Shown here: positions 1-64,000 of the stretch, one piece after another | Layout: each line of letters opens with the position of its first letter | Position numbering within the stretch: the stretch's first letter is position 1 | Source: Deltaproteobacteria bacterium | GTDB taxonomy: Bacteria; Myxococcota_A; UBA9160; UBA4427 | Length of the DNA stretch: 64,000 nucleotides | Assembly (NCBI GenBank): GCA_019310385.1 | Contig: JAFDEK010000014.1 | Coordinates: forward strand, 833 to 64,832 | Direction: 5' to 3' | Notes under the pieces: model-generated | Database searches by the model: none | The model's input: the letters and a program-made list of their open reading frames with translations, nothing else | Told to the model about the DNA's origin: nothing | Position numbers and translations under genes: made by a program

Positions 1-53
1 TGCTCGATTCCGGCTGGCACTGTGAGTGGCGCGAGGGCTGAGCCCCCAGCCCG

Positions 54-899
54 TCACTCCAAGCCCTCGAAGAGCTCCAGCACACCCTCGCCGTAGGCGC
101 GCCGAGCCACGCGACCGCCGCGGGCGCGGCACAGGGCCTCGAGCTCGGGGTTGGCATTGGCGGGGCAGAAGCCGTGGGGGAGCAGCTCGAAGGCCGAGCG
201 GTCGTTGCTGCCATCGCCCACCACGAGGGCCTGCTCGGGTGCGAGGCCCAGCTGCGCGAGGAGGAGCGCGATCCCCTCGGCCTTGTCGACGAGGCCGAGA
301 ACGTCCAGGTACTCGCTGCTCTCGTGGCACTCGAGCAGCTCGCTGCGCAGCTCGGGGTGTTCGTCGACCAGCTTCAGCAGCTCGCGATGGATCTGTGCGG
401 CCTCGAGCTGCTCGGGAACGCAGAAGCAGAGGCTCGCGCGCTTTTCGATGGTTTCGCAGGGCGCTCCCAGACGCTCGCCCAGCTGGTGCCGCCCCTCCGT
501 GGCGAACCACTCCATCACCCGGGCGATGTGCTCCGTACTCTCGTACTTGCGGGCGATCTCGTGGAGCTCGAAGTGTTGGGCCAGATCGAGGAGGTCGGGG
601 TAGTGATCCTGCTCGAGGTCGTAGACGACCGAGCCGTGCTCCAGGATCAGGTAGCGGAGCTTGGCGCTCGAGAGCCCTTCGGCGATGAAGCGCGTGTCGG
701 CGTACTTGCGCCCGGTGTTGAGGACCAGGTGCTCGACCGGCGAGGCGTCGACGGCGCGGCCGATGCGCGCCAGCATGGCGCCCTGGCGGGCGCTCAGACG
801 GGCGCTCTGCGCTCCGACGCTGAAGCTCTCGCCGTCGGGCGGGTTGAGGCAGCCATCCACGTCGAGGAAGACCGCCCTGAGGTCGGTGGGCAGGCTCAT
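54..899 (-). CDS. HAD-superfamily (Cof/IIB-like) phosphatase
   Basis: Motif I FLDVDGCL, motif II NTGR, motif III K (VDKAEG), motif IV VGDGSND. Start trimmed to ATG at 899. Confidence 0.8.
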   Translation of the reverse strand: MSLPTDLRAVFLDVDGCLNPPDGESFSVGAQSARLSARQGAMLARIGRAVDASPVEHLVLNTGRKYADTRFIAEGLSSAKLRYLILEHGSVVYDLEQDHYPDLLDLAQHFELHEIARKYESTEHIARVMEWFATEGRHQLGERLGAPCETIEKRASLCFCVPEQLEAAQIHRELLKLVDEHPELRSELLECHESSEYLDVLGLVDKAEGIALLLAQLGLAPEQALVVGDGSNDRSAFELLPHGFCPANANPELEALCRARGGRVARRAYGEGVLELFEGLE

Positions 900-961
900 G
901 GGGTGGGGAGCGTGCGGGTGAGTCCCCGATCGTGCAAGCGCGAGCCGGGGCGCATGGGCTC

Positions 962-1729
962 TCAGCCGCGTGGCCATTGCTCGCGGAGCACGAGCTCGCG
1001 GTCCGGACCCTCTCCGCGTCGCAAGGCCACGGCGAGCCGATGGTCATCGGAGATGGGCTGCAGTGCGACCTGCCAGTGCTCGGGCCGATCGTCGATGTCC
1101 TCGCCGAAGGAGATCGACGGAGCCTCGGCACTGCTCTCGAAGTCGAAGCGGACCGCTCGCACGGGAAGCTGGAAGCCGAGTCCCCGGGCCTTTGCGTAGG
1201 CCTCCTTGAGGGTCCAGTACTCGGTGAAGCGGATGTCGCGGGCCGGCCCCTCACGAGCGAAGAGTGCGCGCCGCTCTCCCTCGGAGAGGACGCGCTTGGC
1301 GACGCCCGCGAGATCCTTCACGCGGCCGACGCACTCCACGTCGATGCCGCAGTCGATCTGTGTGCAGATCACGCAGGCCACGAGCCCGGAGGTGTGGGAG
1401 AGGTTGAAGCGCAGGGGCGGCGCCCCCGACGGTCCGGAGACCTCCGGCTTGTCGTGCTCGCCCTTCTCGAATTCCCACGCGGCGGGTCGTACCTCGGCAT
1501 AGCGGGAGAGGGCGCTGCGCACGAGAGCGTGGGCGACGAGGAAGTGGTGGCGGTCCGGCTCGCGCACGAAGCGTCGGGCGCGCTCGTGCTCCTCGGGCGA
1601 GAGCAGGGCGTGGTAGCCCTCGAGCAGGGCCGGGTCGAGGTGCTCGTCGGGCCGGGCCAGCCATACGTGGGCCTCGCCCTCGAGGCGGGCGAACTCCTGG
1701 GCGGGGTCGGGTGCTCGGGGGTGGGTCAT
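962..1729 (-). CDS. Sfp/HetI-type 4'-phosphopantetheinyl transferase
   Basis: FNLSHT, GIDVE and WTLKEAYAKARGLG motifs. Confidence 0.93.
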   Translation of the reverse strand: MTHPRAPDPAQEFARLEGEAHVWLARPDEHLDPALLEGYHALLSPEEHERARRFVREPDRHHFLVAHALVRSALSRYAEVRPAAWEFEKGEHDKPEVSGPSGAPPLRFNLSHTSGLVACVICTQIDCGIDVECVGRVKDLAGVAKRVLSEGERRALFAREGPARDIRFTEYWTLKEAYAKARGLGFQLPVRAVRFDFESSAEAPSISFGEDIDDRPEHWQVALQPISDDHRLAVALRRGEGPDRELVLREQWPRG

Positions 1730-1887
1730 GAAGGCCAGTGTTGCCTTGCCCGGGCGGTCCTGCCAGGGGCCCGGGTCCCCACCCCCGCTGCCCGTCTGCC
1801 GAATTTTCTTTGGGAATTCCAGTACTTCCCTCTGCTAAGCTGAGCGCCGCCGCGCGCCGATCAAGGGCAGCGCAGCGCGGAGCGGAA

Positions 1888-2673
1888 TTGAGAATCGCAA
1901 TCTTCACCCAGGACGATCGGGTCTACCTGCCGGCCTCCGTGGGAACGGTCGTCGAGGCAATGCCGGAGCAGATCTCCTGCATCGTGCTCTCGCCCCCCAT
2001 GTCGACCCATGGCGGCGCGGTGAAGGGGCTGCTGCGCCACCTGCCGGTATTCGGGGTGCAGGGCACGCTGCGCATGGGGTGGCGCGTCATCTGGGCGCGC
2101 ATCGGCCCGAAGCTGGGCTTTGGGCCCCCGGGCGGGCGCCAGTACTGGTCCATCGAGGACGTGGGCCGCCGCTTCGGGATCCCCACCTTCTATGTCGACG
2201 AGGTGAATTCTCCGCAGATGCACGAGATCCTGGACGACCATCCCTCGGATCTGCTGGTCTCGGTCTCTTGTCCCCAGATCATCCGCGCAAAGCTGCTGCG
2301 CCGCTTCACCCACGGTGGCATCAACGTCCACTCGGCGCCGCTGCCGCGCTACCGGGGTCTGATGCCGGCCTTTTGGGTGCTCTACAACGGCGAGAAGGAG
2401 ACCGCGGTCACGGTCCACGACCTGGCCGAGAAGCTCGACAACGGGGAGATCCTCCACCAGGAGCCCATCGCCATCGAGGCGGGCGAGACCTGGAACTCGC
2501 TGCTCGGAAAGACCAAGGGAGCGGCGGGTACGGCCCTGGTGAAGGCCATTGGCCAGATCGCGGATGGCACGGTGGTGCGCAGGCCCAACCGCGACGAGGA
2601 CTCGACCTACTTCAGCTTTCCTACCTGGAAGGAGGCCCGCGTGTTTCGCTCTCGCGGGCGGCGGATGTTCTGA
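1888..2673 (+). CDS. Formyltransferase family protein (Fmt/PurN fold; probably sugar N-formyltransferase)
   Basis: INVHSAPLPRYRG and TVH..AEKLDNGEIL catalytic motifs; no Fmt C-terminal tRNA-binding domain; probable TTG start at 1888. Confidence 0.8.
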   Translation: MRIAIFTQDDRVYLPASVGTVVEAMPEQISCIVLSPPMSTHGGAVKGLLRHLPVFGVQGTLRMGWRVIWARIGPKLGFGPPGGRQYWSIEDVGRRFGIPTFYVDEVNSPQMHEILDDHPSDLLVSVSCPQIIRAKLLRRFTHGGINVHSAPLPRYRGLMPAFWVLYNGEKETAVTVHDLAEKLDNGEILHQEPIAIEAGETWNSLLGKTKGAAGTALVKAIGQIADGTVVRRPNRDEDSTYFSFPTWKEARVFRSRGRRMF

Positions 2674-2677
2674 GGCG

Positions 2678-3526
2678 ATGCCCAACGTCTTCTCCGTCGA
2701 CGTCGAGGACTGGTTCCATCTACTCGACAGCAGCGAGGCGCCCGAGTACGAGCGCTGGGCGAGTCTGGAATCCCGGGTGCGCCGCAACACCGAGCTCTTG
2801 CTCGCCGAGCTGGCCCGGCGCGAGGTCCGCTGCACCTTCTTCGTGCTCGGCTGGATCGCGGAGCAGCACCCGGAACTCATTGCCGAGATCGCGGGCGCCG
2901 GTCACGAGATCGCGAGCCACGGCTACGCTCACACTCTCATCTACACCCAGAGCCCCGAGGCCTTCCGCGACGATCTGCGGCGCGCGAGTGACGCCATCGT
3001 GGCGGCTTGCGGCGTGAAGCCCCGGGGTTTTCGCGCGCCCGGCTTCTCCATCAAGCGGCAGAACCTGTGGGCCTTCGACGTGCTGAAGGAAGAGGGCTTC
3101 GTCTACGACTCGTCGTCTTTTCCCGCCCCGCGCTCTCACGGCGGCCTGCCCGGCACCACTCCGCTGCCCACGGTGCTCGACAACGGACTCGTCGAGTTTC
3201 CGATCTCGACCGTCGACCTGCGGCTTGCGCGCTGGAGCTATCTGGGCGGCGGCTACCTGCGGCTGCTCCCCAAGCGCCTCGTGCTCTCCTGGGCGGCGAG
3301 CCAGGAGAAGGCCGGCATCCCGCTCATCCTCTACATCCACCCCCGCGACGTCGACTCCGGGCAGCCGCGCCTTCGGCTCTTGCCCCACAGCTACTTTCGC
3401 ACCTATGTCGGGGTCTCGAGCTGTCTCGATAAGGTGTCGGCGCTGCTCGACCGCTTCGAGTGGACCAGCTTCGAGGAGTACCTGCGCTGCGCTCCGCCCC
3501 AGGGCCAGGAGAGGGCCTCGGCATGA
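2678..3526 (+). CDS. Polysaccharide deacetylase (DUF3473 / XrtA-system type)
   Basis: SVDVEDWFH, TFFVLG, HEIASHGYAH, FRAPGFS, YDSS, GGGYLRLLP, YIHP motifs. Confidence 0.9.
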   Translation: MPNVFSVDVEDWFHLLDSSEAPEYERWASLESRVRRNTELLLAELARREVRCTFFVLGWIAEQHPELIAEIAGAGHEIASHGYAHTLIYTQSPEAFRDDLRRASDAIVAACGVKPRGFRAPGFSIKRQNLWAFDVLKEEGFVYDSSSFPAPRSHGGLPGTTPLPTVLDNGLVEFPISTVDLRLARWSYLGGGYLRLLPKRLVLSWAASQEKAGIPLILYIHPRDVDSGQPRLRLLPHSYFRTYVGVSSCLDKVSALLDRFEWTSFEEYLRCAPPQGQERASA

Positions 3527-4758
3527 AGATCCTCTTCCTCACGGACAACTTCCCGCCCGAGTCGAACGCACCCGCCATTCGTACCTTCGAGCACACCCGG
3601 GAATGGGTGAAGGCCGGTCACGAGGTCACGGTGCTGACCTGCGCGCCCAATTTTCCGCGAGGTCGGGTCTACGAGGGCTATCGCAACCGTCTCTTCCAGC
3701 GCGAGGAGATCGAGGGGATCCGCGTCGTTCGCGTGTGGAGCTGGATCGCGGCCAACGAGGGCTCGCTCAAGCGCATCCTCGACTACATGAGCTTCATGCT
3801 GAGCGCCGTCGTCGCGTCGCTCTTCCTGAAGCGGCCCGACGTGGTGATCGGAACCTCACCCCAGTTCTTCACCGCCGCCGCGGCCTGGATGGTGGGCAAG
3901 CTGAAGCGGCGCCCCTGGGTCTTCGAGCTGCGCGACCTCTGGCCCGAGACCATTCTGGCCGTCGGGGCCATGAAGAAGGGACGCCTGGTCGAGGCCATCG
4001 AGCGCTTCGCGGATTTTCTCTATCGCGACGCCGACCTCGTGGTGCCCGTCACCGACTCCTTCGCGCGGCATCTCGAGCAGGTGGGGGTGGACCCCGAGCG
4101 GATCGTCGTCGTCACCAACGGGATCGAGCCCGGTCAGCACGTGCCGGAGCGCGCTCCCGCGGCGGTGCGGGAGCACTGGGGCATTCCGGCGGACGCCTTC
4201 GTCGCGGGCTACATCGGCACGGCGGGCCTGTGTCACGGGCTCAGCGCGGTCCTCGACGCGGCGGTCCTCCTGCAGGGCGATCGCGGCTTCCACTTCGCCC
4301 TCATGGGGGACGGGGCCGACAAGGACGAGCTGAGGGAGATCGCCCGGGAGCGAAAGCTCGAGAACGTGACGATCATCGACGGACAGCCGCGGCAGGCAGC
4401 CCTCGAGCTGCTCAATGCCGTCGATGTCTCCCTGGTCGTGCTCAAGAACTCGCCGCTCTTCGAGACCGTGATCCCGTCGAAGATCTTCGAAGCCATGGAG
4501 CTGCGCAAGCCGATCCTGATTGGTGTGCGGGGCGAGAGCCGCAAGATCGTGGTGGACGAGGTGGGTTGTGGGGTTGCTTTCCCGCCGGAGGATGCCGAGG
4601 CGATGGCGGCCGCCCTGCAACGGCTCGCCCGGGACGACGAGGAGCGCCAGCGGCTGGCCCAGCGCGGCGGCGAGGCCCTGGTCGAACGCTTCCGGCGCAG
4701 CGCCCTGGCGGCGAAGATGCTCGCCGCCCTCGAGGCTCTGGTCCGCAGCCGGCACTGA
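3523..4758 (+). CDS. Glycosyltransferase family 4 (WbuB-like)
   Basis: MKILFLTDNFPPE, RDLWPET, PSKIFEAM; ATGA overlap with the deacetylase stop. Confidence 0.92.
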   Translation: MKILFLTDNFPPESNAPAIRTFEHTREWVKAGHEVTVLTCAPNFPRGRVYEGYRNRLFQREEIEGIRVVRVWSWIAANEGSLKRILDYMSFMLSAVVASLFLKRPDVVIGTSPQFFTAAAAWMVGKLKRRPWVFELRDLWPETILAVGAMKKGRLVEAIERFADFLYRDADLVVPVTDSFARHLEQVGVDPERIVVVTNGIEPGQHVPERAPAAVREHWGIPADAFVAGYIGTAGLCHGLSAVLDAAVLLQGDRGFHFALMGDGADKDELREIARERKLENVTIIDGQPRQAALELLNAVDVSLVVLKNSPLFETVIPSKIFEAMELRKPILIGVRGESRKIVVDEVGCGVAFPPEDAEAMAAALQRLARDDEERQRLAQRGGEALVERFRRSALAAKMLAALEALVRSRH

Positions 4759-4770
4759 GCTCCGCCAGAC

Positions 4771-4830
4771 GCAGCGCCTCCGTTAGTGGCAGCGCCTCTG
4801 TTAGTGGCAGCGCCTCTGCTAGTGGCAGCG
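4771..4830. repeat. 18-bp tandem repeat (about 3.3 copies) duplicating the last codons and stop of the minus-strand lipoprotein gene
   Basis: GCAGCGCCTCYGYTAGTG units; the minus strand reads R-C-H-stop three times in frame. Confidence 0.9.
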
Positions 4831-5169
4831 ATAGATGCCGTACTCGCGCTTTCCTTCCTCGACCTCGCCGACCGGCGCCACGGCGTTCCCTTCGAGCCCC
4901 ACCGCTGAGTTGCGCGCCATGGTCTCGAGCTCGGCGGCCACCTTGTCTTTGCCCCGCGAGACGAAGCCCACCTTGGCGGGGACCTCGACCAGGGTCTCGC
5001 CCAGCCTCCGGCAGCTCGGGCGGTTGGCCTCGTCGGCGGAGATCACGCGGACTTCACTCGCGCCAGGAGCGGGCTCCACGTGCTTGCAGCCCGAAGCGAG
5101 TAGCGCCGCGGCGGCGAGCAGCACGCATCCGGCGAGCGTGGGAATGGAAAGCAGTCTGGAGCCGATCAT
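4819..5169 (-). CDS. DUF4156-like lipoprotein
   Basis: Lipobox LASGC; CRRLG...ARNSA..LEGNAV...YRC pattern; GAGGGGG RBS before ATG at 5169. Confidence 0.8.
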   Translation of the reverse strand: MIGSRLLSIPTLAGCVLLAAAALLASGCKHVEPAPGASEVRVISADEANRPSCRRLGETLVEVPAKVGFVSRGKDKVAAELETMARNSAVGLEGNAVAPVGEVEEGKREYGIYRCH

Positions 5170-5210
5170 CGCGATACCCCCCTCGAGTTTCTTGGCGGCG
5201 AGCCGCGCCC

Positions 5211-6020
5211 TCAGGCCCGGTACATACCGCCGTTGGCGTGAAAGATCTGTCCCGTCGTGTAGCCGAAGAGCTTCGGGTCCGCGATGGCGCAGATGGTGTT
5301 CGCCATCTCCTCGGGCTCGGCGATGCGGCCCACCAGGGTCGTGCGCGCCATGGCGGCCATGCCCTCGTCGCCGATCGCGGCCAGCATGGGGGTGCGCACG
5401 GGGCCGGGTGCGATGGCGTTCACCCTCACGCCGTAGCCCGCGAACTCCCGGGCCGTCGTGCGGGTGACGGCCTCGATGGCCCCCTTGGCGGCGGTGTAGT
5501 CGACCTGGCCGATGTTGCCGTCCCGGGCGCTCACCGACGAGAAGTTGACGATGTAGCGGTTCACGCCGTCGTCGAGCGGCTGGTTGCCGTTGGCCTTGAA
5601 GAGCGGGTGCCAGTGCTGGGCCGCGGCCTCGCGGGTGAAGAGGAAGGTCCCGTGCAGGTGCACGGCGACGACGGCCTTGAAGTCGTCGTAGGACTTCTTG
5701 GCGATGCGGGCATCGCGGGTGATGCCGGCCACGTTGACGACTCCGTTGATGCACCCCGTCGCTTCGAGGACGGCGGCGACCACGCCCTTCACATCCTCTT
5801 CGTCGGTGACGTTTGCGGGGACCACCAGGGGCTCCGTGGCGGCGAAGCCCGCGAGCTCGCTCTGCACCTCTCGCAGCCGCCCCTCGTCGAGGTCCACGAG
5901 GGCCACGCAGGCGCCGTGGGCGGCCAGGGCCGCCGCTACGCGGTTGCCGATGCCCTGGCCGGCTCCGGTCACGATGTGGGTTTCGCCCGTGAAGGCGCCT
6001 TCGCGCAGCACGCGTTCCAT
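5211..6020 (-). CDS. SDR family oxidoreductase (FabG-like 3-oxoacyl reductase)
   Basis: TGAGQGIG, NVAGITRD, catalytic YTAAK, VNAIAPG. Confidence 0.9.
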   Translation of the reverse strand: MERVLREGAFTGETHIVTGAGQGIGNRVAAALAAHGACVALVDLDEGRLREVQSELAGFAATEPLVVPANVTDEEDVKGVVAAVLEATGCINGVVNVAGITRDARIAKKSYDDFKAVVAVHLHGTFLFTREAAAQHWHPLFKANGNQPLDDGVNRYIVNFSSVSARDGNIGQVDYTAAKGAIEAVTRTTAREFAGYGVRVNAIAPGPVRTPMLAAIGDEGMAAMARTTLVGRIAEPEEMANTICAIADPKLFGYTTGQIFHANGGMYRA

Positions 6021-6187
6021 GTGGGATCTCTCTTCAGTTGGCTTCAGTCTGCTTCAGCCGGTTGAGGTCTGTGAAGCTCTGGATTTCGGCTACGGGCTCC
6101 GGTGTGGATTCGCACCGGCCGGCCCAGAATATTGCGGTCCCCGGAGCGAATCACAAGCGTCCGCCGGCGGAGGTGCCTGAAGGCCGA

Positions 6188-6220
6188 AGAGCCCCCGGAG
6201 CGGGCAGCTCCGGGGGCTCT
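6188..6220 (-). terminator. GC-rich hairpin, probable terminator of the Cys-rich protein gene
   Basis: 14-bp perfect stem AGAGCCCCCGGAGC / GCTCCGGGGGCTCT, 33 bp downstream of the stop at 6254; U-tract weak. Confidence 0.6.
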
Positions 6221-6253
6221 CCATTGGATCCAAACGATGCTCGACTTGCGCTC

Positions 6254-8170
6254 TCAGGTCTCCGAGCGCCTGCGCCGTGCCACCGTGACGCTCCCCGCGG
6301 CGAGCAGCAAGAGCGCCAGCGCGACGTGCCCCGGCCCGGCGAGTCCGGGCACCTCGGTGCTCGGGGGATCGATGCTGCAGCCCGGGATCCACTCGTTGCC
6401 GCAGCCCACCAGGGCGTCGCAGCTGTCGGCCGTGCAGGGATTCGTGTCGTTGCACTGGGCGTCGTTCGCCAGGCCCACGATGCTGTCGCTGCCCTCGTCG
6501 CAGGCGTCGCCGGTCGTACAGGCGACGCCGTCGTCGTCGGCGGGAGGCGTGCCGGTTTGACAGTCGTTGACCGCATCGCAGGTCTCGTCGCCGTCGCAGA
6601 AGAGCCCGTTGTCGCAGAGGCTGTGGTCGGGAGTGCCCACGATGCTGTCGCTGCCCTCGTCGCAGGCGTCGCCGGTGGTACAGGCGACGCCGTCGTCGGC
6701 GACGGGAGGCGTGCCGGTTTGACAGTCGTTGACCGCATCGCAGGTCTCGCTGCCGTCGCAGAAGAGCCCGTTGTCGCAGCTGGCGTGGACGGGGAAGTGG
6801 ACGATCTCGTCGCTGACGTCGTTACAGAAGTCGGCCGTGCAGGAGACGCCATCGTCCAGGACGAGGGGAGGCCCGGGCCGACAATTGAAGACCGGGTCGC
6901 AGACTTCGACACCGTCGCAGAAGATCATGTTGTCGCAGGCCGCGTGGCTGGGGAAGTGGACGATCTCGTCGATGGATTCGTTGCAGAAGTCAGCCGTGCA
7001 TACGACGCCGTCGTCCATGTCGAGGGGCAGGCCGAGCACGCAGTTGTTCACCGGATCGCAGACTTCGTCGCCGTTGCAGAAGAGACCGTCGTCGCACTGG
7101 TTGTCGTCCGGAGCGAAAACGAAGCTGTCGTTGACTTCGTCGCAAGTGTCGACGGTGCAGGGGACGCCGTCGTCGGGCACCGGCGGCGTGCCGGGCTGGC
7201 AGCCGAGGAGTGCGTCGCAGAGCTCGACGCCGTCGCAGAATTGCCCGTTGCTGCACACGACCGGTGCGCCCGCGACACAGGCGCCCGCGCCGTCGCAGAG
7301 GTCGATGTCGGTACAGAGGTTGTCGTCGCTGCAGCTACTGCCGTTCGCCTCGAAGGTGCAGGTCGCCGAGCAGCAGTCGCCGTCGGCGGTGTTGCCGTCG
7401 TCGCACTCCTCGGGGCCTTCGGGAATGCCGTCACCGCAGATCGACACCAGCTCGACCTGCACGGAGAAGCCGCTCACCGGGAGATTGCCGTAGTAGAGGT
7501 GCCCGTAGGGGCCCGTCGACTTCTTGTCGTCGTGGGGCGCCACCCAGAGGTAGACCCCGCCCGGCGGCACCTCGACCTCGACGCTCGTGGTCGAGATGAA
7601 GAAATCCTCGGCGATGTCGGTGTTGAAGGAGGCGGCCTCGGACAGCCCCATCAGGCCCGTGTTGTAGTCGACGCCGGAGTCGATGGCGGAAATGACGCGG
7701 GGCGAGCTGTAGGGGCTACCGTCGAGGAACGCGCAGCTGGAGCTGGAGAAGCCGAAGCAGGGGGTGACGTAGTCATCCGAGCTGAAGAGGCCGATCATCT
7801 TCGAGATGACCGACTGGTTGGCCTCGCCGGAGAAGATGAAGGGAAAGGGGTTGGAGCGTCCGGTCTTGAAGCTCCCCACCGCGGTGAGGCGAACCGTGTC
7901 GCCGGCCACGATACCGAGGCCCGGCAGGTAGATGGGGTCGTCGGTGCCCCAGGTCTCTTGCCAGCGCGGGCAAAAGAGGGAGCCGGCCGGGCAGGGATCC
8001 CAGGCGGCGGTCTCGTCGCTGCCGGCGCCGAGGAAGCTCTGGTCCACCGTCACGTCGAACTCGAAGACCTGGGCGCCAGCCGGGGCGGAAAGGGTCAGTA
8101 GGGCAAGGAGCAGCACGTACGCAAGGCGAACGCGTCCCAGCGCATCAGGTGCAATGCGCACGAGCTTCAT
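6254..8170 (-). CDS. Secreted cysteine-rich repeat surface protein (DUF4215 myxococcal repeat, about six 53-54 aa disulfide repeats, C-terminal IPTL/PEP-CTERM-like sorting signal)
   Basis: Signal peptide ending AGA-Q; CGDG..EECDDGN..GDCCS; repeated DDGVxCTxDxC..CDNGLFCDGxExCD; C-terminus VPGL + TM + RRRR. Confidence 0.85.
   Translation of the reverse strand: MKLVRIAPDALGRVRLAYVLLLALLTLSAPAGAQVFEFDVTVDQSFLGAGSDETAAWDPCPAGSLFCPRWQETWGTDDPIYLPGLGIVAGDTVRLTAVGSFKTGRSNPFPFIFSGEANQSVISKMIGLFSSDDYVTPCFGFSSSSCAFLDGSPYSSPRVISAIDSGVDYNTGLMGLSEAASFNTDIAEDFFISTTSVEVEVPPGGVYLWVAPHDDKKSTGPYGHLYYGNLPVSGFSVQVELVSICGDGIPEGPEECDDGNTADGDCCSATCTFEANGSSCSDDNLCTDIDLCDGAGACVAGAPVVCSNGQFCDGVELCDALLGCQPGTPPVPDDGVPCTVDTCDEVNDSFVFAPDDNQCDDGLFCNGDEVCDPVNNCVLGLPLDMDDGVVCTADFCNESIDEIVHFPSHAACDNMIFCDGVEVCDPVFNCRPGPPLVLDDGVSCTADFCNDVSDEIVHFPVHASCDNGLFCDGSETCDAVNDCQTGTPPVADDGVACTTGDACDEGSDSIVGTPDHSLCDNGLFCDGDETCDAVNDCQTGTPPADDDGVACTTGDACDEGSDSIVGLANDAQCNDTNPCTADSCDALVGCGNEWIPGCSIDPPSTEVPGLAGPGHVALALLLLAAGSVTVARRRRSET
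6473..6779. repeat. Intragenic direct repeat, 162-bp period, near-identical copies
   Basis: GCCCACGATGCTGTCGCTGCCCTCGTCGCAGG... begins at 6473 and 6635; a further pair with about 159-bp period follows. Confidence 0.85.
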
Positions 8171-8497
8171 CCGTTATCTCCCGGGATCCGCGGACTCGAG
8201 GGTCAGAGGGTGGGGGATGGGCACAACGGCCGGCAGTTTACGGGGTGGCGGGCCCCGAGATCAAGCAGGAAATGTGCAGATCTCCCGCACCCGCACCGGC
8301 GCTCCGGACCGGGCAGGAGGCAACTTCGTCGCCCATGGGAAACGCGCGCATCTCATTGGCGAGAAGAGCCCGGGGCGCGGCAAGGGCGCGGGCGCGCTGG
8401 GCAGGGCCGCTCGCGGCCGGGTCGCCGTGGGAGGCCTCGCCCTTCATGGCTGCCGTGCTTGGCTGCTCTTTACTCAGCGCCCACGCTTGCCGTCCAC

Positions 8498-11134
8498 TCA
8501 GGCCCCCCGATTCCGCCGATTCCGAAGCAGAAGATAGGCGCTCGCGAGCCCCAGGCTCAGCAGGGAGAGGGTTGCTCCCCGACGCAGAGACGGGGGCCGG
8601 AATTCGAAGCGTACGCGGTGGGTGCCCGGAGAGAGCGAGACCGCCTTGAAGGCGTCGTTGGCGAGCAGGATCTCGGCCGGCTCGCCGTCGACGGAGGCTC
8701 GCCAGCCGGGGTAGTGGGGATCCACGAAGGTGAGGATGCGCGGACCCGGCAGGTCGCGGACCTCGACCTCCACCGCGTTGGCAGAGCGCGAGACGATACG
8801 GATGTGCGCGTCTTCGTCCTGCCGATCGCTCTCGAGCCAGGCCTCGGTCAGCTGAAGATGGCCGCGCGGATCTTCCAGCTCGGTGATCAAGGTGATGCGC
8901 AGGGTTTCGAAGTCGGGCAGCGGTAGCTCGAGCTCGGCCGCTGCGTCACCGGTGGCCGCGAGGGTGAGGCGTTTGCCCACGGAGTCGCGCTCGGCTCGCG
9001 TATCGACGATCTCGCTCGAGAGAGTGGCAGCCGTGTCGCTGCGGTAGCGCAGCTTCAGGCTGCCGTGGAGGGGCGGCTGGCGCAGCTCAGGCAGGGTCAG
9101 GGCGCTGCGCATCGGCGCGCCCGTCTTGCTGCCCGTCTTCGCACGCCAGTGGAGCTGTGGGGGCAGGGCGATGGGGCTGCGCTCGATGTCGACCGATACC
9201 CCGCTGGCTTCGAGATCGCTCCGTGCGACCCGGGGCAGCGACAGACCGCCGGGCGGGTCCTCGAGAAAGACCGTGCTCGCGGCCGGAAAGGGGGTCTCGG
9301 AATCGGGAAGGGGGCCCTCTACGTAGCGCCGGGCCAGCCAGAAGGAGCGCTTGAGGAAGAGGTTGCCCCGCTGGCTCTCCTCCACCGTGTCTTCGCGCGT
9401 CAGGTAGGGCGTGTAGCGGTCGGCGCCCACCAGCGCGCGGTGGGCGCGGGCGATGTAGAGGGAATCGTAGCCATTGATGGCCGGCTGCAGCTCCAGCATG
9501 TTCCGGTTGGGATACTCCCAGGCCAGGCGGCGGTTATCGGCCCAGAAGCTCGGCGACGGCTCCCACGCGAGAGGGCGATCGATGCGGGTGTCATGGCCGA
9601 GCCAGTCCAGCGTGAAGGGAACCAGGCCCCGATTCCAGACTACGATCTCGGCGAGCAACAAGAGTGGCAGCGCTATTCCCACCGCGATGCCTGAAGTCGG
9701 ACTCGCGGGCGCCCCGCTGCCCCGCAGCCGCAACCCCGCGAGCGCGACGACCGCCAGGATGATGCAGGGCAGCACGACCACCGCGTCGCTCACCGGCAGC
9801 CTTCCGCGCGGCGGCAGGAAGCCGTAGAGCCTCCAGAGCAGCAGGCACCCGATGCCGAGACAGAGCAGTGACGGCCACAGGCTGAAGCGCCTTTCGGCCC
9901 AGCGCCGCGCGGTGGCGTCGACTCCGTAGCCCGCGAGCATGGCGAGGGGAAAGCAGGCCCAGGTCATGGCGCGGGAGAGAGTGTTGAGCCGGTAGGGCGC
10001 GACGGCAATGAAGAGCTGGGAGAAGGGAAGGGGTGGGCCGATGGAGATATCGACGAAGACGTAGAAGAGGAAGAGGTATAGGAGCACCGTTCGTCGACTG
10101 GGGTGGCAGAGGGCGGCGAGGGCCAGCAGGACGGAGCCGAGACCCGCCAGTCGGTAGTCGAGCTTCAGGTTCCATTCGCCCCAGTAGGTGGAGAAGATCC
10201 GCAGCAGCCAGGCCGCGTCCGGTAGCTTCGACGGGATGAGGTTGGGCATCCGGCCCCGCAAGCTGAAGCTCGAGAACTCCGCGGCCGGGATCAGCATCAC
10301 GGCCGCGATCCCCGCGCCGAGAGCGAAGACGAGCGCCCCCATCGCGAAGTCGCCGCCCAGGGTCGTGGCCCACTCGCGGGGAGCCCGCCCGGTGGGCCAC
10401 CTCTCGATGAAACGATGGCCCACGCCCCAGCACGCGATGCAGACACTCATGAGCAGGGTCATGTGGGGTGAGCCGGCCAGCAGTGCGAGGCCGAAGAAGA
10501 GCCCGGCGATGAGGGCAGGGCGGATGCGTTCGCGCAGCTCTTCGGCGAGGAAGCAGCGCCGCAGGAAGAGCAGCACGTAGGGCAGCCACGCCGTGGTCGT
10601 GACGAAGATGCCAGCGAGAGCCTGACGCACGAAGCCCGCACTGAAAGCGAATACGAAGGCCGTCGTCATGCAGGCCGCGAAGCTCAGCCCGTGATCCCGC
10701 GCGAAGAGAAAGGCGCCGACGCCTGCGAGGAGAACATGCAGGGCGGTCATGATCGCGATGCTGTAGTGGGCCGAGAGCGGAGTGGCGCCGAGGTCGAGGA
10801 GGCCGCGCAAGAGGTAGGGGGGATAGAAGACGAAGGAGTTCGGGTTCGCGGAGAAGGGCGTCCCGCTCAGCAGCAGCGGGTTCCACAGCGGGAGCTCGCC
10901 GCGTTGCAGCGCCGTGTCGAAGAATACCGCCTGGGGGAGATAGAAGTTCCAGTGATCCCGCAGGCCCGTGAGCTGGCTCGGGTCGGCGAGGCGCGCGGGC
11001 AGATCGAAGACGAGGGCCCCGGCCAGCGAGATGAACGCGACGGCGGCGAGGACGCGCGGGATGCCTTGGGTGGCGAGGAGCCAGGACCAGCGGCTTTCGG
11101 GCAGTGTGCCGCCATGTGCGGCGAGATTTCCCAC
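8498..11134 (-). CDS. YfhO-family polytopic membrane protein (GT-C fold glycosyltransferase)
   Basis: GELPLWNP..SGTPF..P..FYPP at the N-terminus, many TM helices, C-terminal YPGWRASVDG..ANDAFKAV..GTHRVRFEFRP. Start uncertain (11134 or 11230). Confidence 0.85.
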   Translation of the reverse strand: MGNLAAHGGTLPESRWSWLLATQGIPRVLAAVAFISLAGALVFDLPARLADPSQLTGLRDHWNFYLPQAVFFDTALQRGELPLWNPLLLSGTPFSANPNSFVFYPPYLLRGLLDLGATPLSAHYSIAIMTALHVLLAGVGAFLFARDHGLSFAACMTTAFVFAFSAGFVRQALAGIFVTTTAWLPYVLLFLRRCFLAEELRERIRPALIAGLFFGLALLAGSPHMTLLMSVCIACWGVGHRFIERWPTGRAPREWATTLGGDFAMGALVFALGAGIAAVMLIPAAEFSSFSLRGRMPNLIPSKLPDAAWLLRIFSTYWGEWNLKLDYRLAGLGSVLLALAALCHPSRRTVLLYLFLFYVFVDISIGPPLPFSQLFIAVAPYRLNTLSRAMTWACFPLAMLAGYGVDATARRWAERRFSLWPSLLCLGIGCLLLWRLYGFLPPRGRLPVSDAVVVLPCIILAVVALAGLRLRGSGAPASPTSGIAVGIALPLLLLAEIVVWNRGLVPFTLDWLGHDTRIDRPLAWEPSPSFWADNRRLAWEYPNRNMLELQPAINGYDSLYIARAHRALVGADRYTPYLTREDTVEESQRGNLFLKRSFWLARRYVEGPLPDSETPFPAASTVFLEDPPGGLSLPRVARSDLEASGVSVDIERSPIALPPQLHWRAKTGSKTGAPMRSALTLPELRQPPLHGSLKLRYRSDTAATLSSEIVDTRAERDSVGKRLTLAATGDAAAELELPLPDFETLRITLITELEDPRGHLQLTEAWLESDRQDEDAHIRIVSRSANAVEVEVRDLPGPRILTFVDPHYPGWRASVDGEPAEILLANDAFKAVSLSPGTHRVRFEFRPPSLRRGATLSLLSLGLASAYLLLRNRRNRGA

Positions 11135-11355
11135 TCCGGTCCTGCTCCGTCTGTTACGTGATGGGCCACGCGTGACAGGCCAGATGGGGCATGGCGCCAC
11201 CCTCGAGGCGCCGATGTGCCGGCGGACCATCGATTCTACCGCCGGAGAGGCGCCAGCGCTTGCGCGTCCCGGTCTCGGTGTTTTTCCCCACTTCCCATGG
11301 AGCTTCAGCCTTCGTGTCCTGCTGTACAGCGCTGTTGCTCCCCGCGTACTGACAA

Positions 11356-11383
11356 TCAAGCGTATCGCCGGGGCCGCCGATCC
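11356..11383 (+). promoter_or_regulatory. Candidate sigma28 (FliA/WhiG)-like promoter
   Basis: TCAAG-N15-GCCGATCC ending 8 bp before the kinase ATG; the motif recurs at 12927 and 39480. Confidence 0.45.
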
Positions 11384-11391
11384 ACGACGCG

Positions 11392-12870
11392 ATGAACCCC
11401 GCGTCCGTCTTCTCGGCTGGTGTGGCCTTGCTGGTACTGATGACTGCCCTGCTCAACGGGTGGGTCTACGCGCTGCGCCGCCAGGAGAAGGCCCACCTGT
11501 GGCTCGCCGTGGTGGCCCTCGGGATCATGGTCCTGGCAACGGCCCGGGCGGGAGCCTACGCGAACACCGAGGTCGCTGAGGCGGAGACGTGGCAGCGCCT
11601 CGCCTTGCTCTGCATCCCCTTCGTTGTCGTGGGATTCGTGCGCTTCTCCTTTCACTTTCTCGAGCTCGAGCGTCCGTGGCTGGACCGCGCGGCCTTCCTG
11701 ATCGGCGGGTTGGCGATTCTGGGCAGTGTGCAGCCGTGGCTCTTCTTCTCGGGTGAGCCCGTCCACCATCGCATCTCGTGGCTCGGTATCGAGCACGTGG
11801 AGCCCGGCGTCTCCCTCTTCGGGACGCTGCTCTTCACCGCGATATCGGGCGTGATCCTCTACCTGATCCCCCTCTACGCCTCCCAGCTCCACCGCCTCCA
11901 GGAGGATTCGCGACTGCTCTTCATTCCCCTCTGCGTCTGGCTCTTCGCCTGCTTCAATGACATGGCGGTGTCGGGAGCGATCTACGAGGCGCCCTACCTC
12001 ACCAGCTTCGGCTATGCGACCTTCATCCTGGTCTTCTCGGGCGTCCTGATCCGGCGTTTCGTGAGCTCCATGGAGGAGGCGGAGCGCACGAAGGAAGACC
12101 TCGAGGGCCTCGTGGAGGCACGCACCGAGGATTTGCGGCAGAAGGACCTGCTGCTCGCCCACGGCGAGCGCATGGCAACCATCGGGACCCTGGCCGCGGG
12201 GGTCGCCCATGAAATCAACAACCCCATCGCGTACGTGACCTCGAATCTCAACTGCCTGCAGGAGTTCTACGGGCGGCCCGAAGAGCGCGCCGAGGCGGAT
12301 GAGATCTTCGTCGAGTGCCGCGAAGGTCTGGGGCGGGTCAGCAATATCGTCGCCGAGCTCCTCGCCTTTGCACGTCCGAGCGAATCGCCGCCGCAGCTCG
12401 TCGACCTGGGCGAAGCCGTGCGGGGGATTCTGCCCATCATTCGCCACGAGGCGAAGGGTCGCGCCGAGATCGTAATCGAGCTCGCGCAGGTGCCGCCTGT
12501 CTGGGGAGATGCCCGTGTCCTCGGGCAGGTGTGCATGAACCTGGCCATCAATGGCATCCAGTCCATTCCCAGGGGAGGCAAGGGAGACGATCGCGTCGTC
12601 CTCTCCACGTGCCGCGAAGGAGATCGAGTGGTTCTGCGCGTGAGCGATACCGGCTGCGGGATTCCCGAAGACGTGTTGCCCCGGATCTTCGACCCCTTCT
12701 TTACCACCAAGGATCAGGGCGAGGGGACGGGCCTCGGTCTGGCGATCACCCATCAGCTGGTGGCGCGCCACTCGGGCGAGATCGCGGTCGAGAGCAGTCC
12801 GGGAGGGACCACATTCCTGGTCTCGCTTCCGATCCCCGAGACCGAGGCGGCGGGTAGCCGGATCCAATGA
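11392..12870 (+). CDS. Membrane sensor histidine kinase with about 7 N-terminal TM helices
   Basis: H-box GVAHEINNP, N-box NLAING, DTGCG, FDPFFTTK, GTGLGL. Confidence 0.93.
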   Translation: MNPASVFSAGVALLVLMTALLNGWVYALRRQEKAHLWLAVVALGIMVLATARAGAYANTEVAEAETWQRLALLCIPFVVVGFVRFSFHFLELERPWLDRAAFLIGGLAILGSVQPWLFFSGEPVHHRISWLGIEHVEPGVSLFGTLLFTAISGVILYLIPLYASQLHRLQEDSRLLFIPLCVWLFACFNDMAVSGAIYEAPYLTSFGYATFILVFSGVLIRRFVSSMEEAERTKEDLEGLVEARTEDLRQKDLLLAHGERMATIGTLAAGVAHEINNPIAYVTSNLNCLQEFYGRPEERAEADEIFVECREGLGRVSNIVAELLAFARPSESPPQLVDLGEAVRGILPIIRHEAKGRAEIVIELAQVPPVWGDARVLGQVCMNLAINGIQSIPRGGKGDDRVVLSTCREGDRVVLRVSDTGCGIPEDVLPRIFDPFFTTKDQGEGTGLGLAITHQLVARHSGEIAVESSPGGTTFLVSLPIPETEAAGSRIQ

Positions 12871-12926
12871 TGGGGGAGGGTTCCGCTGCCACACCAGTCA
12901 ACCGTCGACGGGTCGACCCCACGCGG

Positions 12927-12954
12927 TCAATCCTCGGCGTCCACTGGCCGATGC
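12927..12954 (+). promoter_or_regulatory. Candidate sigma28-like promoter of the CheY/CheX pair
   Basis: TCAAT-N15-GCCGATGC, 43 bp upstream of ATG 12998 (GGAGG RBS). Confidence 0.4.
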
Positions 12955-12997
12955 GTCTCTTGACCCGGATCTCCGGGCATCTCGCGGGAGGTAGTGC

Positions 12998-13402
12998 ATG
13001 GCAGACGACCTGAGGATCGTCACCGTCGACGACAGCAGGGTCGCATTGGCTCAGCTGGAGAGTGTCGTCGACGGCGTGGAGGGCGCCGAGGTGGTGGGCA
13101 GCGTGCGCGACGGCGCCTCTGCGATTCGTGCCGTGGCGGAGCTGGAGCCCGATCTCGTCATGATGGACATCGTAATGCCCGACATGGACGGCCTCTCGGC
13201 ACTGCGTGTCATCATGGCAAACCACCCCGAGGTCCGCGTCGCGTTGGTCACCTCCCTGGGCGGCTCGGGCAGCCACGCGGAAGAGGCCTTCCGGCTGGGC
13301 GCCATACAGGTGATCGCCAAGCCCTTCGAGCCGGAGCTCATCGAGGCCCTGGTCGAGGGCGAGCGAGAGCATCGCGACGCCGAGTCGAAGAGGGGATCGT
13401 GA
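12998..13402 (+). CDS. Single-domain CheY-like response regulator
   Basis: VDDS, MDIVMPDMDG (phospho-Asp), T/S, KPF motifs. Confidence 0.92.
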   Translation: MADDLRIVTVDDSRVALAQLESVVDGVEGAEVVGSVRDGASAIRAVAELEPDLVMMDIVMPDMDGLSALRVIMANHPEVRVALVTSLGGSGSHAEEAFRLGAIQVIAKPFEPELIEALVEGEREHRDAESKRGS

Positions 13403-14232
13403 GCGTCAAGTTCTTCGGCCAGTACCTCATCGAGCAGGGCGAGATCGACGCCGCCTCGCTGCGCGAGGCCCTCGACCTCATGGAGCTCGAGAACCAGACC
13501 CTCGGCGAGCACGCCGTGGCAGCGGGCTTTGCGCGAGAGGCGGACTGCCGCCGGGTCAACGGCGAGCAGCGCCGGCTGGACCGGCCCTTCGGTGAGCTGG
13601 CCGTCGACATGGGCATCCTCAACTCGGTCGAGCTGGAGGAGCTGCTGCTGCGGCAGCAGATGAGCCGGCTCGAAGTGAGCGATGCCCTGCTGCGCCTGGG
13701 TCACGTCGTGCAGGATCGTATGGCCCTGCTGCTGGATCGCTTCAAGCAGGAGCAAGCCCCCCACGCTTGCGGCAGCGTCGAGCTGCCAGAAGGACTGCGC
13801 GGGAATCGACTCGCGCGCTCCCTCGTCGATTTGTTGCCTCGTTTCTGTGTCAGGGTGGGAGGCCTCGAGCTGAAGGTGAAGCCCCCAGTGGCCGTCACCA
13901 CCCTCGACCCGCGCGATCTCGTGGCCTCCGTGGTGGTGGTCGCCAATCCGGGCGTGGAGATGGCGCTGCTGGCCGATTGCGGCTTCGGGCAGAAGCTGGC
14001 TTCGGGCATCTCGGGGCTCGACCTCTCGACCCAGCCCGTCGAGCTGGCCGTGGATGCCCTGGGCGAATTCCTGAACGTCCTCGCCGGTAACGTGATGAGC
14101 GCCCTCGAGCAGGACGAAGGCCTGGAGTGCCGCCTCGAGGCACCCCGCTTCGGCGTGCTACCCGGGGAGGGCTACGAGTTCGAGCTGGTTTCCCTCTGCG
14201 GCGAAGCCAGCTTCGTGCTCGCTCCGTGCTGA
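13399..14232 (+). CDS. CheX/CheC-like protein with N-terminal MshEN-like helical repeats
   Basis: C-terminal DALGEFLNVLAGN (ExxN); N-terminal FFGQYLIEQGEI, TLGEHAVAAG, PFGELAVDMGIL repeats; GTGA overlap with the regulator. Confidence 0.75.
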   Translation: MSVKFFGQYLIEQGEIDAASLREALDLMELENQTLGEHAVAAGFAREADCRRVNGEQRRLDRPFGELAVDMGILNSVELEELLLRQQMSRLEVSDALLRLGHVVQDRMALLLDRFKQEQAPHACGSVELPEGLRGNRLARSLVDLLPRFCVRVGGLELKVKPPVAVTTLDPRDLVASVVVVANPGVEMALLADCGFGQKLASGISGLDLSTQPVELAVDALGEFLNVLAGNVMSALEQDEGLECRLEAPRFGVLPGEGYEFELVSLCGEASFVLAPC

Positions 14233-14250
14233 GCCCCGTCTTCTTTTGGC

Positions 14251-14297
14251 CAGGAACGGCCTTCGAACAGGAACGGCCTTCAAACAGGAACGGCCTT
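14251..14297. repeat. 17-bp tandem repeat (3 copies) spanning the MFS stop codon
   Basis: CAGGAACGGCCTT at 14251, 14268 and 14285. Confidence 0.9.
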
Positions 14298-15455
14298 TGC
14301 GCTCGTCTCCGAGGCGGGCAGGACGCTGCTCGCGATGAACGCTACCGCCATGAGGAGGCCAGCCAGCAGATAGGGGGCGCCCATCTGGTAGTCGTAGAGG
14401 GCGCCCGCGGCCAGGGGGCCGAAGACCCGAGCCAACGCCGACGCCGACTGGAAGCCGCCCATGACGGCGCCGCGGGTTACCGAGGTTGCGCGCAGGGACA
14501 CCATGCTCATCAAGGAGGGCTGGCTGATTGCGCGTCCCACGGCGGATAGGCCGAGGGGGAGCAGCAGCAGGGTCACCCGGTACATCCAGGGGATGGCGAA
14601 GAAGGCCGACGACATGAAAGCGACGCCGGCCACGAGCAGGGTCTTCTCGCCGAAGCGCCGCGCCAGGCCCCGGATCGCGCCGCCCTGGATGCTCATGGTA
14701 ATAAAAGCCATGAAGACCAGGATGAAGGCGACCTGCATGGCGTCGTAGGAGAAGCGGTCCTTCATCAGGTAGGCGAAGGTGGTCTCGAGCTGGCAGACCG
14801 CGAAGGTGAAGATGAAGTTGATGGTGCAGAGCCGGCGCACGGCGGGGTCGGCGAGAACCTCGCGGGGCCGCGGCACATCGCTCTCCCGGGGCAGGTGCCT
14901 CGCGGGCTCCTTCAGGACGAAGCAGGCGTAGACGAAGTTGACGGTCGCCATGCCCGCGGCGGCCAGCATGGGCACGCCGTATCCGTAGGGTGAGAGCAGG
15001 CCGCCGATGGCGGGCCCGAGGAGGAAGCCCACTCCGAAGGAGGCGCCGATCATTCCCATCCAGCGCGTCCGCTCTCCCTCCTCGGTGACGTCGCTCAGGT
15101 AGGCGGTCGCCACGCTGATATTGGCGCCGAAGATGCCGCCCAGGATGCGGGCGATGAAGAGCCAGATGAGGGAGTCGGCGAGGCCCAGCAGGAGCAGCGC
15201 CGCGCCGGTGCCCGCGATGGTGACGAGCATGACCGGGCGGCGGCCGACGCGATCGGAAAGGCGCCCCCAGATCGGCGCGAAGACGAACTGCATGGCGGCG
15301 TAGCAGGTCAGGAGCAGGCCCAGCACCGTGGCGCTCGCGCCGTAGGCGTCGGCGTAGAAGGGCAGGATAGGCAGCACGATGCCAAAGCCGATGAGGTCGA
15401 CGATGACGATGCTGAAGAGGATCGGCAGGGTCGACTTGGGACGGTCCGCGGGCAT
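14280..15455 (-). CDS. MFS transporter, TetA/DHA1-like drug:H+ antiporter
   Basis: DLIGFGIVLPILP, motif A GRLSDRVGRRPV, motif C GFLLGPAIGG; about 12 TM helices. Confidence 0.92.
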   Translation of the reverse strand: MPADRPKSTLPILFSIVIVDLIGFGIVLPILPFYADAYGASATVLGLLLTCYAAMQFVFAPIWGRLSDRVGRRPVMLVTIAGTGAALLLLGLADSLIWLFIARILGGIFGANISVATAYLSDVTEEGERTRWMGMIGASFGVGFLLGPAIGGLLSPYGYGVPMLAAAGMATVNFVYACFVLKEPARHLPRESDVPRPREVLADPAVRRLCTINFIFTFAVCQLETTFAYLMKDRFSYDAMQVAFILVFMAFITMSIQGGAIRGLARRFGEKTLLVAGVAFMSSAFFAIPWMYRVTLLLLPLGLSAVGRAISQPSLMSMVSLRATSVTRGAVMGGFQSASALARVFGPLAAGALYDYQMGAPYLLAGLLMAVAFIASSVLPASETSAKAVPV

Positions 15456-15532
15456 GCAGGGGGTCTCTGTGGATTGCAGTGGGGGCGGAATCGGAGCGCG
15501 CCCGACTATATCGGATGCTGGATTCCCGTGCC

Positions 15533-15558
15533 GATCCGCCTCCGATCGGAGGCGGATC
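15533..15558. promoter_or_regulatory. Perfect 26-bp palindrome between divergent genes
   Basis: GATCCGCCTCCGA|TCGGAGGCGGATC with no spacer. Confidence 0.7.
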
Positions 15559-15618
15559 CGAGAGGGCTAATCCCAGAGCTCCAGTTGGACGAAGGAGGGT
15601 CTGGAGGGAAGAAAACCC

Positions 15619-16305
15619 ATGTTCTGCAACGCCTGTGGCACGCGAGTCGGCGGCTTCGATCGCAACTGTCCCAACTGCGGGCGCGGTCTCAAGGCGCGCG
15701 GGTCCGGGAGCAGCATGTCGAAGACCAATGAGCCCTCGGCGTCCCAGTCCCTCTCTCCCTCGTCCGCCCAGATGCCCAATCCCAGCAAGTCGTCCCTCGA
15801 CCCGAAGCCCGCCGCCAAGGGCAAGCCCAAGTCGGCTGCCCGGCCTGCGGGCTCCAAGGCCAAGCAGGCTGCTCGTCCTCCGGCCGCGGCTCCGGTCGTC
15901 TCCGGCGGTGGCGCCCCCGACATCCGGAGCCTGCTGTGGGAGACACCCGAGGAGTTGGAACCGGGTCTCAGCGTCTACCAGGACGCCGAGTCGAAGCCCG
16001 TCGGGATCCGCTACGAGAGCGAGGTGGGGCAGATCGATCTGCTGGCCCGCGACAACGGGGGCGGCCTCGTCGTGGTGATGGTCGCGGACGAGAGTGAGAA
16101 GAAGGGCAAGGAGCTGGTGTCCGACGTCCTCGAGCGGATCGGCTGGGTGCGGCTGCAGGTCGCCGAGTCCGGGCAGGAGGTGCGCGCCATCGTCCTCACC
16201 GGCTCCGTTCCCGACGATCTCAGCTACGCGGCGGCCGCGGTTTCCGGGACGGTCGCGTTCAAGACCTATCGCGTTGCGGTCGCCTTCGAAGACGTCATCG
16301 TCTGA
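15619..16305 (+). CDS. Zinc-ribbon plus NucS/EndoMS C-terminal-like domain protein (degenerate nuclease motif)
   Basis: N-terminal CxxC-x10-CxxC; low-complexity linker; LEPGL..VGQIDLLARD.GG.LVVV..RIGWV..VRAIV. Confidence 0.7.
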   Translation: MFCNACGTRVGGFDRNCPNCGRGLKARGSGSSMSKTNEPSASQSLSPSSAQMPNPSKSSLDPKPAAKGKPKSAARPAGSKAKQAARPPAAAPVVSGGGAPDIRSLLWETPEELEPGLSVYQDAESKPVGIRYESEVGQIDLLARDNGGGLVVVMVADESEKKGKELVSDVLERIGWVRLQVAESGQEVRAIVLTGSVPDDLSYAAAAVSGTVAFKTYRVAVAFEDVIV

Positions 16306-16480
16306 CACCGGCGCCCTCCTTGGGAGCTCCCGGGCGCGGCTCTCGGCCGTGCGCCCCCGTCACGCCTTCACTCACGCCTACGCCCGCCTTCACCTCGAGC
16401 TCGTCTACACGCTAAGCTCGGTCAATGCACGAACTTCGTTCCAGGGAGATCGCGCGCGCCGACGCCGGCGCGCCTCCACC

Positions 16481-18481
16481 ATGGCACGCGCCGGATGGCT
16501 TCCCCTCGCCCTGGTGATGTTGGCCGGCGCCTGCGCGTCGCCCGCTGGGCCGGAAGGCAGGCCCAGGGAGCCCGGCGGCGAGCCGGGAAGGGCGGCTGTC
16601 AGCGCGCGGGGTGACGACGGCGCTGCGGTCGCGGCTCGCGACGAAGAGGGGGCCACGCCGCTTCATCTGGCTGCGGGTCTTCCCCCGTCGTCGGCCGATC
16701 CGGCCGAGGCCTCCGACGGGGCGGCGGCCCGGCGCGAAGGGGCCGTCGAGCAGCTTCTCGCGGCCGGGGCGCCCATCGAGGCTCGGGACTCGCGGGGGCG
16801 CACACCTCTCCACTACGCAGCCCGGGCGGGCAACGGCGACGCCGTGCGCGCGCTCTTCGTAGCGGGTGCCGAGCTCGATGCACAGGACGATTCCGGTGCG
16901 ACGCCCCTGCTTCTCGCCATCGTCGAGGGACAGAGCGCACTGGCGAAGCAGCTCATCGATCTCGGAGCCGCCCTCGACATTGCAGCCGAAATCGGAGGCA
17001 AGGGGGGCAGGACCGCCCTGCACCAGGCGGTCGTGGCCGCCAGCCCCAAGCTCGTCGAGGCGCTGCTCGAGAACGGTGCTGATCCCAACCTGGGCGACGC
17101 CGCGGGCGACACACCGCTGCACCTCGCTGTTCGGGAAGGGAGTCCCCGTCTGGCCGCCCTGTTGCTCGAGAAGGGTGCGGACCCCGGTATCGAGAATGCC
17201 GGGGGAAGCAGTCCACGCGAGATGGCGCGGGAGCGCAAGCGGGATCCGACCGCCCGTCTCGTCGAGGCCTCCGCCTCGCCGCTGCACCGTGCGGCCGCGC
17301 AGGGGGATATCGAGCAGATGCAGAAGCTGCTCGAGCACGGCACGGATGTGGACCGCCGTGACGTCAACGGAGCGACTCCCCTGGCGGCAGCCGCTGCCGC
17401 GGGCCAGGTGAAGGTGGTGGCCCTGCTGATCGAGCGCGGCGCCGACGTGGACCTCGCCGACGAAGGTGCTGCCACGCCGCTCCACGGCGCGGCTCGGGCC
17501 GGCAGCCTCGAGGTCATCGAGCAGCTGCTTGCGGCCGGTGCAGCGGTCGATCCCCGGAATGCCAGGGAGGTGACGCCCCTGCTCGCCGCGATGGAGGCGG
17601 GCCACGCCGCGGTGGCGGCTGCGCTGCTCGAAGCGGGAGCCGATCCCCGATGGACCAGCCGCCACGGAGAGACGCCGCTATTTCTCGCGATTCAGCGAGG
17701 AGAGGCCGCGTTGCTCGAAGCCCTCGTGGAACGGGGGATCGAGGTAGACCGCCGCCTCGTCAACGGCTCGACGCCTCTGGCGTTTGCGGCGGCGAGTGGT
17801 CGCCCGGAGCTGGTCGCCCTGTTGCTCGCCGCCGGTGCCGAGGTCGTCGTGACCGATGGCTCCGGTCGCACGCCTCTCTTCCTGGCCATCAAGCAGGGAT
17901 CTCCGGAGACCGTGGCGCTGCTGCTCGACCACGGCGCTGACCCCCAGGCGCGGCTCTCGGGCGAGCTCACCCCGCTGCTCCTCGCCCTCCAGGAGGGCCA
18001 CGGCGATGTCGCCCTGTCGTTGCTCAGTCCATCGACGGATCTGGCCGCGACGAATCTGCGCGGTGACACGCCGCTCGTGGTTGCGGCGGAGACGGGTCAG
18101 CGTCGGGTCGTCGGCGCGCTGCTGGGCGAAGAAGCGGCGGGCGCCCTCGGCGGCGGCGCCGAGCCGCCTACGGAGGCGGAGCTCTCCAAGGCGTTGTTGC
18201 GGACCCTCGTCGGCATGGAGCGGGTGGCCCGGCCGCTATCGCAGAGGCGAGGCACGCCCGGGGTTGCGGTGCGTCGACACGGCCCCGCCCTGGCCGCGGA
18301 GCCGCTCGAGCGGTACCGCGCCGTTGCCCGTGCGCTTCTCAGCGCGGGGGCGAAACCCGACCTCGAGCGGGACGCTTCCGGGAGGACCGCCAGGCAGCTG
18401 GCGAGTGCGCTTGGCGAGGAGGAGCTCCTCGAAGCGATGGAGGATTCGAACGCTGAGCCCGAACCCCTGTCGCTCGATTGA
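16481..18481 (+). CDS. Ankyrin-repeat lipoprotein
   Basis: Lipobox LAGAC; more than 13 GxTPLHxAA..G..LL..GAD repeats. Confidence 0.9.
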   Translation: MARAGWLPLALVMLAGACASPAGPEGRPREPGGEPGRAAVSARGDDGAAVAARDEEGATPLHLAAGLPPSSADPAEASDGAAARREGAVEQLLAAGAPIEARDSRGRTPLHYAARAGNGDAVRALFVAGAELDAQDDSGATPLLLAIVEGQSALAKQLIDLGAALDIAAEIGGKGGRTALHQAVVAASPKLVEALLENGADPNLGDAAGDTPLHLAVREGSPRLAALLLEKGADPGIENAGGSSPREMARERKRDPTARLVEASASPLHRAAAQGDIEQMQKLLEHGTDVDRRDVNGATPLAAAAAAGQVKVVALLIERGADVDLADEGAATPLHGAARAGSLEVIEQLLAAGAAVDPRNAREVTPLLAAMEAGHAAVAAALLEAGADPRWTSRHGETPLFLAIQRGEAALLEALVERGIEVDRRLVNGSTPLAFAAASGRPELVALLLAAGAEVVVTDGSGRTPLFLAIKQGSPETVALLLDHGADPQARLSGELTPLLLALQEGHGDVALSLLSPSTDLAATNLRGDTPLVVAAETGQRRVVGALLGEEAAGALGGGAEPPTEAELSKALLRTLVGMERVARPLSQRRGTPGVAVRRHGPALAAEPLERYRAVARALLSAGAKPDLERDASGRTARQLASALGEEELLEAMEDSNAEPEPLSLD

Positions 18482-18505
18482 CGGTCCGCGGCTAGCCGCT
18501 GTCCG

Positions 18506-20527
18506 CTATGGAGCCGCGGAGCCTGGTGGCGGAGTCGTCGCCGCGGCGGCGCTCGGGTCGGGTGCCGCCGCTGGCTGGGACGGGACCTCGGAGGGCAGCG
18601 CGAGGTGCTCGTTCACCACGGGCTCTGGCATGGAGCTGCTTTCGTGGACGATGGGGGCGTGGACGATGGGGGACGTCGCCGGCGCCGGCTTGCTGGTGGA
18701 TGAGGCCGGCGCTTCGCCGAGGCTCGCGCCTGGCCGAGCGGGGCTGGCTCCGCCCACGCTGTCGGCCTGCTGGGCGGGCGTGCTCTGAGGTGGGTCGACG
18801 GGCTGCACCGGCACTGGCTTCGCCGCTGAGCGGGCTGCGGTCGGGGCCGACTCGCTCGACGGGCCGCCCGCGGCGGCTCCGATCACCGCTCTCACATCCT
18901 CTGGCTTCACGGCCTGCAGCGGCGACCTCTGCGGCTCGGGCTGAATCGGCGCGGCGTTCGCGACCTCCGCCGCCTCGGCGAGAGGCAGCGTCGGAAGATC
19001 CTCCGGCAGCGCCGCCGGCGCCTCGTCAATGGCGTCGAGCACCGCAGCCACGCTGCCGGGTCTGGCCGTTCCCGCGCTGTTGGGCCTGGCCGTTGCGGCG
19101 TCGCTGGGCGCGGGCGGTCGAGCGAGCTGCAGGGTCTCGCGGGCCTGCTCGGGGAGGAGAGTGTGGATGAAATCCGTCGGGTCACCCTGACGCAGGTATC
19201 CGGCGCCGGCCAGGGCAGCGAGCAGGAGCAGCAGCAGCCGCGTGTGATCTCGTCTTGCTGGCTTCCTCCGGCTGCGACTGCTCCCGGCGGCAGGTGCGGG
19301 CCGGTGCGTGCGGATACCCGAAGCGGGAACGCTGCCTCGCCCGGGGGAGTTGGCATTTCCCAGGTCGCTCTCGTCGGCCAGCTCGAGGGAGGAGTGGGTC
19401 GCCGATGCCTGGGGCGTGACGAAGGGTTCGTTGCTCAGCTCGAGCTTGGAGCTCGCGCTCCCTGCGCCCGCTTTGGCGAAGGGGTTGTCGGCCAGCTCGA
19501 GCTGCGAGGGGTCGGGAGGCGGTGCGGGCGGGGGCCGCGGCTCGCTCCGGGGTGCGGGTGCATCGGCGCGGGGCTCGTGGGTCGGACGGCGGGTCTCCCT
19601 GCGCGCGCTCTCGACGTAGGGGGTGGCGTCGAGCAGGGACTGGGCGGAGAGGCCGCTCTGTCCGCTCAGGCTGCCGCTCATGTTCATGCTGGGCGAGCTC
19701 TCCTCGAAGCTCATGTCGTCCAAGGGAGGTAGGGCCGCTGCGATCGTTTCGTCGAAGAGCTCCTCGACCAGCTCCGAGCCGATGGCCGCGAGGCCCCGGG
19801 AACTCGCCTCGCCGAGAGCCCTCTCACACAGGTCGTTCACCGCGCTGGGGACGCCGCCGGTGAGGCGGTGGATGGCGAGGCAGGCCTGGGGACTGAAGAG
19901 GTCGCCGCCCGGCCAACCCGCCTTCTGCAGACGCTTCTCGATGTAGTGGTGAATGCCCTGGGCGGGGATCGGCGCGAAGCGCAGCTGCAGGGTCGTGAGC
20001 TGATCGAGCCACCAGAGCAGCGGGATGTCGGCTCCGGCCGGAGCGGCCTCGAGATTCGCGAAGAGAACGCAGTGGAGCAGCTGGCGGTCGTCGTCGTCCT
20101 GATAACGCATCAGGGTGTCGAGGTGTTCCAGGGCTTCTCGGCTGAGGCGCTCGGCCTGATCGATGGCGATGATCAGGTAGCGGTGGTCGCCCCGGGCGGC
20201 CAACATGCTTCCACGCGAGAGTGATCCGCCCTCGAGGCCGAGCCTGCGGACGATGATGGTGCGGACCTCCGGCCATGGACGGTCGGGGTTCATGATCTGC
20301 ACCAGCTGCGCCGAGTCGCTGAGGAGCTTGGGGAGGGCGCGGCACAGGCTCGTCTTGCCCAGGCCCTCGCCGCCGCCTACGCAGATGCGTGGTGCTCCCT
20401 GCTCCAGGCCCTGCTTGATCTCCTGGAAGGCTTTGCGAAGGGCCTTGGTGCCGAGCACGACGCCGCCGCTTCCCTTGGCGTCGAAGGGCGACTTCTGGAG
20501 CTCGAAGAATTTGAGGTACGACTCCAT
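18506..20527 (-). CDS. ExeA/GspA-family AAA ATPase with TM helix and Pro/Ala-rich C-terminal region
   Basis: Y..FF.L.K.PF start, Walker A GGEGLGKT, YIEKRL..AG, TGGVP; Walker B reads IDQAE. Confidence 0.8.
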   Translation of the reverse strand: MESYLKFFELQKSPFDAKGSGGVVLGTKALRKAFQEIKQGLEQGAPRICVGGGEGLGKTSLCRALPKLLSDSAQLVQIMNPDRPWPEVRTIIVRRLGLEGGSLSRGSMLAARGDHRYLIIAIDQAERLSREALEHLDTLMRYQDDDDRQLLHCVLFANLEAAPAGADIPLLWWLDQLTTLQLRFAPIPAQGIHHYIEKRLQKAGWPGGDLFSPQACLAIHRLTGGVPSAVNDLCERALGEASSRGLAAIGSELVEELFDETIAAALPPLDDMSFEESSPSMNMSGSLSGQSGLSAQSLLDATPYVESARRETRRPTHEPRADAPAPRSEPRPPPAPPPDPSQLELADNPFAKAGAGSASSKLELSNEPFVTPQASATHSSLELADESDLGNANSPGRGSVPASGIRTHRPAPAAGSSRSRRKPARRDHTRLLLLLLAALAGAGYLRQGDPTDFIHTLLPEQARETLQLARPPAPSDAATARPNSAGTARPGSVAAVLDAIDEAPAALPEDLPTLPLAEAAEVANAAPIQPEPQRSPLQAVKPEDVRAVIGAAAGGPSSESAPTAARSAAKPVPVQPVDPPQSTPAQQADSVGGASPARPGASLGEAPASSTSKPAPATSPIVHAPIVHESSSMPEPVVNEHLALPSEVPSQPAAAPDPSAAAATTPPPGSAAP

Positions 20528-20666
20528 TGGACCCTGCTTCCGCCCTAGCTCGGCTCCCCGCGTATTCGGCATTCCCGCGGCTTTTCATAAGCAAATCCGG
20601 GCATTCAGGGCACGATCCCGCACGCAGCGCGCGGGGGCCGACCCAGGTAGGCTCCCGGGCTCTCGG

Positions 20667-20720
20667 GCGGCCGGGATGCGGGCCCTCAGTGTCGACTACC
20701 GCCTCGCTCCCGAGCACCCT
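20667..20720 (+). pseudogene. Relic of an HSL-family alpha/beta hydrolase (esterase)
   Basis: Intergenic frame reads AAGMRALSVDYRLAPEHP, the family signature; the rest of the gene is not visible. Confidence 0.6.
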
Positions 20721-20808
20721 TTGCGAGAGTGGTGCGACCATGGACAGCAACGCGGCGACACCTTGTTGAAGGATCAGGTCGCTCGAGGGCATCTGCTAGT
20801 TTCGCCCG

Positions 20809-22047
20809 ATGAATCTCGCTTCCCTGGCGCTTCAGGGCCTTCTGCTGATCCCCGTCGTCGTTGGAGCCGCCTACGCGTTGATCCGTCTCGGCGCGGTTGC
20901 GTGGTTCGCCCTTCGGCGACCCTGGCGCGAGCCCGGCGACGGCTCCGGGAGCCACTCCGTCGCTGATTCCGCGCAGAACGTCTCCTCCGAGGGCCCGTCC
21001 TCCCCCAACTCCTACGCGCCTCCGGTCACGCTCCTGAAACCGGTCTATGGTCTCGAGAAGAACCTCGAGGAGTGCCTGCGCAGCGCCTGCCTGCAGGACT
21101 ACCCCGAGTACCAGGTGCTGATCTCCTTGCAGCGGCCCGACGACCCCGCGCTGCCGCTGCTGCGCAAGCTCGAGACCGAGTTCGGCAGCGAGCGCGTCAC
21201 CATCACCATCGCCAAGGGGGAGCCGCGGGCCAACGGGAAGGTCTTCAACGTCTCCAACGCCATGCCCGAGGCGCGTCACGAGCTGCTGGTCCTCAGCGAC
21301 AGCGACGTGCGACTGCGGCCGAACTTCCTGCGCGTCATCGTGGCGCCTCTGCGCGACTCCGCGATCGGCTATGCGTGCACCATCTACCGCGGCCGCAACG
21401 CCCATAGCTGGCACGAGCGGGTCGAGCTGCTCTCGCTCCACGACCTCATGGCCAACGTGATCTTCGCCCATTCGACCGGCGCATCGGACTTCTGCCTGGG
21501 CTCGTCCATGGCCTTTCGGCGTTCGAGCCTCGACGCCATCGGTGGCTTCGAGCCCCTCGAGAATTACCTCGTCGAGGACTTCGAGATGGGGCGGCGCATC
21601 CAGGAGCTGGGGCTGGGCATCGCCCTCGTCGCCTACTCGGTCGACACCATGATCGATCTCGACAGCGTTCGCGATTGGTGGCGGCACCAGCTCTACCTCG
21701 AGCTCAACAATCGCATGGCGCGGCCCATCGGCTTCTTCGCCACCATCGTGATCCAGCCGCTCCCCTTCGCGCTCCTGCTCTGTCTGTACCGTCTCTTCGA
21801 CCCGCTCAGCCTCGGCATCCTGGTCGGTAGCATCCTCCTGCGGCTGGTGACCACCGGGCTGAGCATGCCGCTCATGGGCGAGCGCGAGGGTCTGCGCAAT
21901 CTGCTCTTCATGCCCCTGCGCGACCTCGCGGCCTCGGCGAGCTGGCTGCTGGCCCTGCGCATGAGCACCGTCACCTGGCGGGGCGTGGAGTTTCGCCTGG
22001 GCCGTGACGGGCGCATGGTTCCGCTCGTGCGGGACCGGAGCGGGTGA
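20809..22047 (+). CDS. HpnI-like / ceramide glucosyltransferase-type glycosyltransferase (GT2/GT21)
   Basis: LLKPVYGLE, NGKVFN, SDSDV, EDFEMG, VTWRG motifs; N- and C-terminal TM helices. Confidence 0.82.
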   Translation: MNLASLALQGLLLIPVVVGAAYALIRLGAVAWFALRRPWREPGDGSGSHSVADSAQNVSSEGPSSPNSYAPPVTLLKPVYGLEKNLEECLRSACLQDYPEYQVLISLQRPDDPALPLLRKLETEFGSERVTITIAKGEPRANGKVFNVSNAMPEARHELLVLSDSDVRLRPNFLRVIVAPLRDSAIGYACTIYRGRNAHSWHERVELLSLHDLMANVIFAHSTGASDFCLGSSMAFRRSSLDAIGGFEPLENYLVEDFEMGRRIQELGLGIALVAYSVDTMIDLDSVRDWWRHQLYLELNNRMARPIGFFATIVIQPLPFALLLCLYRLFDPLSLGILVGSILLRLVTTGLSMPLMGEREGLRNLLFMPLRDLAASASWLLALRMSTVTWRGVEFRLGRDGRMVPLVRDRSG

Positions 22048-22050
22048 CCG

Positions 22051-22533
22051 ATGTCCAAGAACGAGATGTCCAAGAACAGGACTTCCAGGAGCAGGGTCGT
22101 CCTGAGCAGCCTGATCGCTTTGAGTGTCGCGCTCGTGCCGGGCTGTTCGGACCCGTCGGCTCCCGAGCCCGAGAAGCTGCGCGAGACGGTGGAATCCATC
22201 GAGTGGCGTGCCCGCGCCAACGAACTCTACGAGCTGTTGCGGGTACGCGGTGAAGAGGCGCCGGGCGAGGTCAGCGACTGGGCCCAGGAGGACCTCGAGA
22301 GCATCGGGGCCTGGGAGTACAAGGTCGAGCCCTTCCCGCCCGGTGACCCCGCGGCCATCGAGGCGCGCATGAACGAGCTGGGTGCCGAGCGTTGGGAGTG
22401 CTTTTCGGTCACGCCGTCGCCCACCGGCCCCGTCCTGCTCTTCCGCCGCCCGGTGCGCAGCTACCTGGGCTCGATTCCGTTGATGGAGCTCCTGAGGCTC
22501 CTCGCTCTCGGCGGCGCCCTCTCGTCGGGCTAG
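22051..22533 (+). CDS. Lipoprotein with DUF4177-like domain
   Basis: Lipobox VPGC; WEYKV..MNELGAERWE..LFRR; N-terminal 15-bp tandem duplication gives two possible ATG starts. Confidence 0.65.
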   Translation: MSKNEMSKNRTSRSRVVLSSLIALSVALVPGCSDPSAPEPEKLRETVESIEWRARANELYELLRVRGEEAPGEVSDWAQEDLESIGAWEYKVEPFPPGDPAAIEARMNELGAERWECFSVTPSPTGPVLLFRRPVRSYLGSIPLMELLRLLALGGALSSG

Positions 22534-22605
22534 GAGCCCGACCCTGCAAGCTGCGCGCGCCCGCCGGCTGCGGATGCCGTGGCTTCTGTGCTACACCAAG
22601 GCGGT

Positions 22606-22620
22606 TGTAACGGCGTTACA
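22606..22620. promoter_or_regulatory. Probable TetR operator (7-1-7 palindrome)
   Basis: TGTAACG-G-CGTTACA about 100 bp upstream of the tetR start in an AT-richer patch. Confidence 0.65.
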
Positions 22621-22722
22621 TGAACTGCACGTCGTTAATCTGATTAGCCCAGAGGCGCTCCACGGCGGCGAAGCAGGCCCCGGCGGCGCTCATCCGCGTT
22701 GAAGTTCTCGGGTTCGGGTCCA

Positions 22723-23394
22723 ATGGGTCTCCAGGAAGCACAGCAGCGCCGCCTCCAGAATCGCTCGGAGGCGCGACGCGTCATCCTCGACTCGGTCGAA
22801 GCGCTCCTCGCCGAGGGGGGCTATCGGAACTTCTCCATGCGCAAGCTGGTCGAGCGTTGCGGCTACGCGGCGCCCACCATCTATCACTACTTCGGCGACA
22901 AGACGGGCCTGCTGCGCGAGCTCGTGGACGCCCGTTTTCGCGTGCTGGTGGGCGAGCTCGAGCGCGTGAGCCTGGGGCGCGATCCCGTCGAGAATGCCCG
23001 GGTCCTGGGCCGGGCATTCGTGGATTTCGGCCTGCGTCACTCGACCCACTATGGCCTGCTCTATCTCAGCCATCTCACATCGCTGTCGCCCGAAGGGCGG
23101 GCGCCGGATAGCGAAGTGGGCGAACAGTCCGAGGCCGCCGAGGAGGCGCGTCGCATCCTCGAGGCTCCCATGCTCGAAATCGACGCCCTCGGGCGGCTGC
23201 GGGGCATCGACCTTGAGACCGCCCGCCAGGCCATCTGGGCGCTGTGCCACGGCGTCATTTCGCTGCAAACGAGTCGTGCCGATCTCGAGTGGTCTCCAGA
23301 TCTCTTCGAGCAGGCCTTTGACGCCATGCTGTGCGGCCTCGTCGAGCCCGATCGGGCGACGGGCGCCAGGGCGCGCAAGGAGAAAGCAAGATGA
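22723..23394 (+). CDS. TetR/AcrR family transcriptional regulator
   Basis: HTH FSMRKLVERCGYAAPTIYHYFGDK; C-terminal W..CHG (WHG-like). Confidence 0.92.
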   Translation: MGLQEAQQRRLQNRSEARRVILDSVEALLAEGGYRNFSMRKLVERCGYAAPTIYHYFGDKTGLLRELVDARFRVLVGELERVSLGRDPVENARVLGRAFVDFGLRHSTHYGLLYLSHLTSLSPEGRAPDSEVGEQSEAAEEARRILEAPMLEIDALGRLRGIDLETARQAIWALCHGVISLQTSRADLEWSPDLFEQAFDAMLCGLVEPDRATGARARKEKAR

Positions 23395-24668
23395 AGCCGC
23401 GCTGCATCGTGGTCGGAGGCCCGGGCTCTGCGCGGAGCTTCGCAGCACTCGCCGAGCGCCTCGTGGCCACGGGCTCTTCGTTGGTCGCGGGCTCTTCGTT
23501 GGTCGCGGGCGCTTCATTGGTCGCGGGCGCTTTGTCGGCTGCGGGCGCTGTGTTGGCCGCTTCTTTTTTGTTGGCCGCAGGCGCTATCGGCTGCGGCCAG
23601 GAGCCGGAGCGCGCGACGGTGATCGAGGCGCCGCCGGTGATGATCACCTCGGTGGTGGCCCGGGATATCGTCGATCGCGTCGAGGCCACCGGGCAGCTCA
23701 CCGCCAAGGCCGAAGCGAGCATTGCCGCGCAGGTGCGCGGGCAGATCACCTCCATCGGCGCTCGCGAGGGAGAGGCCGTCGAGGCGGGACAGGTGGTTCT
23801 GGAGATCGATCCGGAGCGCCGGCAGCTGGAGCAGGCCAGCCAGAAGGCCAGGGTGGTCGAGGCCGAGGCGACCCTGGCCGAAAGCCAGCGGGAGCTCGCG
23901 AGGATCCGCAAGCTCCGCTCCAGCAACGCGGTGTCCGGCGCGCAGCTCGACGCCGCGGAGACCGCCTCCTCCCTGGCCGGGGCCCGCCTGGAAGCCGCGC
24001 GGGCCCAGCTCGGCCTCGCTCGACGTGCCCTGGGCGACTCGAGCGTCCAGGCTCCCTTCGCGGGGCTCATCGCCCGGCGCTACGTGAGTCCTGGCGAATT
24101 CGTGAGCCAGGGCCAGAAGCTCTTCGATCTCGTGGCCCTCGATCCCGTCGAGGTGGAATTCCATCTGGCCGAGGTGGATTCGAGCCTCGTCGAGCTCGGC
24201 GACCCGGTGGGCGTGCGGGTGGCACCCTTCCCCGACGAGGTCTTCCAGGCCACGGTCACGGTGATCGCCCCCACCATCGACTCGGCCACGCGCACCCTGC
24301 GCGTGAAGGCCGAGCTCCCGAATCCCGCTGGGCGTCTGCGGCCGGGGCTCTTCGCCCGGGCCGACCTCGGAGTGAGCGAGCGCAGCGGCGTGCCCATGGT
24401 GCCCGAGGACGTGATCCTCCAGCGCGCGGATGGCGCCGTGGCCTTTCGCATGGCGGACACTCGCAGCGTGCAGCGGGTGAACCTGCAGCTGGGAGTGCAC
24501 CGCGAGGGACTGGTCGAGGTCCGGGGAGGGCTCGTGGTCGGCGACCAGGTGGTGATTCGCGGTCAGACGGGCCTCATCGACGGCTCGGTGGTCTCCCTGC
24601 GCAACGCCGACGGCACCAGCGCCGCGGCGGGTGAAAGCGCTGCGGCGGGTGAAAGCGCCGCGCGATGA
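23391..24668 (+). CDS. RND efflux periplasmic adaptor subunit
   Basis: Lipoyl half-motifs, alpha-hairpin, APFAG, IDSATRT, LRPGLF; tandem repeats at both ends. Confidence 0.93.
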   Translation: MKPRCIVVGGPGSARSFAALAERLVATGSSLVAGSSLVAGASLVAGALSAAGAVLAASFLLAAGAIGCGQEPERATVIEAPPVMITSVVARDIVDRVEATGQLTAKAEASIAAQVRGQITSIGAREGEAVEAGQVVLEIDPERRQLEQASQKARVVEAEATLAESQRELARIRKLRSSNAVSGAQLDAAETASSLAGARLEAARAQLGLARRALGDSSVQAPFAGLIARRYVSPGEFVSQGQKLFDLVALDPVEVEFHLAEVDSSLVELGDPVGVRVAPFPDEVFQATVTVIAPTIDSATRTLRVKAELPNPAGRLRPGLFARADLGVSERSGVPMVPEDVILQRADGAVAFRMADTRSVQRVNLQLGVHREGLVEVRGGLVVGDQVVIRGQTGLIDGSVVSLRNADGTSAAAGESAAAGESAAR

Positions 24669-27600
24669 CACTTTCTGATGTCGCAATCCAGCGCCCCATC
24701 CTGACCTGGATGATGACCCTCGGGCTCATCGTCTTCGGGGTCCTGGGCTACAACCGACTCGGCGTCGACCAGTACCCCAACATGGAGTTTCCGGTCCTCG
24801 TGGTCACCGCCGCCCTTCCCGGCGCGGGGCCCGAAGGCATGGAGGAGGACGTCGTCGACGTCCTCGAGGAGTATCTCAACACCATCGCGGGCGTGCGCTC
24901 GATCCGCTCCACCAGCTACCAGGGGGCGGCGCAGATCGTGGTCGAGTTCCAGCTGGGCGTCGACCTCGACATCGCGGCCCAGGACGTGCGCGACAAGGTC
25001 GCCCAGGCGCGCATCGAGCTGCCCAGCGAGCTCGAGACGCCTGTGGTGGCGACCTTCAATCCCAACGACCAGCCCGTGCTCTGGATCCCCATGAATTTCC
25101 AGACCACCCAGGTCGAGGCCAGCGAGTACGTCAGGCGCCAGGTCAACCCCTACATGGAGACCATCCCAGGCGTCGCCGGGGTGGCGATGTTCGGGCGTGA
25201 GGATCGCAACATCCGCATCTGGCTGGACGGCGAGGCCCTGCGATCGCGGGGGCTGGCTGCGAGCGATGTGCTGGCCGCCATCGGCCGCGAGCACGTGGAG
25301 GTCCCCGGCGGCACCATCGAGAGCCGTCGGGTCGAGTACGCGGTGAAGACCGACGCCGAGTTCCGCACCATCGAGGAGCTCGAGGGCCTGGTGGTGACTC
25401 ACGCGGACGGCGCCCCGGTGCTGCTGCGTGACGTGGCCCGGGTGGAGGACGGCGCCCAGGACGTCGACATGATCGCCCGCTACAACGGCGCCAACGCCGT
25501 GGGCCTCGGCATTCGGAAGCAATCCGGCGGCAACACCGTGGGCATCGTGGACGATGTGTATGAACGTCTTGATCAGGTGAAGAAGATCCTGCCCGCCGGC
25601 CTCGAGTTCTACGACTCCGAGGGCTTCATCGACTTCTCCAAGGGTGTGCGCGAGGCCGTAGCGGAGACGAAGTTCGCCCTGGTCTTCGGCGCGCTCCTCG
25701 CCGTACTGACGGTCTTCGTGTTTCTGCGGCGCACGCGGCCGACCCTGATCGTGGCCGCGGCGATTCCCATCTCGCTCCTGGCGACCTTCGGTCTCGTCTG
25801 GCTCTTCGGCTTCACCCTCAACACCATGACGCTGCTCGGGATGACCCTTGCGGTGGGCGTGGTGATCGACGACGCAATCGTGGTGCTCGAGAACATCGAG
25901 CGGCATCGCGAGATGGGCGAGAACAACTTCGAGGCCGCCGCCAAGGGCACGCGGGAGATCGCCTTTGCGGCCACGTCAGCCACGATCTCGGTGGCGGCGG
26001 TATTCCTGCCGACCTTCTTCATCGAAGGACTCGTGGGCAGCTTCCTCGGTGAGTTCGGTCTCACGGTTGCGGGCTCGGTGATGATCTCACTCTTCGTCGC
26101 CCTGACCCTCACCCCCATGCTGGCTGCCCGCATGCCGCCGCCGAAGGCGCGGCGCCACGGCGGCTTCTACGATCGCCTCGAGCGCAGCTTCGTAGCGCTG
26201 GAGAACGGCTACCGCGCCGTTCTCGGCTGGTCCCTGGCCCATCGGGGCTTGACAGTGCTCTTCGCCGGATTCTCCCTGGGCCTGGCCTTCCTCTTCGGCT
26301 CCCGGCTCGAGGGGGAGTTCTTTCCGCCGGCCGACGAGGGCATCTTCTTCGCCCAGATCGAGGCGGCACCGGGCAGCTCCCTGGAGGCCACCCTCGAGTA
26401 TCTCGAGCAGGACGAGGGCTGGTTTCTCGCCCAGGAGGAGGTCGACGGGATCTTCTCGGCGGCGGGGATGGCGGGCGGCATGGACCTGCCGCGCACCAAC
26501 ATGGGGATGATCTTCGGCACCCTCAGCGAGCGCGCCAAACGCGAGCGCAGCGTCTTCGACCTCATGAGGGCCGCGCGGGAGCATCTGGGCCGGATTCCCG
26601 GACGCGCGATCCGCATCTTCAATCCTGGCGAGCTGATGTCGGGCGCGGGCGGCGGCTTCGAGGTGGAGATCCGCGGCAACATGCCGCTCTCCGAGCTCAA
26701 CCTGCTCGCCCAGCGCATGATCGTCGCCCTCGAAGAGCGAGGCGGCTTCGTGGACCTCGACTCGAGTCTGAAGCTGGGTCTGCCCGAGCTGCGGGTGGTG
26801 CCCGACCGCGAGAAGGCCGCGGCCCTGGGCGTCGACGCGCGCAGCATCGCGACGGCGATCCAGGTCATGGTCGGCGGCATGGACGTGGCGGTTTTCAAGG
26901 AGGCCGGGCGGCGCTACGACGTTCGCGTGCGACTCGAGGCGGAGGACCGCGACGATCCCGAGTCGATCCAGTCCCTCTACGTGCGCGCGAACGACGGTCG
27001 CAGTGTCGCGCTGCGCAACCTGGTGCGTATCGAGCGGGGCGCCGCGCCTTCGGAGATCACGCGCACCGACCGCCAGCGCAGCGCCAAGGTCAGCGCCAAC
27101 CTGGTGGGGAAGACCCTGGGCGAGGCCATCGTGGACGCGCGGGAGATCGCCGACGCGATCCTGCCGCCCCATGCGCGCCTGGCCCTCTCGGGCCAGGCCG
27201 AGGCCATGGAGGAGGGCGTAGAGCAGTTCGGTCTCGCCCTGGGCCTCGCAGTGCTGGTGATCTACATGGTGCTGGCCGCCCAGTTCGAGAGTCTGATCCA
27301 CCCCCTCACGGTGATGCTCGCGCTGCCCCTCGCCATGGTGGGGGCCCTGGGCGGGCTGCTGGCTCTGGGCCACACCCTGAACCTCTTCAGCCTGATCGGG
27401 ATCGTGCTGCTCTTCGGCCTGGTGACGAAGAACTCGATCCTCCTGGTCGACTACGCGAACCAGCTGCGCCGGGAACAGGGTATGGACAAGCGCGAGGCCA
27501 TGGCCATGGCCGCGCCGGTGCGCATGCGGCCGGTCCTCATGACCGCCATCTCGATGATCTTCGGCGTGCTGCCCGCCGCCCTGGGGCTCGGGCCCGGCGC

Positions 27601-27781
27601 CGAGAGTCGCGCTCCCATGGCGGTGGCGACTGCGGCGGGGATGTTCTCGTCGACCCTGCTGACCCTGCTCGTCGTTCCCGTCTTCTATCTGCTGATCGAC
27701 GACGCCGGGGACTTCGTCAAGCGCCTCTTCTCGCGTATCTTCGGGGCTCGGACCGACGAGGAGTCCACTTCGCTCTCCTGA
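24665..27781 (+). CDS. RND efflux permease (AcrB/HAE1-like)
   Basis: 1038 aa; proton-relay VIDDAIVVLENI, KNSILLVD, RMRPVLMT. Confidence 0.96.
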   Translation: MTLSDVAIQRPILTWMMTLGLIVFGVLGYNRLGVDQYPNMEFPVLVVTAALPGAGPEGMEEDVVDVLEEYLNTIAGVRSIRSTSYQGAAQIVVEFQLGVDLDIAAQDVRDKVAQARIELPSELETPVVATFNPNDQPVLWIPMNFQTTQVEASEYVRRQVNPYMETIPGVAGVAMFGREDRNIRIWLDGEALRSRGLAASDVLAAIGREHVEVPGGTIESRRVEYAVKTDAEFRTIEELEGLVVTHADGAPVLLRDVARVEDGAQDVDMIARYNGANAVGLGIRKQSGGNTVGIVDDVYERLDQVKKILPAGLEFYDSEGFIDFSKGVREAVAETKFALVFGALLAVLTVFVFLRRTRPTLIVAAAIPISLLATFGLVWLFGFTLNTMTLLGMTLAVGVVIDDAIVVLENIERHREMGENNFEAAAKGTREIAFAATSATISVAAVFLPTFFIEGLVGSFLGEFGLTVAGSVMISLFVALTLTPMLAARMPPPKARRHGGFYDRLERSFVALENGYRAVLGWSLAHRGLTVLFAGFSLGLAFLFGSRLEGEFFPPADEGIFFAQIEAAPGSSLEATLEYLEQDEGWFLAQEEVDGIFSAAGMAGGMDLPRTNMGMIFGTLSERAKRERSVFDLMRAAREHLGRIPGRAIRIFNPGELMSGAGGGFEVEIRGNMPLSELNLLAQRMIVALEERGGFVDLDSSLKLGLPELRVVPDREKAAALGVDARSIATAIQVMVGGMDVAVFKEAGRRYDVRVRLEAEDRDDPESIQSLYVRANDGRSVALRNLVRIERGAAPSEITRTDRQRSAKVSANLVGKTLGEAIVDAREIADAILPPHARLALSGQAEAMEEGVEQFGLALGLAVLVIYMVLAAQFESLIHPLTVMLALPLAMVGALGGLLALGHTLNLFSLIGIVLLFGLVTKNSILLVDYANQLRREQGMDKREAMAMAAPVRMRPVLMTAISMIFGVLPAALGLGPGAESRAPMAVATAAGMFSSTLLTLLVVPVFYLLIDDAGDFVKRLFSRIFGARTDEESTSLS

Positions 27782-27830
27782 GGGGAAGCGGAGGGGACGA
27801 TGAGCGGGACGTGGGGGTGGGAGGAAGAGC

Positions 27831-28493
27831 ATGCTCGGACGCATTGCCTCGCTGGCGCTGATCGTCGTGCTCGCGGGCGCCGGCTTCATGGGCTTTCGGC
27901 TGTTGGCCACGGGGCTCGAGGCGCGGGTCTACCGCGCACGCCTCGAGGAGCTGGGCGCGGACTATGACGCGCTGCGGGAGCAGTACAACCGGGCAGTTCG
28001 CAAGACCGCGGTCACGGAGCTCGTGGTCGAGGACGGAAAACTCGCCATTGCGATCCGCACCGGAGACGGCGCGCTCCAGCGCTTCGACACCCCCTTCGAT
28101 CCCAGCAAGGAGATCTACGTCGACTATGTGGTTGTGGGCGGCCGGCTGTGGATTCGTCGGATCTTCGACGAGGATACGGCGCCAGGCAGCGGCATGATGA
28201 TCGATCCCCGCTTCGTGGACGTCAACTGGAGCGACGAGGACGCGCACCACGGCAAGGCCGCCTACCGGGAGCTCGAGGAGGGCGTCTGGGTCGTGAGCGT
28301 CACCGGTGACGGCTCCCTGGGCCTCGCCCGGCGCGAGGAGGGCGAGACCGGCGATCTCGCCGCCGCGCCGCCCGTCCGCAGCTACGCGCCCGTGGAGGAG
28401 GAGGTGGAGGCGGCGCTGCGAGACATCGAGGCCGGTGAGCTGCTGCAGGGTCTCGCGCAGGCGCTGCGCCTCAGGGAGCACGCGGCTCGATAG
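27831..28493 (+). CDS. Hypothetical membrane-anchored protein (N-terminal TM plus coiled coil)
   Basis: GGAGG RBS, typical codon bias, no family recognised. Confidence 0.7.
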   Translation: MLGRIASLALIVVLAGAGFMGFRLLATGLEARVYRARLEELGADYDALREQYNRAVRKTAVTELVVEDGKLAIAIRTGDGALQRFDTPFDPSKEIYVDYVVVGGRLWIRRIFDEDTAPGSGMMIDPRFVDVNWSDEDAHHGKAAYRELEEGVWVVSVTGDGSLGLARREEGETGDLAAAPPVRSYAPVEEEVEAALRDIEAGELLQGLAQALRLREHAAR

Positions 28494-28550
28494 CGGCGCG
28501 CTGCAATCGGGCGGGTGGGCGACCATCGCCCTCGGATATACTCCGGCCCC

Positions 28551-30761
28551 ATGTTCGAGCGCTTGCTGCCGATTCTTCGCGCCCGCCCCCGCTTCGCCAT
28601 ACTCGCCATTGTAGTCGCGGTCGGGGTTGCGGCCTTTGCGCTGCCCCTGGTTCGCCGCTCTCTCACCCTCGCCGACGAGGGTTACCTCCTACTCCAGTCC
28701 CTCGACATGCTCCACGGAAAAGTCCTCTACCGGGATCTGGACGCCTTCGTGACGCCGGGCCTCTGGTTCGTGTTGGCGGGGCTCTTCTCCCTGGTCGAGC
28801 CCAGCGTCATCGCATCGCGCATCCCGGTCTTCATCGCCTATCTCGCCATGGTGGGGATCAGCTATCGCATCGTCGCTCTCATGGCAGGCTGGCGTGCGGG
28901 ACTCGTCGCCGTGGCACTCATGCTGGTATGCACGGTGTGGGCCTTTCCCGCCTGGACCTTTGCCTTCTACTCCCCCTTTTCGGTGCTCTTCGCCCTGGCG
29001 GGGCTGGAGCGTCTGCTCGTGTGGTCCGGCGGCGCTCGCGGGCGCGATCTGGTCTGGAGCGGGGTCTTCTTCGGAATCGCAATCGTGTTCAAGCAGAACT
29101 ACGGCGCCTTCGCGCTGGTCGGGGCCGCAGTCGGCGTGGTGGCTCTGCACCTCGAGCGCGCCGAGCCCATCAAGTCGACCCTCCGCCCGCTCGCGGCCGA
29201 CGCGGCGCGCATGGCGGTCGGAGTCGCGGCCGTGGGCTTGCCCGTCTTCGGGTACTTCGTCTTTCAGGGAGTGGTGCCGGAGCTCTTCCAGAGCCTCCTT
29301 CTCCACCCCTTCGAGTTCAGTGGAAAGCACGACATCTCCTACCTGGGCCTCGGCAAGCTCTTCGACGGCGCCTTCATGCGCGAGAGCGTCGAGATGTACA
29401 CCTACGCCGCACAGCCCGTCTACCGCACCCTGCCGCCAGGCGGTCTCGTCGATGAATGGAGGGTGATCGAACGGCTCCACGTTCTGATGTACTGGATTCC
29501 ACCCGGGGTCTTCTTCGCGGGAGCGGCACTCGCGCTCCTCCCGGGCCAGTCCTCGTCCCCGGCCCCGGAGCGTCCTCGGCTCGTGAACGGGAGACTGGTC
29601 GCGGTGGTGGCTGTGTGCTTCTTCCTCTTTCTTGGCGTCTTCCCGCGTGCGGACTTCAACCACCTCATCAACGTCTATCAGGGGGTCGTGGTGGCGGGGG
29701 TCGTGGTCACCCACGCCCTGCTGGCCCGTCTGCCCCAGCCGGGGCCTTTGTGGCTGCGCGCAACCCTGGGGGCGGCTGCGGCGGTGTTCGGTCTCTACGC
29801 GGCAGTGGCGGGCTATTGGTACTACGAGCTCATGATCCGCATGGACACACCCATCGCCGCCAAGCGGGGCGGCGTGATCGTGAACGAGTTCGATGCGGCA
29901 CAAATCAAGATCGTATTGAAGACCATCGATCTGCTGGTTCCGCCCGGAGAGGCGCTACTGACGATTCCCGACCTCGCCATGCTCAACTTCCTGTCCGGTC
30001 GACCCATGCCCAGCGCCTACTACAACCTCTACGAGCACCACATCGGCCACGACCGGGGCGCTTCGGTCGTGGAGGGGGCCGAGGCCCACGGAGTCAATAT
30101 CGCGCTTACCCGCTACGACGACTTCTTCTCGGACCGGTCAGGCTTGCGAGACTACGCTCCAGCGCTCGTCGACTACCTCGAGACCCGATTCGAGATCACC
30201 GGGACGGTGGGAGACGAGGACTATCTGGTTCTCCGACGACGTTCGGCCCCCGTTCCACTCGAAGTGAGTAGCCGGCTGCTCGAACATTGCGACACGGGCA
30301 CGGCATCCCAGGTGGGGCGCGAGCATCTCTTCTTCGACTCACTCTACCACTACCCCGGCATCGGGCTGGAGGAGTCGAGGGGAGAGGTGCAGACCGAGTG
30401 TCGGCTGCGGATTCCGGCCGAGGGGGCCGAGTTGGTGACCCGCATCGGGGTTCGCGAACCGGCGGTAGTGGTGGAGCCAGGAGCCGTGACCATGGAGATC
30501 GACTTGCTTCGCGACGGCCAGGATTCGGAGCGGCTCCTCACGCAGGTCTTCGCGCTGCAAGCGAAGGACTTGCGGCATTCCTACTTTCCACGCCATGGCG
30601 AGTACCGGGTCGATCTCTCCGAGCATGCGGGCGAGGAGGTCACCCTCGTCTTTCGAAGCATCCGGGAGGGTCGCGTCCTCGTGCTCTACGGCAGATTCGC
30701 CGACTTCGGGAGTGTCTTCGAAGATCTACGCATCGTGCCCGCCAGGAACTCAGGGGACTGA
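28551..30761 (+). CDS. GT-C fold membrane glycosyltransferase (ArnT/PMT-like) with C-terminal periplasmic domain
   Basis: ADEGY..GKVLYRD..TPG, FKQNYG, FPRADFNH; many TM helices. Confidence 0.72.
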   Translation: MFERLLPILRARPRFAILAIVVAVGVAAFALPLVRRSLTLADEGYLLLQSLDMLHGKVLYRDLDAFVTPGLWFVLAGLFSLVEPSVIASRIPVFIAYLAMVGISYRIVALMAGWRAGLVAVALMLVCTVWAFPAWTFAFYSPFSVLFALAGLERLLVWSGGARGRDLVWSGVFFGIAIVFKQNYGAFALVGAAVGVVALHLERAEPIKSTLRPLAADAARMAVGVAAVGLPVFGYFVFQGVVPELFQSLLLHPFEFSGKHDISYLGLGKLFDGAFMRESVEMYTYAAQPVYRTLPPGGLVDEWRVIERLHVLMYWIPPGVFFAGAALALLPGQSSSPAPERPRLVNGRLVAVVAVCFFLFLGVFPRADFNHLINVYQGVVVAGVVVTHALLARLPQPGPLWLRATLGAAAAVFGLYAAVAGYWYYELMIRMDTPIAAKRGGVIVNEFDAAQIKIVLKTIDLLVPPGEALLTIPDLAMLNFLSGRPMPSAYYNLYEHHIGHDRGASVVEGAEAHGVNIALTRYDDFFSDRSGLRDYAPALVDYLETRFEITGTVGDEDYLVLRRRSAPVPLEVSSRLLEHCDTGTASQVGREHLFFDSLYHYPGIGLEESRGEVQTECRLRIPAEGAELVTRIGVREPAVVVEPGAVTMEIDLLRDGQDSERLLTQVFALQAKDLRHSYFPRHGEYRVDLSEHAGEEVTLVFRSIREGRVLVLYGRFADFGSVFEDLRIVPARNSGD

Positions 30762-30815
30762 GGGCCGCTCCTCGCGATCCGCCCCCCGCCCACTTCCCAA
30801 CCGCTCCGCTCGGGC

Positions 30816-32171
30816 TCAGCGGCCGCGTTCGAGGCCGTGTTCGAGGCCGTGTTCGAGGCCGTGAAGTAGAGCCGCGGCGTCGGTGTTGCCCTTCTCGCTG
30901 GCGAGGTCGCCGGGCGTCTTCCCCCTGGCGGTGCGGGCGTCGACCTGGGCGCCGTGGTCGAGCAGCACGTGGATGGCGTCGAGCTTTCCCTTCTCGCCCG
31001 CGGCGTGGAGGGGGGTGTGGTTGCCGATGGCCGCCCGGTTCACATTGGCGCCGCGTTCGAGAAGGACGAGCATCACGTAGTGGCGGCCCTGCTGGGCGGT
31101 CATGTAGAGGGGCGTCACGCCGTCCTGGTTGGCGACGTCGAGGGGGGCGCCGCGCTCGAGGAGCAGGAGCACGAGCTTCTCGTTTCCGATGCCGGCAGCG
31201 TTGTGAAGTGGCGTCGAGCGCGACTTGTTGCGCGCGGCGGCATCCGCCCCGCGCTCGAGCAGCAGCGTGGCGGCCTCTTGGTGGCCCTTGCGCGCGGCGC
31301 GGTGGAGCGGCGTGTCACCCCTTTGGTCCCGGCTGTCGACGTCGCTGCCGTCGTCGAGAAGCGCCGCGATCACGTCTTCGTGGCCCTTGCTCGCCGCCAC
31401 GTGAATGGGTGTCTCGCCTTCGTCGTTGTGCGCATTCGGGTCGGCGTTCTCGGTGAGCAGCTCGCTCACCGCGGCGGCATGTCCCTGGCGCGCCGCGAGG
31501 TGGAGCGGTGTGTCGCCATTCGAGTTGCGTGCGTCTACCCGGGCGCCGGCGATCACGAGCGCGGCGAGCGCCTCCGCGTTGCCCTCGCGCGCGGCCACGT
31601 GGAGTGGTGTCACGTCTTGTGGGCCCGGGTCGTCGATGGGGTAGCTCCGCCGCGCGAGGCTGCGGATGAGTATCGCGCTGCCGCCCTGTGCGGCGACGTG
31701 GGCCGCCGACCAACGATCCCTCGCGAGGGCAGTCAGGTCGCCGCCCCGGGCGAGCAGGAGCTCGGCCGCCACGTCCCGGCCCTCCTGGACCGCGAGGTAG
31801 AGGGCCGTCCAACCCCCGCTCGTACGGGCTTCGAGGTCGGCACCGTGTTCCAGCAAGAGCCCCAGGATCTGGGCGTGACCGTTGCGCGCGGCGATGTGGA
31901 GCGGAGTCCAGCCTCCCGCTGCCCGGGCATCGATCTCGGCTCCGAGCTCGAGCAATCGCCGCGCCTCGGCGATCTCTCCCGCCTGGGCTGCGAGGAAGAG
32001 CCCGGTCTCGCCGTAGGGGCTGCGCGCTACGAGGTCGAGCTCTTCCGACCCACCGGATTCGGCCGTGAGATCAGTCGAGGAGGCGGGCCGCATCTCTCCC
32101 TCCCCACCGCTGCAGGCCGCGAACAGGGGCAGGGCGGCCACGAGGGAGAGGATGGGATTCGATTGCCTCAA
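30816..32171 (-). CDS. Ankyrin-repeat lipoprotein
   Basis: TTG start after GAGGAG; lipobox FAAC; about 12 ankyrin repeats; C-terminal HGLE tandem repeat. Confidence 0.88.
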   Translation of the reverse strand: MRQSNPILSLVAALPLFAACSGGEGEMRPASSTDLTAESGGSEELDLVARSPYGETGLFLAAQAGEIAEARRLLELGAEIDARAAGGWTPLHIAARNGHAQILGLLLEHGADLEARTSGGWTALYLAVQEGRDVAAELLLARGGDLTALARDRWSAAHVAAQGGSAILIRSLARRSYPIDDPGPQDVTPLHVAAREGNAEALAALVIAGARVDARNSNGDTPLHLAARQGHAAAVSELLTENADPNAHNDEGETPIHVAASKGHEDVIAALLDDGSDVDSRDQRGDTPLHRAARKGHQEAATLLLERGADAAARNKSRSTPLHNAAGIGNEKLVLLLLERGAPLDVANQDGVTPLYMTAQQGRHYVMLVLLERGANVNRAAIGNHTPLHAAGEKGKLDAIHVLLDHGAQVDARTARGKTPGDLASEKGNTDAAALLHGLEHGLEHGLERGR

Positions 32172-32179
32172 CGGCTCCT

Positions 32180-33484
32180 CTACTCCTCGTCCTCGATGTA
32201 GCCCAGGGTGCGAAGGTGCTCGACGATGTCCTGCTCGACGCCGGACTCCGTATCTTCGACGAAGCTGATTTCGACGTCGTCGTAGCTGTCGATGGGAGTC
32301 TTGGGAGGAGATTCGAGGAAGGAAGCCGGCCCGCCGTCCATGTCCCGGGCGATGGGGAGGCCCATCCACAGGAGAAGCGTGGGCACGACGTCGCGCACCG
32401 TCATCTTGTGGGGCCGGCTGCCCGCCGGGACGCCCGGCCCGCGAGCGAAAACGATCCCATGGATGGCGTCCTTGCTGTCGTGAACGCCCGAAAGGCGCAT
32501 CAGGGCCTGTCCCGCCTCGAATCCGTGATCCGAAACCACCATGACGAGATCGTCAGGGCCATAGTCGGCGATGAGCTCGCCGATCAAGGCGTCCACGTAC
32601 TCGTAGTAGGCGAAGAGGGCATCGCGCCCCCCCGCTCGACCCTCCGGCGTGGGACGTAGACCCGGCGGGTACATTTCCTCGGGCTCGAGGACGCCCCAGA
32701 TGTAGTGGGAGATCCGGTCGATGCCGGGCAGGAGCACCATGAGGAGATCGGGCTGCGTCCCGCGCTCGATCTCGAGCGCCAGACGCGTCAGGGCGCCGTC
32801 CTCGGCAAAGCGCCGGGAGAGCTCGTCGCGCAGGACCCAGCGCGGAAGCACCTTGTCCTCCGCGAAGGGGTTCGGGTGGTCGGGCAGGGGCGTTGCGTTC
32901 GCCCGCATGAGCTTCGCGAGGCGGTCGTTCCAGCTCGGGGGGTAGATGACGGCGCCGGTCGGTGTGGTGGCGGCGCCGGTCATGCGTTCGCGGCCGTCGA
33001 TCTCCTTGGCGAGCACGTGGTCGGAGACCATGACGCCGTTCACCCGCTCGAGGGGATAGGTGTTCCAGAAGTTCACCACGCCCACGGTCATGCCCTTCGC
33101 CGAGGCGATGCTCCAGATGGTGCGCGCAGTGCGATCGGTGGAGAGGAAGAGGTGGTGGACGCCCTGGGCGTCCTTCTTCGAGAAGCTCGCGATTCCGTGC
33201 TTGGAGGGCATCTGCCCGGTGACGATGGTGTTCCAGATGCGCGGCGATTCGATCGGCTGGGAGGATTTGAGATCGCCGGCGGCGCCCTCCTCCTTCAGGC
33301 GGGCGAGGTTGGGAAGCCGTCCCTGGAGGATGAGTTCGGCTACCACCTTCGGCGAGGCGCCGTCTACACCGATCAACAGGACACGGCCGGGCCGCTCATA
33401 GGGTTCGCTGCACCCGCTGAATCCCGCCGCGAGTGTGAGGGACAGGAACGCGACGAGGGGCCGCGTGATTCGATTCGAATACAT
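32180..33484 (-). CDS. Alkaline-phosphatase-superfamily (nucleotide pyrophosphatase/phosphodiesterase-like) lipoprotein
   Basis: Lipobox FSGC; IGVDG, SPRIWNTIVTG..HGI, DRISH, VSDHGF, LRTLGYI. Confidence 0.88.
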   Translation of the reverse strand: MYSNRITRPLVAFLSLTLAAGFSGCSEPYERPGRVLLIGVDGASPKVVAELILQGRLPNLARLKEEGAAGDLKSSQPIESPRIWNTIVTGQMPSKHGIASFSKKDAQGVHHLFLSTDRTARTIWSIASAKGMTVGVVNFWNTYPLERVNGVMVSDHVLAKEIDGRERMTGAATTPTGAVIYPPSWNDRLAKLMRANATPLPDHPNPFAEDKVLPRWVLRDELSRRFAEDGALTRLALEIERGTQPDLLMVLLPGIDRISHYIWGVLEPEEMYPPGLRPTPEGRAGGRDALFAYYEYVDALIGELIADYGPDDLVMVVSDHGFEAGQALMRLSGVHDSKDAIHGIVFARGPGVPAGSRPHKMTVRDVVPTLLLWMGLPIARDMDGGPASFLESPPKTPIDSYDDVEISFVEDTESGVEQDIVEHLRTLGYIEDEE

Positions 33485-33608
33485 GCCAGTCTTGCCTCGA
33501 GAACTCTGAAAACGGTGACCGAGCCTAGCATGCCTGCGTGGACACCGTCGTCTCCGTCAGCGCGCCCGACGCTCTCGTTCCCGGGGCCTCTCACTCACCG
33601 TATCGACC

Positions 33609-35894
33609 TCAGCATTCCGATCCGGACCGGCCCTGGCGGCCCTCTTCCGCGAGCCAGCTCCGCAGCTTCGACCAGCGCCGGAGCTCCTGCCCTTTTCCCT
33701 GCACCGCCATGGCGAGGGCGCGGCGCTGACCGATCAAGACCACCAGCTGCTTGCCGCGGGTCAGCGCGGTATAGATGAGATTGCGCTTCAGCATGGTGTA
33801 GTGCTGGGTCGTGATGGGGATCACGACGGCTGGGTATTCGGAGCCCTGGGACTTGTGCACCGTGATCGCGTAGGCGAGCACCAGCTGGTCGAGCTCGTCG
33901 AAGCCGTATGGGACGCTGCGCTCGTCGAAATCGACGACGAGCTCGCCCTGCTCCGGATCGACCGCCTCCACGAATCCCACGTCTCCGTTGAAGACCTTCT
34001 TGTCGTAGTCGTTCTCGATCTGCATCACCTTGTCGCCGAGCGCGTAGGTCCAGCCAAAGCGCTCCACCCTCGCTCCGGTCTTCGCGGAGGGATTGAGGGT
34101 CTCCTGCAACGCGAGGTTCAGCGCCCGGGCTCCGAGCTGCCCCCGGTGCATGGGGCAGAGTACCTGGACCTCGCGCATCGGATCGAAGCCGAAGCGCTTG
34201 GGGATGCGCTCCCGCACCAGGGTGAGGATGCGCTGGGCTGCGTCGTCGGGCTCGGCGGTCTCGATGAAGTAGAAGTCGCTTCCCTCCTCGGCGGCGAGAT
34301 CGGGCAGCTGCCCTTCGTTGACGCGATGGGCGCTGCGCACGATGCGACTCGTCGCCGCCTGACGGAAGATCTCGCGCAGGCGCACCACGGGAACAGCACC
34401 CGAATCGATGATGTCGCGCAGCACCTGGCCGGGCCCCACCGAGGGCAGCTGGTCGACGTCTCCCACCAATACGAGCGCGGCCGTCGGCGGCACCGCCTTC
34501 AACAGGGCGAAGAGGAGGGGCACGTCCACCATCGAGCTCTCGTCTACGACCAGGAGCGCGCAGTCGATGGGGTTGGACTCGTCGCGCTTGAAGCCCCCGC
34601 TGCGGGGATCGGCCTCGAGCAGGCGGTGGAGGGTTCTGGCCTCCTGGCCCGTCGCCTCGGCGAGGCGTTTGGCGGCGCGGCCGGTCGGGGCCGCGAGGGC
34701 CGTGCGCACCTTCTTTCCGCGCAAGACGGCGAGGAGTGACTTGACGAGGGTGGTCTTGCCCACCCCTGGGCCGCCGGTCATCACGACCACCTTCGAGCGC
34801 AGCGCCCGTGTGAGGGCTGCGCGCTGACTCTGCGCGAGCTCGATAGCGAGCTTCTCCTCCACCTGCGCGATGGCGGGCGCGGCGTCGATCTCTCCCCACG
34901 GCGGCGCTCCCCGGGCCAGGGCGAGGAGCCGCGCAGCGGCGCTTCGCTCCGCTCCGTAGAGCCCGGACAGGAAGACGCAGGGCTGCTGGTCGATGTCGTC
35001 GCGAACGATCTCACCCGCGCGAAGCTCAGCGGCGAGCGCGCTCTCGACCCGCTCGGCATCCACGTCGAGGAGCTCGCGGGCCTGTCTGTGGAGCTCGGCC
35101 TCGGGTAGGCCGCAGTGGCCGTCTGAGACGGCTTCGCGCAGCACGTGGCTCACCCCTGCCCGCACGCGCTCGAGCGCGTTTGGCTCCACGCCGAGCTGCC
35201 GGGCGAGGGCGTCTGCGGTGAGGAAACCGATGCCGCGGATGTCCCGGGCGAGACAGTATGGGTCCTCGCGGATGCGCTCGAGGGCGGCTTCGCCGTAGCT
35301 GCGGTAGATGCGCACGGCGCGCGCGGTCCCCACGCCATGGGAATAGAGGAAGACCATGATCTCCCGCACCCGCTTCTGCTCCGCCCAGGCGGCGACGATG
35401 CGCTCGCTTCGCACGCTTCCCACACCCTGCACCTCGCGCAGGCGTTCGGGGGAGCCTTCGATCACGTCGAAGACCTGCTCGCCGAAGCTCTCCACCAGGC
35501 GCTTGGCCAGGCCGGGCCCGATTCCATGGACCAGTCCCGAGCCGAGATAGCGCTCCATGCCCTGGCGGCTGGTGGGCGCCGCCACCCGCAGCTCGCTCGC
35601 GCTGAACTGCTGACCGTGGCGGGCGTCGTGGCTCCACTCCCCTTCGGCTTCGATGAATTCGCCCGGGCTCACCCGGGCGGCCTTGCCCACGACGGTGGCA
35701 AGCTCCCGGCGCCGCGGCAGTCTCACCCGCAGGACGCTGAAGCCCGTGTCTTCGTTGTGAAAGGTGACCCGCTCGATTACACCGGAGACATGGTTCTGCT
35801 CCGCCGGGCCGTCCAGCTCCAGCCTTCCCTGGGCTCGGGGAGACACGCCGTTCCGGGAGGCATCGAAGGGCTCGGGCAATTGGACTCCCCGCAT
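33609..35894 (-). CDS. recD2: ATP-dependent RecD-like DNA helicase (RecD2)
   Basis: N-terminal OB/HhH region, GGPGVGKTT, APTGRAAKR, VDESSM, GDVDQLPSVG, TVHKSQGSEY. Confidence 0.95.
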   Translation of the reverse strand: MRGVQLPEPFDASRNGVSPRAQGRLELDGPAEQNHVSGVIERVTFHNEDTGFSVLRVRLPRRRELATVVGKAARVSPGEFIEAEGEWSHDARHGQQFSASELRVAAPTSRQGMERYLGSGLVHGIGPGLAKRLVESFGEQVFDVIEGSPERLREVQGVGSVRSERIVAAWAEQKRVREIMVFLYSHGVGTARAVRIYRSYGEAALERIREDPYCLARDIRGIGFLTADALARQLGVEPNALERVRAGVSHVLREAVSDGHCGLPEAELHRQARELLDVDAERVESALAAELRAGEIVRDDIDQQPCVFLSGLYGAERSAAARLLALARGAPPWGEIDAAPAIAQVEEKLAIELAQSQRAALTRALRSKVVVMTGGPGVGKTTLVKSLLAVLRGKKVRTALAAPTGRAAKRLAEATGQEARTLHRLLEADPRSGGFKRDESNPIDCALLVVDESSMVDVPLLFALLKAVPPTAALVLVGDVDQLPSVGPGQVLRDIIDSGAVPVVRLREIFRQAATSRIVRSAHRVNEGQLPDLAAEEGSDFYFIETAEPDDAAQRILTLVRERIPKRFGFDPMREVQVLCPMHRGQLGARALNLALQETLNPSAKTGARVERFGWTYALGDKVMQIENDYDKKVFNGDVGFVEAVDPEQGELVVDFDERSVPYGFDELDQLVLAYAITVHKSQGSEYPAVVIPITTQHYTMLKRNLIYTALTRGKQLVVLIGQRRALAMAVQGKGQELRRWSKLRSWLAEEGRQGRSGSEC

Positions 35895-35918
35895 TGCGTG
35901 TCGCGTAGATCGACTCGG

Positions 35919-37778
35919 CTAGAACCGGAACTCGCCCGCCACGAGTCTATCGTGGAGCTTGCGGTCCAGAGGAGCGAATGCATGCGATTCGGGATCGGCG
36001 AAGTAGAGCAGATCCAGGACCTCGAGCGGATCGAAGCCCTGCTTCACGAGGTCCATCTTCTTGTGCTTGAAGGTCCCCGTGGTCTCGATCTCGCGCTGGA
36101 GGCGGATGAAGAGGGGGCGCGCGTAGGGGGCAAGGTGGGCCTCGAGATAGTCGGGGAGGGCCTCGAGGTCGAACTCGGTGTCGACCACCAGCGCTGCCAT
36201 GCCGGCCCGGCCCTCCGCACCCGGCACCTCGACGCCGTAGACGTTGGCCTCGAGCACGCCCGGGTAGACGGAGATCACTTCGGCGACTTCGCTCGTGGAG
36301 ACGTTCTCCCCCTTCCAGCGAAAGGTGTCTCCGATACGGTCGACGAAATAGAAGTAGCCGCGCTCATCCTTGCGCATCAAATCGCCCGTGCGGAACCAGG
36401 CGTCGCCATTCTTGAATACGTCGCGCAGGATCTTCTTCTCGGTTGCCTCCGCGTTTGCGTAGCCCTCGAAGTGTCCGATGGGGAGCAGGGACCGCTTCGG
36501 GATCAGGCCGATGGCCTCGCCCACCTCGCCAGGCCGGCACTCGATGCAGCGGCCCTTTTCGCCGCGCACGGGCACCTCGTGTTCGACGTCGAATCGGATC
36601 AGTCTTACGTGGAAGACCCAGTTGAGGTAGAAGGGCAGGCGGCCGACGGAGCCCACCTTTCCGTCGGAGTTCATGATCGCGACATTGCCCTCGGTGGCGC
36701 CGTAGAACTCGAAGATGCGCGGGATTCCGAAGCGCTGCTGGAAGGACTCCCAGATCTCCGGGCGCAGGCCGTTACCCGCGCACAGGCGCACCTTGTGCTC
36801 GCGCTCGTCCTGGGTGATGGGCGCGTTGAGGAGATAGCGACACAGCTCGCCGATGTACTGGAAGATCGTTACGTCGTACTTGACGCAGTCCGACCAGAAT
36901 TGGCTCGCCGAGAAGCGTCGCCTCAGAACGATGCAGGCGCCGGCGTGCAGGGCCATGCCCACCGCCAGGACGCCTCCGGCGGTGTGGTAGAGCGGCAGGA
37001 CGACGTAGATGCGGTCGCTGGGCGTGACCTTTGCCGCGGCCGCGAAGCCGGCCGTCAGGAGCCGGAAGCGCATGTGGCTGATGTTCGCCGCCTTGGGGTT
37101 GCCCGTGGTGCCGCTGGTATAGATGTAGAAGAGCTTGTCGCGGGCTCGCATGCCTTCCCGGGGCTTGCCCTCGAGAGGAGCCGCCCAGGTGCGGTCGAGG
37201 GCGGCGTCGAGGTCGAGGGCGCCCGCGAGCTCCGGCTCGTCGGCCTCGTCAGGCTCCGGCGGGTCGAGGGTCGGCTCCTGGAGCTCCGGCGGCGAGCCGT
37301 GGATCCAGACCTGGGGCTCCGGCTCGAGGAGCCCCTGCGCGCTCGCGTAGGCGTCGACGAGCTCCCGGCCCAGGATGCAGTGCCGTGCGCCGGAAATGCG
37401 CAGGCAGTGGGCGAGAGGAGCGCCGCTGAGGTGCGTGTTGATGAGCGCCGTCACCGCGCCGATCTTCGCCATCCCAAGCCAGGCGAAGATGTACTCGGGC
37501 CGATTCTCCATGAGGAGCGCCACTACGTCTCCCCACTTGATCCCCTGGGCCTGGGCCCAGTGGGCGTAGCGGTTCCCCCAGGTATCGAGCTCTGCGTAGG
37601 TGACGAGGCGGTCTTCGAAGCAGATGGCTACAGCGTTGGGGGCCTTCTTCGCCCAGCCCTCGACGATGTCGGCCGCGGTGCTGCGCGAATTCTCCGACAC
37701 TCCGCGCAGACCAAGGCCCATCCGAAGGGCATCGGAGAGATAGCGCGACTCGCGGCGGATGGCGTCGAAGAGGGGCAT
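35919..37778 (-). CDS. Long-chain acyl-CoA synthetase (FATP-like)
   Basis: YIYTSGTTGNPK, YGATEG, RTGDL, DRIGDTFRWKGENVS. Confidence 0.93.
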   Translation of the reverse strand: MPLFDAIRRESRYLSDALRMGLGLRGVSENSRSTAADIVEGWAKKAPNAVAICFEDRLVTYAELDTWGNRYAHWAQAQGIKWGDVVALLMENRPEYIFAWLGMAKIGAVTALINTHLSGAPLAHCLRISGARHCILGRELVDAYASAQGLLEPEPQVWIHGSPPELQEPTLDPPEPDEADEPELAGALDLDAALDRTWAAPLEGKPREGMRARDKLFYIYTSGTTGNPKAANISHMRFRLLTAGFAAAAKVTPSDRIYVVLPLYHTAGGVLAVGMALHAGACIVLRRRFSASQFWSDCVKYDVTIFQYIGELCRYLLNAPITQDEREHKVRLCAGNGLRPEIWESFQQRFGIPRIFEFYGATEGNVAIMNSDGKVGSVGRLPFYLNWVFHVRLIRFDVEHEVPVRGEKGRCIECRPGEVGEAIGLIPKRSLLPIGHFEGYANAEATEKKILRDVFKNGDAWFRTGDLMRKDERGYFYFVDRIGDTFRWKGENVSTSEVAEVISVYPGVLEANVYGVEVPGAEGRAGMAALVVDTEFDLEALPDYLEAHLAPYARPLFIRLQREIETTGTFKHKKMDLVKQGFDPLEVLDLLYFADPESHAFAPLDRKLHDRLVAGEFRF

Positions 37779-38046
37779 CGGTCCTCCAGGGCGATGGTGC
37801 CCCGGAGCGGATTATACGGGCAGAGCGGGAGGACGGGGAGCGCGGCGACGCCGACATCCCTGGGTGGACCCGGCGACCCTTCCCCTTCGATCTCGGCCGC
37901 CAGCGCTTGACCTGCCCTGAAGGGAGGACGAGAATCCGGAAACGGCGTTGGATTGCCGGCGGAGCATCGACAATCGCATCGGCCTGCGATCGCATCGGCC
38001 TGGGAGAGTGGCGTGAGGCGGTGCGCGGAGAGGCGCGCGGAGAGAG

Positions 38047-39324
38047 ATGATGACCGGGAAAGGCAGCGACGGGCCTCGGTCGCCCGCCTGGCGGGGCAGG
38101 GCGGAGCGTCTCGGCTGGCTGATAGAGGCTGCCACCGTGCGTCCCGCCGGCCTCGAGTTCCAGACCATCCTCCAGTGCAATCGGCGCCCCCAGCGCCGAC
38201 GTTGCGGGGCTTGGATCGGTGTGCGCCGCCTGGACATTCCGGAGGAGATCCACTGGCGCTGTCCGTCTTGCGGTGACCAGGGCGTGATCCACGGCTGGCG
38301 AGGATCGGCATGGGATTTCTCGGAACGGGCCGCGGCCCGGCGCAGTACCGAGACCGAATACGCCGAGGTCCGGCTCGTCGAAGAGGACCATCGTCTGCTC
38401 ATTGCCCAGGTGCTCGACGCCTCGGCTCGGGGCGTCGTCATGGGCGCCGAGCCGTCTGGATCGGAGGTCCTGCTCGAGGCGAGCCTGGTGGATTTCGAGC
38501 GCCTGCGCGAGTGCGTTTCGCGGCTGATGGGTAGAGAGCGAAGCGGGGTGCGCTCTCGCAGGCTGCGGCGGATCTTCGAGAGCATCGATGAGGTCTTCGG
38601 CGACATCGCGGTCAGTGCGCAGCAGCTCGAGGACCTGCCTTCGGCCTCGCCCTTTGGACTGGGACTGGGACAGGGGCTGGGACAGGGACAGGGGCCGGGA
38701 CTGGGACAGGGGCCGGGGAGGGGCCTCGCTGTCGTTCCCGTCAGGCCGCCAGCCGCCGACCCGGTGGCGCGCCGCGCCGTCTACGAGCTGCGCATGGAGC
38801 TGTGCGACGTCAAGCCGCGTATCTGGCGGCGAATCCGGGTGCCGGGCGACATCGACCTCGGGCGCCTCAGCAATGTGCTCTTATGCGCCATGGGGTGGTC
38901 GAACACACACCTCCACGAGTTCATCGCAGGTGGCGTGCGCATTGGGGACAGCGAAGTCGACGACTTCGACGACTTCGATGACATCCCCCATGTCATCGAG
39001 GAGAGAAAGGTGAAGCTCGGGGACGTCGTTTCGGAGGTCGGCGATCGTCTCTTCTACGTGTATGACCTGGGCGACGATTGGCGCCACGAGATCTGCGTGG
39101 AGCAGGTGGTGACCGACGAGAAGTGCTCCCGACTCCCACACTGCCTGGCTGGCCAACGCGCCTGCCCGCCAGAGGATTGCGGGGGAATCCCCGGCTACGA
39201 GCACCTGCTCGAAGCGGTGGGGGACCGCAAGCACCCCGATCACATCGAGATGCTCCACTGGATCGGCGGCTCCTTCGACGCCGAGACCTTCTCCGTGGCC
39301 GACGTGAATCGCCGCCTCTCCTGA
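38047..39324 (+). CDS. Plasmid pRiA4b ORF-3-family protein with N-terminal Cys-containing extension
   Basis: IWRRIRVP, MGWSNTHLHEF, YVYDLGDDWRH, RACPPEDCGG; sigma70-like TTGACC-N17-GAGAAT near 37907. Confidence 0.88.
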   Translation: MMTGKGSDGPRSPAWRGRAERLGWLIEAATVRPAGLEFQTILQCNRRPQRRRCGAWIGVRRLDIPEEIHWRCPSCGDQGVIHGWRGSAWDFSERAAARRSTETEYAEVRLVEEDHRLLIAQVLDASARGVVMGAEPSGSEVLLEASLVDFERLRECVSRLMGRERSGVRSRRLRRIFESIDEVFGDIAVSAQQLEDLPSASPFGLGLGQGLGQGQGPGLGQGPGRGLAVVPVRPPAADPVARRAVYELRMELCDVKPRIWRRIRVPGDIDLGRLSNVLLCAMGWSNTHLHEFIAGGVRIGDSEVDDFDDFDDIPHVIEERKVKLGDVVSEVGDRLFYVYDLGDDWRHEICVEQVVTDEKCSRLPHCLAGQRACPPEDCGGIPGYEHLLEAVGDRKHPDHIEMLHWIGGSFDAETFSVADVNRRLS

Positions 39325-39479
39325 GGGGGCGCCGGCGCTGCCTGGCAGGGGTGGGCCGACTCGAAGCGCCCCACCGCGCAGATTCCGAGCCTCGATCCCC
39401 CGAGGGAATGGGTTTCGAACACAGCTGATTCGTCTGTGGTGTAGGGGATCTGACCCATTCGCTTGCCGGGAATCCGCGC

Positions 39480-39508
39480 TCAAGTCGCAGATGGGTGTAT
39501 GCCGATCT
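39480..39508 (+). promoter_or_regulatory. Candidate sigma28-like promoter of the PilZ gene
   Basis: TCAAG-N16-GCCGATCT about 40 bp before ATG 39551. Confidence 0.4.
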
Positions 39509-39550
39509 CATTGCGGACCGACTCAGCATGTCGGTGAGGGGGGACCGGCC

Positions 39551-40075
39551 ATGACAGAACCTCGTTCCACGGCGATTTCCTCGTCGACGGGCCATTCGTC
39601 GACGGGCCATTCGTCAACGGGCAACTCGTCAACGGGCAAGTCCGGCGTGACCGGACCGATGCAAACCCGCCAGCAGCATCCGCGGGTGGACACTCGCATG
39701 GGGGTTCGCCTCTCGACGGTGGATCCGGAAACCGATTCCCAGGGCAAGGCCTTCTTCAGGAGCTCCGAGGAGCGCTGCTTCGACATCTCCCGGGGAGGCA
39801 CCTTCGTCATGACCTCCGATCCCATCGAGCCGGGTCTTCGTGTGCTGCTCGAGCTCGATATCCCGGGCGGCAGCACCGTACAGACCCTCGCCCGCGTGGT
39901 GTGGAAGACCGTCGAGGCGGGAGGCTCGAGGCCCGCTGGCATCGGGGTCGAGTTCCTGGGCGGACGGACCGGGCAGTTCGGCGAGCTCGAGAAGCACCTG
40001 GCTCGGGCCCGCCGCTGGTCGGCCGCGAGACGGCTGGACCGGCAGGCGACGCCGCTCCTGCAGGAGATTCCCTGA
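39551..40075 (+). CDS. PilZ-domain c-di-GMP receptor
   Basis: RQQHPR (RxxxR-like) and DISRGG (DxSxxG), ARVVW, GIGVEF; N-terminal SSTG(H/N/K) x4 repeat. Confidence 0.85.
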   Translation: MTEPRSTAISSSTGHSSTGHSSTGNSSTGKSGVTGPMQTRQQHPRVDTRMGVRLSTVDPETDSQGKAFFRSSEERCFDISRGGTFVMTSDPIEPGLRVLLELDIPGGSTVQTLARVVWKTVEAGGSRPAGIGVEFLGGRTGQFGELEKHLARARRWSAARRLDRQATPLLQEIP

Positions 40076-40141
40076 GTCGGGAGCCCAGAAGCGGGTGGCG
40101 GGGGAGTCATGCTGAGGTCATCCTGAGGATATGGTGAGGTC

Positions 40142-40933
40142 ATGGTGACAGAGATGGCCCCGGCCGCCGCCGGCCTGCCCGTGCGCGCCCTGCTCTTCGA
40201 CCTCTTCGACACCCTCGTCGATCTCTACATGGAGAAGCTGCCCCACTTCCGGCACCGCGGCCTCGCGTTGCCCGCCTCGGCCCGGGCCATTCACGCGGCG
40301 CTGCCCACCCGGGCGGGTATCGACTTCGACACCTTCGCGAGGGCTCTGGGCCAATTGGATGCCCAGTTCCTGGTGTCGCACTACAAGAAGGACATCGAGC
40401 TCCCCAGCGTGCAGCGCTTCTCCACCCTGAGCGCGCGCCTCGGCCTCCCCGACGAGGGGCTTCCCGAGATCCTGGCGCAGGTCCACATGGATCTTCTGCG
40501 CGAGGAGGTGGCGATGCCACTGCACCACCTGGAGCTGCTGGCCACGCTGGGGCGGCGGGTGCGAATCGGCGTGTGCTCCAACTTCAGTCACTCGCGCGCC
40601 GCCACGGGGATTCTCGAGGACTACGGTCTGGACGACCACCTGGCGGCCGTCGTGGTCTCCGAGGACATCGGCCTGCGCAAGCCACGCGGCGAGATCTTCC
40701 TGGCCGCCCTGGAGGCGCTCGGCGTTGGCCCCGAGGAAACCCTCCACGTCGGAGACAACCTCGCCGCCGATGTGACCGGCGCCGCGGCGCTGGGCATTCG
40801 CACTGTCTGGGTCACGCGCCGGGTCAGCGATCCCGAGGAGCTGCTCACGCGGCACGCGGGCCCCAGACCCGACTATCGGATTGCGGATCTGAACGAGCTT
40901 CCGGGGATCCTCGATGAGGTCGGCACGGCGTGA
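40142..40933 (+). CDS. HAD-IA family hydrolase
   Basis: FDLFDTL, CSN, RKP, HVGDNLAADV.GA..G. Confidence 0.88.
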   Translation: MVTEMAPAAAGLPVRALLFDLFDTLVDLYMEKLPHFRHRGLALPASARAIHAALPTRAGIDFDTFARALGQLDAQFLVSHYKKDIELPSVQRFSTLSARLGLPDEGLPEILAQVHMDLLREEVAMPLHHLELLATLGRRVRIGVCSNFSHSRAATGILEDYGLDDHLAAVVVSEDIGLRKPRGEIFLAALEALGVGPEETLHVGDNLAADVTGAAALGIRTVWVTRRVSDPEELLTRHAGPRPDYRIADLNELPGILDEVGTA

Positions 40934-41208
40934 GGGTGCGCCTCTTCGCGGGGCTGCGCGCGATCGTGGGCCACGCGACGATCGAGGTCGAGCTGGCTCC
41001 GGGCGCAACCCTATCGGACTTGATCGATCGCCTGGCCGCGCTGCACCCCGACCTGGCCCCCGAGCTCTTCGACGAGGCCGGTGCGCTCTCCCGGCATATA
41101 AACCTCATCGTCGACGGCCGCAGCGCCGCACATCTTCCCCAGCATCTAGCCACCCCCCTCACGACCCAAGAAGAAATCCACATCTTCCCCGCCGTCGCGG
41201 GCGGCTAG
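40930..41208 (+). CDS. MoaD/ThiS/SAMP ubiquitin-like sulfur carrier
   Basis: VRLFAGLR start, C-terminal FPAVAGG diglycine; GTGA overlap with the HAD gene. Confidence 0.9.
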   Translation: MRVRLFAGLRAIVGHATIEVELAPGATLSDLIDRLAALHPDLAPELFDEAGALSRHINLIVDGRSAAHLPQHLATPLTTQEEIHIFPAVAGG

Positions 41209-41215
41209 CAGGCTG

Positions 41216-43039
41216 CTAGAGAAGGGCCAGCTCTTCCAGCTTCTCGTCGGGCACGACGCCGTCCTCCCAGCCGCGGGCTTCGTAGTACTCCTCGAGCATG
41301 AGCTCGAGCTCGCAAACGTGGCCCTTGGAGCCCGGCGCCGTGGAGGGCTCCCGGGTGTAGCGCTCGGGCAGGGTGTCGGAGCCGGGGCCGAAGCCCGCCA
41401 GGTTGTTGTAGTGGCGCTCGAGGTTGTAGACGCGCTCTCCGATTTCGAGCACGTCGTCGGCGCTGCACTCGATCCCCAGGGCCGCGGCGTACTGTTGCGC
41501 GTACTCGTCGGCGCCCTCCGCGAAGGCGCTGAACTTGCATAGATCGAGACTGTCCGAGAAGGCGGCCAGATCCTGGAAGAGCTTCAACAGCGCCCCCTTT
41601 CCCTTCCACTCCAGGGGGTCCGCCTTGATGGGCAGAACGCCGAGCTCCGCTGCGGCCACATATCCGCGCAGGTGACAGCCGCCCCGGTTGCTGGTCGCGT
41701 AGCCGAGCCCCATCCCCTTCATGCCCCGGGGCTCGTAGGCGGCCACCGCCTGTCCCTTCGCCACCATGGCGATCTCGCTGTGGCCGAAGTGGGCGGCGGT
41801 CCGGGCGGTGCCCTCGGCGAGAACGTCGCCCATGCCCTTGCGCAGGGCGATCTGCTCGATCAAGGCGATCATCTGCCCGTGGTCGCCCCACTCGAGGGAG
41901 CCTTCCTCCTTGCCGTTCAGGTATCCCTTCTGGGAGGCCTCCATGAAGGCGGAGAAGACGCCGCCGAGCTCGATGGGATCGAGGCCGTAGTCGTTGCACT
42001 GGTCGATCATCTTCGCGATGGAGGCGATGTCGTCGTTGCCGCAGTTGGCGCCCAGGGACCACGCCGGCTCGTACTCGACACTCTCCATTCGGAGCCCCGC
42101 ATGCGGCCCCTCGGTGATCTCGACCTCCTTCTTGCAGGCCACGGGACAGGCATGGCAGGTGGGATCGTTCACGAGGATCTTCTCCTGCACGTACTCGCCG
42201 CTGATCCGCTCGGCCCGCTCTCCGAAAGTCGTCTCCTGGCTGTTGCGCGTGCCCAGGGCGCCGATGCTGTTCACGATGTTCATGAGCACATTGGTGCCGT
42301 ACACGGACAGACCGCCCTTCTTGGGGCTGGTCACAGTGGACTCGTCCCGAATCGCCGCGAGAGCGACCCGGCGGGCTTCCCTCCAGGCCTCGGTGTCCGG
42401 CACCTGGCTCTTTTGTGGCCCTGCCTTGATGACGATGGCCTTGAGCTTCTTGCTCCCGCCGACAGCTCCGGTGCCGCCGCGACCGAAGGCACGGTCGTCC
42501 TCGTTGATCCAGGCCGAGTACAGAACCTGCTTCTCCCCCGCGACACCGATGGTGCAGACCGAGAGATGCCTGGCGCCGTAGCGCTCGCGGAAGAAGTCGA
42601 CGGTCTCGTGCACGTTCTTGCCCCACACCTCCGAAGCGTCGCGCAGGGACACCGCACCGTCCTCGACATAGGCGTAGACGGGCTGCTCGCTGCGCCCATC
42701 GAAGACCAGACCGTCCAGGCCGGCCCAGCGCAGACGGGCGGCGCTCCATCCTCCCTGGTGGCTGTCGGTGATGGTTCCGGTGAGCGGCGACTTGGTGACG
42801 GCCGCCCAGCGACCACTCATGTTGACCTCGCTGCCGCTGAGCGGGCCGTTCATGAAGCAGAGGAGGTTCTCGGGTGAAAGAGGGTCGACATCGGCGCCTC
42901 GTTCGAAGACATAGCGCACCCCGAGTCCGCGACCGCCGACGTACTTGCGCACCCATTCTTTCGGCGCGGCGCGCAGCTCGACGCTGCGTCGGGAGAGATC
43001 GATGTGAGCAATGTGCGAACCGAACTCGTCGAGCTTCAT
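41216..43039 (-). CDS. aor: Aldehyde:ferredoxin oxidoreductase (tungstopterin AOR family)
   Basis: GGRGLG, KSPLTG, GRGG.GAV.GSK.LKA, CHACPVAC plus DSLDLC ([4Fe-4S]), EYEP, DYGLD, RGGCHL. Confidence 0.93.
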   Translation of the reverse strand: MKLDEFGSHIAHIDLSRRSVELRAAPKEWVRKYVGGRGLGVRYVFERGADVDPLSPENLLCFMNGPLSGSEVNMSGRWAAVTKSPLTGTITDSHQGGWSAARLRWAGLDGLVFDGRSEQPVYAYVEDGAVSLRDASEVWGKNVHETVDFFRERYGARHLSVCTIGVAGEKQVLYSAWINEDDRAFGRGGTGAVGGSKKLKAIVIKAGPQKSQVPDTEAWREARRVALAAIRDESTVTSPKKGGLSVYGTNVLMNIVNSIGALGTRNSQETTFGERAERISGEYVQEKILVNDPTCHACPVACKKEVEITEGPHAGLRMESVEYEPAWSLGANCGNDDIASIAKMIDQCNDYGLDPIELGGVFSAFMEASQKGYLNGKEEGSLEWGDHGQMIALIEQIALRKGMGDVLAEGTARTAAHFGHSEIAMVAKGQAVAAYEPRGMKGMGLGYATSNRGGCHLRGYVAAAELGVLPIKADPLEWKGKGALLKLFQDLAAFSDSLDLCKFSAFAEGADEYAQQYAAALGIECSADDVLEIGERVYNLERHYNNLAGFGPGSDTLPERYTREPSTAPGSKGHVCELELMLEEYYEARGWEDGVVPDEKLEELALL

Positions 43040-43169
43040 GCGGGCCTCCTCCTCACGGCTCCTTCATGGCCATGGCTCCGAGTATAGGCTCGCGAACGCG
43101 GCGTGGGAGACTGCCGCACGAAGGCTCCTGGCCGCGCGGCCGTGCGGGTTCTCGGAGCAGAGGAGGCGC

Positions 43170-43727
43170 TCAGCTGGGAGGCTGTGGCGGAGGGCCCATG
43201 GATTGGAGCACGAAGTGATACATCAGCAGGCAGACGTAGAGCACGAAGGAGCCCCACAGGCCGATGCGGGCGATGCGGAAGTTCTTGTGAGCCATGAGAA
43301 TCAGCAACCAAAGCCCCACCACGAGACACTTCTGGAAGAGGAAGAGGAGGTCGCTGGTCTTGATGAGCTGGTCCATGAGGGGGTTGCCCTCGGCGCCGCC
43401 CATCTGAAGCCAACGCAGGGTGAAGAAGGCGTCGAGGATGTTGAGGATGAAGATCCCCAGGAGCAGAGCGACGTCCCGCTTGCGAAAGACGTCGACGTAG
43501 GTGTCCTGGGTCTCGCCCTGGCGCCGCCCGGTGCGGCGACGACGATGGAAGAGGGAATCCCAGCCTCGGGTGGGCTGGCCGCGGCGGTCACCCTCCTCTC
43601 GGCGCTCCCACTTGGTCGAGTTCGGCTTCGTGGAAGGTCGAAGCAGGGTCAGATTTCCCAGTGACACCGGGGGGCACTCGTTCTCGCCTTCCTGGTCTCT
43701 TCGATCAGAGCCCAAGGCTCCCTCCAT
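43170..43727 (-). CDS. DUF5658-like small membrane protein
   Basis: LNILDAFFTL...EGNPLM...FQK; Arg-rich ERR..DRR N-terminus. Start uncertain. Confidence 0.7.
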   Translation of the reverse strand: MEGALGSDRRDQEGENECPPVSLGNLTLLRPSTKPNSTKWERREEGDRRGQPTRGWDSLFHRRRRTGRRQGETQDTYVDVFRKRDVALLLGIFILNILDAFFTLRWLQMGGAEGNPLMDQLIKTSDLLFLFQKCLVVGLWLLILMAHKNFRIARIGLWGSFVLYVCLLMYHFVLQSMGPPPQPPS

Positions 43728-44021
43728 CTGTCGCTACTGCTTCGGTCGCTCACTGCATCGGATCAGCCGCTACGAGTCTCCGCCGCCGGGAGCTGACGCA
43801 CCGCTTCGCCGACTTATCGGCCCGACGTGCGTCTCACGCGAGACGAAGGTCCGACTTTTCGGGATCGGGCAGGGGGCCTGCGTATCACCTGGGGTAGTGG
43901 ATCGGACATTCGCGCTGGAAAGCTCGGGCTCCCTCTGCCTGCGCGCTGCCCATCCGATCGCACTGGATGGGGCACAGCCCTATTGGACCGACGCCGGGGC
44001 GCGCACAGCGGCACGCTTGTT

Positions 44022-44798
44022 TCAGCCAGGCGCCTGTTTCAGCCAGGCGCCGATCAAGGCCACGAGCACGAGGCCGAAGATGACGCGGCGAAGAGTCTCA
44101 TGCCCGGTCGAGACCGCAAAGCGCACCGCCAGGCGTGCCCCGGTGACGGATCCCGCCGCGAGCACGAGGCCGGGTAGCCAGACGATCTGATCGGCCGCGA
44201 TGAAGACCAGGAGCGAGGTGCCGGTGAAGGCCGCCACCATCACGACCTTGAGCGCGTTGGCGCGCACGAGGTCGAAACGCAGCAGGCCAGAGAAGCTCGC
44301 GAGCAGAAAAATTCCCACACCCGCCTGCAAGAAGCCGCCCCAGAAGCCCGCACCGAAGAGTGCGAGGGCGGCGATCGGCCGTTCCCGGATTCCGAGAGTC
44401 GGGGTTCCCTCCGCGGGCGCCAGGACCTGCGGCTTCCACACGAGGGTGAGAGCGATGAGGGCGAGTCCGGCGAGAAGGACCGGCTCGAAGACGGCAGCGG
44501 GAAGCCGTGAGGCCGCGACGGCACCGGCCACGGCTCCGGCGAGGGCCAGCGGGAGCAACGAGGCGGCGGCGCGCCGATCGAGCTGGCCACGGCGGTCGAA
44601 GGCCTCTCCTCCGACCAGGGAATGAAGAAAGACACCGACCCGGTTCGTCGCGTTGGCGTGCTGGGCAGGAAGGCCCAGGAGCATGAGCACCGGGACGGTG
44701 AGCAGGGATCCGCCCCCCGCAAGCGTGTTGACGAAGCCCGCAAGCAGGCCGGCGGCGAGCAGCAGGGGGACCTGCCAGAAGCCTTCGAAGCCCGTCAA
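44022..44798 (-). CDS. Sulfite exporter TauE/SafE family protein
   Basis: NTLAGGGSLLTVP, ANATNR, GGFLQAGVG, ANALK; 17-bp duplication at the 3' end. Confidence 0.9.
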   Translation of the reverse strand: MTGFEGFWQVPLLLAAGLLAGFVNTLAGGGSLLTVPVLMLLGLPAQHANATNRVGVFLHSLVGGEAFDRRGQLDRRAAASLLPLALAGAVAGAVAASRLPAAVFEPVLLAGLALIALTLVWKPQVLAPAEGTPTLGIRERPIAALALFGAGFWGGFLQAGVGIFLLASFSGLLRFDLVRANALKVVMVAAFTGTSLLVFIAADQIVWLPGLVLAAGSVTGARLAVRFAVSTGHETLRRVIFGLVLVALIGAWLKQAPG

Positions 44799-45205
44799 TG
44801 GATTGCGTGAGGCTGGCTCAGTTGAAACATGCGAATCTCGGCGTCGAAGCTGGTTCCGTCGCCACGGGTCATCTGGTAGGTCCCCGCCATGGAGCCGAAG
44901 GGCGTGGTGAGAGGGCAGCCCGAGGTGTACTCGAAGGACTGGCCGGGAGCGAGGGTGGGCTGCTCGCCCACGACTCCGGGGCCGTGCACCTCCTCGGTCT
45001 TCCCGGTGGCGTCGATGATGAGCCAGCGCCGGCTCAGTAGCTGCACCTGCTCCGCGGATTCATTGGTGATCGTGATGGTGTAGAGGAAGAACCACTGGGA
45101 CAGGGACGGCGCCGACCGCTCTGGTTCGTAGCGGGCGCACACCTTGACGCGGACGCCCTCGGTGATGGCCTCGGAGGTCGATACGGGCAGCTCGGCTTCG
45201 CTCAC
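44795..45205 (-). CDS. apaG: ApaG protein
   Basis: VQLLSRRWLI, GPGVVGEQP, FEYTSGCPL.TP.GSM.G.Y. Confidence 0.93.
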   Translation of the reverse strand: MSEAELPVSTSEAITEGVRVKVCARYEPERSAPSLSQWFFLYTITITNESAEQVQLLSRRWLIIDATGKTEEVHGPGVVGEQPTLAPGQSFEYTSGCPLTTPFGSMAGTYQMTRGDGTSFDAEIRMFQLSQPHAIH

Positions 45206-45378
45206 GCTGAAGATCCTAGCCTGGGTCGGCGCTCGAAGTAGCGCGTCACCAGATCACTGTCGTGGTCTGCGACGGGGTCGGAGAAGAAGCGGCAGCCGTT
45301 GGTGGTGCGGGTGCCCGCGTAGAGGTCGACGAGATCCTTGAGCAGGAAGGGAACGCCCTGGAAGGGACCGGCCGGCAA
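45202..45378 (-). pseudogene. Fragment of an amidase-signature-family gene (not in the ORF track)
   Basis: Manual translation LPAGPFQGVPFLLKDLVDLYAGTRTTNGCRFFSDPVADHDSDLVTRY matches the amidase N-terminal G.P...KD region; the rest is missing. Confidence 0.75.
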
Positions 45379-45613
45379 GCCGGCCGCTACACCTGCTGGT
45401 CCTCACCAGAGAATGCCCCGCGGGTGATCGAGCGGGGAACACCGTCGGACTGCGCCGGGTCTGACCGTGTGGGCGAGGAGGAATCCGCTCGCCCAGCGCA
45501 CAAATATTCGTGCGTAAAGGCGGTACGCCCGACTACTCTATCGAGAGGGGCGATCGGCGGGCTACTTGTGTGTGCATATGGCCCCGCCCCGTCCCCCCGG
45601 AGGACATCAGGAG

Positions 45614-46510
45614 ATGCGCGGCGTACTCATACGCCTCACGAACGTGGCGCTGTTCACGCTGGCGTGTTGGCTCGTCTCGCTGGTGTTCAACGAGATTCTC
45701 GCCGAGCGGCTGCGGCCTCATGGCATCTCCGCCCAGGCGGGCGCGGCCTACGTTCCCGAGAGCGCGCCTCAATGGGACGAGCGCAAGGTCATCATCGATC
45801 GCAACCTCTTCGGCGCGAAAGTGGCTCACGAGCCGTCTCCCGTGCCGGTAGTCGAAGTGTCGGAGGAGGTCGAGGAGACGAAGCTCCCCCTCGAGCTCCT
45901 GGGAACCCTGTGGTCGTCGGACTCGCAGCTTTCGACGGCTGCGATCCGCGACACCAGCAGTCGCGTCGACCAGGTGCTCGCCGTTGGGGAGACCCTCGAG
46001 GAGCGTGACCAGGTGACGGTGGCCGCCATCGAACGGGGCCGTGTGATCCTCCAGAACGGCTCGCGCCGGGAAGAGCTGCTCCTCGCCGAGGCCGGTGAGA
46101 CCGTGGGAGGCAGGCCGCTCCCGGGTGAAGCCACGAACAGCGTGAGTCAGAAAGTGAGTCGCGCGCGTTCGTCGCGTTCTTCGCGCGCTCCGTCCTATCC
46201 GGTCGCGAAGGCGGGAAGCTCGAGCCCTTCGCGATCCCCGGTGGCGCGCACGGAAAGAAGCACGCGTTCGAGTCGAGGGGCCGACAGGGAATTGTCACCT
46301 TCACAGGCTTCCAGGGGACGCCGGCAGGCGCGAACAGAGAAGCAGCGGACGGCCAGATTGAACCATCGCCTCTCGACGCAGGAGATGGGGACCTCGAAGG
46401 CGAGCAAGGAAGAGCAGCTGGAGGTCCAGCGGGTCCTGAAGTCGTTGATCGAATCCGGCGCAGACCCCGACGAGATCAGCGCGCGCATGAACGAGATGGA
46501 GCGCGAATAG
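45614..46510 (+). CDS. GspC-like type II secretion accessory protein without a recognisable PDZ domain
   Basis: N-terminal TM, IIDRNLFG, TKLPLELLGT, V..IER.RVILQN..RREEL; basic disordered tail. Confidence 0.72.
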   Translation: MRGVLIRLTNVALFTLACWLVSLVFNEILAERLRPHGISAQAGAAYVPESAPQWDERKVIIDRNLFGAKVAHEPSPVPVVEVSEEVEETKLPLELLGTLWSSDSQLSTAAIRDTSSRVDQVLAVGETLEERDQVTVAAIERGRVILQNGSRREELLLAEAGETVGGRPLPGEATNSVSQKVSRARSSRSSRAPSYPVAKAGSSSPSRSPVARTERSTRSSRGADRELSPSQASRGRRQARTEKQRTARLNHRLSTQEMGTSKASKEEQLEVQRVLKSLIESGADPDEISARMNEMERE

Positions 46511-46601
46511 CGCAACAGGAACAGGGCGAACAAGGCCAGCGCAAGAACGAGTCGTGAAGACGACTTCGCCCCACGCTTTCGCCGGCGGCTCGAGGTGCAG
46601 A

Positions 46602-47243
46602 TCAGGCGGGTGACCTTTCGAGGGCCCGCTCGAGTAATCGCCCCTCCTCGGGCGGGAAATCCATGGACAGGGCCTCGCGGCATCCGGCCTCCGACATCAG
46701 GCGCAGGGTCTTGCGCAGGACCTCCACCATCTTCTCGTCCGCGAGGCGGCTGGCCAGGCTGCTGAACTGGGTCTCGAGAAAGACGAGGCAGAGGGCATCC
46801 TCGAAGGTCTGCACCTCGGGGTCGCGCCGCAGGCCCTGCTTGCGGATCACGCCTCGCACCCGCGCGATGGTGTCGCTCTCGTAGCCCAGCTCTGCGAGGA
46901 GGCACGCCGTCACTTCGGCATGGTGATCCTGCAGGGCCTTGCGCCAGCGCAGGTAGCCCTCTCGTCCGTCCGGGTACTCGCCGCGCTCGACCGCCCAGCG
47001 CTCTACATGGTGTGCCCGCCCGGCCAGCCGCAGGGCTTCGCTCGCCGAGGGTCTCAGCCGCTGGATCCACTCGCTGACGAGCTGCGCGTGCAGGAGCTCC
47101 TTGGGCCCATCCTCGCCTCGCACGGTGACCCGATTGGGGTCTCCGGCGTTTACGGCATCGATGGCTGCAATGGCCTTCTCGAAGCGTTCCAGGTCGGGGA
47201 TTCCAGACGGACCGACACGGTCGGTCTCCTCTCGTGAGTCCAA
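46602..47243 (-). CDS. DUF4202 family protein
   Basis: AIAAID..NA.DPN, LRLA.RAHH..RW..R.EYP.GR.GYL.WR, EDALCLVFL, KT..LMS. Start uncertain. Confidence 0.85.
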   Translation of the reverse strand: MDSREETDRVGPSGIPDLERFEKAIAAIDAVNAGDPNRVTVRGEDGPKELLHAQLVSEWIQRLRPSASEALRLAGRAHHVERWAVERGEYPDGREGYLRWRKALQDHHAEVTACLLAELGYESDTIARVRGVIRKQGLRRDPEVQTFEDALCLVFLETQFSSLASRLADEKMVEVLRKTLRLMSEAGCREALSMDFPPEEGRLLERALERSPA

Positions 47244-47365
47244 TGGCGGATCCCTCCGCGAGTCCGAGTGCGGGGTGGAGCATATCACGGCCCCGCGATC
47301 TCGAGCCGCAGCGCGTGAGAGCAGAGCGCGGGGAGCGGGCGCCGAGAAGGCTCGGTCCTGGCAGC

Positions 47366-49099
47366 CTACTCCGCCACTGGGAGATGGATCGAGAAGGTCG
47401 CGCCGTCGCCGGGCTTGCTGCGAACGTCGATGCGGCCGCCACATTGCTGCACCGCGTTGTACACGATGGAGAGCCCGAGCCCTGTTCCCTGACCCTGCTT
47501 GGTGGTGTAGAAGGGTTCGAAGAGTCGGGACAGGGTCTCGTCGTCCATGCCACATCCGACGTCGCACACCTGCAGCTCGACGAAGCGGCCCTGGGGCCGG
47601 ACCCCGTGGCGCCGTCTCTCGCTGAAACCCGGATCCTGCATCGCCGTCGAGACGCGCACCGCTCCGCCTTCGGGCATGGCGCCGCTGGCGTTCACGACGA
47701 GATTGATCAGGATCTGCTCGAGCAGGGTCGGATCGCCGACGACCGGCGGCAGGTCGGGGGCGAGCTCGAGCTCGAGCTGGGTGTGTTCCTCGAGCAACCG
47801 CCGGAGCAGCTCCTCGAGGGTCTCGATGGTTTCGTTGAGGTCGACGGATCGGTGGCCCGCACGGGGCGGACGGCTGAAGTCGAGCAGCTGGCCGGTGAGC
47901 TTGGCCGCGCGCTCGGCGGCCCCCCGGATCTCGCTGACGTCGTCGCGGATCGCCTGGCCTTGGGGAAGCTCTTCCAGGAGTGCCTGGCTGAAGCCCAGGA
48001 TGACGGTAAGGAGGTTGTTGAAATCGTGGGCGATGCCGCTGGCCAGGCGTCCAACCGCCTCCATCTTCTGGGACTGGAGAAGCCGGGCGCGGCTATGCTG
48101 GAGCTCCTCCTCGGCGTGTTTGCGCTGAAGGGCGCTCGAGAAGATCCGCGCCACGAGGCGAAGCGGGTCGATCTCCAGCTCGCTCCAGCCGAGCTTCCGG
48201 CCCTCGCGCTCGAAACAGAGGTAGCCGATCAGGCGCTTGCCCGATCGTACCGGGATCCCGAGGAGCGAGCCGACGCCGCGAGCCTCCAGGTCTCGCGCCT
48301 CGGGCTCCGCGTCGTCGGGAAGCGCCCCGACGTCCGGAATGTGCAGGGTCTGGCCCTGCCGAATGATGTCGAAGGACCAGGTGAGCTTGCGCGTCTGCTG
48401 GCGGTTGATTACCGGGGGCGCGATGGCAGAACCCGGCGCCTGCCAGGCGTAGACCTGATGCTCGTAGGGTGGCTCCGATTTCATCGTGACGAGGTATGCG
48501 CGGCTGGCTGCGGCCATGGTGGCCGCCGATTCGACTCCGGCCAGCATGGCCTCTCCGAGATCTTCCGCCGAGTGGTCGAGAAAGCGCCGCGCCAGCTCGG
48601 AAATCGTGTGTTCCACGTCGCGCTGGCGTTCCAGGGTCTTCGCGAGCGCGTGGCTCCCGCCGCTGACGTCGTGGATGAGGCCCTCGAAGGCGACGACCCG
48701 GCCCTGCCGATCCAGCACGGGCTCGCCTTCTTCCCGGAGCCAGCTTTCTCCATCGCGCTTCGCATGCGCGCGGTAGCGGACCTCGTAGCCGCTGTACTGG
48801 CTCGCTGCGTTTTCGAGGGCGCGAGTCAGGCACTCGCGGTCGCTCGCATGCACGAGCTCCGCAAAATCGCTGAGCTGCGAGGGGCCCGGGGCCACGACGC
48901 CGAGGCGCCGCCAGACCTTTTCGCCGCCCCAGGCCGCTTGGAGGCTCGCACCCTCGCCCGCAGCCCGGCGAAACGCAATGGCGGGCAGGCGCCCATCCAG
49001 CTGGCTGAAGGGAAGCGAAGCGCCGGCCTCGTCGGAATCACGCGATCCGGAATCACGCGATAGGATGTCGACCTTCTCTAGCGGGGCGCCCTGGCTCAT
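47366..49099 (-). CDS. Cytoplasmic PAS-GAF sensor histidine kinase
   Basis: PAS/PAC (VHASDRE..W), GAF, H-box GIAHDFNNLL, NLVVNA, FEPFYTTK, GTGLGL; no receiver domain. Confidence 0.9.
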   Translation of the reverse strand: MSQGAPLEKVDILSRDSGSRDSDEAGASLPFSQLDGRLPAIAFRRAAGEGASLQAAWGGEKVWRRLGVVAPGPSQLSDFAELVHASDRECLTRALENAASQYSGYEVRYRAHAKRDGESWLREEGEPVLDRQGRVVAFEGLIHDVSGGSHALAKTLERQRDVEHTISELARRFLDHSAEDLGEAMLAGVESAATMAAASRAYLVTMKSEPPYEHQVYAWQAPGSAIAPPVINRQQTRKLTWSFDIIRQGQTLHIPDVGALPDDAEPEARDLEARGVGSLLGIPVRSGKRLIGYLCFEREGRKLGWSELEIDPLRLVARIFSSALQRKHAEEELQHSRARLLQSQKMEAVGRLASGIAHDFNNLLTVILGFSQALLEELPQGQAIRDDVSEIRGAAERAAKLTGQLLDFSRPPRAGHRSVDLNETIETLEELLRRLLEEHTQLELELAPDLPPVVGDPTLLEQILINLVVNASGAMPEGGAVRVSTAMQDPGFSERRRHGVRPQGRFVELQVCDVGCGMDDETLSRLFEPFYTTKQGQGTGLGLSIVYNAVQQCGGRIDVRSKPGDGATFSIHLPVAE

Positions 49100-49232
49100 C
49101 CAAAGGGATATCGGTCACTTGAATTCGCGAGCGGAGCCTCCTGCGTGGTGAATTCGCGCGAAGCGGCGGCGCCCGTCCCGCCTGCGTGAAGGTCGTCCGC
49201 TCTCGCTGGAATGCGCCTGTCCGGGTGCCCAG

Positions 49233-50579
49233 TCAGCCTTCTGCGAAAGTCCGCAGGATGAACCAGTAGAGGCCCAGGCCGCAGATTGCCGCGGAGGCGA
49301 TCTGCGAGGTCAGTCGATACCAGCGTCCTTCCGAAAGCCGCCTCGCTAGCTGCAGCAAGGGCCAGGCCAGCGCCACTACGGCGAGCTGGCCCACCTCGAC
49401 CCCGAGGTTGAAGCCGAAGAGGGCCGGCGCGAGGCGGGACGTGGGCAGCGACATCTCGGCGAGCACGCCCGCAAAGCCGAAGCCGTGCACGAGCCCGAAA
49501 GCGAAGGCCAGGGAGGTGCGAACCCGCGTGGGGCGGAGCGTGCGCGCGAGCAGCTGGAAGTGACACAGCGAGAAAAGGGAGAGACCCAAGAGGGTCGCGA
49601 CAGAGAGAACGCCATGACCGGCGAAGGCCAGCGCGCAGAGCAGGAGCAGGCCAAGGAGCGAAGCCGCGACGATGCGCGGGTCGCGTCCCGAGAGCAGCCA
49701 GCCGTTCTCCGCGGCGATCAGGGCCACGGAGAAGCCGATCACGGCTTCCACCGCCGCGGCCTCCGGATGCAGGAGCCCGAGCACGGCGAGGCCCAGGGTG
49801 ATGCTGTGGGCGATGGTGAAGCCCGTCACCAGGCCTGCGACCTGGCCCAGGCTTCCGGCAAGGAGCAGCAGCGCGAGGACGAAGGCCAGGTGGTCGTAGC
49901 CCGTGAGAATGTGCTCGATGCCGAGGAGGAGATACTGGTAGAAGGAGCTACCGGTGGGCTCCACGACGCCAGGGCTGCCATCGATCGCCTCGCCGCCCCA
50001 CCCGCCCAGCTTCCAGACTGGGGCGGCTTCGGTGAGCACGCGTTCCAGTCCGGTCGCTTCGCCACCGGCTCCGTCGTCACCAGCTCTGTCTTCACCGGCC
50101 CCGTCGCCACTGGCCCTGTCGCCCGAGGACACCCGTGCAAAGTGGAGATGGGACGGGGCGACGTCCAGGAAGATGCGGCTCTCGATGGCGCGCTCGCCGC
50201 TGGCCCGGCAATCCAGCCGCCATTGAAAGGCGATCCAACCCTCCGCTGCGGGACGGGGCGTTGGCGGTGCAGCCGGAGAGCAGAGCTCGTCGTCGACTCG
50301 CAGCCCAAGCCGGCTCAGCAGATAGCGAGCGATGTTGCTGGACGGTCCAGGCGCCGAAGGGCGTGCGGCCTCGGCGCCGGTCAGTGGAAGCCGCGTGAAG
50401 TCGAGGCGCGAGACCCGCACGCTCACTTCCGCGCCCGCTTCGTCGAACTCCCAGCTCGAGTAGGAGATGCTGCGGCCGTGGGCATGGCTCGGCGCGGGTG
50501 CCGCGGCAATGTGCGCGAGGCCGAGCGCGAGCGCGATCATCGCGGACGCGCAGGAGGGTGCCAACCTCACCCCTCTCAT
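49233..50579 (-). CDS. HupE/UreJ-family membrane protein with periplasmic N-terminal domain
   Basis: Signal peptide ending AHG; GIEHILTGYDHLAF, FTIAHSITL, FGLVHGFGFA, FNLGVEVGQ. Confidence 0.9.
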   Translation of the reverse strand: MRGVRLAPSCASAMIALALGLAHIAAAPAPSHAHGRSISYSSWEFDEAGAEVSVRVSRLDFTRLPLTGAEAARPSAPGPSSNIARYLLSRLGLRVDDELCSPAAPPTPRPAAEGWIAFQWRLDCRASGERAIESRIFLDVAPSHLHFARVSSGDRASGDGAGEDRAGDDGAGGEATGLERVLTEAAPVWKLGGWGGEAIDGSPGVVEPTGSSFYQYLLLGIEHILTGYDHLAFVLALLLLAGSLGQVAGLVTGFTIAHSITLGLAVLGLLHPEAAAVEAVIGFSVALIAAENGWLLSGRDPRIVAASLLGLLLLCALAFAGHGVLSVATLLGLSLFSLCHFQLLARTLRPTRVRTSLAFAFGLVHGFGFAGVLAEMSLPTSRLAPALFGFNLGVEVGQLAVVALAWPLLQLARRLSEGRWYRLTSQIASAAICGLGLYWFILRTFAEG

Positions 50580-50857
50580 CGGCTCACCGGGTCGACCATG
50601 GAACTCTCGTTGCCATCGCTCTTCGTCGTCATGTGGGCGCGGGCCTATTGTTCACCACGCCGACCCATTTGTCGCCGGTCCATTCGCAAGAGTGGGGCGC
50701 CCACCCATCAGGGTGGCGGGGTCCGTAGACCGGCAAAACCCATGCTGCGGAGCCAGTTCGAGGTGAGATTTCAGGAGTTGAGAGCGACTTTTCGATAGTT
50801 GGGGAAGACAGACTTGCGCGATCTCGAATCTGGGCTATATTTGTAAGATCGTCACCG

Positions 50858-50886
50858 AAAAAGCCCGCCAACCCGGCGGGCTTTTC
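50858..50886. terminator. Bidirectional intrinsic terminator
   Basis: AAAAAGCCCGCC-AACCC-GGCGGGCTTTT with T-tracts on both strands. Confidence 0.85.
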
Positions 50887-50891
50887 TCGTT

Positions 50892-51197
50892 CTAGGATTC
50901 GGAATCGGAGGCGATGAGGCGGCCGTGCTGTAGGCCGTTACGAAACTCCGCCTGCACGCGCTTCAGGCCGTTCGCGTACCAGCGTGTCCAGACGCCGACC
51001 CGCAGCCCTTCTCGGAACTCGCCCGCTGCGGAAGGTCGCCCGTTGTCGTGCCACTCCGCGTACCAGCCGTGCTTGAGTCCGGCGCGTTCGCTCGTGAGCT
51101 CGCACCACTCCTCGAAGGCCGCCGGCGGCGGGGCTCCCCTGCGTTGGGTACCCGCAGGGCAGTCCGGGCTGAGGCGGGCTCGTCTCTCCGCGCGGTA
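50892..51197 (-). pseudogene. 5'-truncated MORN-variant repeat (YwqK-like) gene remnant
   Basis: Frame reads PDCPAGTQRRGAPPPAAFEEWCE..KHGWYAEWHDNG..GEFREGLRVGVWTRWYANG..EFRNGLQHG-stop; in-frame TAA upstream and no start codon for the N-terminal part. Confidence 0.7.
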
Positions 51198-51301
51198 TTA
51201 ATGCGAACGTGTTCGAATTAAAAAATGAAGTCCGCAGGGCGCCTGGTGTCTTCACTCGCTTGAAGGGCTGGGGTCGGTCGAGCTGTGATTGCGATTTTCT
51301 C

Positions 51302-51359
51302 TTGAAATCGAAATCCATTTTCGATAAAACCTGAAGTTCTTAATGAAAATGGTTTTCAT
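51302..51359 (+). promoter_or_regulatory. Sigma70 promoter overlapped by tandem Fur-box-like operators
   Basis: TTGAAA-N17-TAAAAC (51302-51330); ATGAAAATGGTTTTCAT (51343-51359) and TCGAAATCCATTTTCGA (51308-51324) resemble the deltaproteobacterial Fur consensus WTGAAAATGATTTTCAW. Confidence 0.8.
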
Positions 51360-51435
51360 TTCCTGTCGAGTTCCATCGCGCTCCTCGCCCTGACCGGTCG
51401 CGGAGCGTATCGAGCACGATTCCGAGGAGACGAGC

Positions 51436-52749
51436 ATGATGACGAGAAGCACCGCCCGAATTGGGCTGGTGGTCTTTGCGGTAATGGCCCTGGCGGGGCC
51501 AACCGTGGCGAGGGGCGGCGACGCCACGAACGACGCGAAGATCGAGAAGCTCGAGGAGCAGCTCGCGGTGCTCGCCGAGGAGATCGACAAGCTCCGCAAA
51601 GAGGAGGCGGTCCCGGAGAAGAAGCCGCTCGTGAGTGAGTGGGGCCTCGGTCCGGCGGCCTCGAAGGTCTACCAGAAGGAGCGCGGCGTCTCCATCGGCG
51701 GCTACGGCGAGATCGCCTTCCGGGGCTTCCTCGACGACTCGGCGCCCGACGGCAAGAACAACGTCTTCGACGCCGTGCGCGCCGTCCTCTACGCCGGCTA
51801 CAAGTTCAACGACAACTGGGTCGTCAACGGCGAGTTCGAGTTCGAGCACGCCGGCACCGGCGGCGGCGGCTCGGTCTCGGTCGAATTCCTGACCCTCGAC
51901 TTCCTCTGGAAGGACCCGCTCAACCTGCGCGGGGGCCTGCTGCTGATCCCCATGGGCTTCATCAACGAAATGCACGAGCCCACGACCTTCTACAGTGTGC
52001 AGCGACCGGAGACGGAGCGGCGCATCATCCCCAGCACCTGGCGCGAGAACGGCGTGGGCATCTTCGGCAGGTGGGGCGATCGGGTGACCTACCGCGCCTA
52101 CGCGGTCAACGGCCTGGACGGAACGGGCTTCGACGAGACCGGCCTGCGCGGCGGCCGCCAGAAGGGGAGCGAGGCCCTCGCCAACGATTGGGCGGGCGTC
52201 GGGCGAATCGATATCGACGTCTGGCGCGGCATCGAGTTCGGCGGCTCGGTCTACGCGGGGAACTCGGGGCAGAGTCAGTCGTTGAACGGCCTCGAGGTGC
52301 CCGACCTCTTCACCACGATCTGGGAGGTCCACACCCAGTGGGAGGGCTATGGCGCGAAGATCCGGGCCCTGTACAGCGAAGCCTACGTGACGGACACCGC
52401 CGCGTTCAATGTCATCAAGAACGTCGGCGTCCCCCCGGCCGACCAGGACTTCCTGGCCGAGACCATGAGGGGTGGCTACGTCGAGGCGGGCTATGACATC
52501 ATGCCGCTGATGCTCCCGGAGACGCGGATGTCACTGTCGCCCTTCCTTCGCTACGAGTACATCAACACCCAGGCCGAGATGGCCGCGGGCTTCGATCCCA
52601 ACGAGGCGCTGGTGCGGGACATCATCACGGCGGGCTTGAACTACAAGCCCATTCCGCAGGTCGTCGTCAAGCTCGACTACGAGAACACCATGCCGAAGGG
52701 CGAGGACGACATCCACGTGATCCAGTTTGGCCTGGGTTACGTCTTCTAG
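51436..52749 (+). CDS. Outer-membrane beta-barrel porin (OprO/P-like) with N-terminal coiled coil
   Basis: Signal peptide, KIEKLEEQLAVLAEEIDKL coil, amphipathic strands, EFEFEH and NEMHEP motifs, C-terminal GLGYVF beta-signal. Confidence 0.8.
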   Translation: MMTRSTARIGLVVFAVMALAGPTVARGGDATNDAKIEKLEEQLAVLAEEIDKLRKEEAVPEKKPLVSEWGLGPAASKVYQKERGVSIGGYGEIAFRGFLDDSAPDGKNNVFDAVRAVLYAGYKFNDNWVVNGEFEFEHAGTGGGGSVSVEFLTLDFLWKDPLNLRGGLLLIPMGFINEMHEPTTFYSVQRPETERRIIPSTWRENGVGIFGRWGDRVTYRAYAVNGLDGTGFDETGLRGGRQKGSEALANDWAGVGRIDIDVWRGIEFGGSVYAGNSGQSQSLNGLEVPDLFTTIWEVHTQWEGYGAKIRALYSEAYVTDTAAFNVIKNVGVPPADQDFLAETMRGGYVEAGYDIMPLMLPETRMSLSPFLRYEYINTQAEMAAGFDPNEALVRDIITAGLNYKPIPQVVVKLDYENTMPKGEDDIHVIQFGLGYVF

Positions 52750-53377
52750 CAGGAAGGCGGTCGCGGTCGCGGCCGTCGGTCTCGCGCTCGGCGGGCTCCT
52801 CCCGGAGCCCGCCAGCGCGAAGGTCTTCCTGAGCCAGGAGGAGGCGCTGACCCTCGCCTTCCCCGAGGCCGACCGCAGCGAGAAGCAAACCCACGTCCTG
52901 TCGCCGGAGCAGGTCGAGCGGATCCAACGCCGGGCGCGAGCCAGGCTCGAGTCCAAGCTCGTTAGCGTCCACAGCGGCTGGCGGGGCGAAGTGCTCCTCG
53001 GCTACGCCTTCATCGACGTACACCGGGTGCGTACGCAGGCGGAGGCGCTGCTCGTGGTTCTGGGACCGGCGGGCGAGCTGCGCTCGGTGCGGGTTCTCGC
53101 CTTTCACGAGCCCCTCGATTACCTTCCTTCCGATCGCTGGTATGGGCAGTTCGAGGGGAAGCCGTCCGACGATGCCTTCCGCGTCGGTCACGATGTCCAC
53201 GGCATCATGGGGGCCACGCTCTCGGCCCGCGCCACGGCGGACGCGGTGCGACGCTCGCTGGCGTTCTACGAGGTGCTGGTTCGAGGCGCCCAAGAGCCTT
53301 CGGTACACGACCAGCCGACGATCAGGAAGACAGACCAGGAAGACCGAGCAGAAAGAGAGACCAGGAAGAGCGAGTAG
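52727..53377 (+). CDS. Exported FMN-binding (flavinylation-target) domain protein
   Basis: Signal peptide ASA-K; HRVRTQ, LAFHEP.DY, QF.GK, GIMGATLS. Start uncertain. Confidence 0.78.
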   Translation: MAWVTSSSRKAVAVAAVGLALGGLLPEPASAKVFLSQEEALTLAFPEADRSEKQTHVLSPEQVERIQRRARARLESKLVSVHSGWRGEVLLGYAFIDVHRVRTQAEALLVVLGPAGELRSVRVLAFHEPLDYLPSDRWYGQFEGKPSDDAFRVGHDVHGIMGATLSARATADAVRRSLAFYEVLVRGAQEPSVHDQPTIRKTDQEDRAERETRKSE

Positions 53378-53398
53378 GAAGTCCGGGGGGTCTATCGC

Positions 53399-53935
53399 GT
53401 GCGCTTCGTCATCACCGGGGAGTGGGCGCGGAACCGTCTGCTCCAGACCATCGTGGTCCTCTACAGCGCCTACGTGGGCCTGCTCTGGATCACCAACGCG
53501 CTTCTCTACTTCCAGAAGATGAGCCTCGCTCCGGCCTCGGTGGTGGCCTACTACCTGGGCAATGAAGAGCAGTTCCTGCTCCCCCGCACCTACCAGGGGC
53601 TGCTCGAGGTCGCTCACTTCCATCTCTTCGCCATCGGGATGCTGCTGCTCGTCTTGACCCACCTCATGCTCTTTATTCCGGCCCGCCAGGGCCTCAAGGC
53701 CTGGCTCATCGCGCTGCCCTTCGTGTCGGGCATCATCAGCGAATCGGGGGGCTGGCTCGTGCGCTTCGTCAGCCCCCACTTCGCGCTGGTCAAGATCGGC
53801 GGCTTCCTGCTGCTCCAGACCAGCTTGCTCGTTCTCGTGCTCGTCTCGCTCTGGGCCACCTTCACGCCCGAGCAGGCGGTGAACTACATCGGGCCCCTCG
53901 ACGACGAGGACGACGAGGATGACGAGCTCGACTGA
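53399..53935 (+). CDS. Uncharacterised 4-TM membrane protein with HxH...H motif
   Basis: About four hydrophobic helices; EVAHFHLFAIGMLLLVLTH; acidic tail DDEDDEDDELD. Confidence 0.75.
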   Translation: MRFVITGEWARNRLLQTIVVLYSAYVGLLWITNALLYFQKMSLAPASVVAYYLGNEEQFLLPRTYQGLLEVAHFHLFAIGMLLLVLTHLMLFIPARQGLKAWLIALPFVSGIISESGGWLVRFVSPHFALVKIGGFLLLQTSLLVLVLVSLWATFTPEQAVNYIGPLDDEDDEDDELD

Positions 53936-54968
53936 TCCGCGGCACCGGGCGCGCGCTCTCGCGCTCCCCATCGTCGCGCTCATCGCCGCCGCCTGCTCGT
54001 CGACAGCGCCGACGGCGCCCTTCTCCCTGGTCAGCGACGGCCGCCCCTTGATGGGGACGGTGCTCGAGCTGAGCGTCGTCGCCCGGGACGCGGCCGCGGC
54101 CCGGGAGTGGATCGCCGACGCATTCGAAGAGGTGGGGCGACTCGAGGCGTTGCTCTCGCGCTTCGATGCCGAGAGCGACGTGAGTCGGCTGGGCCGGGCC
54201 GCGGGCCAGGGGTCGCTATCCGTGGACCCGGCGACCCGCGACCTGCTCGATCGGGCGCTGAAGGGAAGCGCCCTGACCGGGGGCGCCTTCGATCCCACCG
54301 TCGGCCCCCTGATCGAGCTGTGGGAGAGGACGGCGCGGGAGGGTCGCGTGCCTGCGCCCCGGGAGCTGGAGGCCGCGCGGGAGCGGGTCGGCGCCCAGCT
54401 CGTCCGGCTGCCCTCCGAGGCGAGCGCCGAGCTGCGGCGCGCCGGCATGTCCATCGATCTCGGCGGAATCGCGAAGGGCTACGCCCTCGACCGGCTCGCC
54501 ACGTCCCTGCGCGAGGCTGGCGCGAAGGGCGCTCTCTTGAGCTTCGGCCAGAGCAGCGCCTGGGCGCTCGGGTCGCCGCCCGACGCTCCGCGTTGGAAGC
54601 TGCTCCTACGCGCGCCTTCCGGCGGATGGGCGGGCGTGGTCGAGCTGCGCGATCAGGCCATGTCCATGTCGTCGAGTCTGGGACAGTGGAGCGAGATCGA
54701 GGGGCGGCGCTACGGCCACGTGGTGGACCCGCGCAGCGGGCGTCTCCTCGAGCGCGGCATCGAGGCCGCGGTGGTGGGTCCCGATGCGACCTGGGCCGAG
54801 ATCCTCAGCACGGCGTTGCTCGTGCTGGCAGAAGGAGACGGACTGGCGCTGATGGAAAGACTCGAAGGTTGCGAGGCGATGCTCATCGACGCGGAGGGTC
54901 GGGTGGCGATGACATCGGGCTGGGAGAGCGCTACCCGCTTCCGCGGCGTAGATCTACCGGCACAGTGA
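53919..54968 (+). CDS. apbE: FAD:protein FMN transferase (ApbE family), divergent paralogue
   Basis: Lipobox AAAC; MGT, GAFDPTVGPL..LW, DLGGIAKGY, HVVDPRSG. Confidence 0.88.
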   Translation: MTSSTDPRHRARALALPIVALIAAACSSTAPTAPFSLVSDGRPLMGTVLELSVVARDAAAAREWIADAFEEVGRLEALLSRFDAESDVSRLGRAAGQGSLSVDPATRDLLDRALKGSALTGGAFDPTVGPLIELWERTAREGRVPAPRELEAARERVGAQLVRLPSEASAELRRAGMSIDLGGIAKGYALDRLATSLREAGAKGALLSFGQSSAWALGSPPDAPRWKLLLRAPSGGWAGVVELRDQAMSMSSSLGQWSEIEGRRYGHVVDPRSGRLLERGIEAAVVGPDATWAEILSTALLVLAEGDGLALMERLEGCEAMLIDAEGRVAMTSGWESATRFRGVDLPAQ

Positions 54969-54974
54969 GGCGGG

Positions 54975-55166
54975 TCAGGACGCGCTTCCCTCGTGGGCCT
55001 CGTCTCGCTTCGTCGCGCAGGCCCTGCGGCGCTCCTCGCTGCACTCGCAGCCTTCTTCCGTGCCGCCACAGGAGCCTCTCAGACTGCGGCCCGTGGCGAT
55101 GACGCCGATCGCCATGATGCCGACGACGGCGAGGAAGAGGACGAGGGTTGCGAAGAAGGTCTCCAT
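54975..55166 (-). CDS. nqrM: Na+-NQR maturation factor NqrM
   Basis: Single TM, MAIGVI..GR.LRGSCGG..CEC; follows nqrF-apbE. Confidence 0.85.
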   Translation of the reverse strand: METFFATLVLFLAVVGIMAIGVIATGRSLRGSCGGTEEGCECSEERRRACATKRDEAHEGSAS

Positions 55167-55208
55167 GACGCCGTAGGATAGCGCCCCGGGTCTGCCCAGG
55201 GAAAGGGC

Positions 55209-56354
55209 TCAGTGATCCCTGTGGGTGTCGCCCGGCGTTCCCGGGCTCTCGCCGCCGACCGCGGCACCGAAGGCCGCCGTCGCGATGCTCCGGAAGCTGC
55301 CGTCGGGCTCGCGGACGATGAAGAGGGCGCCGAGGCCATGTTGCTCGGCGACCGCCAGGCCGCGTTGGAGCCCGAGAACGTTGAGAGCGGTTGCCAGTGC
55401 GTCGGCGCGCACGGCTTCGGGGTGCAGGATGCTCACCGAAGCGACGCCGTGGCGAATGGGCTCGCCCCGGCGCGGATCGATGGTGTGGGAGACGCGCTCG
55501 CCGCCGACTTCGTAGTAGTTACGGTAGTCGCCCGAGGTAGCGATCGCCGTGTCGCGCAGCTCGATGATTTCGTGGATGCTCCTGGCCGCGCCATCCTCGG
55601 GGCGCTCGATCGCGACCCTCCAGCCGCCGCCCTCCCGCTTGCGCCCCCGGGCGCGCAGCTCGCCCCCGACTTCGACGAGGAAGTTCTCGTAGCCGAGCTC
55701 CACCAGTCCCTCGGCTATCCGATCGACGCCATGGCCCTTGGCGATGGCGGAGAGATCGCAGGTGGTGTCGGGCTCGGTCTTGCGCAAGGTTCCCGCCACC
55801 TCGTCGAGCTCGATCTTCCAGTAGCCCACCCGCTCGCGCAGGGCGGCGAGCTCCGCCGTGGCGGGTGGCTCGGGCAGCCGGTCGGTGGCGCCGAAGCCCC
55901 ACGCCGCCACCAGGGGCGCCACGGTGACGTCGAAGGCTCCCCCGCTCAGGTCGCTGACCTCCCGCGCGGCGCGGAACACCGCCAGGGTCTGGGGCGAAAC
56001 CGCGAAGGGCTCGGTGGAGTGGTGGCGATTGAAGCGCGACAGCTCCGACTCGGGACGCCAGGTGGACATGAGGGCCTCCACCTCTTCGAGGCGCCCCTCG
56101 ATCTCGGCCGTGATGCGCGCCTGGGCCCCGGCCTCGAGGCTCTCCTCGGCGAGCTTCACCGACCAGGTGGTCCCCATGGTGGCGCCCGCGAACTCGAAGT
56201 AGGGCAACCCGGGCGCCGCACAGTGGAGGCGGTAGACCGAGAGTGCAAGGAGGCCCAGGATGCAGAGCGGAAGCGCCAGCTTCGCCCGGCCGCTCAAGCC
56301 GCCACCCGACCCTCTCTTTGCGGATCCGCGGCCGGAGTCAGCCGCCGAAGTCAT
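55209..56354 (-). CDS. apbE: FAD:protein FMN transferase ApbE (nqr-associated)
   Basis: [48 protein letters not shown]. Confidence 0.93.
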
Positions 56355-57564
56355 CGAAGAGGACGTTCTCCCGCTCGACGCCCAGATCCGTGAGCATCTG
56401 GATCACGGCGTCGTTCATCATGGGCGGACCGCAGATGTAGTATTCGCAGTCCTCGGGAGCCCTGTGGTCCTTGAGGTAGTTGTCGTAGAGAACCTGGTGG
56501 ATGAAGCCCGTGAGACCCGTCCAGTTGTCCTCTTCGAGGGGCTCCGAGAGGGCGAGATGCCACTGGAAGTTCTCGAACTCGCTCTGGATCGAGTCGAAGT
56601 CTTCGATGTAGAAGGCCTCGCGCAGGGAGCGGGCGCCGTACCAGAAGCTCACCTTGCGCTGCGATGCGAGCCGCTTGAACTGGTCGAAGATGTGGGAGCG
56701 CATGGGCGCCATGCCCGCGCCGCCGCCGATGAAGATCATCTCGTTGTCGGTGGGCCGTGCGAAGAACTCGCCGAAGGGGCCCGAGATGGTCACCTTGTCG
56801 CCGGGCTTGAGGCCGAAGATGTAGGAGGACATCTTGCCGGGCGGAACGTCGGGCATGCGCGGGGGCGGCGAGGCGATGCGGACGTTGAGCATGATGACGT
56901 CCTTCTCGTCGGGATAGTTCGCCATGGAGTACGCGCGCAGAACCGTCTCGTCCACCTTGGAGACGTAGCGCCACACGTCGAACTTGTCCCAGTCCTCCCG
57001 GTACTCCTCCTCGACGTCGAAGCCCTTGTAGGAGACCTCGTGGGGCGGGCACTCGATCTGGATGTACCCGCCGGCCCGGAAGGGGACCTCCTCGCCCTCG
57101 GGCAGCTCGAGTACGAGCTCCTTGATGAAGGTGGCGACGTTGTGGTTGGAGCGGACGGTGCACTGCCACTTGCGGACGCTGAAGACCTCGGCGGGGATCT
57201 CGATCTTCATGTCCTGCTTGACCTTCACCTGGCAGGCGAGGCGGCAGCCTTCCCGGGCCTCACCGCGGCTGATGTGGGTCTCCTCGGTGGGAAGCAGCGC
57301 TCCGCCGCCATCGAGAACCTTCACCTCGCACACGCCGCAGGTGCCCTGTCCGCCGCAGGCGGAAGGGATGAAGATCTGGTTGTCCGCCAGGGTTCCGAGC
57401 AGGGTCCCCCCCGCCGCGGTCTTCAGGGAGTGCTCGGGGTCGTCGTTGATCACGATCTCGACGTCGCCGCTGGCCACCAGCTTCGACTTGGCGAATAGCA
57501 GCACCACCACCAGCGCCAGGATGACGACCGTGAATCCGATCACACCGAAGATTATTGTCCACAT
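56338..57564 (-). CDS. nqrF: Na+-translocating NADH:quinone reductase subunit F
   Basis: [17 protein letters not shown] [2Fe-2S], [28 protein letters not shown] end. Confidence 0.97.
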
Positions 57565-57631
57565 TTTCGCGCCACCTCTTACCTGGTACCTGGATGCTGC
57601 CGCTCTTGCCTGGATGCTGTCGCGGGTCGTC

Positions 57632-58243
57632 TCAGAGCTGGATTCCCGAGAAGGCCATGAAGCCGATGGACATCAGTCCCACGATGATGAAGGTCACCCC
57701 GAGCCCGCGCAGGGCGGGCGGGACGTTGCTGTAGCGCAGCTTCTCGCGGATGGAGGCCAGCGCCACGATGGCGATGGCCCAGCCGATCCCCGACCCGACG
57801 CCGAAGACGGTCGCCTCGCCCAGGGTGTAATCGCGCTCCACCATGAAGAGCGAAGCGCCGAGGATGGCGCAGTTCACTGCGATCAGCGGCAGGAACACGC
57901 CCAGGGCGTTGTAGAGCCCCGGCGAGTAGCGGTCGAGGGCCATCTCCACGATCTGCACCATGGCCGCGATGGTCCCGATCAGGGTGAGGAAGCTCAGGAA
58001 GCTGAGATTCACGTCGCCGAGCCCCAGCCACGACAACGCCCCCTCTTCGAGGAGGACCTTGTTGAGGAACTGGTTCAGCGGACAGGTGACCGCCAGCACG
58101 AAGATGACGGCTCCGCCCAGACCGATCGCGGTCTCGACCTTCCTGGAAACGGCTAGGAACGAGCACATCCCCAGGAAGAAGGCCAGAGCCATGTTCTCAA
58201 CGAAGATTGCCTTCGTAGCCAGGCTCAAGAAGTGTTCCAACAC
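57632..58243 (-). CDS. nqrE: Na+-NQR subunit E
   Basis: [29 protein letters not shown]. Confidence 0.96.
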
Positions 58244-58868
58244 GGAATTCTTCCTCCACTTGCTCGGGTTTCCAGCTCCTCACGACCCAGATGAAGCAGC
58301 CGATCAGGAAGAAGGCTGCGGGGGCGAGGAGCATGAGTCCGTTGGGGACGTACCAGCCGCCCTGGTTGACGGGCTGGAGGATCGTGTAGCCGAAGAGCGA
58401 TCCGCTGCCGAAGAGCTCGCGCACGAAGGCCACAGCCATGAGCACGATGCCGTATCCGGCGCCGTTGCCGAGACCGTCGATGAGGCTCAGCTTGGGGTCG
58501 TTCTGCATCGCGAAGGCCTCGGCGCGGCCCATGATGATGCAGTTGGTGATGATGAGCCCGACGAAGACCGAGAGCTGCCGGCTGATGTCGAAGACGAAGG
58601 CCTTCAGGACCTGGTCCGTCACGATCACCAGGGAGGCGATGATGGTGAGCTGCACGATGATGCGAATGCTGGAAGGAACCATGTTGCGGATGAAGCTCAC
58701 CGCGACGTTGGCGCCGACCGTCACCGCGATCACGGCAAAGCTCATGACCAGCGCGACCTCCATCTTCGTCGTCACCGCCAGGGCCGAGCAGATGCCGAGC
58801 ACCTGCAGGCTGATGGGGTTGTTGTTGAAGAGGGGATCGATGAGCGTCTCACGCTCGATGCTTGCCAT
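58197..58868 (-). CDS. nqrD: Na+-NQR subunit D
   Basis: [31 protein letters not shown]; 3' end overlaps the nqrE start by 47 bp. Confidence 0.96.
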
Positions 58869-58907
58869 GGGGTTTCCTCTCTCTTCTCTCTCTGGTGTCT
58901 CGGGTGC

Positions 58908-59693
58908 TCAGAGGGTCCCGCTGCTGCGGATGCCGGCGAGGTAGGGGCCGAATGCGTCGTTGCCGAGCCAGAAGCGAAGCAGGTTGGTCACGCCGCGGCT
59001 CGTGAGGGTCGCGCCCGCGAGACCGTCCACGTTGTAGGGGTCGCTCGCGATGGGGCCCGCCGCGCCCTTCTTGACCGCGATGCGGGGCTTCCAGCGCTCG
59101 TCGAAGGCCAGGCGGCCGGGCCACAGGGCCTTCCAGCGCGGGTTGTCGACCTCGCCACCGAGCCCGGCCGTCTCGCCGTGCTCGTAGAAGGTGATGCCCT
59201 TGATGGTGCGGGTGTCGGGCGCCAGGGCGATGTAGCCGTAGAGGGTGGACCAGAGGCCCTTGCCCTCGACCGGGAGGATGATGGCCTCGACCTCTTCGCC
59301 GGGCTGTTGCACCAGGTAGACGAGACCGTAGTCGGGTACCCGCATGACCCGGGCTCCGTTCTTGGGTGCCGGCTTGCTGCGCGCCGGATCGGAGGCGGCC
59401 TTGCGCTGGTCGTAGCTGCCCGCGTCGACCGCGGTGTCCGCGTAGCTCCCGCTCGCGATCTCCACCACTCGCGGCTTGATGCTCTCCGCGAAGATGCGTC
59501 CGATCTCCTCGGCGGGGAGGCTCTGTCCCTCCTGCATGAGTCCCGCCACGGTGAGGACCTTCGACTGGCGGTCCAGCAGGATGTTGGCGTCCTGGCGGTC
59601 CTTGAGCAGCACTGCCGAGCTCGCAACGAAGACCGAGCACACGAGACAGACCGCCACCGCGAATCCGATGATGTAGCCCGTACTATGCTGCAT
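58908..59693 (-). CDS. nqrC: Na+-NQR subunit C
   Basis: CLVCS, GKGLWS..YG, HGETAGLGGE, VDGLAGATLT FMN site. Confidence 0.95.
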   Translation of the reverse strand: MQHSTGYIIGFAVAVCLVCSVFVASSAVLLKDRQDANILLDRQSKVLTVAGLMQEGQSLPAEEIGRIFAESIKPRVVEIASGSYADTAVDAGSYDQRKAASDPARSKPAPKNGARVMRVPDYGLVYLVQQPGEEVEAIILPVEGKGLWSTLYGYIALAPDTRTIKGITFYEHGETAGLGGEVDNPRWKALWPGRLAFDERWKPRIAVKKGAAGPIASDPYNVDGLAGATLTSRGVTNLLRFWLGNDAFGPYLAGIRSSGTL

Positions 59694-60906
59694 AACGGGC
59701 GGCCCTCCGCTTGATGTTCCCCTGAACGATGAAGTGGTCGATGAGCGGCGCGAACATGTTCATGAACAGGATCGCGAGCATCATCCCCTCCGGATAGGCG
59801 GGGTTCACGACCCGGACCAGCACACAGAGGACGCCGATCCCGAAGCCGTAGAAGAGCTTGCCGCGGTCGGTGAAGGCCGAGGACACCGGATCCGTGGCCA
59901 TGAAGACTGTGCCGAGGGCCCAGCCGCCCAGCACCATGTGCCAGTGGAAGGGGATCGCGAACATGGGGTTCGTCTCGGAGCCCACCATGTTGAGGAAGGT
60001 GGCCATGACGAAGGTGCCCAGGGCAACGCCCAGCATGGTGCGCAGGGACGCCACGCGGGTCGAGATCAGGAGCGCGGCGCCCAGCAGGCAGGCCAGAGCC
60101 GAAGTCTCCCCCATGGATCCCGGAATGAAGCCGAGGAAGGCGTCCCACCAGCTATGGGCCTCGAGGGCGCCGGGCGTCGAGGCCGCCTGGGAGAGCCAGG
60201 TGGCGCTGGTGAAGGAATCGACGCCGCTGGTGATGGCCGCGATCCAGGGCTCGTCACCGCTGATCTGGGCGGGGTAGGCGAAGAAGAGGAAGGCTCGCGC
60301 CACCAGGGCCGGGTTGAGGAAGTTCATCCCCGTGCCGCCGAAGACCTCCTTGCCGAAGATCAGTCCGAAGGCCATCCCCATGCCGACCTGCCACAGGGGG
60401 ATGGTGGCGGGCAGGGTGAGGGGCAGCAGCATGCCCGTCACCAGGAAGCCCTCGTTGACCTCGTGGCCCCGGATGATGGCGCCGCCGATCTCGACGGCCC
60501 CACCTACCACGAAGGTCACGATGAGGACGGGCAGGTAGTAGAGGGCTCCGAAGGCGATGCAGAGGAGCGGGTTCGCGAAGTCGAAGGACAGGCCCACGCC
60601 GGCCCAGATGGCCATGCGCCAGTCTTCCAGCGGGATCGCGCCGCTCGCGATGGCGAGCTGGGCCTGGTAGCCCGTGTTGTACATGGAGAAGAGGATGCAG
60701 GGCACGAGCGCGATCACCACGGTGATCATCATGCGCTTGAGGTCGATGCCGTCGCGCACGTGGGAGGCCGTCTTGGTGACGTCGCCCGGCGTGAACATGA
60801 CCGTGTCGTGCACTTCCCAGATGGGATAGAGCTTCTCGAGCTTGCCTCCCTTCTCGAAGAGGGGTGCGACCTTGTCGTGTGCGTCGCGGAGCAGCTTGAA
60901 CTCCAT
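59683..60906 (-). CDS. nqrB: Na+-NQR subunit B
   Basis: HVRDGIDLKRMM, KEVFGGTG.NFLNPAL, GSMGETS, FMATDPVS, YPEGMMLAIL. Confidence 0.96.
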   Translation of the reverse strand: MEFKLLRDAHDKVAPLFEKGGKLEKLYPIWEVHDTVMFTPGDVTKTASHVRDGIDLKRMMITVVIALVPCILFSMYNTGYQAQLAIASGAIPLEDWRMAIWAGVGLSFDFANPLLCIAFGALYYLPVLIVTFVVGGAVEIGGAIIRGHEVNEGFLVTGMLLPLTLPATIPLWQVGMGMAFGLIFGKEVFGGTGMNFLNPALVARAFLFFAYPAQISGDEPWIAAITSGVDSFTSATWLSQAASTPGALEAHSWWDAFLGFIPGSMGETSALACLLGAALLISTRVASLRTMLGVALGTFVMATFLNMVGSETNPMFAIPFHWHMVLGGWALGTVFMATDPVSSAFTDRGKLFYGFGIGVLCVLVRVVNPAYPEGMMLAILFMNMFAPLIDHFIVQGNIKRRAARYAA

Positions 60907-62282
60907 CAGCCTTCCTTCTCGATCATCTCGAGGTTTCTGCGCAGAACGGGCCCGAAGTCGGTCTTGCCGGGATCCACGAAGGTGCACAGGGCGAGGTCTT
61001 CTTCGTCGAGCTCGAGGGCCCCCAACTCTTCCGCGCGTTCGATGTCACCCACGAGCAGGGAGCGAAGCAGGAAGGTGGGGAGGATGTCCAGGGGCATGAT
61101 GCGCTCGTACATGCCGATGGGGACCATGGCCCGGGGCGAGCCGTTGGTGGCGGTCGTGAAGTCGAAGCGTTTGCCGCCGAGCAGGCGCGAGAGATAGATG
61201 GGGATGGTGGAGAACTTGTTCATGCCCGGATCGAGCCAGCCCATGAACTCGCGCTCGCGCCCCTCGCGGATGACGCTGATCTGCAGGTCGTAGCGGCCCA
61301 TGAACTCGAAGGCGCTCCCCATGGCCTTCTTGCCCGAGAGCACCGAGCCAGCGATCACCCGGGCCTCGGCGGAGAAGCTGTTCCCGGTGATCTCGTCCAC
61401 GCAGGCGCCGACCCGGGTGCGCAGCAGGCGCGGATCCTCGACGAGAGGGCCCGCGACCGAAATGACCCGGTTCACGTCGAGCTTCCCGGTCGCGAAGAGC
61501 TTGCCCGCGGACACTACATCCTGATAACCGATGTGCCAGACGGTCTTCGCACGGCTCACGGGCTCGACGAGGTGGATGTGCAGGCCGGTGGTGCCGGCCG
61601 GGTGCGGGCCCGTGAAGCGCTCCAGCGTCACCGGTGCGTCGACCCAGTCGTCGATGGCCGAGTGAGGGTCGATGCAGAGGTAGGTGTTGCCTTCGGTGAG
61701 CTTCGAGAGAAGCGCGAGGCCCCGGTTGAAGCTCTCTTCTTCACCGGCCAGCACGACCTCGGGCAGGGGCGCGAGGGGATTGCTGTCCATGGCGTTGACG
61801 AAGATCGCCGCCGGCGCGGTGTCGGTCGCGGGCACCTTGCTGAAGGGGCGCGTGCGCAGGGCCGTCCACAGGCCCGACTCGACGAGCAGGGCGACGACGT
61901 CTTCTCGGCCCAGGGACGCCGGATCTGCGGCCTTGTAGCTCTCGAAGGCCATGAACTCCGAGTCGTCCGGCGTGCCGGCCCGCTCGCTGTTCGAGAGATC
62001 GATCACCACCGACTGCAGCACGCGCCGCGCGCCGCGGTAGATGCCGATGACGCGTCCGGCTCCCGGCGCCGTATGGATCACGCCCGCGGCCTTGCGGTCC
62101 TCGAGGAGGGGCTGACCGCGTTTTACGGTCTCGCCCTCTTCGACGAGCATGCCCGGCTTCAGGCCCGGGAAGTCGTCGGCCATCACCGCAACGCGGGTTG
62201 GCAGGACGGACTCTCGAATAATCTGGATCGGCTGACCCGAAATAGGCAGGTCGAGCCCCTTGGCGATCTTGTGCACTACCAT
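60906..62282 (-). CDS. nqrA: Na+-NQR subunit A
   Basis: KGLDLPISG.P, RTRPFSKVP, GPHPAG, LELDEEDLALCTFVDPGK. Confidence 0.96.
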   Translation of the reverse strand: MVVHKIAKGLDLPISGQPIQIIRESVLPTRVAVMADDFPGLKPGMLVEEGETVKRGQPLLEDRKAAGVIHTAPGAGRVIGIYRGARRVLQSVVIDLSNSERAGTPDDSEFMAFESYKAADPASLGREDVVALLVESGLWTALRTRPFSKVPATDTAPAAIFVNAMDSNPLAPLPEVVLAGEEESFNRGLALLSKLTEGNTYLCIDPHSAIDDWVDAPVTLERFTGPHPAGTTGLHIHLVEPVSRAKTVWHIGYQDVVSAGKLFATGKLDVNRVISVAGPLVEDPRLLRTRVGACVDEITGNSFSAEARVIAGSVLSGKKAMGSAFEFMGRYDLQISVIREGREREFMGWLDPGMNKFSTIPIYLSRLLGGKRFDFTTATNGSPRAMVPIGMYERIMPLDILPTFLLRSLLVGDIERAEELGALELDEEDLALCTFVDPGKTDFGPVLRRNLEMIEKEG

Positions 62283-62605
62283 CGCTGTTCGTCCATCGGC
62301 GTTCGTCGCTTCTCCGATTCCACGGACCGAAGGCCCGCCCGCGCGTTGGCCGCTGCGCGGCCGTTGCTTCCGAATTGCGTGGTGCCCCGAGCCTCGAGTC
62401 ACCCTCCACTGCCGGCGGACCGCGAAGATCTCGCACGGTGGGTCACTGGTGTCGGGAGGCTCTGCGCCGGGCGCTCGAGATCGCGTTCCTGCGACCTGCT
62501 TGCTCTCGGAAGCGACTGAGCGTCGCAGAGATTAGAACAAACCGCCGCGCTTACAATGGACCTCGGGGTCCAATTTCGAACTTCGAAGCGCTTTCTGGGA
62601 TCCTC

Positions 62606-62620
62606 TGGCACGCTGCATGC
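62606..62620 (+). promoter_or_regulatory. Candidate sigma54 (-24/-12) promoter
   Basis: TGGCACGCTGCATGC versus consensus TGGCACGNNNNTTGC. Confidence 0.5.
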
Positions 62621-62947
62621 GAATCGGAGTGTGGCCAAAAAAACGCACCCAATTGAGCAGGAAGTCGAACAGGAGTGGTCTGGCTCACAGGGCGCACTCC
62701 CGGAAGCGCCGAAGCAGCAGTCGAGGAGGCTCTCGCCCGCCCGCAGGTAGCTGAAATTCGGTGGGATTTCGCACTTCTCGCCTTGCCCATCCCGTCCGCG
62801 TCCGCGTAGAATGTAGCTAGCGAGACCGGCAGGTGAATGGCCCGGCGCCAGCATTCACCTGGCTCGAGGGTCTTGGTGGCGTCGATGCGTCCACGGGCTT
62901 CCCCGCGAGGGGTGCTCGAACGAGACTCTGCCAAGAGGTGCCCGACC

Positions 62948-63445
62948 ATGACCCAAGCGCATCGCATTCCCACCGCCCGAGAGATCATGACCAGAGATCT
63001 GGTCACGCTCGGCACCGAAACCTGCATCTTCGAAGCCATCGGTGTTCTGCTCAAGAACAAGATTTCCGGAGCGCCGGTCGTGGATGTCTACGGCCAGCTG
63101 GTGGGAATGCTCTCGGAGGCCGACTGCCTCCGGGTGCTCGCGTCGGGCGATTTCCATAGCGAGAACCTCCACGACACGGGTACGGTGCGGGATTACATGA
63201 CCCAGGCCGAGCGCATCGTGGGGCCCGAGGTCGACATCTACGCCCTGGCGCACCACTTCCTGCGCTGCCAGGTTCGGCGCTTCCCGGTGGTGGACGCTGG
63301 CCGTCTGGTGGGTCAGGTGAGCCGCCGGGACGTGCTGCGGGGGATCGAGACCATGCGCCAGCACCGCGCGCCCCGAAAGCACTACCCCGACTATCGGGAG
63401 CCCTCTAGAGCACCATTCCCAGTGGATTCTCGATACGGCGTTTGA
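62948..63445 (+). CDS. CBS-domain pair protein
   Basis: AREIMT, ISGAPVVD..LVGMLSEADCL, RRFPVVD.GRLVGQVSRRDVL; TTGCCC-N18-TAGAAT upstream. Confidence 0.9.
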   Translation: MTQAHRIPTAREIMTRDLVTLGTETCIFEAIGVLLKNKISGAPVVDVYGQLVGMLSEADCLRVLASGDFHSENLHDTGTVRDYMTQAERIVGPEVDIYALAHHFLRCQVRRFPVVDAGRLVGQVSRRDVLRGIETMRQHRAPRKHYPDYREPSRAPFPVDSRYGV

Positions 63446-64000
63446 TTTCTGACAAGAGGCGAGCTCCGACGGCCCCGTCCACGACCCGATGGTCGGCGGA
63501 CAGGGTGCAGGTCATCATCGTTGCGACGGCGAGCTCGCCGTCCACGACGGCCGGCCGCGCCTCGCCGGCCCCCACGCCGAGGATGCAGCTCTGTGGCGGG
63601 TTCACGATGGCGTAGACGCCGTCGACGCCGTACATGCCCAGATTCGACACGCTGAAGGTCCCTCCCTGGTACTCCGGGGGCAGGAGCTTGCCGGTGCGGG
63701 CCCGCTCGGCGAGGTCGCGGATCTCGCGGGACAGGACGGCGAGCCCCTTGCGATCGGCGCTGCGCACTACCGGCGTGACGAGTCCGCCCTCGGTCGCCAC
63801 CGCGATGGCGATGTCCGAGCGCTCGTAGCAGATGAGCGCGTCCTCTCCCCAGGAGGCGTTGGCCTCGGGCACCTCTTGTAGCGCGAGCGCGCAGGCGCGT
63901 ACCACGAAGTCGTTGACGGAGAGCCGCTGCTCGTGCGCAGCGGCCTCGTTCAGCTCAGTCCGCAGCTCGAGGAGGGCGTCGATGCGGCACTCGCTGCGCA
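63405..64000 (-). CDS. Dihydrolipoamide acetyltransferase (E2, PdhC/AcoC-like), 3' part only
   Basis: SVNDFVVRA, YQGGTFSVSNLGM, AIVNPPQ, catalytic ADHRVVDGA; runs off the window. Confidence 0.93.
   Translation of the reverse strand, partial: RSECRIDALLELRTELNEAAAHEQRLSVNDFVVRACALALQEVPEANASWGEDALICYERSDIAIAVATEGGLVTPVVRSADRKGLAVLSREIRDLAERARTGKLLPPEYQGGTFSVSNLGMYGVDGVYAIVNPPQSCILGVGAGEARPAVVDGELAVATMMTCTLSADHRVVDGAVGARLLSEIKRRIENPLGMVL

Follow-up and report, generated by a model that had tools for sequence, protein, structure and literature searches.

A predicted Fur-controlled operon encoding an outer-membrane protein, an RnfG/NqrC-like flavoprotein, a four-helix membrane protein and ApbE: a candidate flavin-based iron-reduction module

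Four genes at positions 51436–54968 of the 64-kb window (the whole stretch of DNA analyzed) probably form a Fur-repressed operon for a periplasmic flavin-based ferric reductase/uptake module that would feed FeoB. We assign this reading a probability of roughly 0.55 and infer all of its biochemical steps. The Fur sites, together with the recurrence of the four-gene cassette in many uncultured bacteria, make it most likely that the genes form an undescribed route of iron reduction and acquisition. No published description of the cassette was found in the searchable literature, which agrees with the earlier statement that no named system has exactly this gene set.

The original prediction of four tightly packed, co-directional genes was borne out by the gene coordinates, and the product types that it named were confirmed by Pfam, profile and fold matches. 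All four genes lie on the + strand and overlap or nearly abut: (i) an outer-membrane beta-barrel protein (OMP) of 437 aa (51436–52749), (ii) an exported FMN_bind protein of 216 aa with a TTG start (52727–53377), which overlaps the OMP gene by 23 bases, (iii) a four-helix inner-membrane (4-TM) protein of 178 aa (53399–53935), which follows after a gap of 21 bases, and (iv) an ApbE flavin transferase of 349 aa (53919–54968), with an overlap of 17 bases to the preceding gene.

Recurrence of the gene set and its operator sites

The related loci consisted of two sets, 80 genome loci and 80 metagenome loci (160 in total; the best 80 of 370 and the best 80 of at least 537 matches), the latter found with distant homologues; they are kin and not independent samples. 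The gene set recurs. Wherever this was testable, the FMN gene lies ahead of the 4-TM gene (75/75 of the best-80 genome loci and 69/69 of the best-80 metagenome loci), and the OMP gene was present in 62 of 63 and 38 of 40 testable loci of the same sets. ApbE occurs in most loci: its own gene lies directly 3′ of the 4-TM gene on the same strand in 58 of 76 best-ranked genome loci, while an nqr-type ApbE is adjacent instead, as the only nearby ApbE, in 13 of the 76. Among the fully testable metagenome loci, 16/28 contain ApbE within the locus and 12/28 have none nearby. Clustering of the neighbors of the related loci yielded, beyond the four genes, only fur, nqr and lineage-specific housekeeping genes, with neither an iron transporter nor a conserved linked terminal oxidoreductase.

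Upstream of the OMP gene, an AT-rich island (47.5% GC at 51200–51399 vs. approximately 68% around it) contains a putative sigma-70-type promoter on the + strand at 51302–51330, in which TTGAAA (51302–51307), the 17-base spacer TCGAAATCCATTTTCGA (51308–51324) and TAAAAC (51325–51330) were read directly. The hexamers and spacing claimed earlier are thus present, but a consensus promoter scan of 50600–55400 listed none, because its rule demands that the second hexamer end in T; we regard a promoter ahead of the OMP gene as plausible.

Two Fur-like palindromes had also been proposed for this region, and the second of them is the one that stood up to comparison. This strong predicted Fur box, ATGAAAATGGTTTTCAT at 51343–51359, is situated just 3′ of the expected transcription start, has perfect 7-base arms and shares 13/14 core bases with TGAAAATNATTTTCA. 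It matches the delta-proteobacterial Fur box consensus WTGAAAATNATTTTCAW, which is based on the upstream regions of feoAB and fur of delta-proteobacteria (Rodionov et al., 2004; PMC545781, section 14). In the 4.93-Mb, 68%-GC genome it occurs a single time, and only two other places come within three mismatches. The weak palindrome 1, which fills the promoter spacer (51308–51324), has the arms TCGAAA/TTTCGA and, placed at 51309, agrees with TGAAAATNATTTTCA in 10/14 core bases. A pair of separate sites, each of at least 10/14, was detected in only 8 of 60 related loci; therefore, box 1 is not distinguishable from chance. By eye, palindrome 1 looks like the site ahead of bfd in the same genome.

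A perfect 14/14 core copy of the Fur box precedes feoAB at C167:7989, and weaker copies lie ahead of bfd and bfr. In total, 14 places in the genome are within three mismatches of the core, and those located in AT-rich intergenic DNA precede feoAB, the present operon, bfd, bfr and a MerR-like gene. One Fur-family gene was found in this genome (88% complete), and its translation carries the HHDH motif typical of Fur. Among the related loci, 52/60 possess a site with at least 11/14 core bases between −450 and +30 of the OMP start vs. 5/1093 control windows of equal size drawn from the same loci; in the taxonomically mixed metagenome set the signal was less clear, with a delta-type box of at least 11/14 in 14/34 loci vs. 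75/1067 control windows. In 24 of the 80 best-ranked loci, a fur gene whose product is 62–69% identical to the Fur of the source genome lies 5′ of the OMP gene on the same strand. These comparisons, which join a published box type, its presence ahead of other iron genes, its conservation at orthologous operons and the adjacency of fur, support the proposed Fur control of the operon.

The flavoprotein, ApbE and the 4-TM protein

The GAT flavinylation-like motif reported for the exported protein was confirmed at residues 162–164 (G162-A163-T164), within D156-V-H-G-I-M-G-A-T164. T164 is the predicted flavinylation site: the family profile matches RnfG (9eri_G, E = 4.8e-6) with T164 aligned on the flavinylated Thr, and this residue is kept in 153/154 relatives, the remaining row having a gap. 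The protein itself scored 16.8 bits against PF04205, below the cut-off of 22; all 22 relatives examined match this family at E ≤ 0.1 (best 4.5e-7). An AF2 model (pLDDT 77.9) gave 18 best Foldseek matches that were all RnfG or NqrC. Position −3 of the motif is M and not S/T; S/T was observed there in 17/76 relatives of the genome set and 53/78 of the metagenome set. The ApbE encoded by the last gene (208.5 bits against PF02424) begins with a lipoprotein-like signal (…LIAAAC). The alignment of T164, the presence of ApbE in the cluster and the fusions described below support the view that the FMN protein and its own ApbE constitute a flavinylation module.

The 4-TM protein belongs to Aq_1264_TM (PF27139), a Pfam family without assigned function, and its AF2 model (pLDDT 92.2) consists of four long helices. 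Searches of the PDB by fold and by sequence gave no match, Pfam yielded no second family, and none of the known cytochrome or electron-transfer families matched it by fold, sequence or Pfam. Residues Y52, G54, E70, H73, H75, and H88 are invariant in 160/160 best-ranked loci. In the predicted topology, TM2 carries E70, H73, and H75 where it meets the periplasm and H88 at the opposite, cytoplasmic end. In tandem 8-TM relatives, repeat 1 retains H73 and has lost H75 and H88 (13/13), whereas repeat 2 retains the latter two, with H73 present in just 2/13. This division of H73 and H75/H88 between the repeats points to a cofactor site at a dimer interface. The tandem forms keep only three His residues, too few for two bis-His haems, hence a complete transmembrane wire is not evident. 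Among ten longer representatives scanned, four were 4-TM-ApbE fusions, each with an extra hydrophobic segment ahead of ApbE, which fits an N-in, C-in topology.

Complex prediction had been suggested as a check on the pairing of the FMN protein with the 4-TM protein. The predicted complex scored 0.40 compared with 0.01 for the best of three controls, the contacts agreed between runs by at least 86%, and partner pLDDT was at least 86. The mark used was reached by 58/80 solved complexes and 2/110 mismatched pairs, but only 7 of the 80 solved complexes, along with both passing mismatches, did so at a score of ≤0.60. The prediction thus lends weak support to binding of the flavoprotein by the 4-TM protein.

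The OMP and the closest described systems

The OMP starts with a signal peptide, has a coiled coil near its N terminus and ends in …GYVF; it matches PF13505 with 28.8 bits (cut-off 28.7). Among 16 relatives, 10 match OMP_b-brl, five BBP2 and four Porin_O_P; the Pfam search returned no match of the OMP to Plug or TonB-receptor families. Across 33 non-redundant relatives (32–46% identity), 45 residues are invariant, including E133, E135, E137, E150, H180, E181, and E194 as well as an N-terminal motif, G70…A75…Y79. The conserved acidic strand E133-x-E135-x-E137 suggests that the channel is selective for cations or iron. A reading of the translation showed that the OMP lacks an [S/T]GA[S/T] motif.

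A possible relative is psp, a hypothetical porin preceded by tandem delta-type Fur boxes that was predicted in Geobacter metallireducens and Desulfuromonas (Rodionov et al., 2004; PMC545781, section 14). It is weakly similar to phosphate-selective porins, and homologues were reported from Aquifex aeolicus and from uncultured bacteria. The OMP resembles it in being a Fur-boxed porin, with 4/16 relatives matching the phosphate-selective porin family PF07396, and the 4-TM family is named after the Aquifex protein Aq_1264. In that section, psp is described as a single gene with no mention of a flavoprotein, 4-TM or ApbE partner, unlike the operon presented here. Likened by description only, psp and the OMP may be of the same family.

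Meheust et al. (2021, PMC8238504) and Huang et al. (2024, PMC11334425) describe flavinylation-associated extracytosolic electron-transfer systems linked to iron assimilation, among them PepSY-like/DUF2271/DUF4198, MsrQ-like and P19/FTR1 clusters; the PepSY-like clusters are reportedly Fur-repressed. Like the present operon, such clusters combine ApbE with a flavinylation substrate that is exported and a partner in the inner membrane, have links to iron and Fur, and share the logic of a membrane electron source, a covalent flavin and an extracytosolic acceptor. Two features set the operon apart from the clusters described there. Its 4-TM partner is outside the five classes of membrane partner (NapH-like, MsrQ-like, PepSY-like, DsbD, and NQR/RNF-like) and DUF4405/FezC, with 0/37 family members matching the corresponding Pfam models, and a dedicated non-TonB OMP belongs to the unit; the word "porin" is absent from the main text of both papers.

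FezC/DUF4405 membrane cytochromes are likewise small membrane proteins in which the most conserved residues are His of transmembrane helices, and they are tied to ApbE or iron handling; the haem sites of FezC were proposed to form by homodimerization (Huang et al., 2024, PMC11334425, sections 11–12). No sequence, Pfam or language-model similarity to the 4-TM family was detected, and the latter differs in placing every conserved His on a single one of its four helices, haem binding here being a proposal. The FMN protein shares with RnfG/NqrC the fold, the FMN_bind domain, the aligned Thr and ApbE as maturation enzyme. Unlike them, it stands alone as an exported protein whose signal looks cleavable (A-S-A, then K), is encoded outside rnf/nqr operons and has a partner unrelated to RnfD or NqrB. 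A genuine NqrC is encoded elsewhere in the window.

A model for the operon and its alternatives

The interpretation given in the original prediction is partly supported: comparative evidence backs Fur control, the flavinylation module and gene co-occurrence, and entry of iron or a chelate through the porin, its reduction by the flavoprotein and electron delivery by the 4-TM protein, which resembles no known electron-transfer family, are proposed steps. In our model, iron scarcity would release Fur from the box at 51343–51359, and perhaps from the weaker spacer box, leading to co-transcription of the four genes. The OMP would act as a dedicated TonB-independent channel through which iron, or a small ferric complex, reaches the periplasm. 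There ApbE, a predicted lipoprotein of this compartment, would load the RnfG/NqrC-like protein with FMN bound covalently at T164. As a dimer, the 4-TM protein would form a site for a cofactor, most likely a single haem b, from H73 in one subunit and H75 in its partner close to the periplasmic side, with H88 and K100 near the cytoplasmic face. This dimer would draw electrons from the quinol pool or from a donor in the cytoplasm and hand them to the flavoprotein, which would reduce Fe(III) to Fe(II) for import by FeoAB, encoded elsewhere behind the perfect copy of the same Fur box.

The 4-TM protein might instead be a permease for ferrous iron or another metal in an iron-uptake module, with E70, H73, and H75 as the periplasmic entrance, H88 and K100 as the exit, and electrons reaching the flavoprotein from elsewhere. 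An invariant Glu/His cluster at one helix end with a further His at the other would suit such a path, the conserved cluster encodes no other importer, and the His count of the tandem forms falls short of two bis-His haems. Nevertheless, we consider a permease unlikely, since the flavoprotein would be left without a linked electron source despite the invariant pairing of the two genes (75/75, 69/69), the recurrent 4-TM-ApbE fusion suits a flavoprotein partner better, Fur-box-fronted FeoAB is already available for Fe(II) import, and the 178-aa four-helix bundle matches no known metal-transporter fold. Somewhat less likely again is an iron-sparing role, in which a flavin carrier replaces an iron-rich periplasmic carrier such as a cytochrome under iron limitation and serves another periplasmic or outer-membrane redox reaction. 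The replacement of ferredoxin by flavodoxin is the model for this role, Fur-repressed flavoproteins that substitute for iron proteins are known, and the cluster is without an iron transporter. In addition, Rodionov et al. (2004; PMC545781, section 14) predicted Fur control of flavodoxin in Desulfovibrio, and flavinylated and cytochrome modules are described as used interchangeably (Meheust et al., 2021, PMC8238504). Iron sparing would, however, leave unexplained the nearly obligatory dedicated OMP (62/63, 38/40), its conserved acidic lumen-type strand and the frequent adjacency of fur, and the clustering of neighbors showed no linked, conserved terminal oxidoreductase.

The OMP and the flavoprotein could also be envisaged as a conduit across the outer membrane, comparable to the MtrAB porin-cytochrome complex but flavin-based, that supplies ferric minerals outside the cell with electrons, for assimilatory or respiratory ends, rather than reducing iron in the periplasm. 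Their genes are almost always adjacent and here overlap at 52727–52749, the periplasmic coiled-coil extension and G70…A75…Y79 of the OMP could dock a partner, and Huang et al. (2024; PMC11334425) mention a flavinylated protein located at the outer membrane. Such a conduit is improbable, given that the OMP is devoid of the [S/T]GA[S/T] motif and a single FMN in a protein of ~185 residues cannot span the outer membrane. We attach slightly less weight still to the idea that the palindromes are recognized by a different regulator, of the Fur family or unrelated to it (zinc, manganese or peroxide), and that the module answers a non-iron signal. Zur boxes of Actinobacteria are very similar to TGAAAATGATTTTCA, and a second Fur paralogue could be missing from the metagenome-assembled genome, as it is 88% complete. 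Against this, the sites in the genome precede the iron genes feoAB, bfd and bfr, the only Fur-family protein found has the typical HHDH motif, a Fur orthologue adjoins the operon in 24/80 best-ranked loci, and the consensus itself rests on delta-proteobacterial sequences upstream of feoAB and fur.

Organization and conservation of the cassette

The cassette consists of four genes on the + strand at 51436–54968, which encode an outer-membrane protein (OMP; gene 1, 51436–52749), an FMN protein (gene 2, 52727–53377), a membrane protein with four transmembrane helices (4-TM protein; gene 3, 53399–53935) and an ApbE (gene 4, 53919–54968). The genes are tightly packed, with a 23-base overlap at junction 1/2, a 21-base gap at junction 2/3 and a 17-base overlap at junction 3/4. 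Ahead of them lie the hexamers TTGAAA (51302–51307) and TAAAAC (51325–51330), separated by the 17-base spacer TCGAAATCCATTTTCGA, and a palindrome, ATGAAAATGGTTTTCAT, at 51343–51359. The layout described in the original prediction, namely these hexamers, the palindromes and four packed co-directional genes, is thereby present in the sequence, with coordinates read directly from it. The promoter is a plausible reading only: the hexamers and the 17-base spacer are in place, but a consensus scan of 50600–55400 returned 0 promoters and 0 terminators, the rule of the scan being one that demands a T at the last −10 position. The promoter and box region forms a 200-base island of 47.5% GC in surroundings of about 68% GC. 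Rfam models matched 50500–55300 only at chance level (STnc420, E=0.3).

The operon is genuine and conserved. For a genome set, loci were collected with a close alignment of the 4-TM protein; this set comprises the best 80 of 370 matches in species-representative genomes, almost all of them labelled as Myxococcota or 'Deltaproteobacteria' MAGs. A metagenome set, collected with an alignment of distant homologues, consists of the best 80 of 537 or more matches and spans GC contents of 31–76%. The co-occurrence foreseen in the original prediction was found in both. An FMN gene lay directly upstream of the 4-TM gene at 75/75 testable genome loci (at L027 the two overlap by 18 bases) and upstream of it at 69/69 testable metagenome loci, and an OMP gene was located upstream at 62/63 testable genome loci and was present at 38/40 metagenome loci (35 on the same strand, 3 divergent); since these loci are kin that were picked as best matches, the counts demonstrate conservation and not independent events. 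The position of the ApbE gene was more variable. It was directly downstream on the same strand at 58/76 genome loci, while neither an own nor an nqr-type ApbE was found at 5/76; among 28 metagenome loci, 16 had an ApbE within the locus (12 upstream of the OMP gene and 4 downstream) and 12 had none nearby. In a wider sample, the 4-TM profile matched in 130 of 401 genomes of the phylum and in 22 of 25 from the host's own family.

Upstream of the cassette and divergent from it is a gene for a HupE/UreJ_2 membrane protein of 448 aa (49233–50579, − strand; 136.7 bits); of the 80 related genome loci, 11 have an upstream tblastn match to this protein, including a weak one at 48 bits. Between this gene and the promoter is a gap of about 720 bases (50580–51300) that holds no Pfam-matching ORF and in which the GC content is reduced to about 60% at 50600–50999. 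In relatives such as the locus L009 the corresponding position is occupied by an NnrU gene; tblastn detected no NnrU remnant in the gap. Among the sequencing runs containing the stretch no RNA run was listed, and all shares were small, the highest being 0.18.

Upstream palindromes and predicted Fur control

A 17-bp Fur box, WTGAAAATNATTTTCAW, was derived from the upstream regions of delta-proteobacterial feoAB and fur genes by Rodionov et al. (2004; PMC545781). The original prediction had recognized two Fur-like palindromes upstream of the cassette, and these fared differently. Box 2 (51343–51359) is one position off this consensus and is of a kind kept in relatives: a site agreeing with at least 11 of the 14 core bases was present between −450 and +30 of the estimated OMP start at 52/60 genome loci, as compared to 5 of 1093 control windows of equal size taken from the same loci. 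Box 1, which fills the promoter spacer (51308–51324), agrees at just 10 of the 14 bases, and two-site layouts were seen at 8/60 loci; its role as a Fur site is uncertain. A fur gene encoding a protein 62–69% identical to the host Fur was found upstream on the same strand at 24/80 loci, and at 21 of these 24 its distance from the estimated OMP start was no more than about 1 kb. The delta-type box was less general in the mixed metagenome set (14/34 loci vs 75/1067 control windows), an outcome to be expected if the Fur boxes of other phyla differ.

In the host genome only 14 places differ from the 14-base core by three mismatches or fewer. The perfect core, TGAAAATGATTTTCA, is located on contig C167 at 7989 (L003 3989–4003), between feoA-feoB on the − strand and a divergent cation-efflux (CDF) gene, and this box may control both directions. 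Weaker boxes precede a Fer2_BFD gene and a gene of the ferritin family (bacterioferritin-like) on contig C99 (positions 81 and 532; L005). An identical site was observed at the end of contig C41 (position 25535), which suggests that C41 and C99 overlap. A further Fur-like site (11/14; C93:21175, L004 4176–4190) lies in AT-rich intergenic DNA before a gene for a MerR-family regulator, followed by one for a VWA-domain protein. A core-like site on the start codon of a gene that, by eye, looks like one of acyl-CoA-dehydrogenase type is probably due to chance. Judged from these sequence patterns, the operon is very probably controlled by Fur.

Properties of the four gene products

The 437-aa OMP has a signal peptide, a stretch of coiled coil and GYVF as its C-terminal residues. 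Its match to the OMP_b-brl model was marginal (28.8 bits, cut-off 28.7); among 16 relatives, OMP_b-brl was matched by 10, BBP2 by 5 and the phosphate-porin family PF07396 by 4. Conservation was unusually high for a porin, with 45 residues invariant in 33 non-redundant relatives of 32–46% identity, and these include E133, E135 and E137, at alternate positions of one strand, as well as E150, H180, E181 and E194. TonB-dependent receptors are defined by a Plug domain together with a 22-strand receptor barrel. Even with the threshold relaxed to E≤10 the OMP matched neither Plug nor TonB_dep_Rec, its sole match being OMP_b-brl; the two Plug-domain genes of the host genome are both on contigs other than that of the cassette. 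A profile made from the OMP alignment found nothing significant in the PDB.

The FMN protein (216 aa) scored 16.8 bits against FMN_bind (PF04205), under the cut-off of 22, and FMN_bind was matched at E≤0.1 by 22/22 of its aligned relatives, the best at 4.5e-7. With the profile of its family, RnfG of Acetobacterium (9eri_G) was found at E=4.8e-6, and the 18 best Foldseek matches to its AF2 model (pLDDT 77.9) were all RnfG or NqrC. The flavinylation motif is given as [S/T]-G-A-[S/T], with the last Thr or Ser as the acceptor (Meheust 2021, PMC8238504, section 7). The GAT motif that had been pointed out earlier proved to be G162-A163-T164, with T164 aligned on the flavinylated Thr of RnfG; T164 was conserved in 153/154 relatives, the remaining row having a gap. 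Position −3 is occupied by Met and not by Ser or Thr, which were found there in 17/76 relatives of the genome set and 53/78 of the metagenome set. Gene 2 is read as encoding a putative covalently flavinylated, RnfG-like periplasmic protein.

The 4-TM protein (178 aa) was modelled with confidence as a four-helix membrane bundle (pLDDT 92.2). The precomputed Pfam label PF27139 ('Aq_1264_TM'), a family without a known function, was attached to the protein itself and to all 120 homologues listed, and Atlas clusters of the family were 99–100% PF27139. Six residues, Y52, G54, E70, H73, H75 and H88, were invariant at 160/160 loci, and K100 was kept at 157/160, with Arg at the other three. On the basis of the positive-inside rule and of ApbE fusions, E70, H73 and H75 are placed at the periplasmic end of helix 2, and H88, 13 residues further on, near the cytoplasmic end. 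The fusions came from a scan of ten longer representatives of the 50% identity set, which included three 4-TM-ApbE fusions and one protein with two 4-TM units and an ApbE. Ahead of the ApbE part, all of these fusions have a linker of basic character and one additional hydrophobic segment, as would suit a periplasmic ApbE attached to a 4-TM protein whose two ends are both cytoplasmic.

Tandem duplications with eight helices were found in 13 representatives of the Aq_1264 domain (P0260, P0281, P0283, P0301, P0312, P0318, P0330, P0332, P0345, P0358, P0365, P0368 and P0371), of which P0330 also bears an ApbE. In all 13, repeat 1 retained H73 and had lost H75 and H88; repeat 2 retained H75 and H88 in 13/13 and H73 in 2/13 only. 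This complementary loss of His residues would be expected if the single-domain protein is a dimer in which a site is formed from H73 and H75 of different subunits. The geometry of such a putative H73/H75 interface resembles that of haem b of succinate dehydrogenase. It is also like that of the haem sites which FezC is proposed to form as a homodimer (Huang 2024, PMC11334425, section 12). Under this arrangement H88 is without a symmetric partner, so that a classical two-haem wire is unsupported. Prediction of a complex between the 4-TM protein and the mature flavoprotein gave weak support: its score of 0.40 stood against 0.01 for the best of three controls, contact agreement between runs was at least 86% and partner pLDDT at least 86, while for this score, whose mark was passed by 58/80 solved complexes and 2/110 mismatched pairs, values from the mark up to 0.60 comprised 7 of the 80 solved complexes and both of the passing mismatches.

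Flavinylation-linked membrane components are classed by a match to the defining Pfam family (Meheust 2021, PMC8238504, section 23). None of 37 members of the 4-TM family matched, at E≤1, the models for PepSY-like (PF03929/PF16357), MsrQ-like (PF01794), DsbD (PF02683), NapH-like, NQR/RNF-like (NqrB/RnfD) or DUF4405/FezC components. In the PDB, a profile built from the 4-TM alignment found nothing, and Foldseek with the 4-TM model gave no match at E≤0.001; MAPEG-type four-helix proteins, the best fold match, were rejected as relatives (E=0.77, not meaningful). An Atlas search with PF27139 left out gave no usable match and no other named family.

Two side observations concern the wider family. 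Many Myxococcota genomes (e.g., G017, G047 and G160) have partial matches over profile positions ~58–161 (E of 1e-9 to 1e-23) in ORFs of 200–400 aa, several of them flagged with one in-frame stop, and these may represent a related family with helices 2–4 in common. P0265 (417 aa, one member, on a 3.5-kb contig) joins a 4-TM domain to the metal-binding domain of a DtxR-type iron-dependent repressor and a FeoA domain, and could be a further link to iron or an artefact of assembly or gene calling.

That the operon has an ApbE of its own was borne out by the match of the gene 4 product to PF02424 (208.5 bits, cut-off 25.6, model positions 1–266); it carries a lipoprotein-like signal. Convergent with the cassette, the end of an nqr operon (54975–58243, − strand) encodes a 63-aa NqrM-like ORF (E=1 at best against PF04400), a second ApbE (297 bits), NqrF and NqrE. 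At 13/76 related genome loci this convergent nqr-type ApbE was the sole one adjoining the cassette, an indication that a single ApbE can serve both systems.

Candidate iron route and its alternatives

Research on iron uptake has mostly dealt with siderophores and TonB receptors, or with FeoB alone. To our knowledge, how Gram-negative bacteria that have no obvious ferric reductases provide FeoB with Fe(II) in oxic or micro-oxic habitats is poorly understood. We propose, with a probability of roughly 0.55, that the cassette is a Fur-repressed module of three steps: (i) iron would enter through the dedicated, acidic-lined OMP, (ii) the covalently flavinylated RnfG-like periplasmic protein would reduce Fe(III), and (iii) the dimeric 4-TM protein would recharge the flavin; the resulting Fe(II) would then be imported by FeoAB, the single clear FeoB locus of the host genome and the one with the perfect Fur box. 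The observations beneath this scheme are those of regulation, linkage and residue conservation, and all of its chemistry is what we infer.

Four alternatives compete with parts of this scheme. Control could be exerted by a regulator other than Fur. Actinobacterial Zur boxes resemble the operon palindrome, which would make Zur a candidate; a Zur box was rejected in view of the presence of the palindrome before feoAB, bfd and bfr and of the fur gene that adjoins the cassette in related loci. The host genome has one Fur-family gene, and scans for the E. coli-type Fur box and the Bacillus 7-1-7 box found no good genome sites beyond the delta-type ones. The 4-TM protein might instead be a metal permease, or the flavoprotein an iron-sparing flavin carrier serving another reaction, or the porin and flavoprotein might together form an outer-membrane conduit. 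When the neighbour genes at 160 loci were clustered in search of a further conserved partner or transporter, nothing came up except fur, genes of nqr and housekeeping genes specific to particular lineages.

The three-step module can be extended to a broader proposal, which we regard as tentative and as the less probable of the two. The cassette would be a self-contained, widespread, envelope-spanning reductive iron route made up of a cation-selective porin, a flavinylated Fe(III)-to-Fe(II) reductase and a dimeric Aq_1264_TM protein with a single interface cofactor held by H73 and H75 of different subunits; this last would constitute a sixth class among the transmembrane electron conduits linked to flavinylation, with the quinol pool as its electron source, and for many uncultured Myxococcota the whole, together with FeoAB, might be the principal iron route independent of siderophores. 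With its invariant core and predicted Fur control, the cassette was found on hundreds of metagenome contigs besides 130 of the 401 sampled genomes of the phylum. If the proposal is correct, it would add a new family of membrane redox proteins and provide a function for PF27139.

In its manner of working the cassette would be like the flavinylation-associated iron-assimilation clusters reported before (Meheust 2021, PMC8238504; Huang 2024, PMC11334425), but its membrane component matches none of the membrane classes set out in these papers, and it has an OMP, of which the two main texts make no mention. The original prediction knew of no named system with exactly this gene set, and this still holds: the published membrane classes are not matched, and our literature search found no description of the cassette, of aq_1264 or of PF27139, although supplementary tables may list such clusters as unassigned. 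What is new here is a membrane component of an uncharacterised family, together with its own porin, within a known type of system.

An older observation may relate to gene 1. Rodionov et al. (2004; PMC545781) described psp, a hypothetical porin of G. metallireducens and Desulfuromonas whose gene is preceded by two tandem boxes. They noted its weak similarity to PF07396 and the presence of homologues in Aquifex. The agreement with the cassette OMP is indirect and comprises the tandem boxes, the weak likeness to PF07396 (4/16 relatives) and Aquifex, by way of the family name Aq_1264_TM. The OMP may belong to the psp family, in which case the 'hypothetical Fur-regulated porin' of 2004 would be explained.
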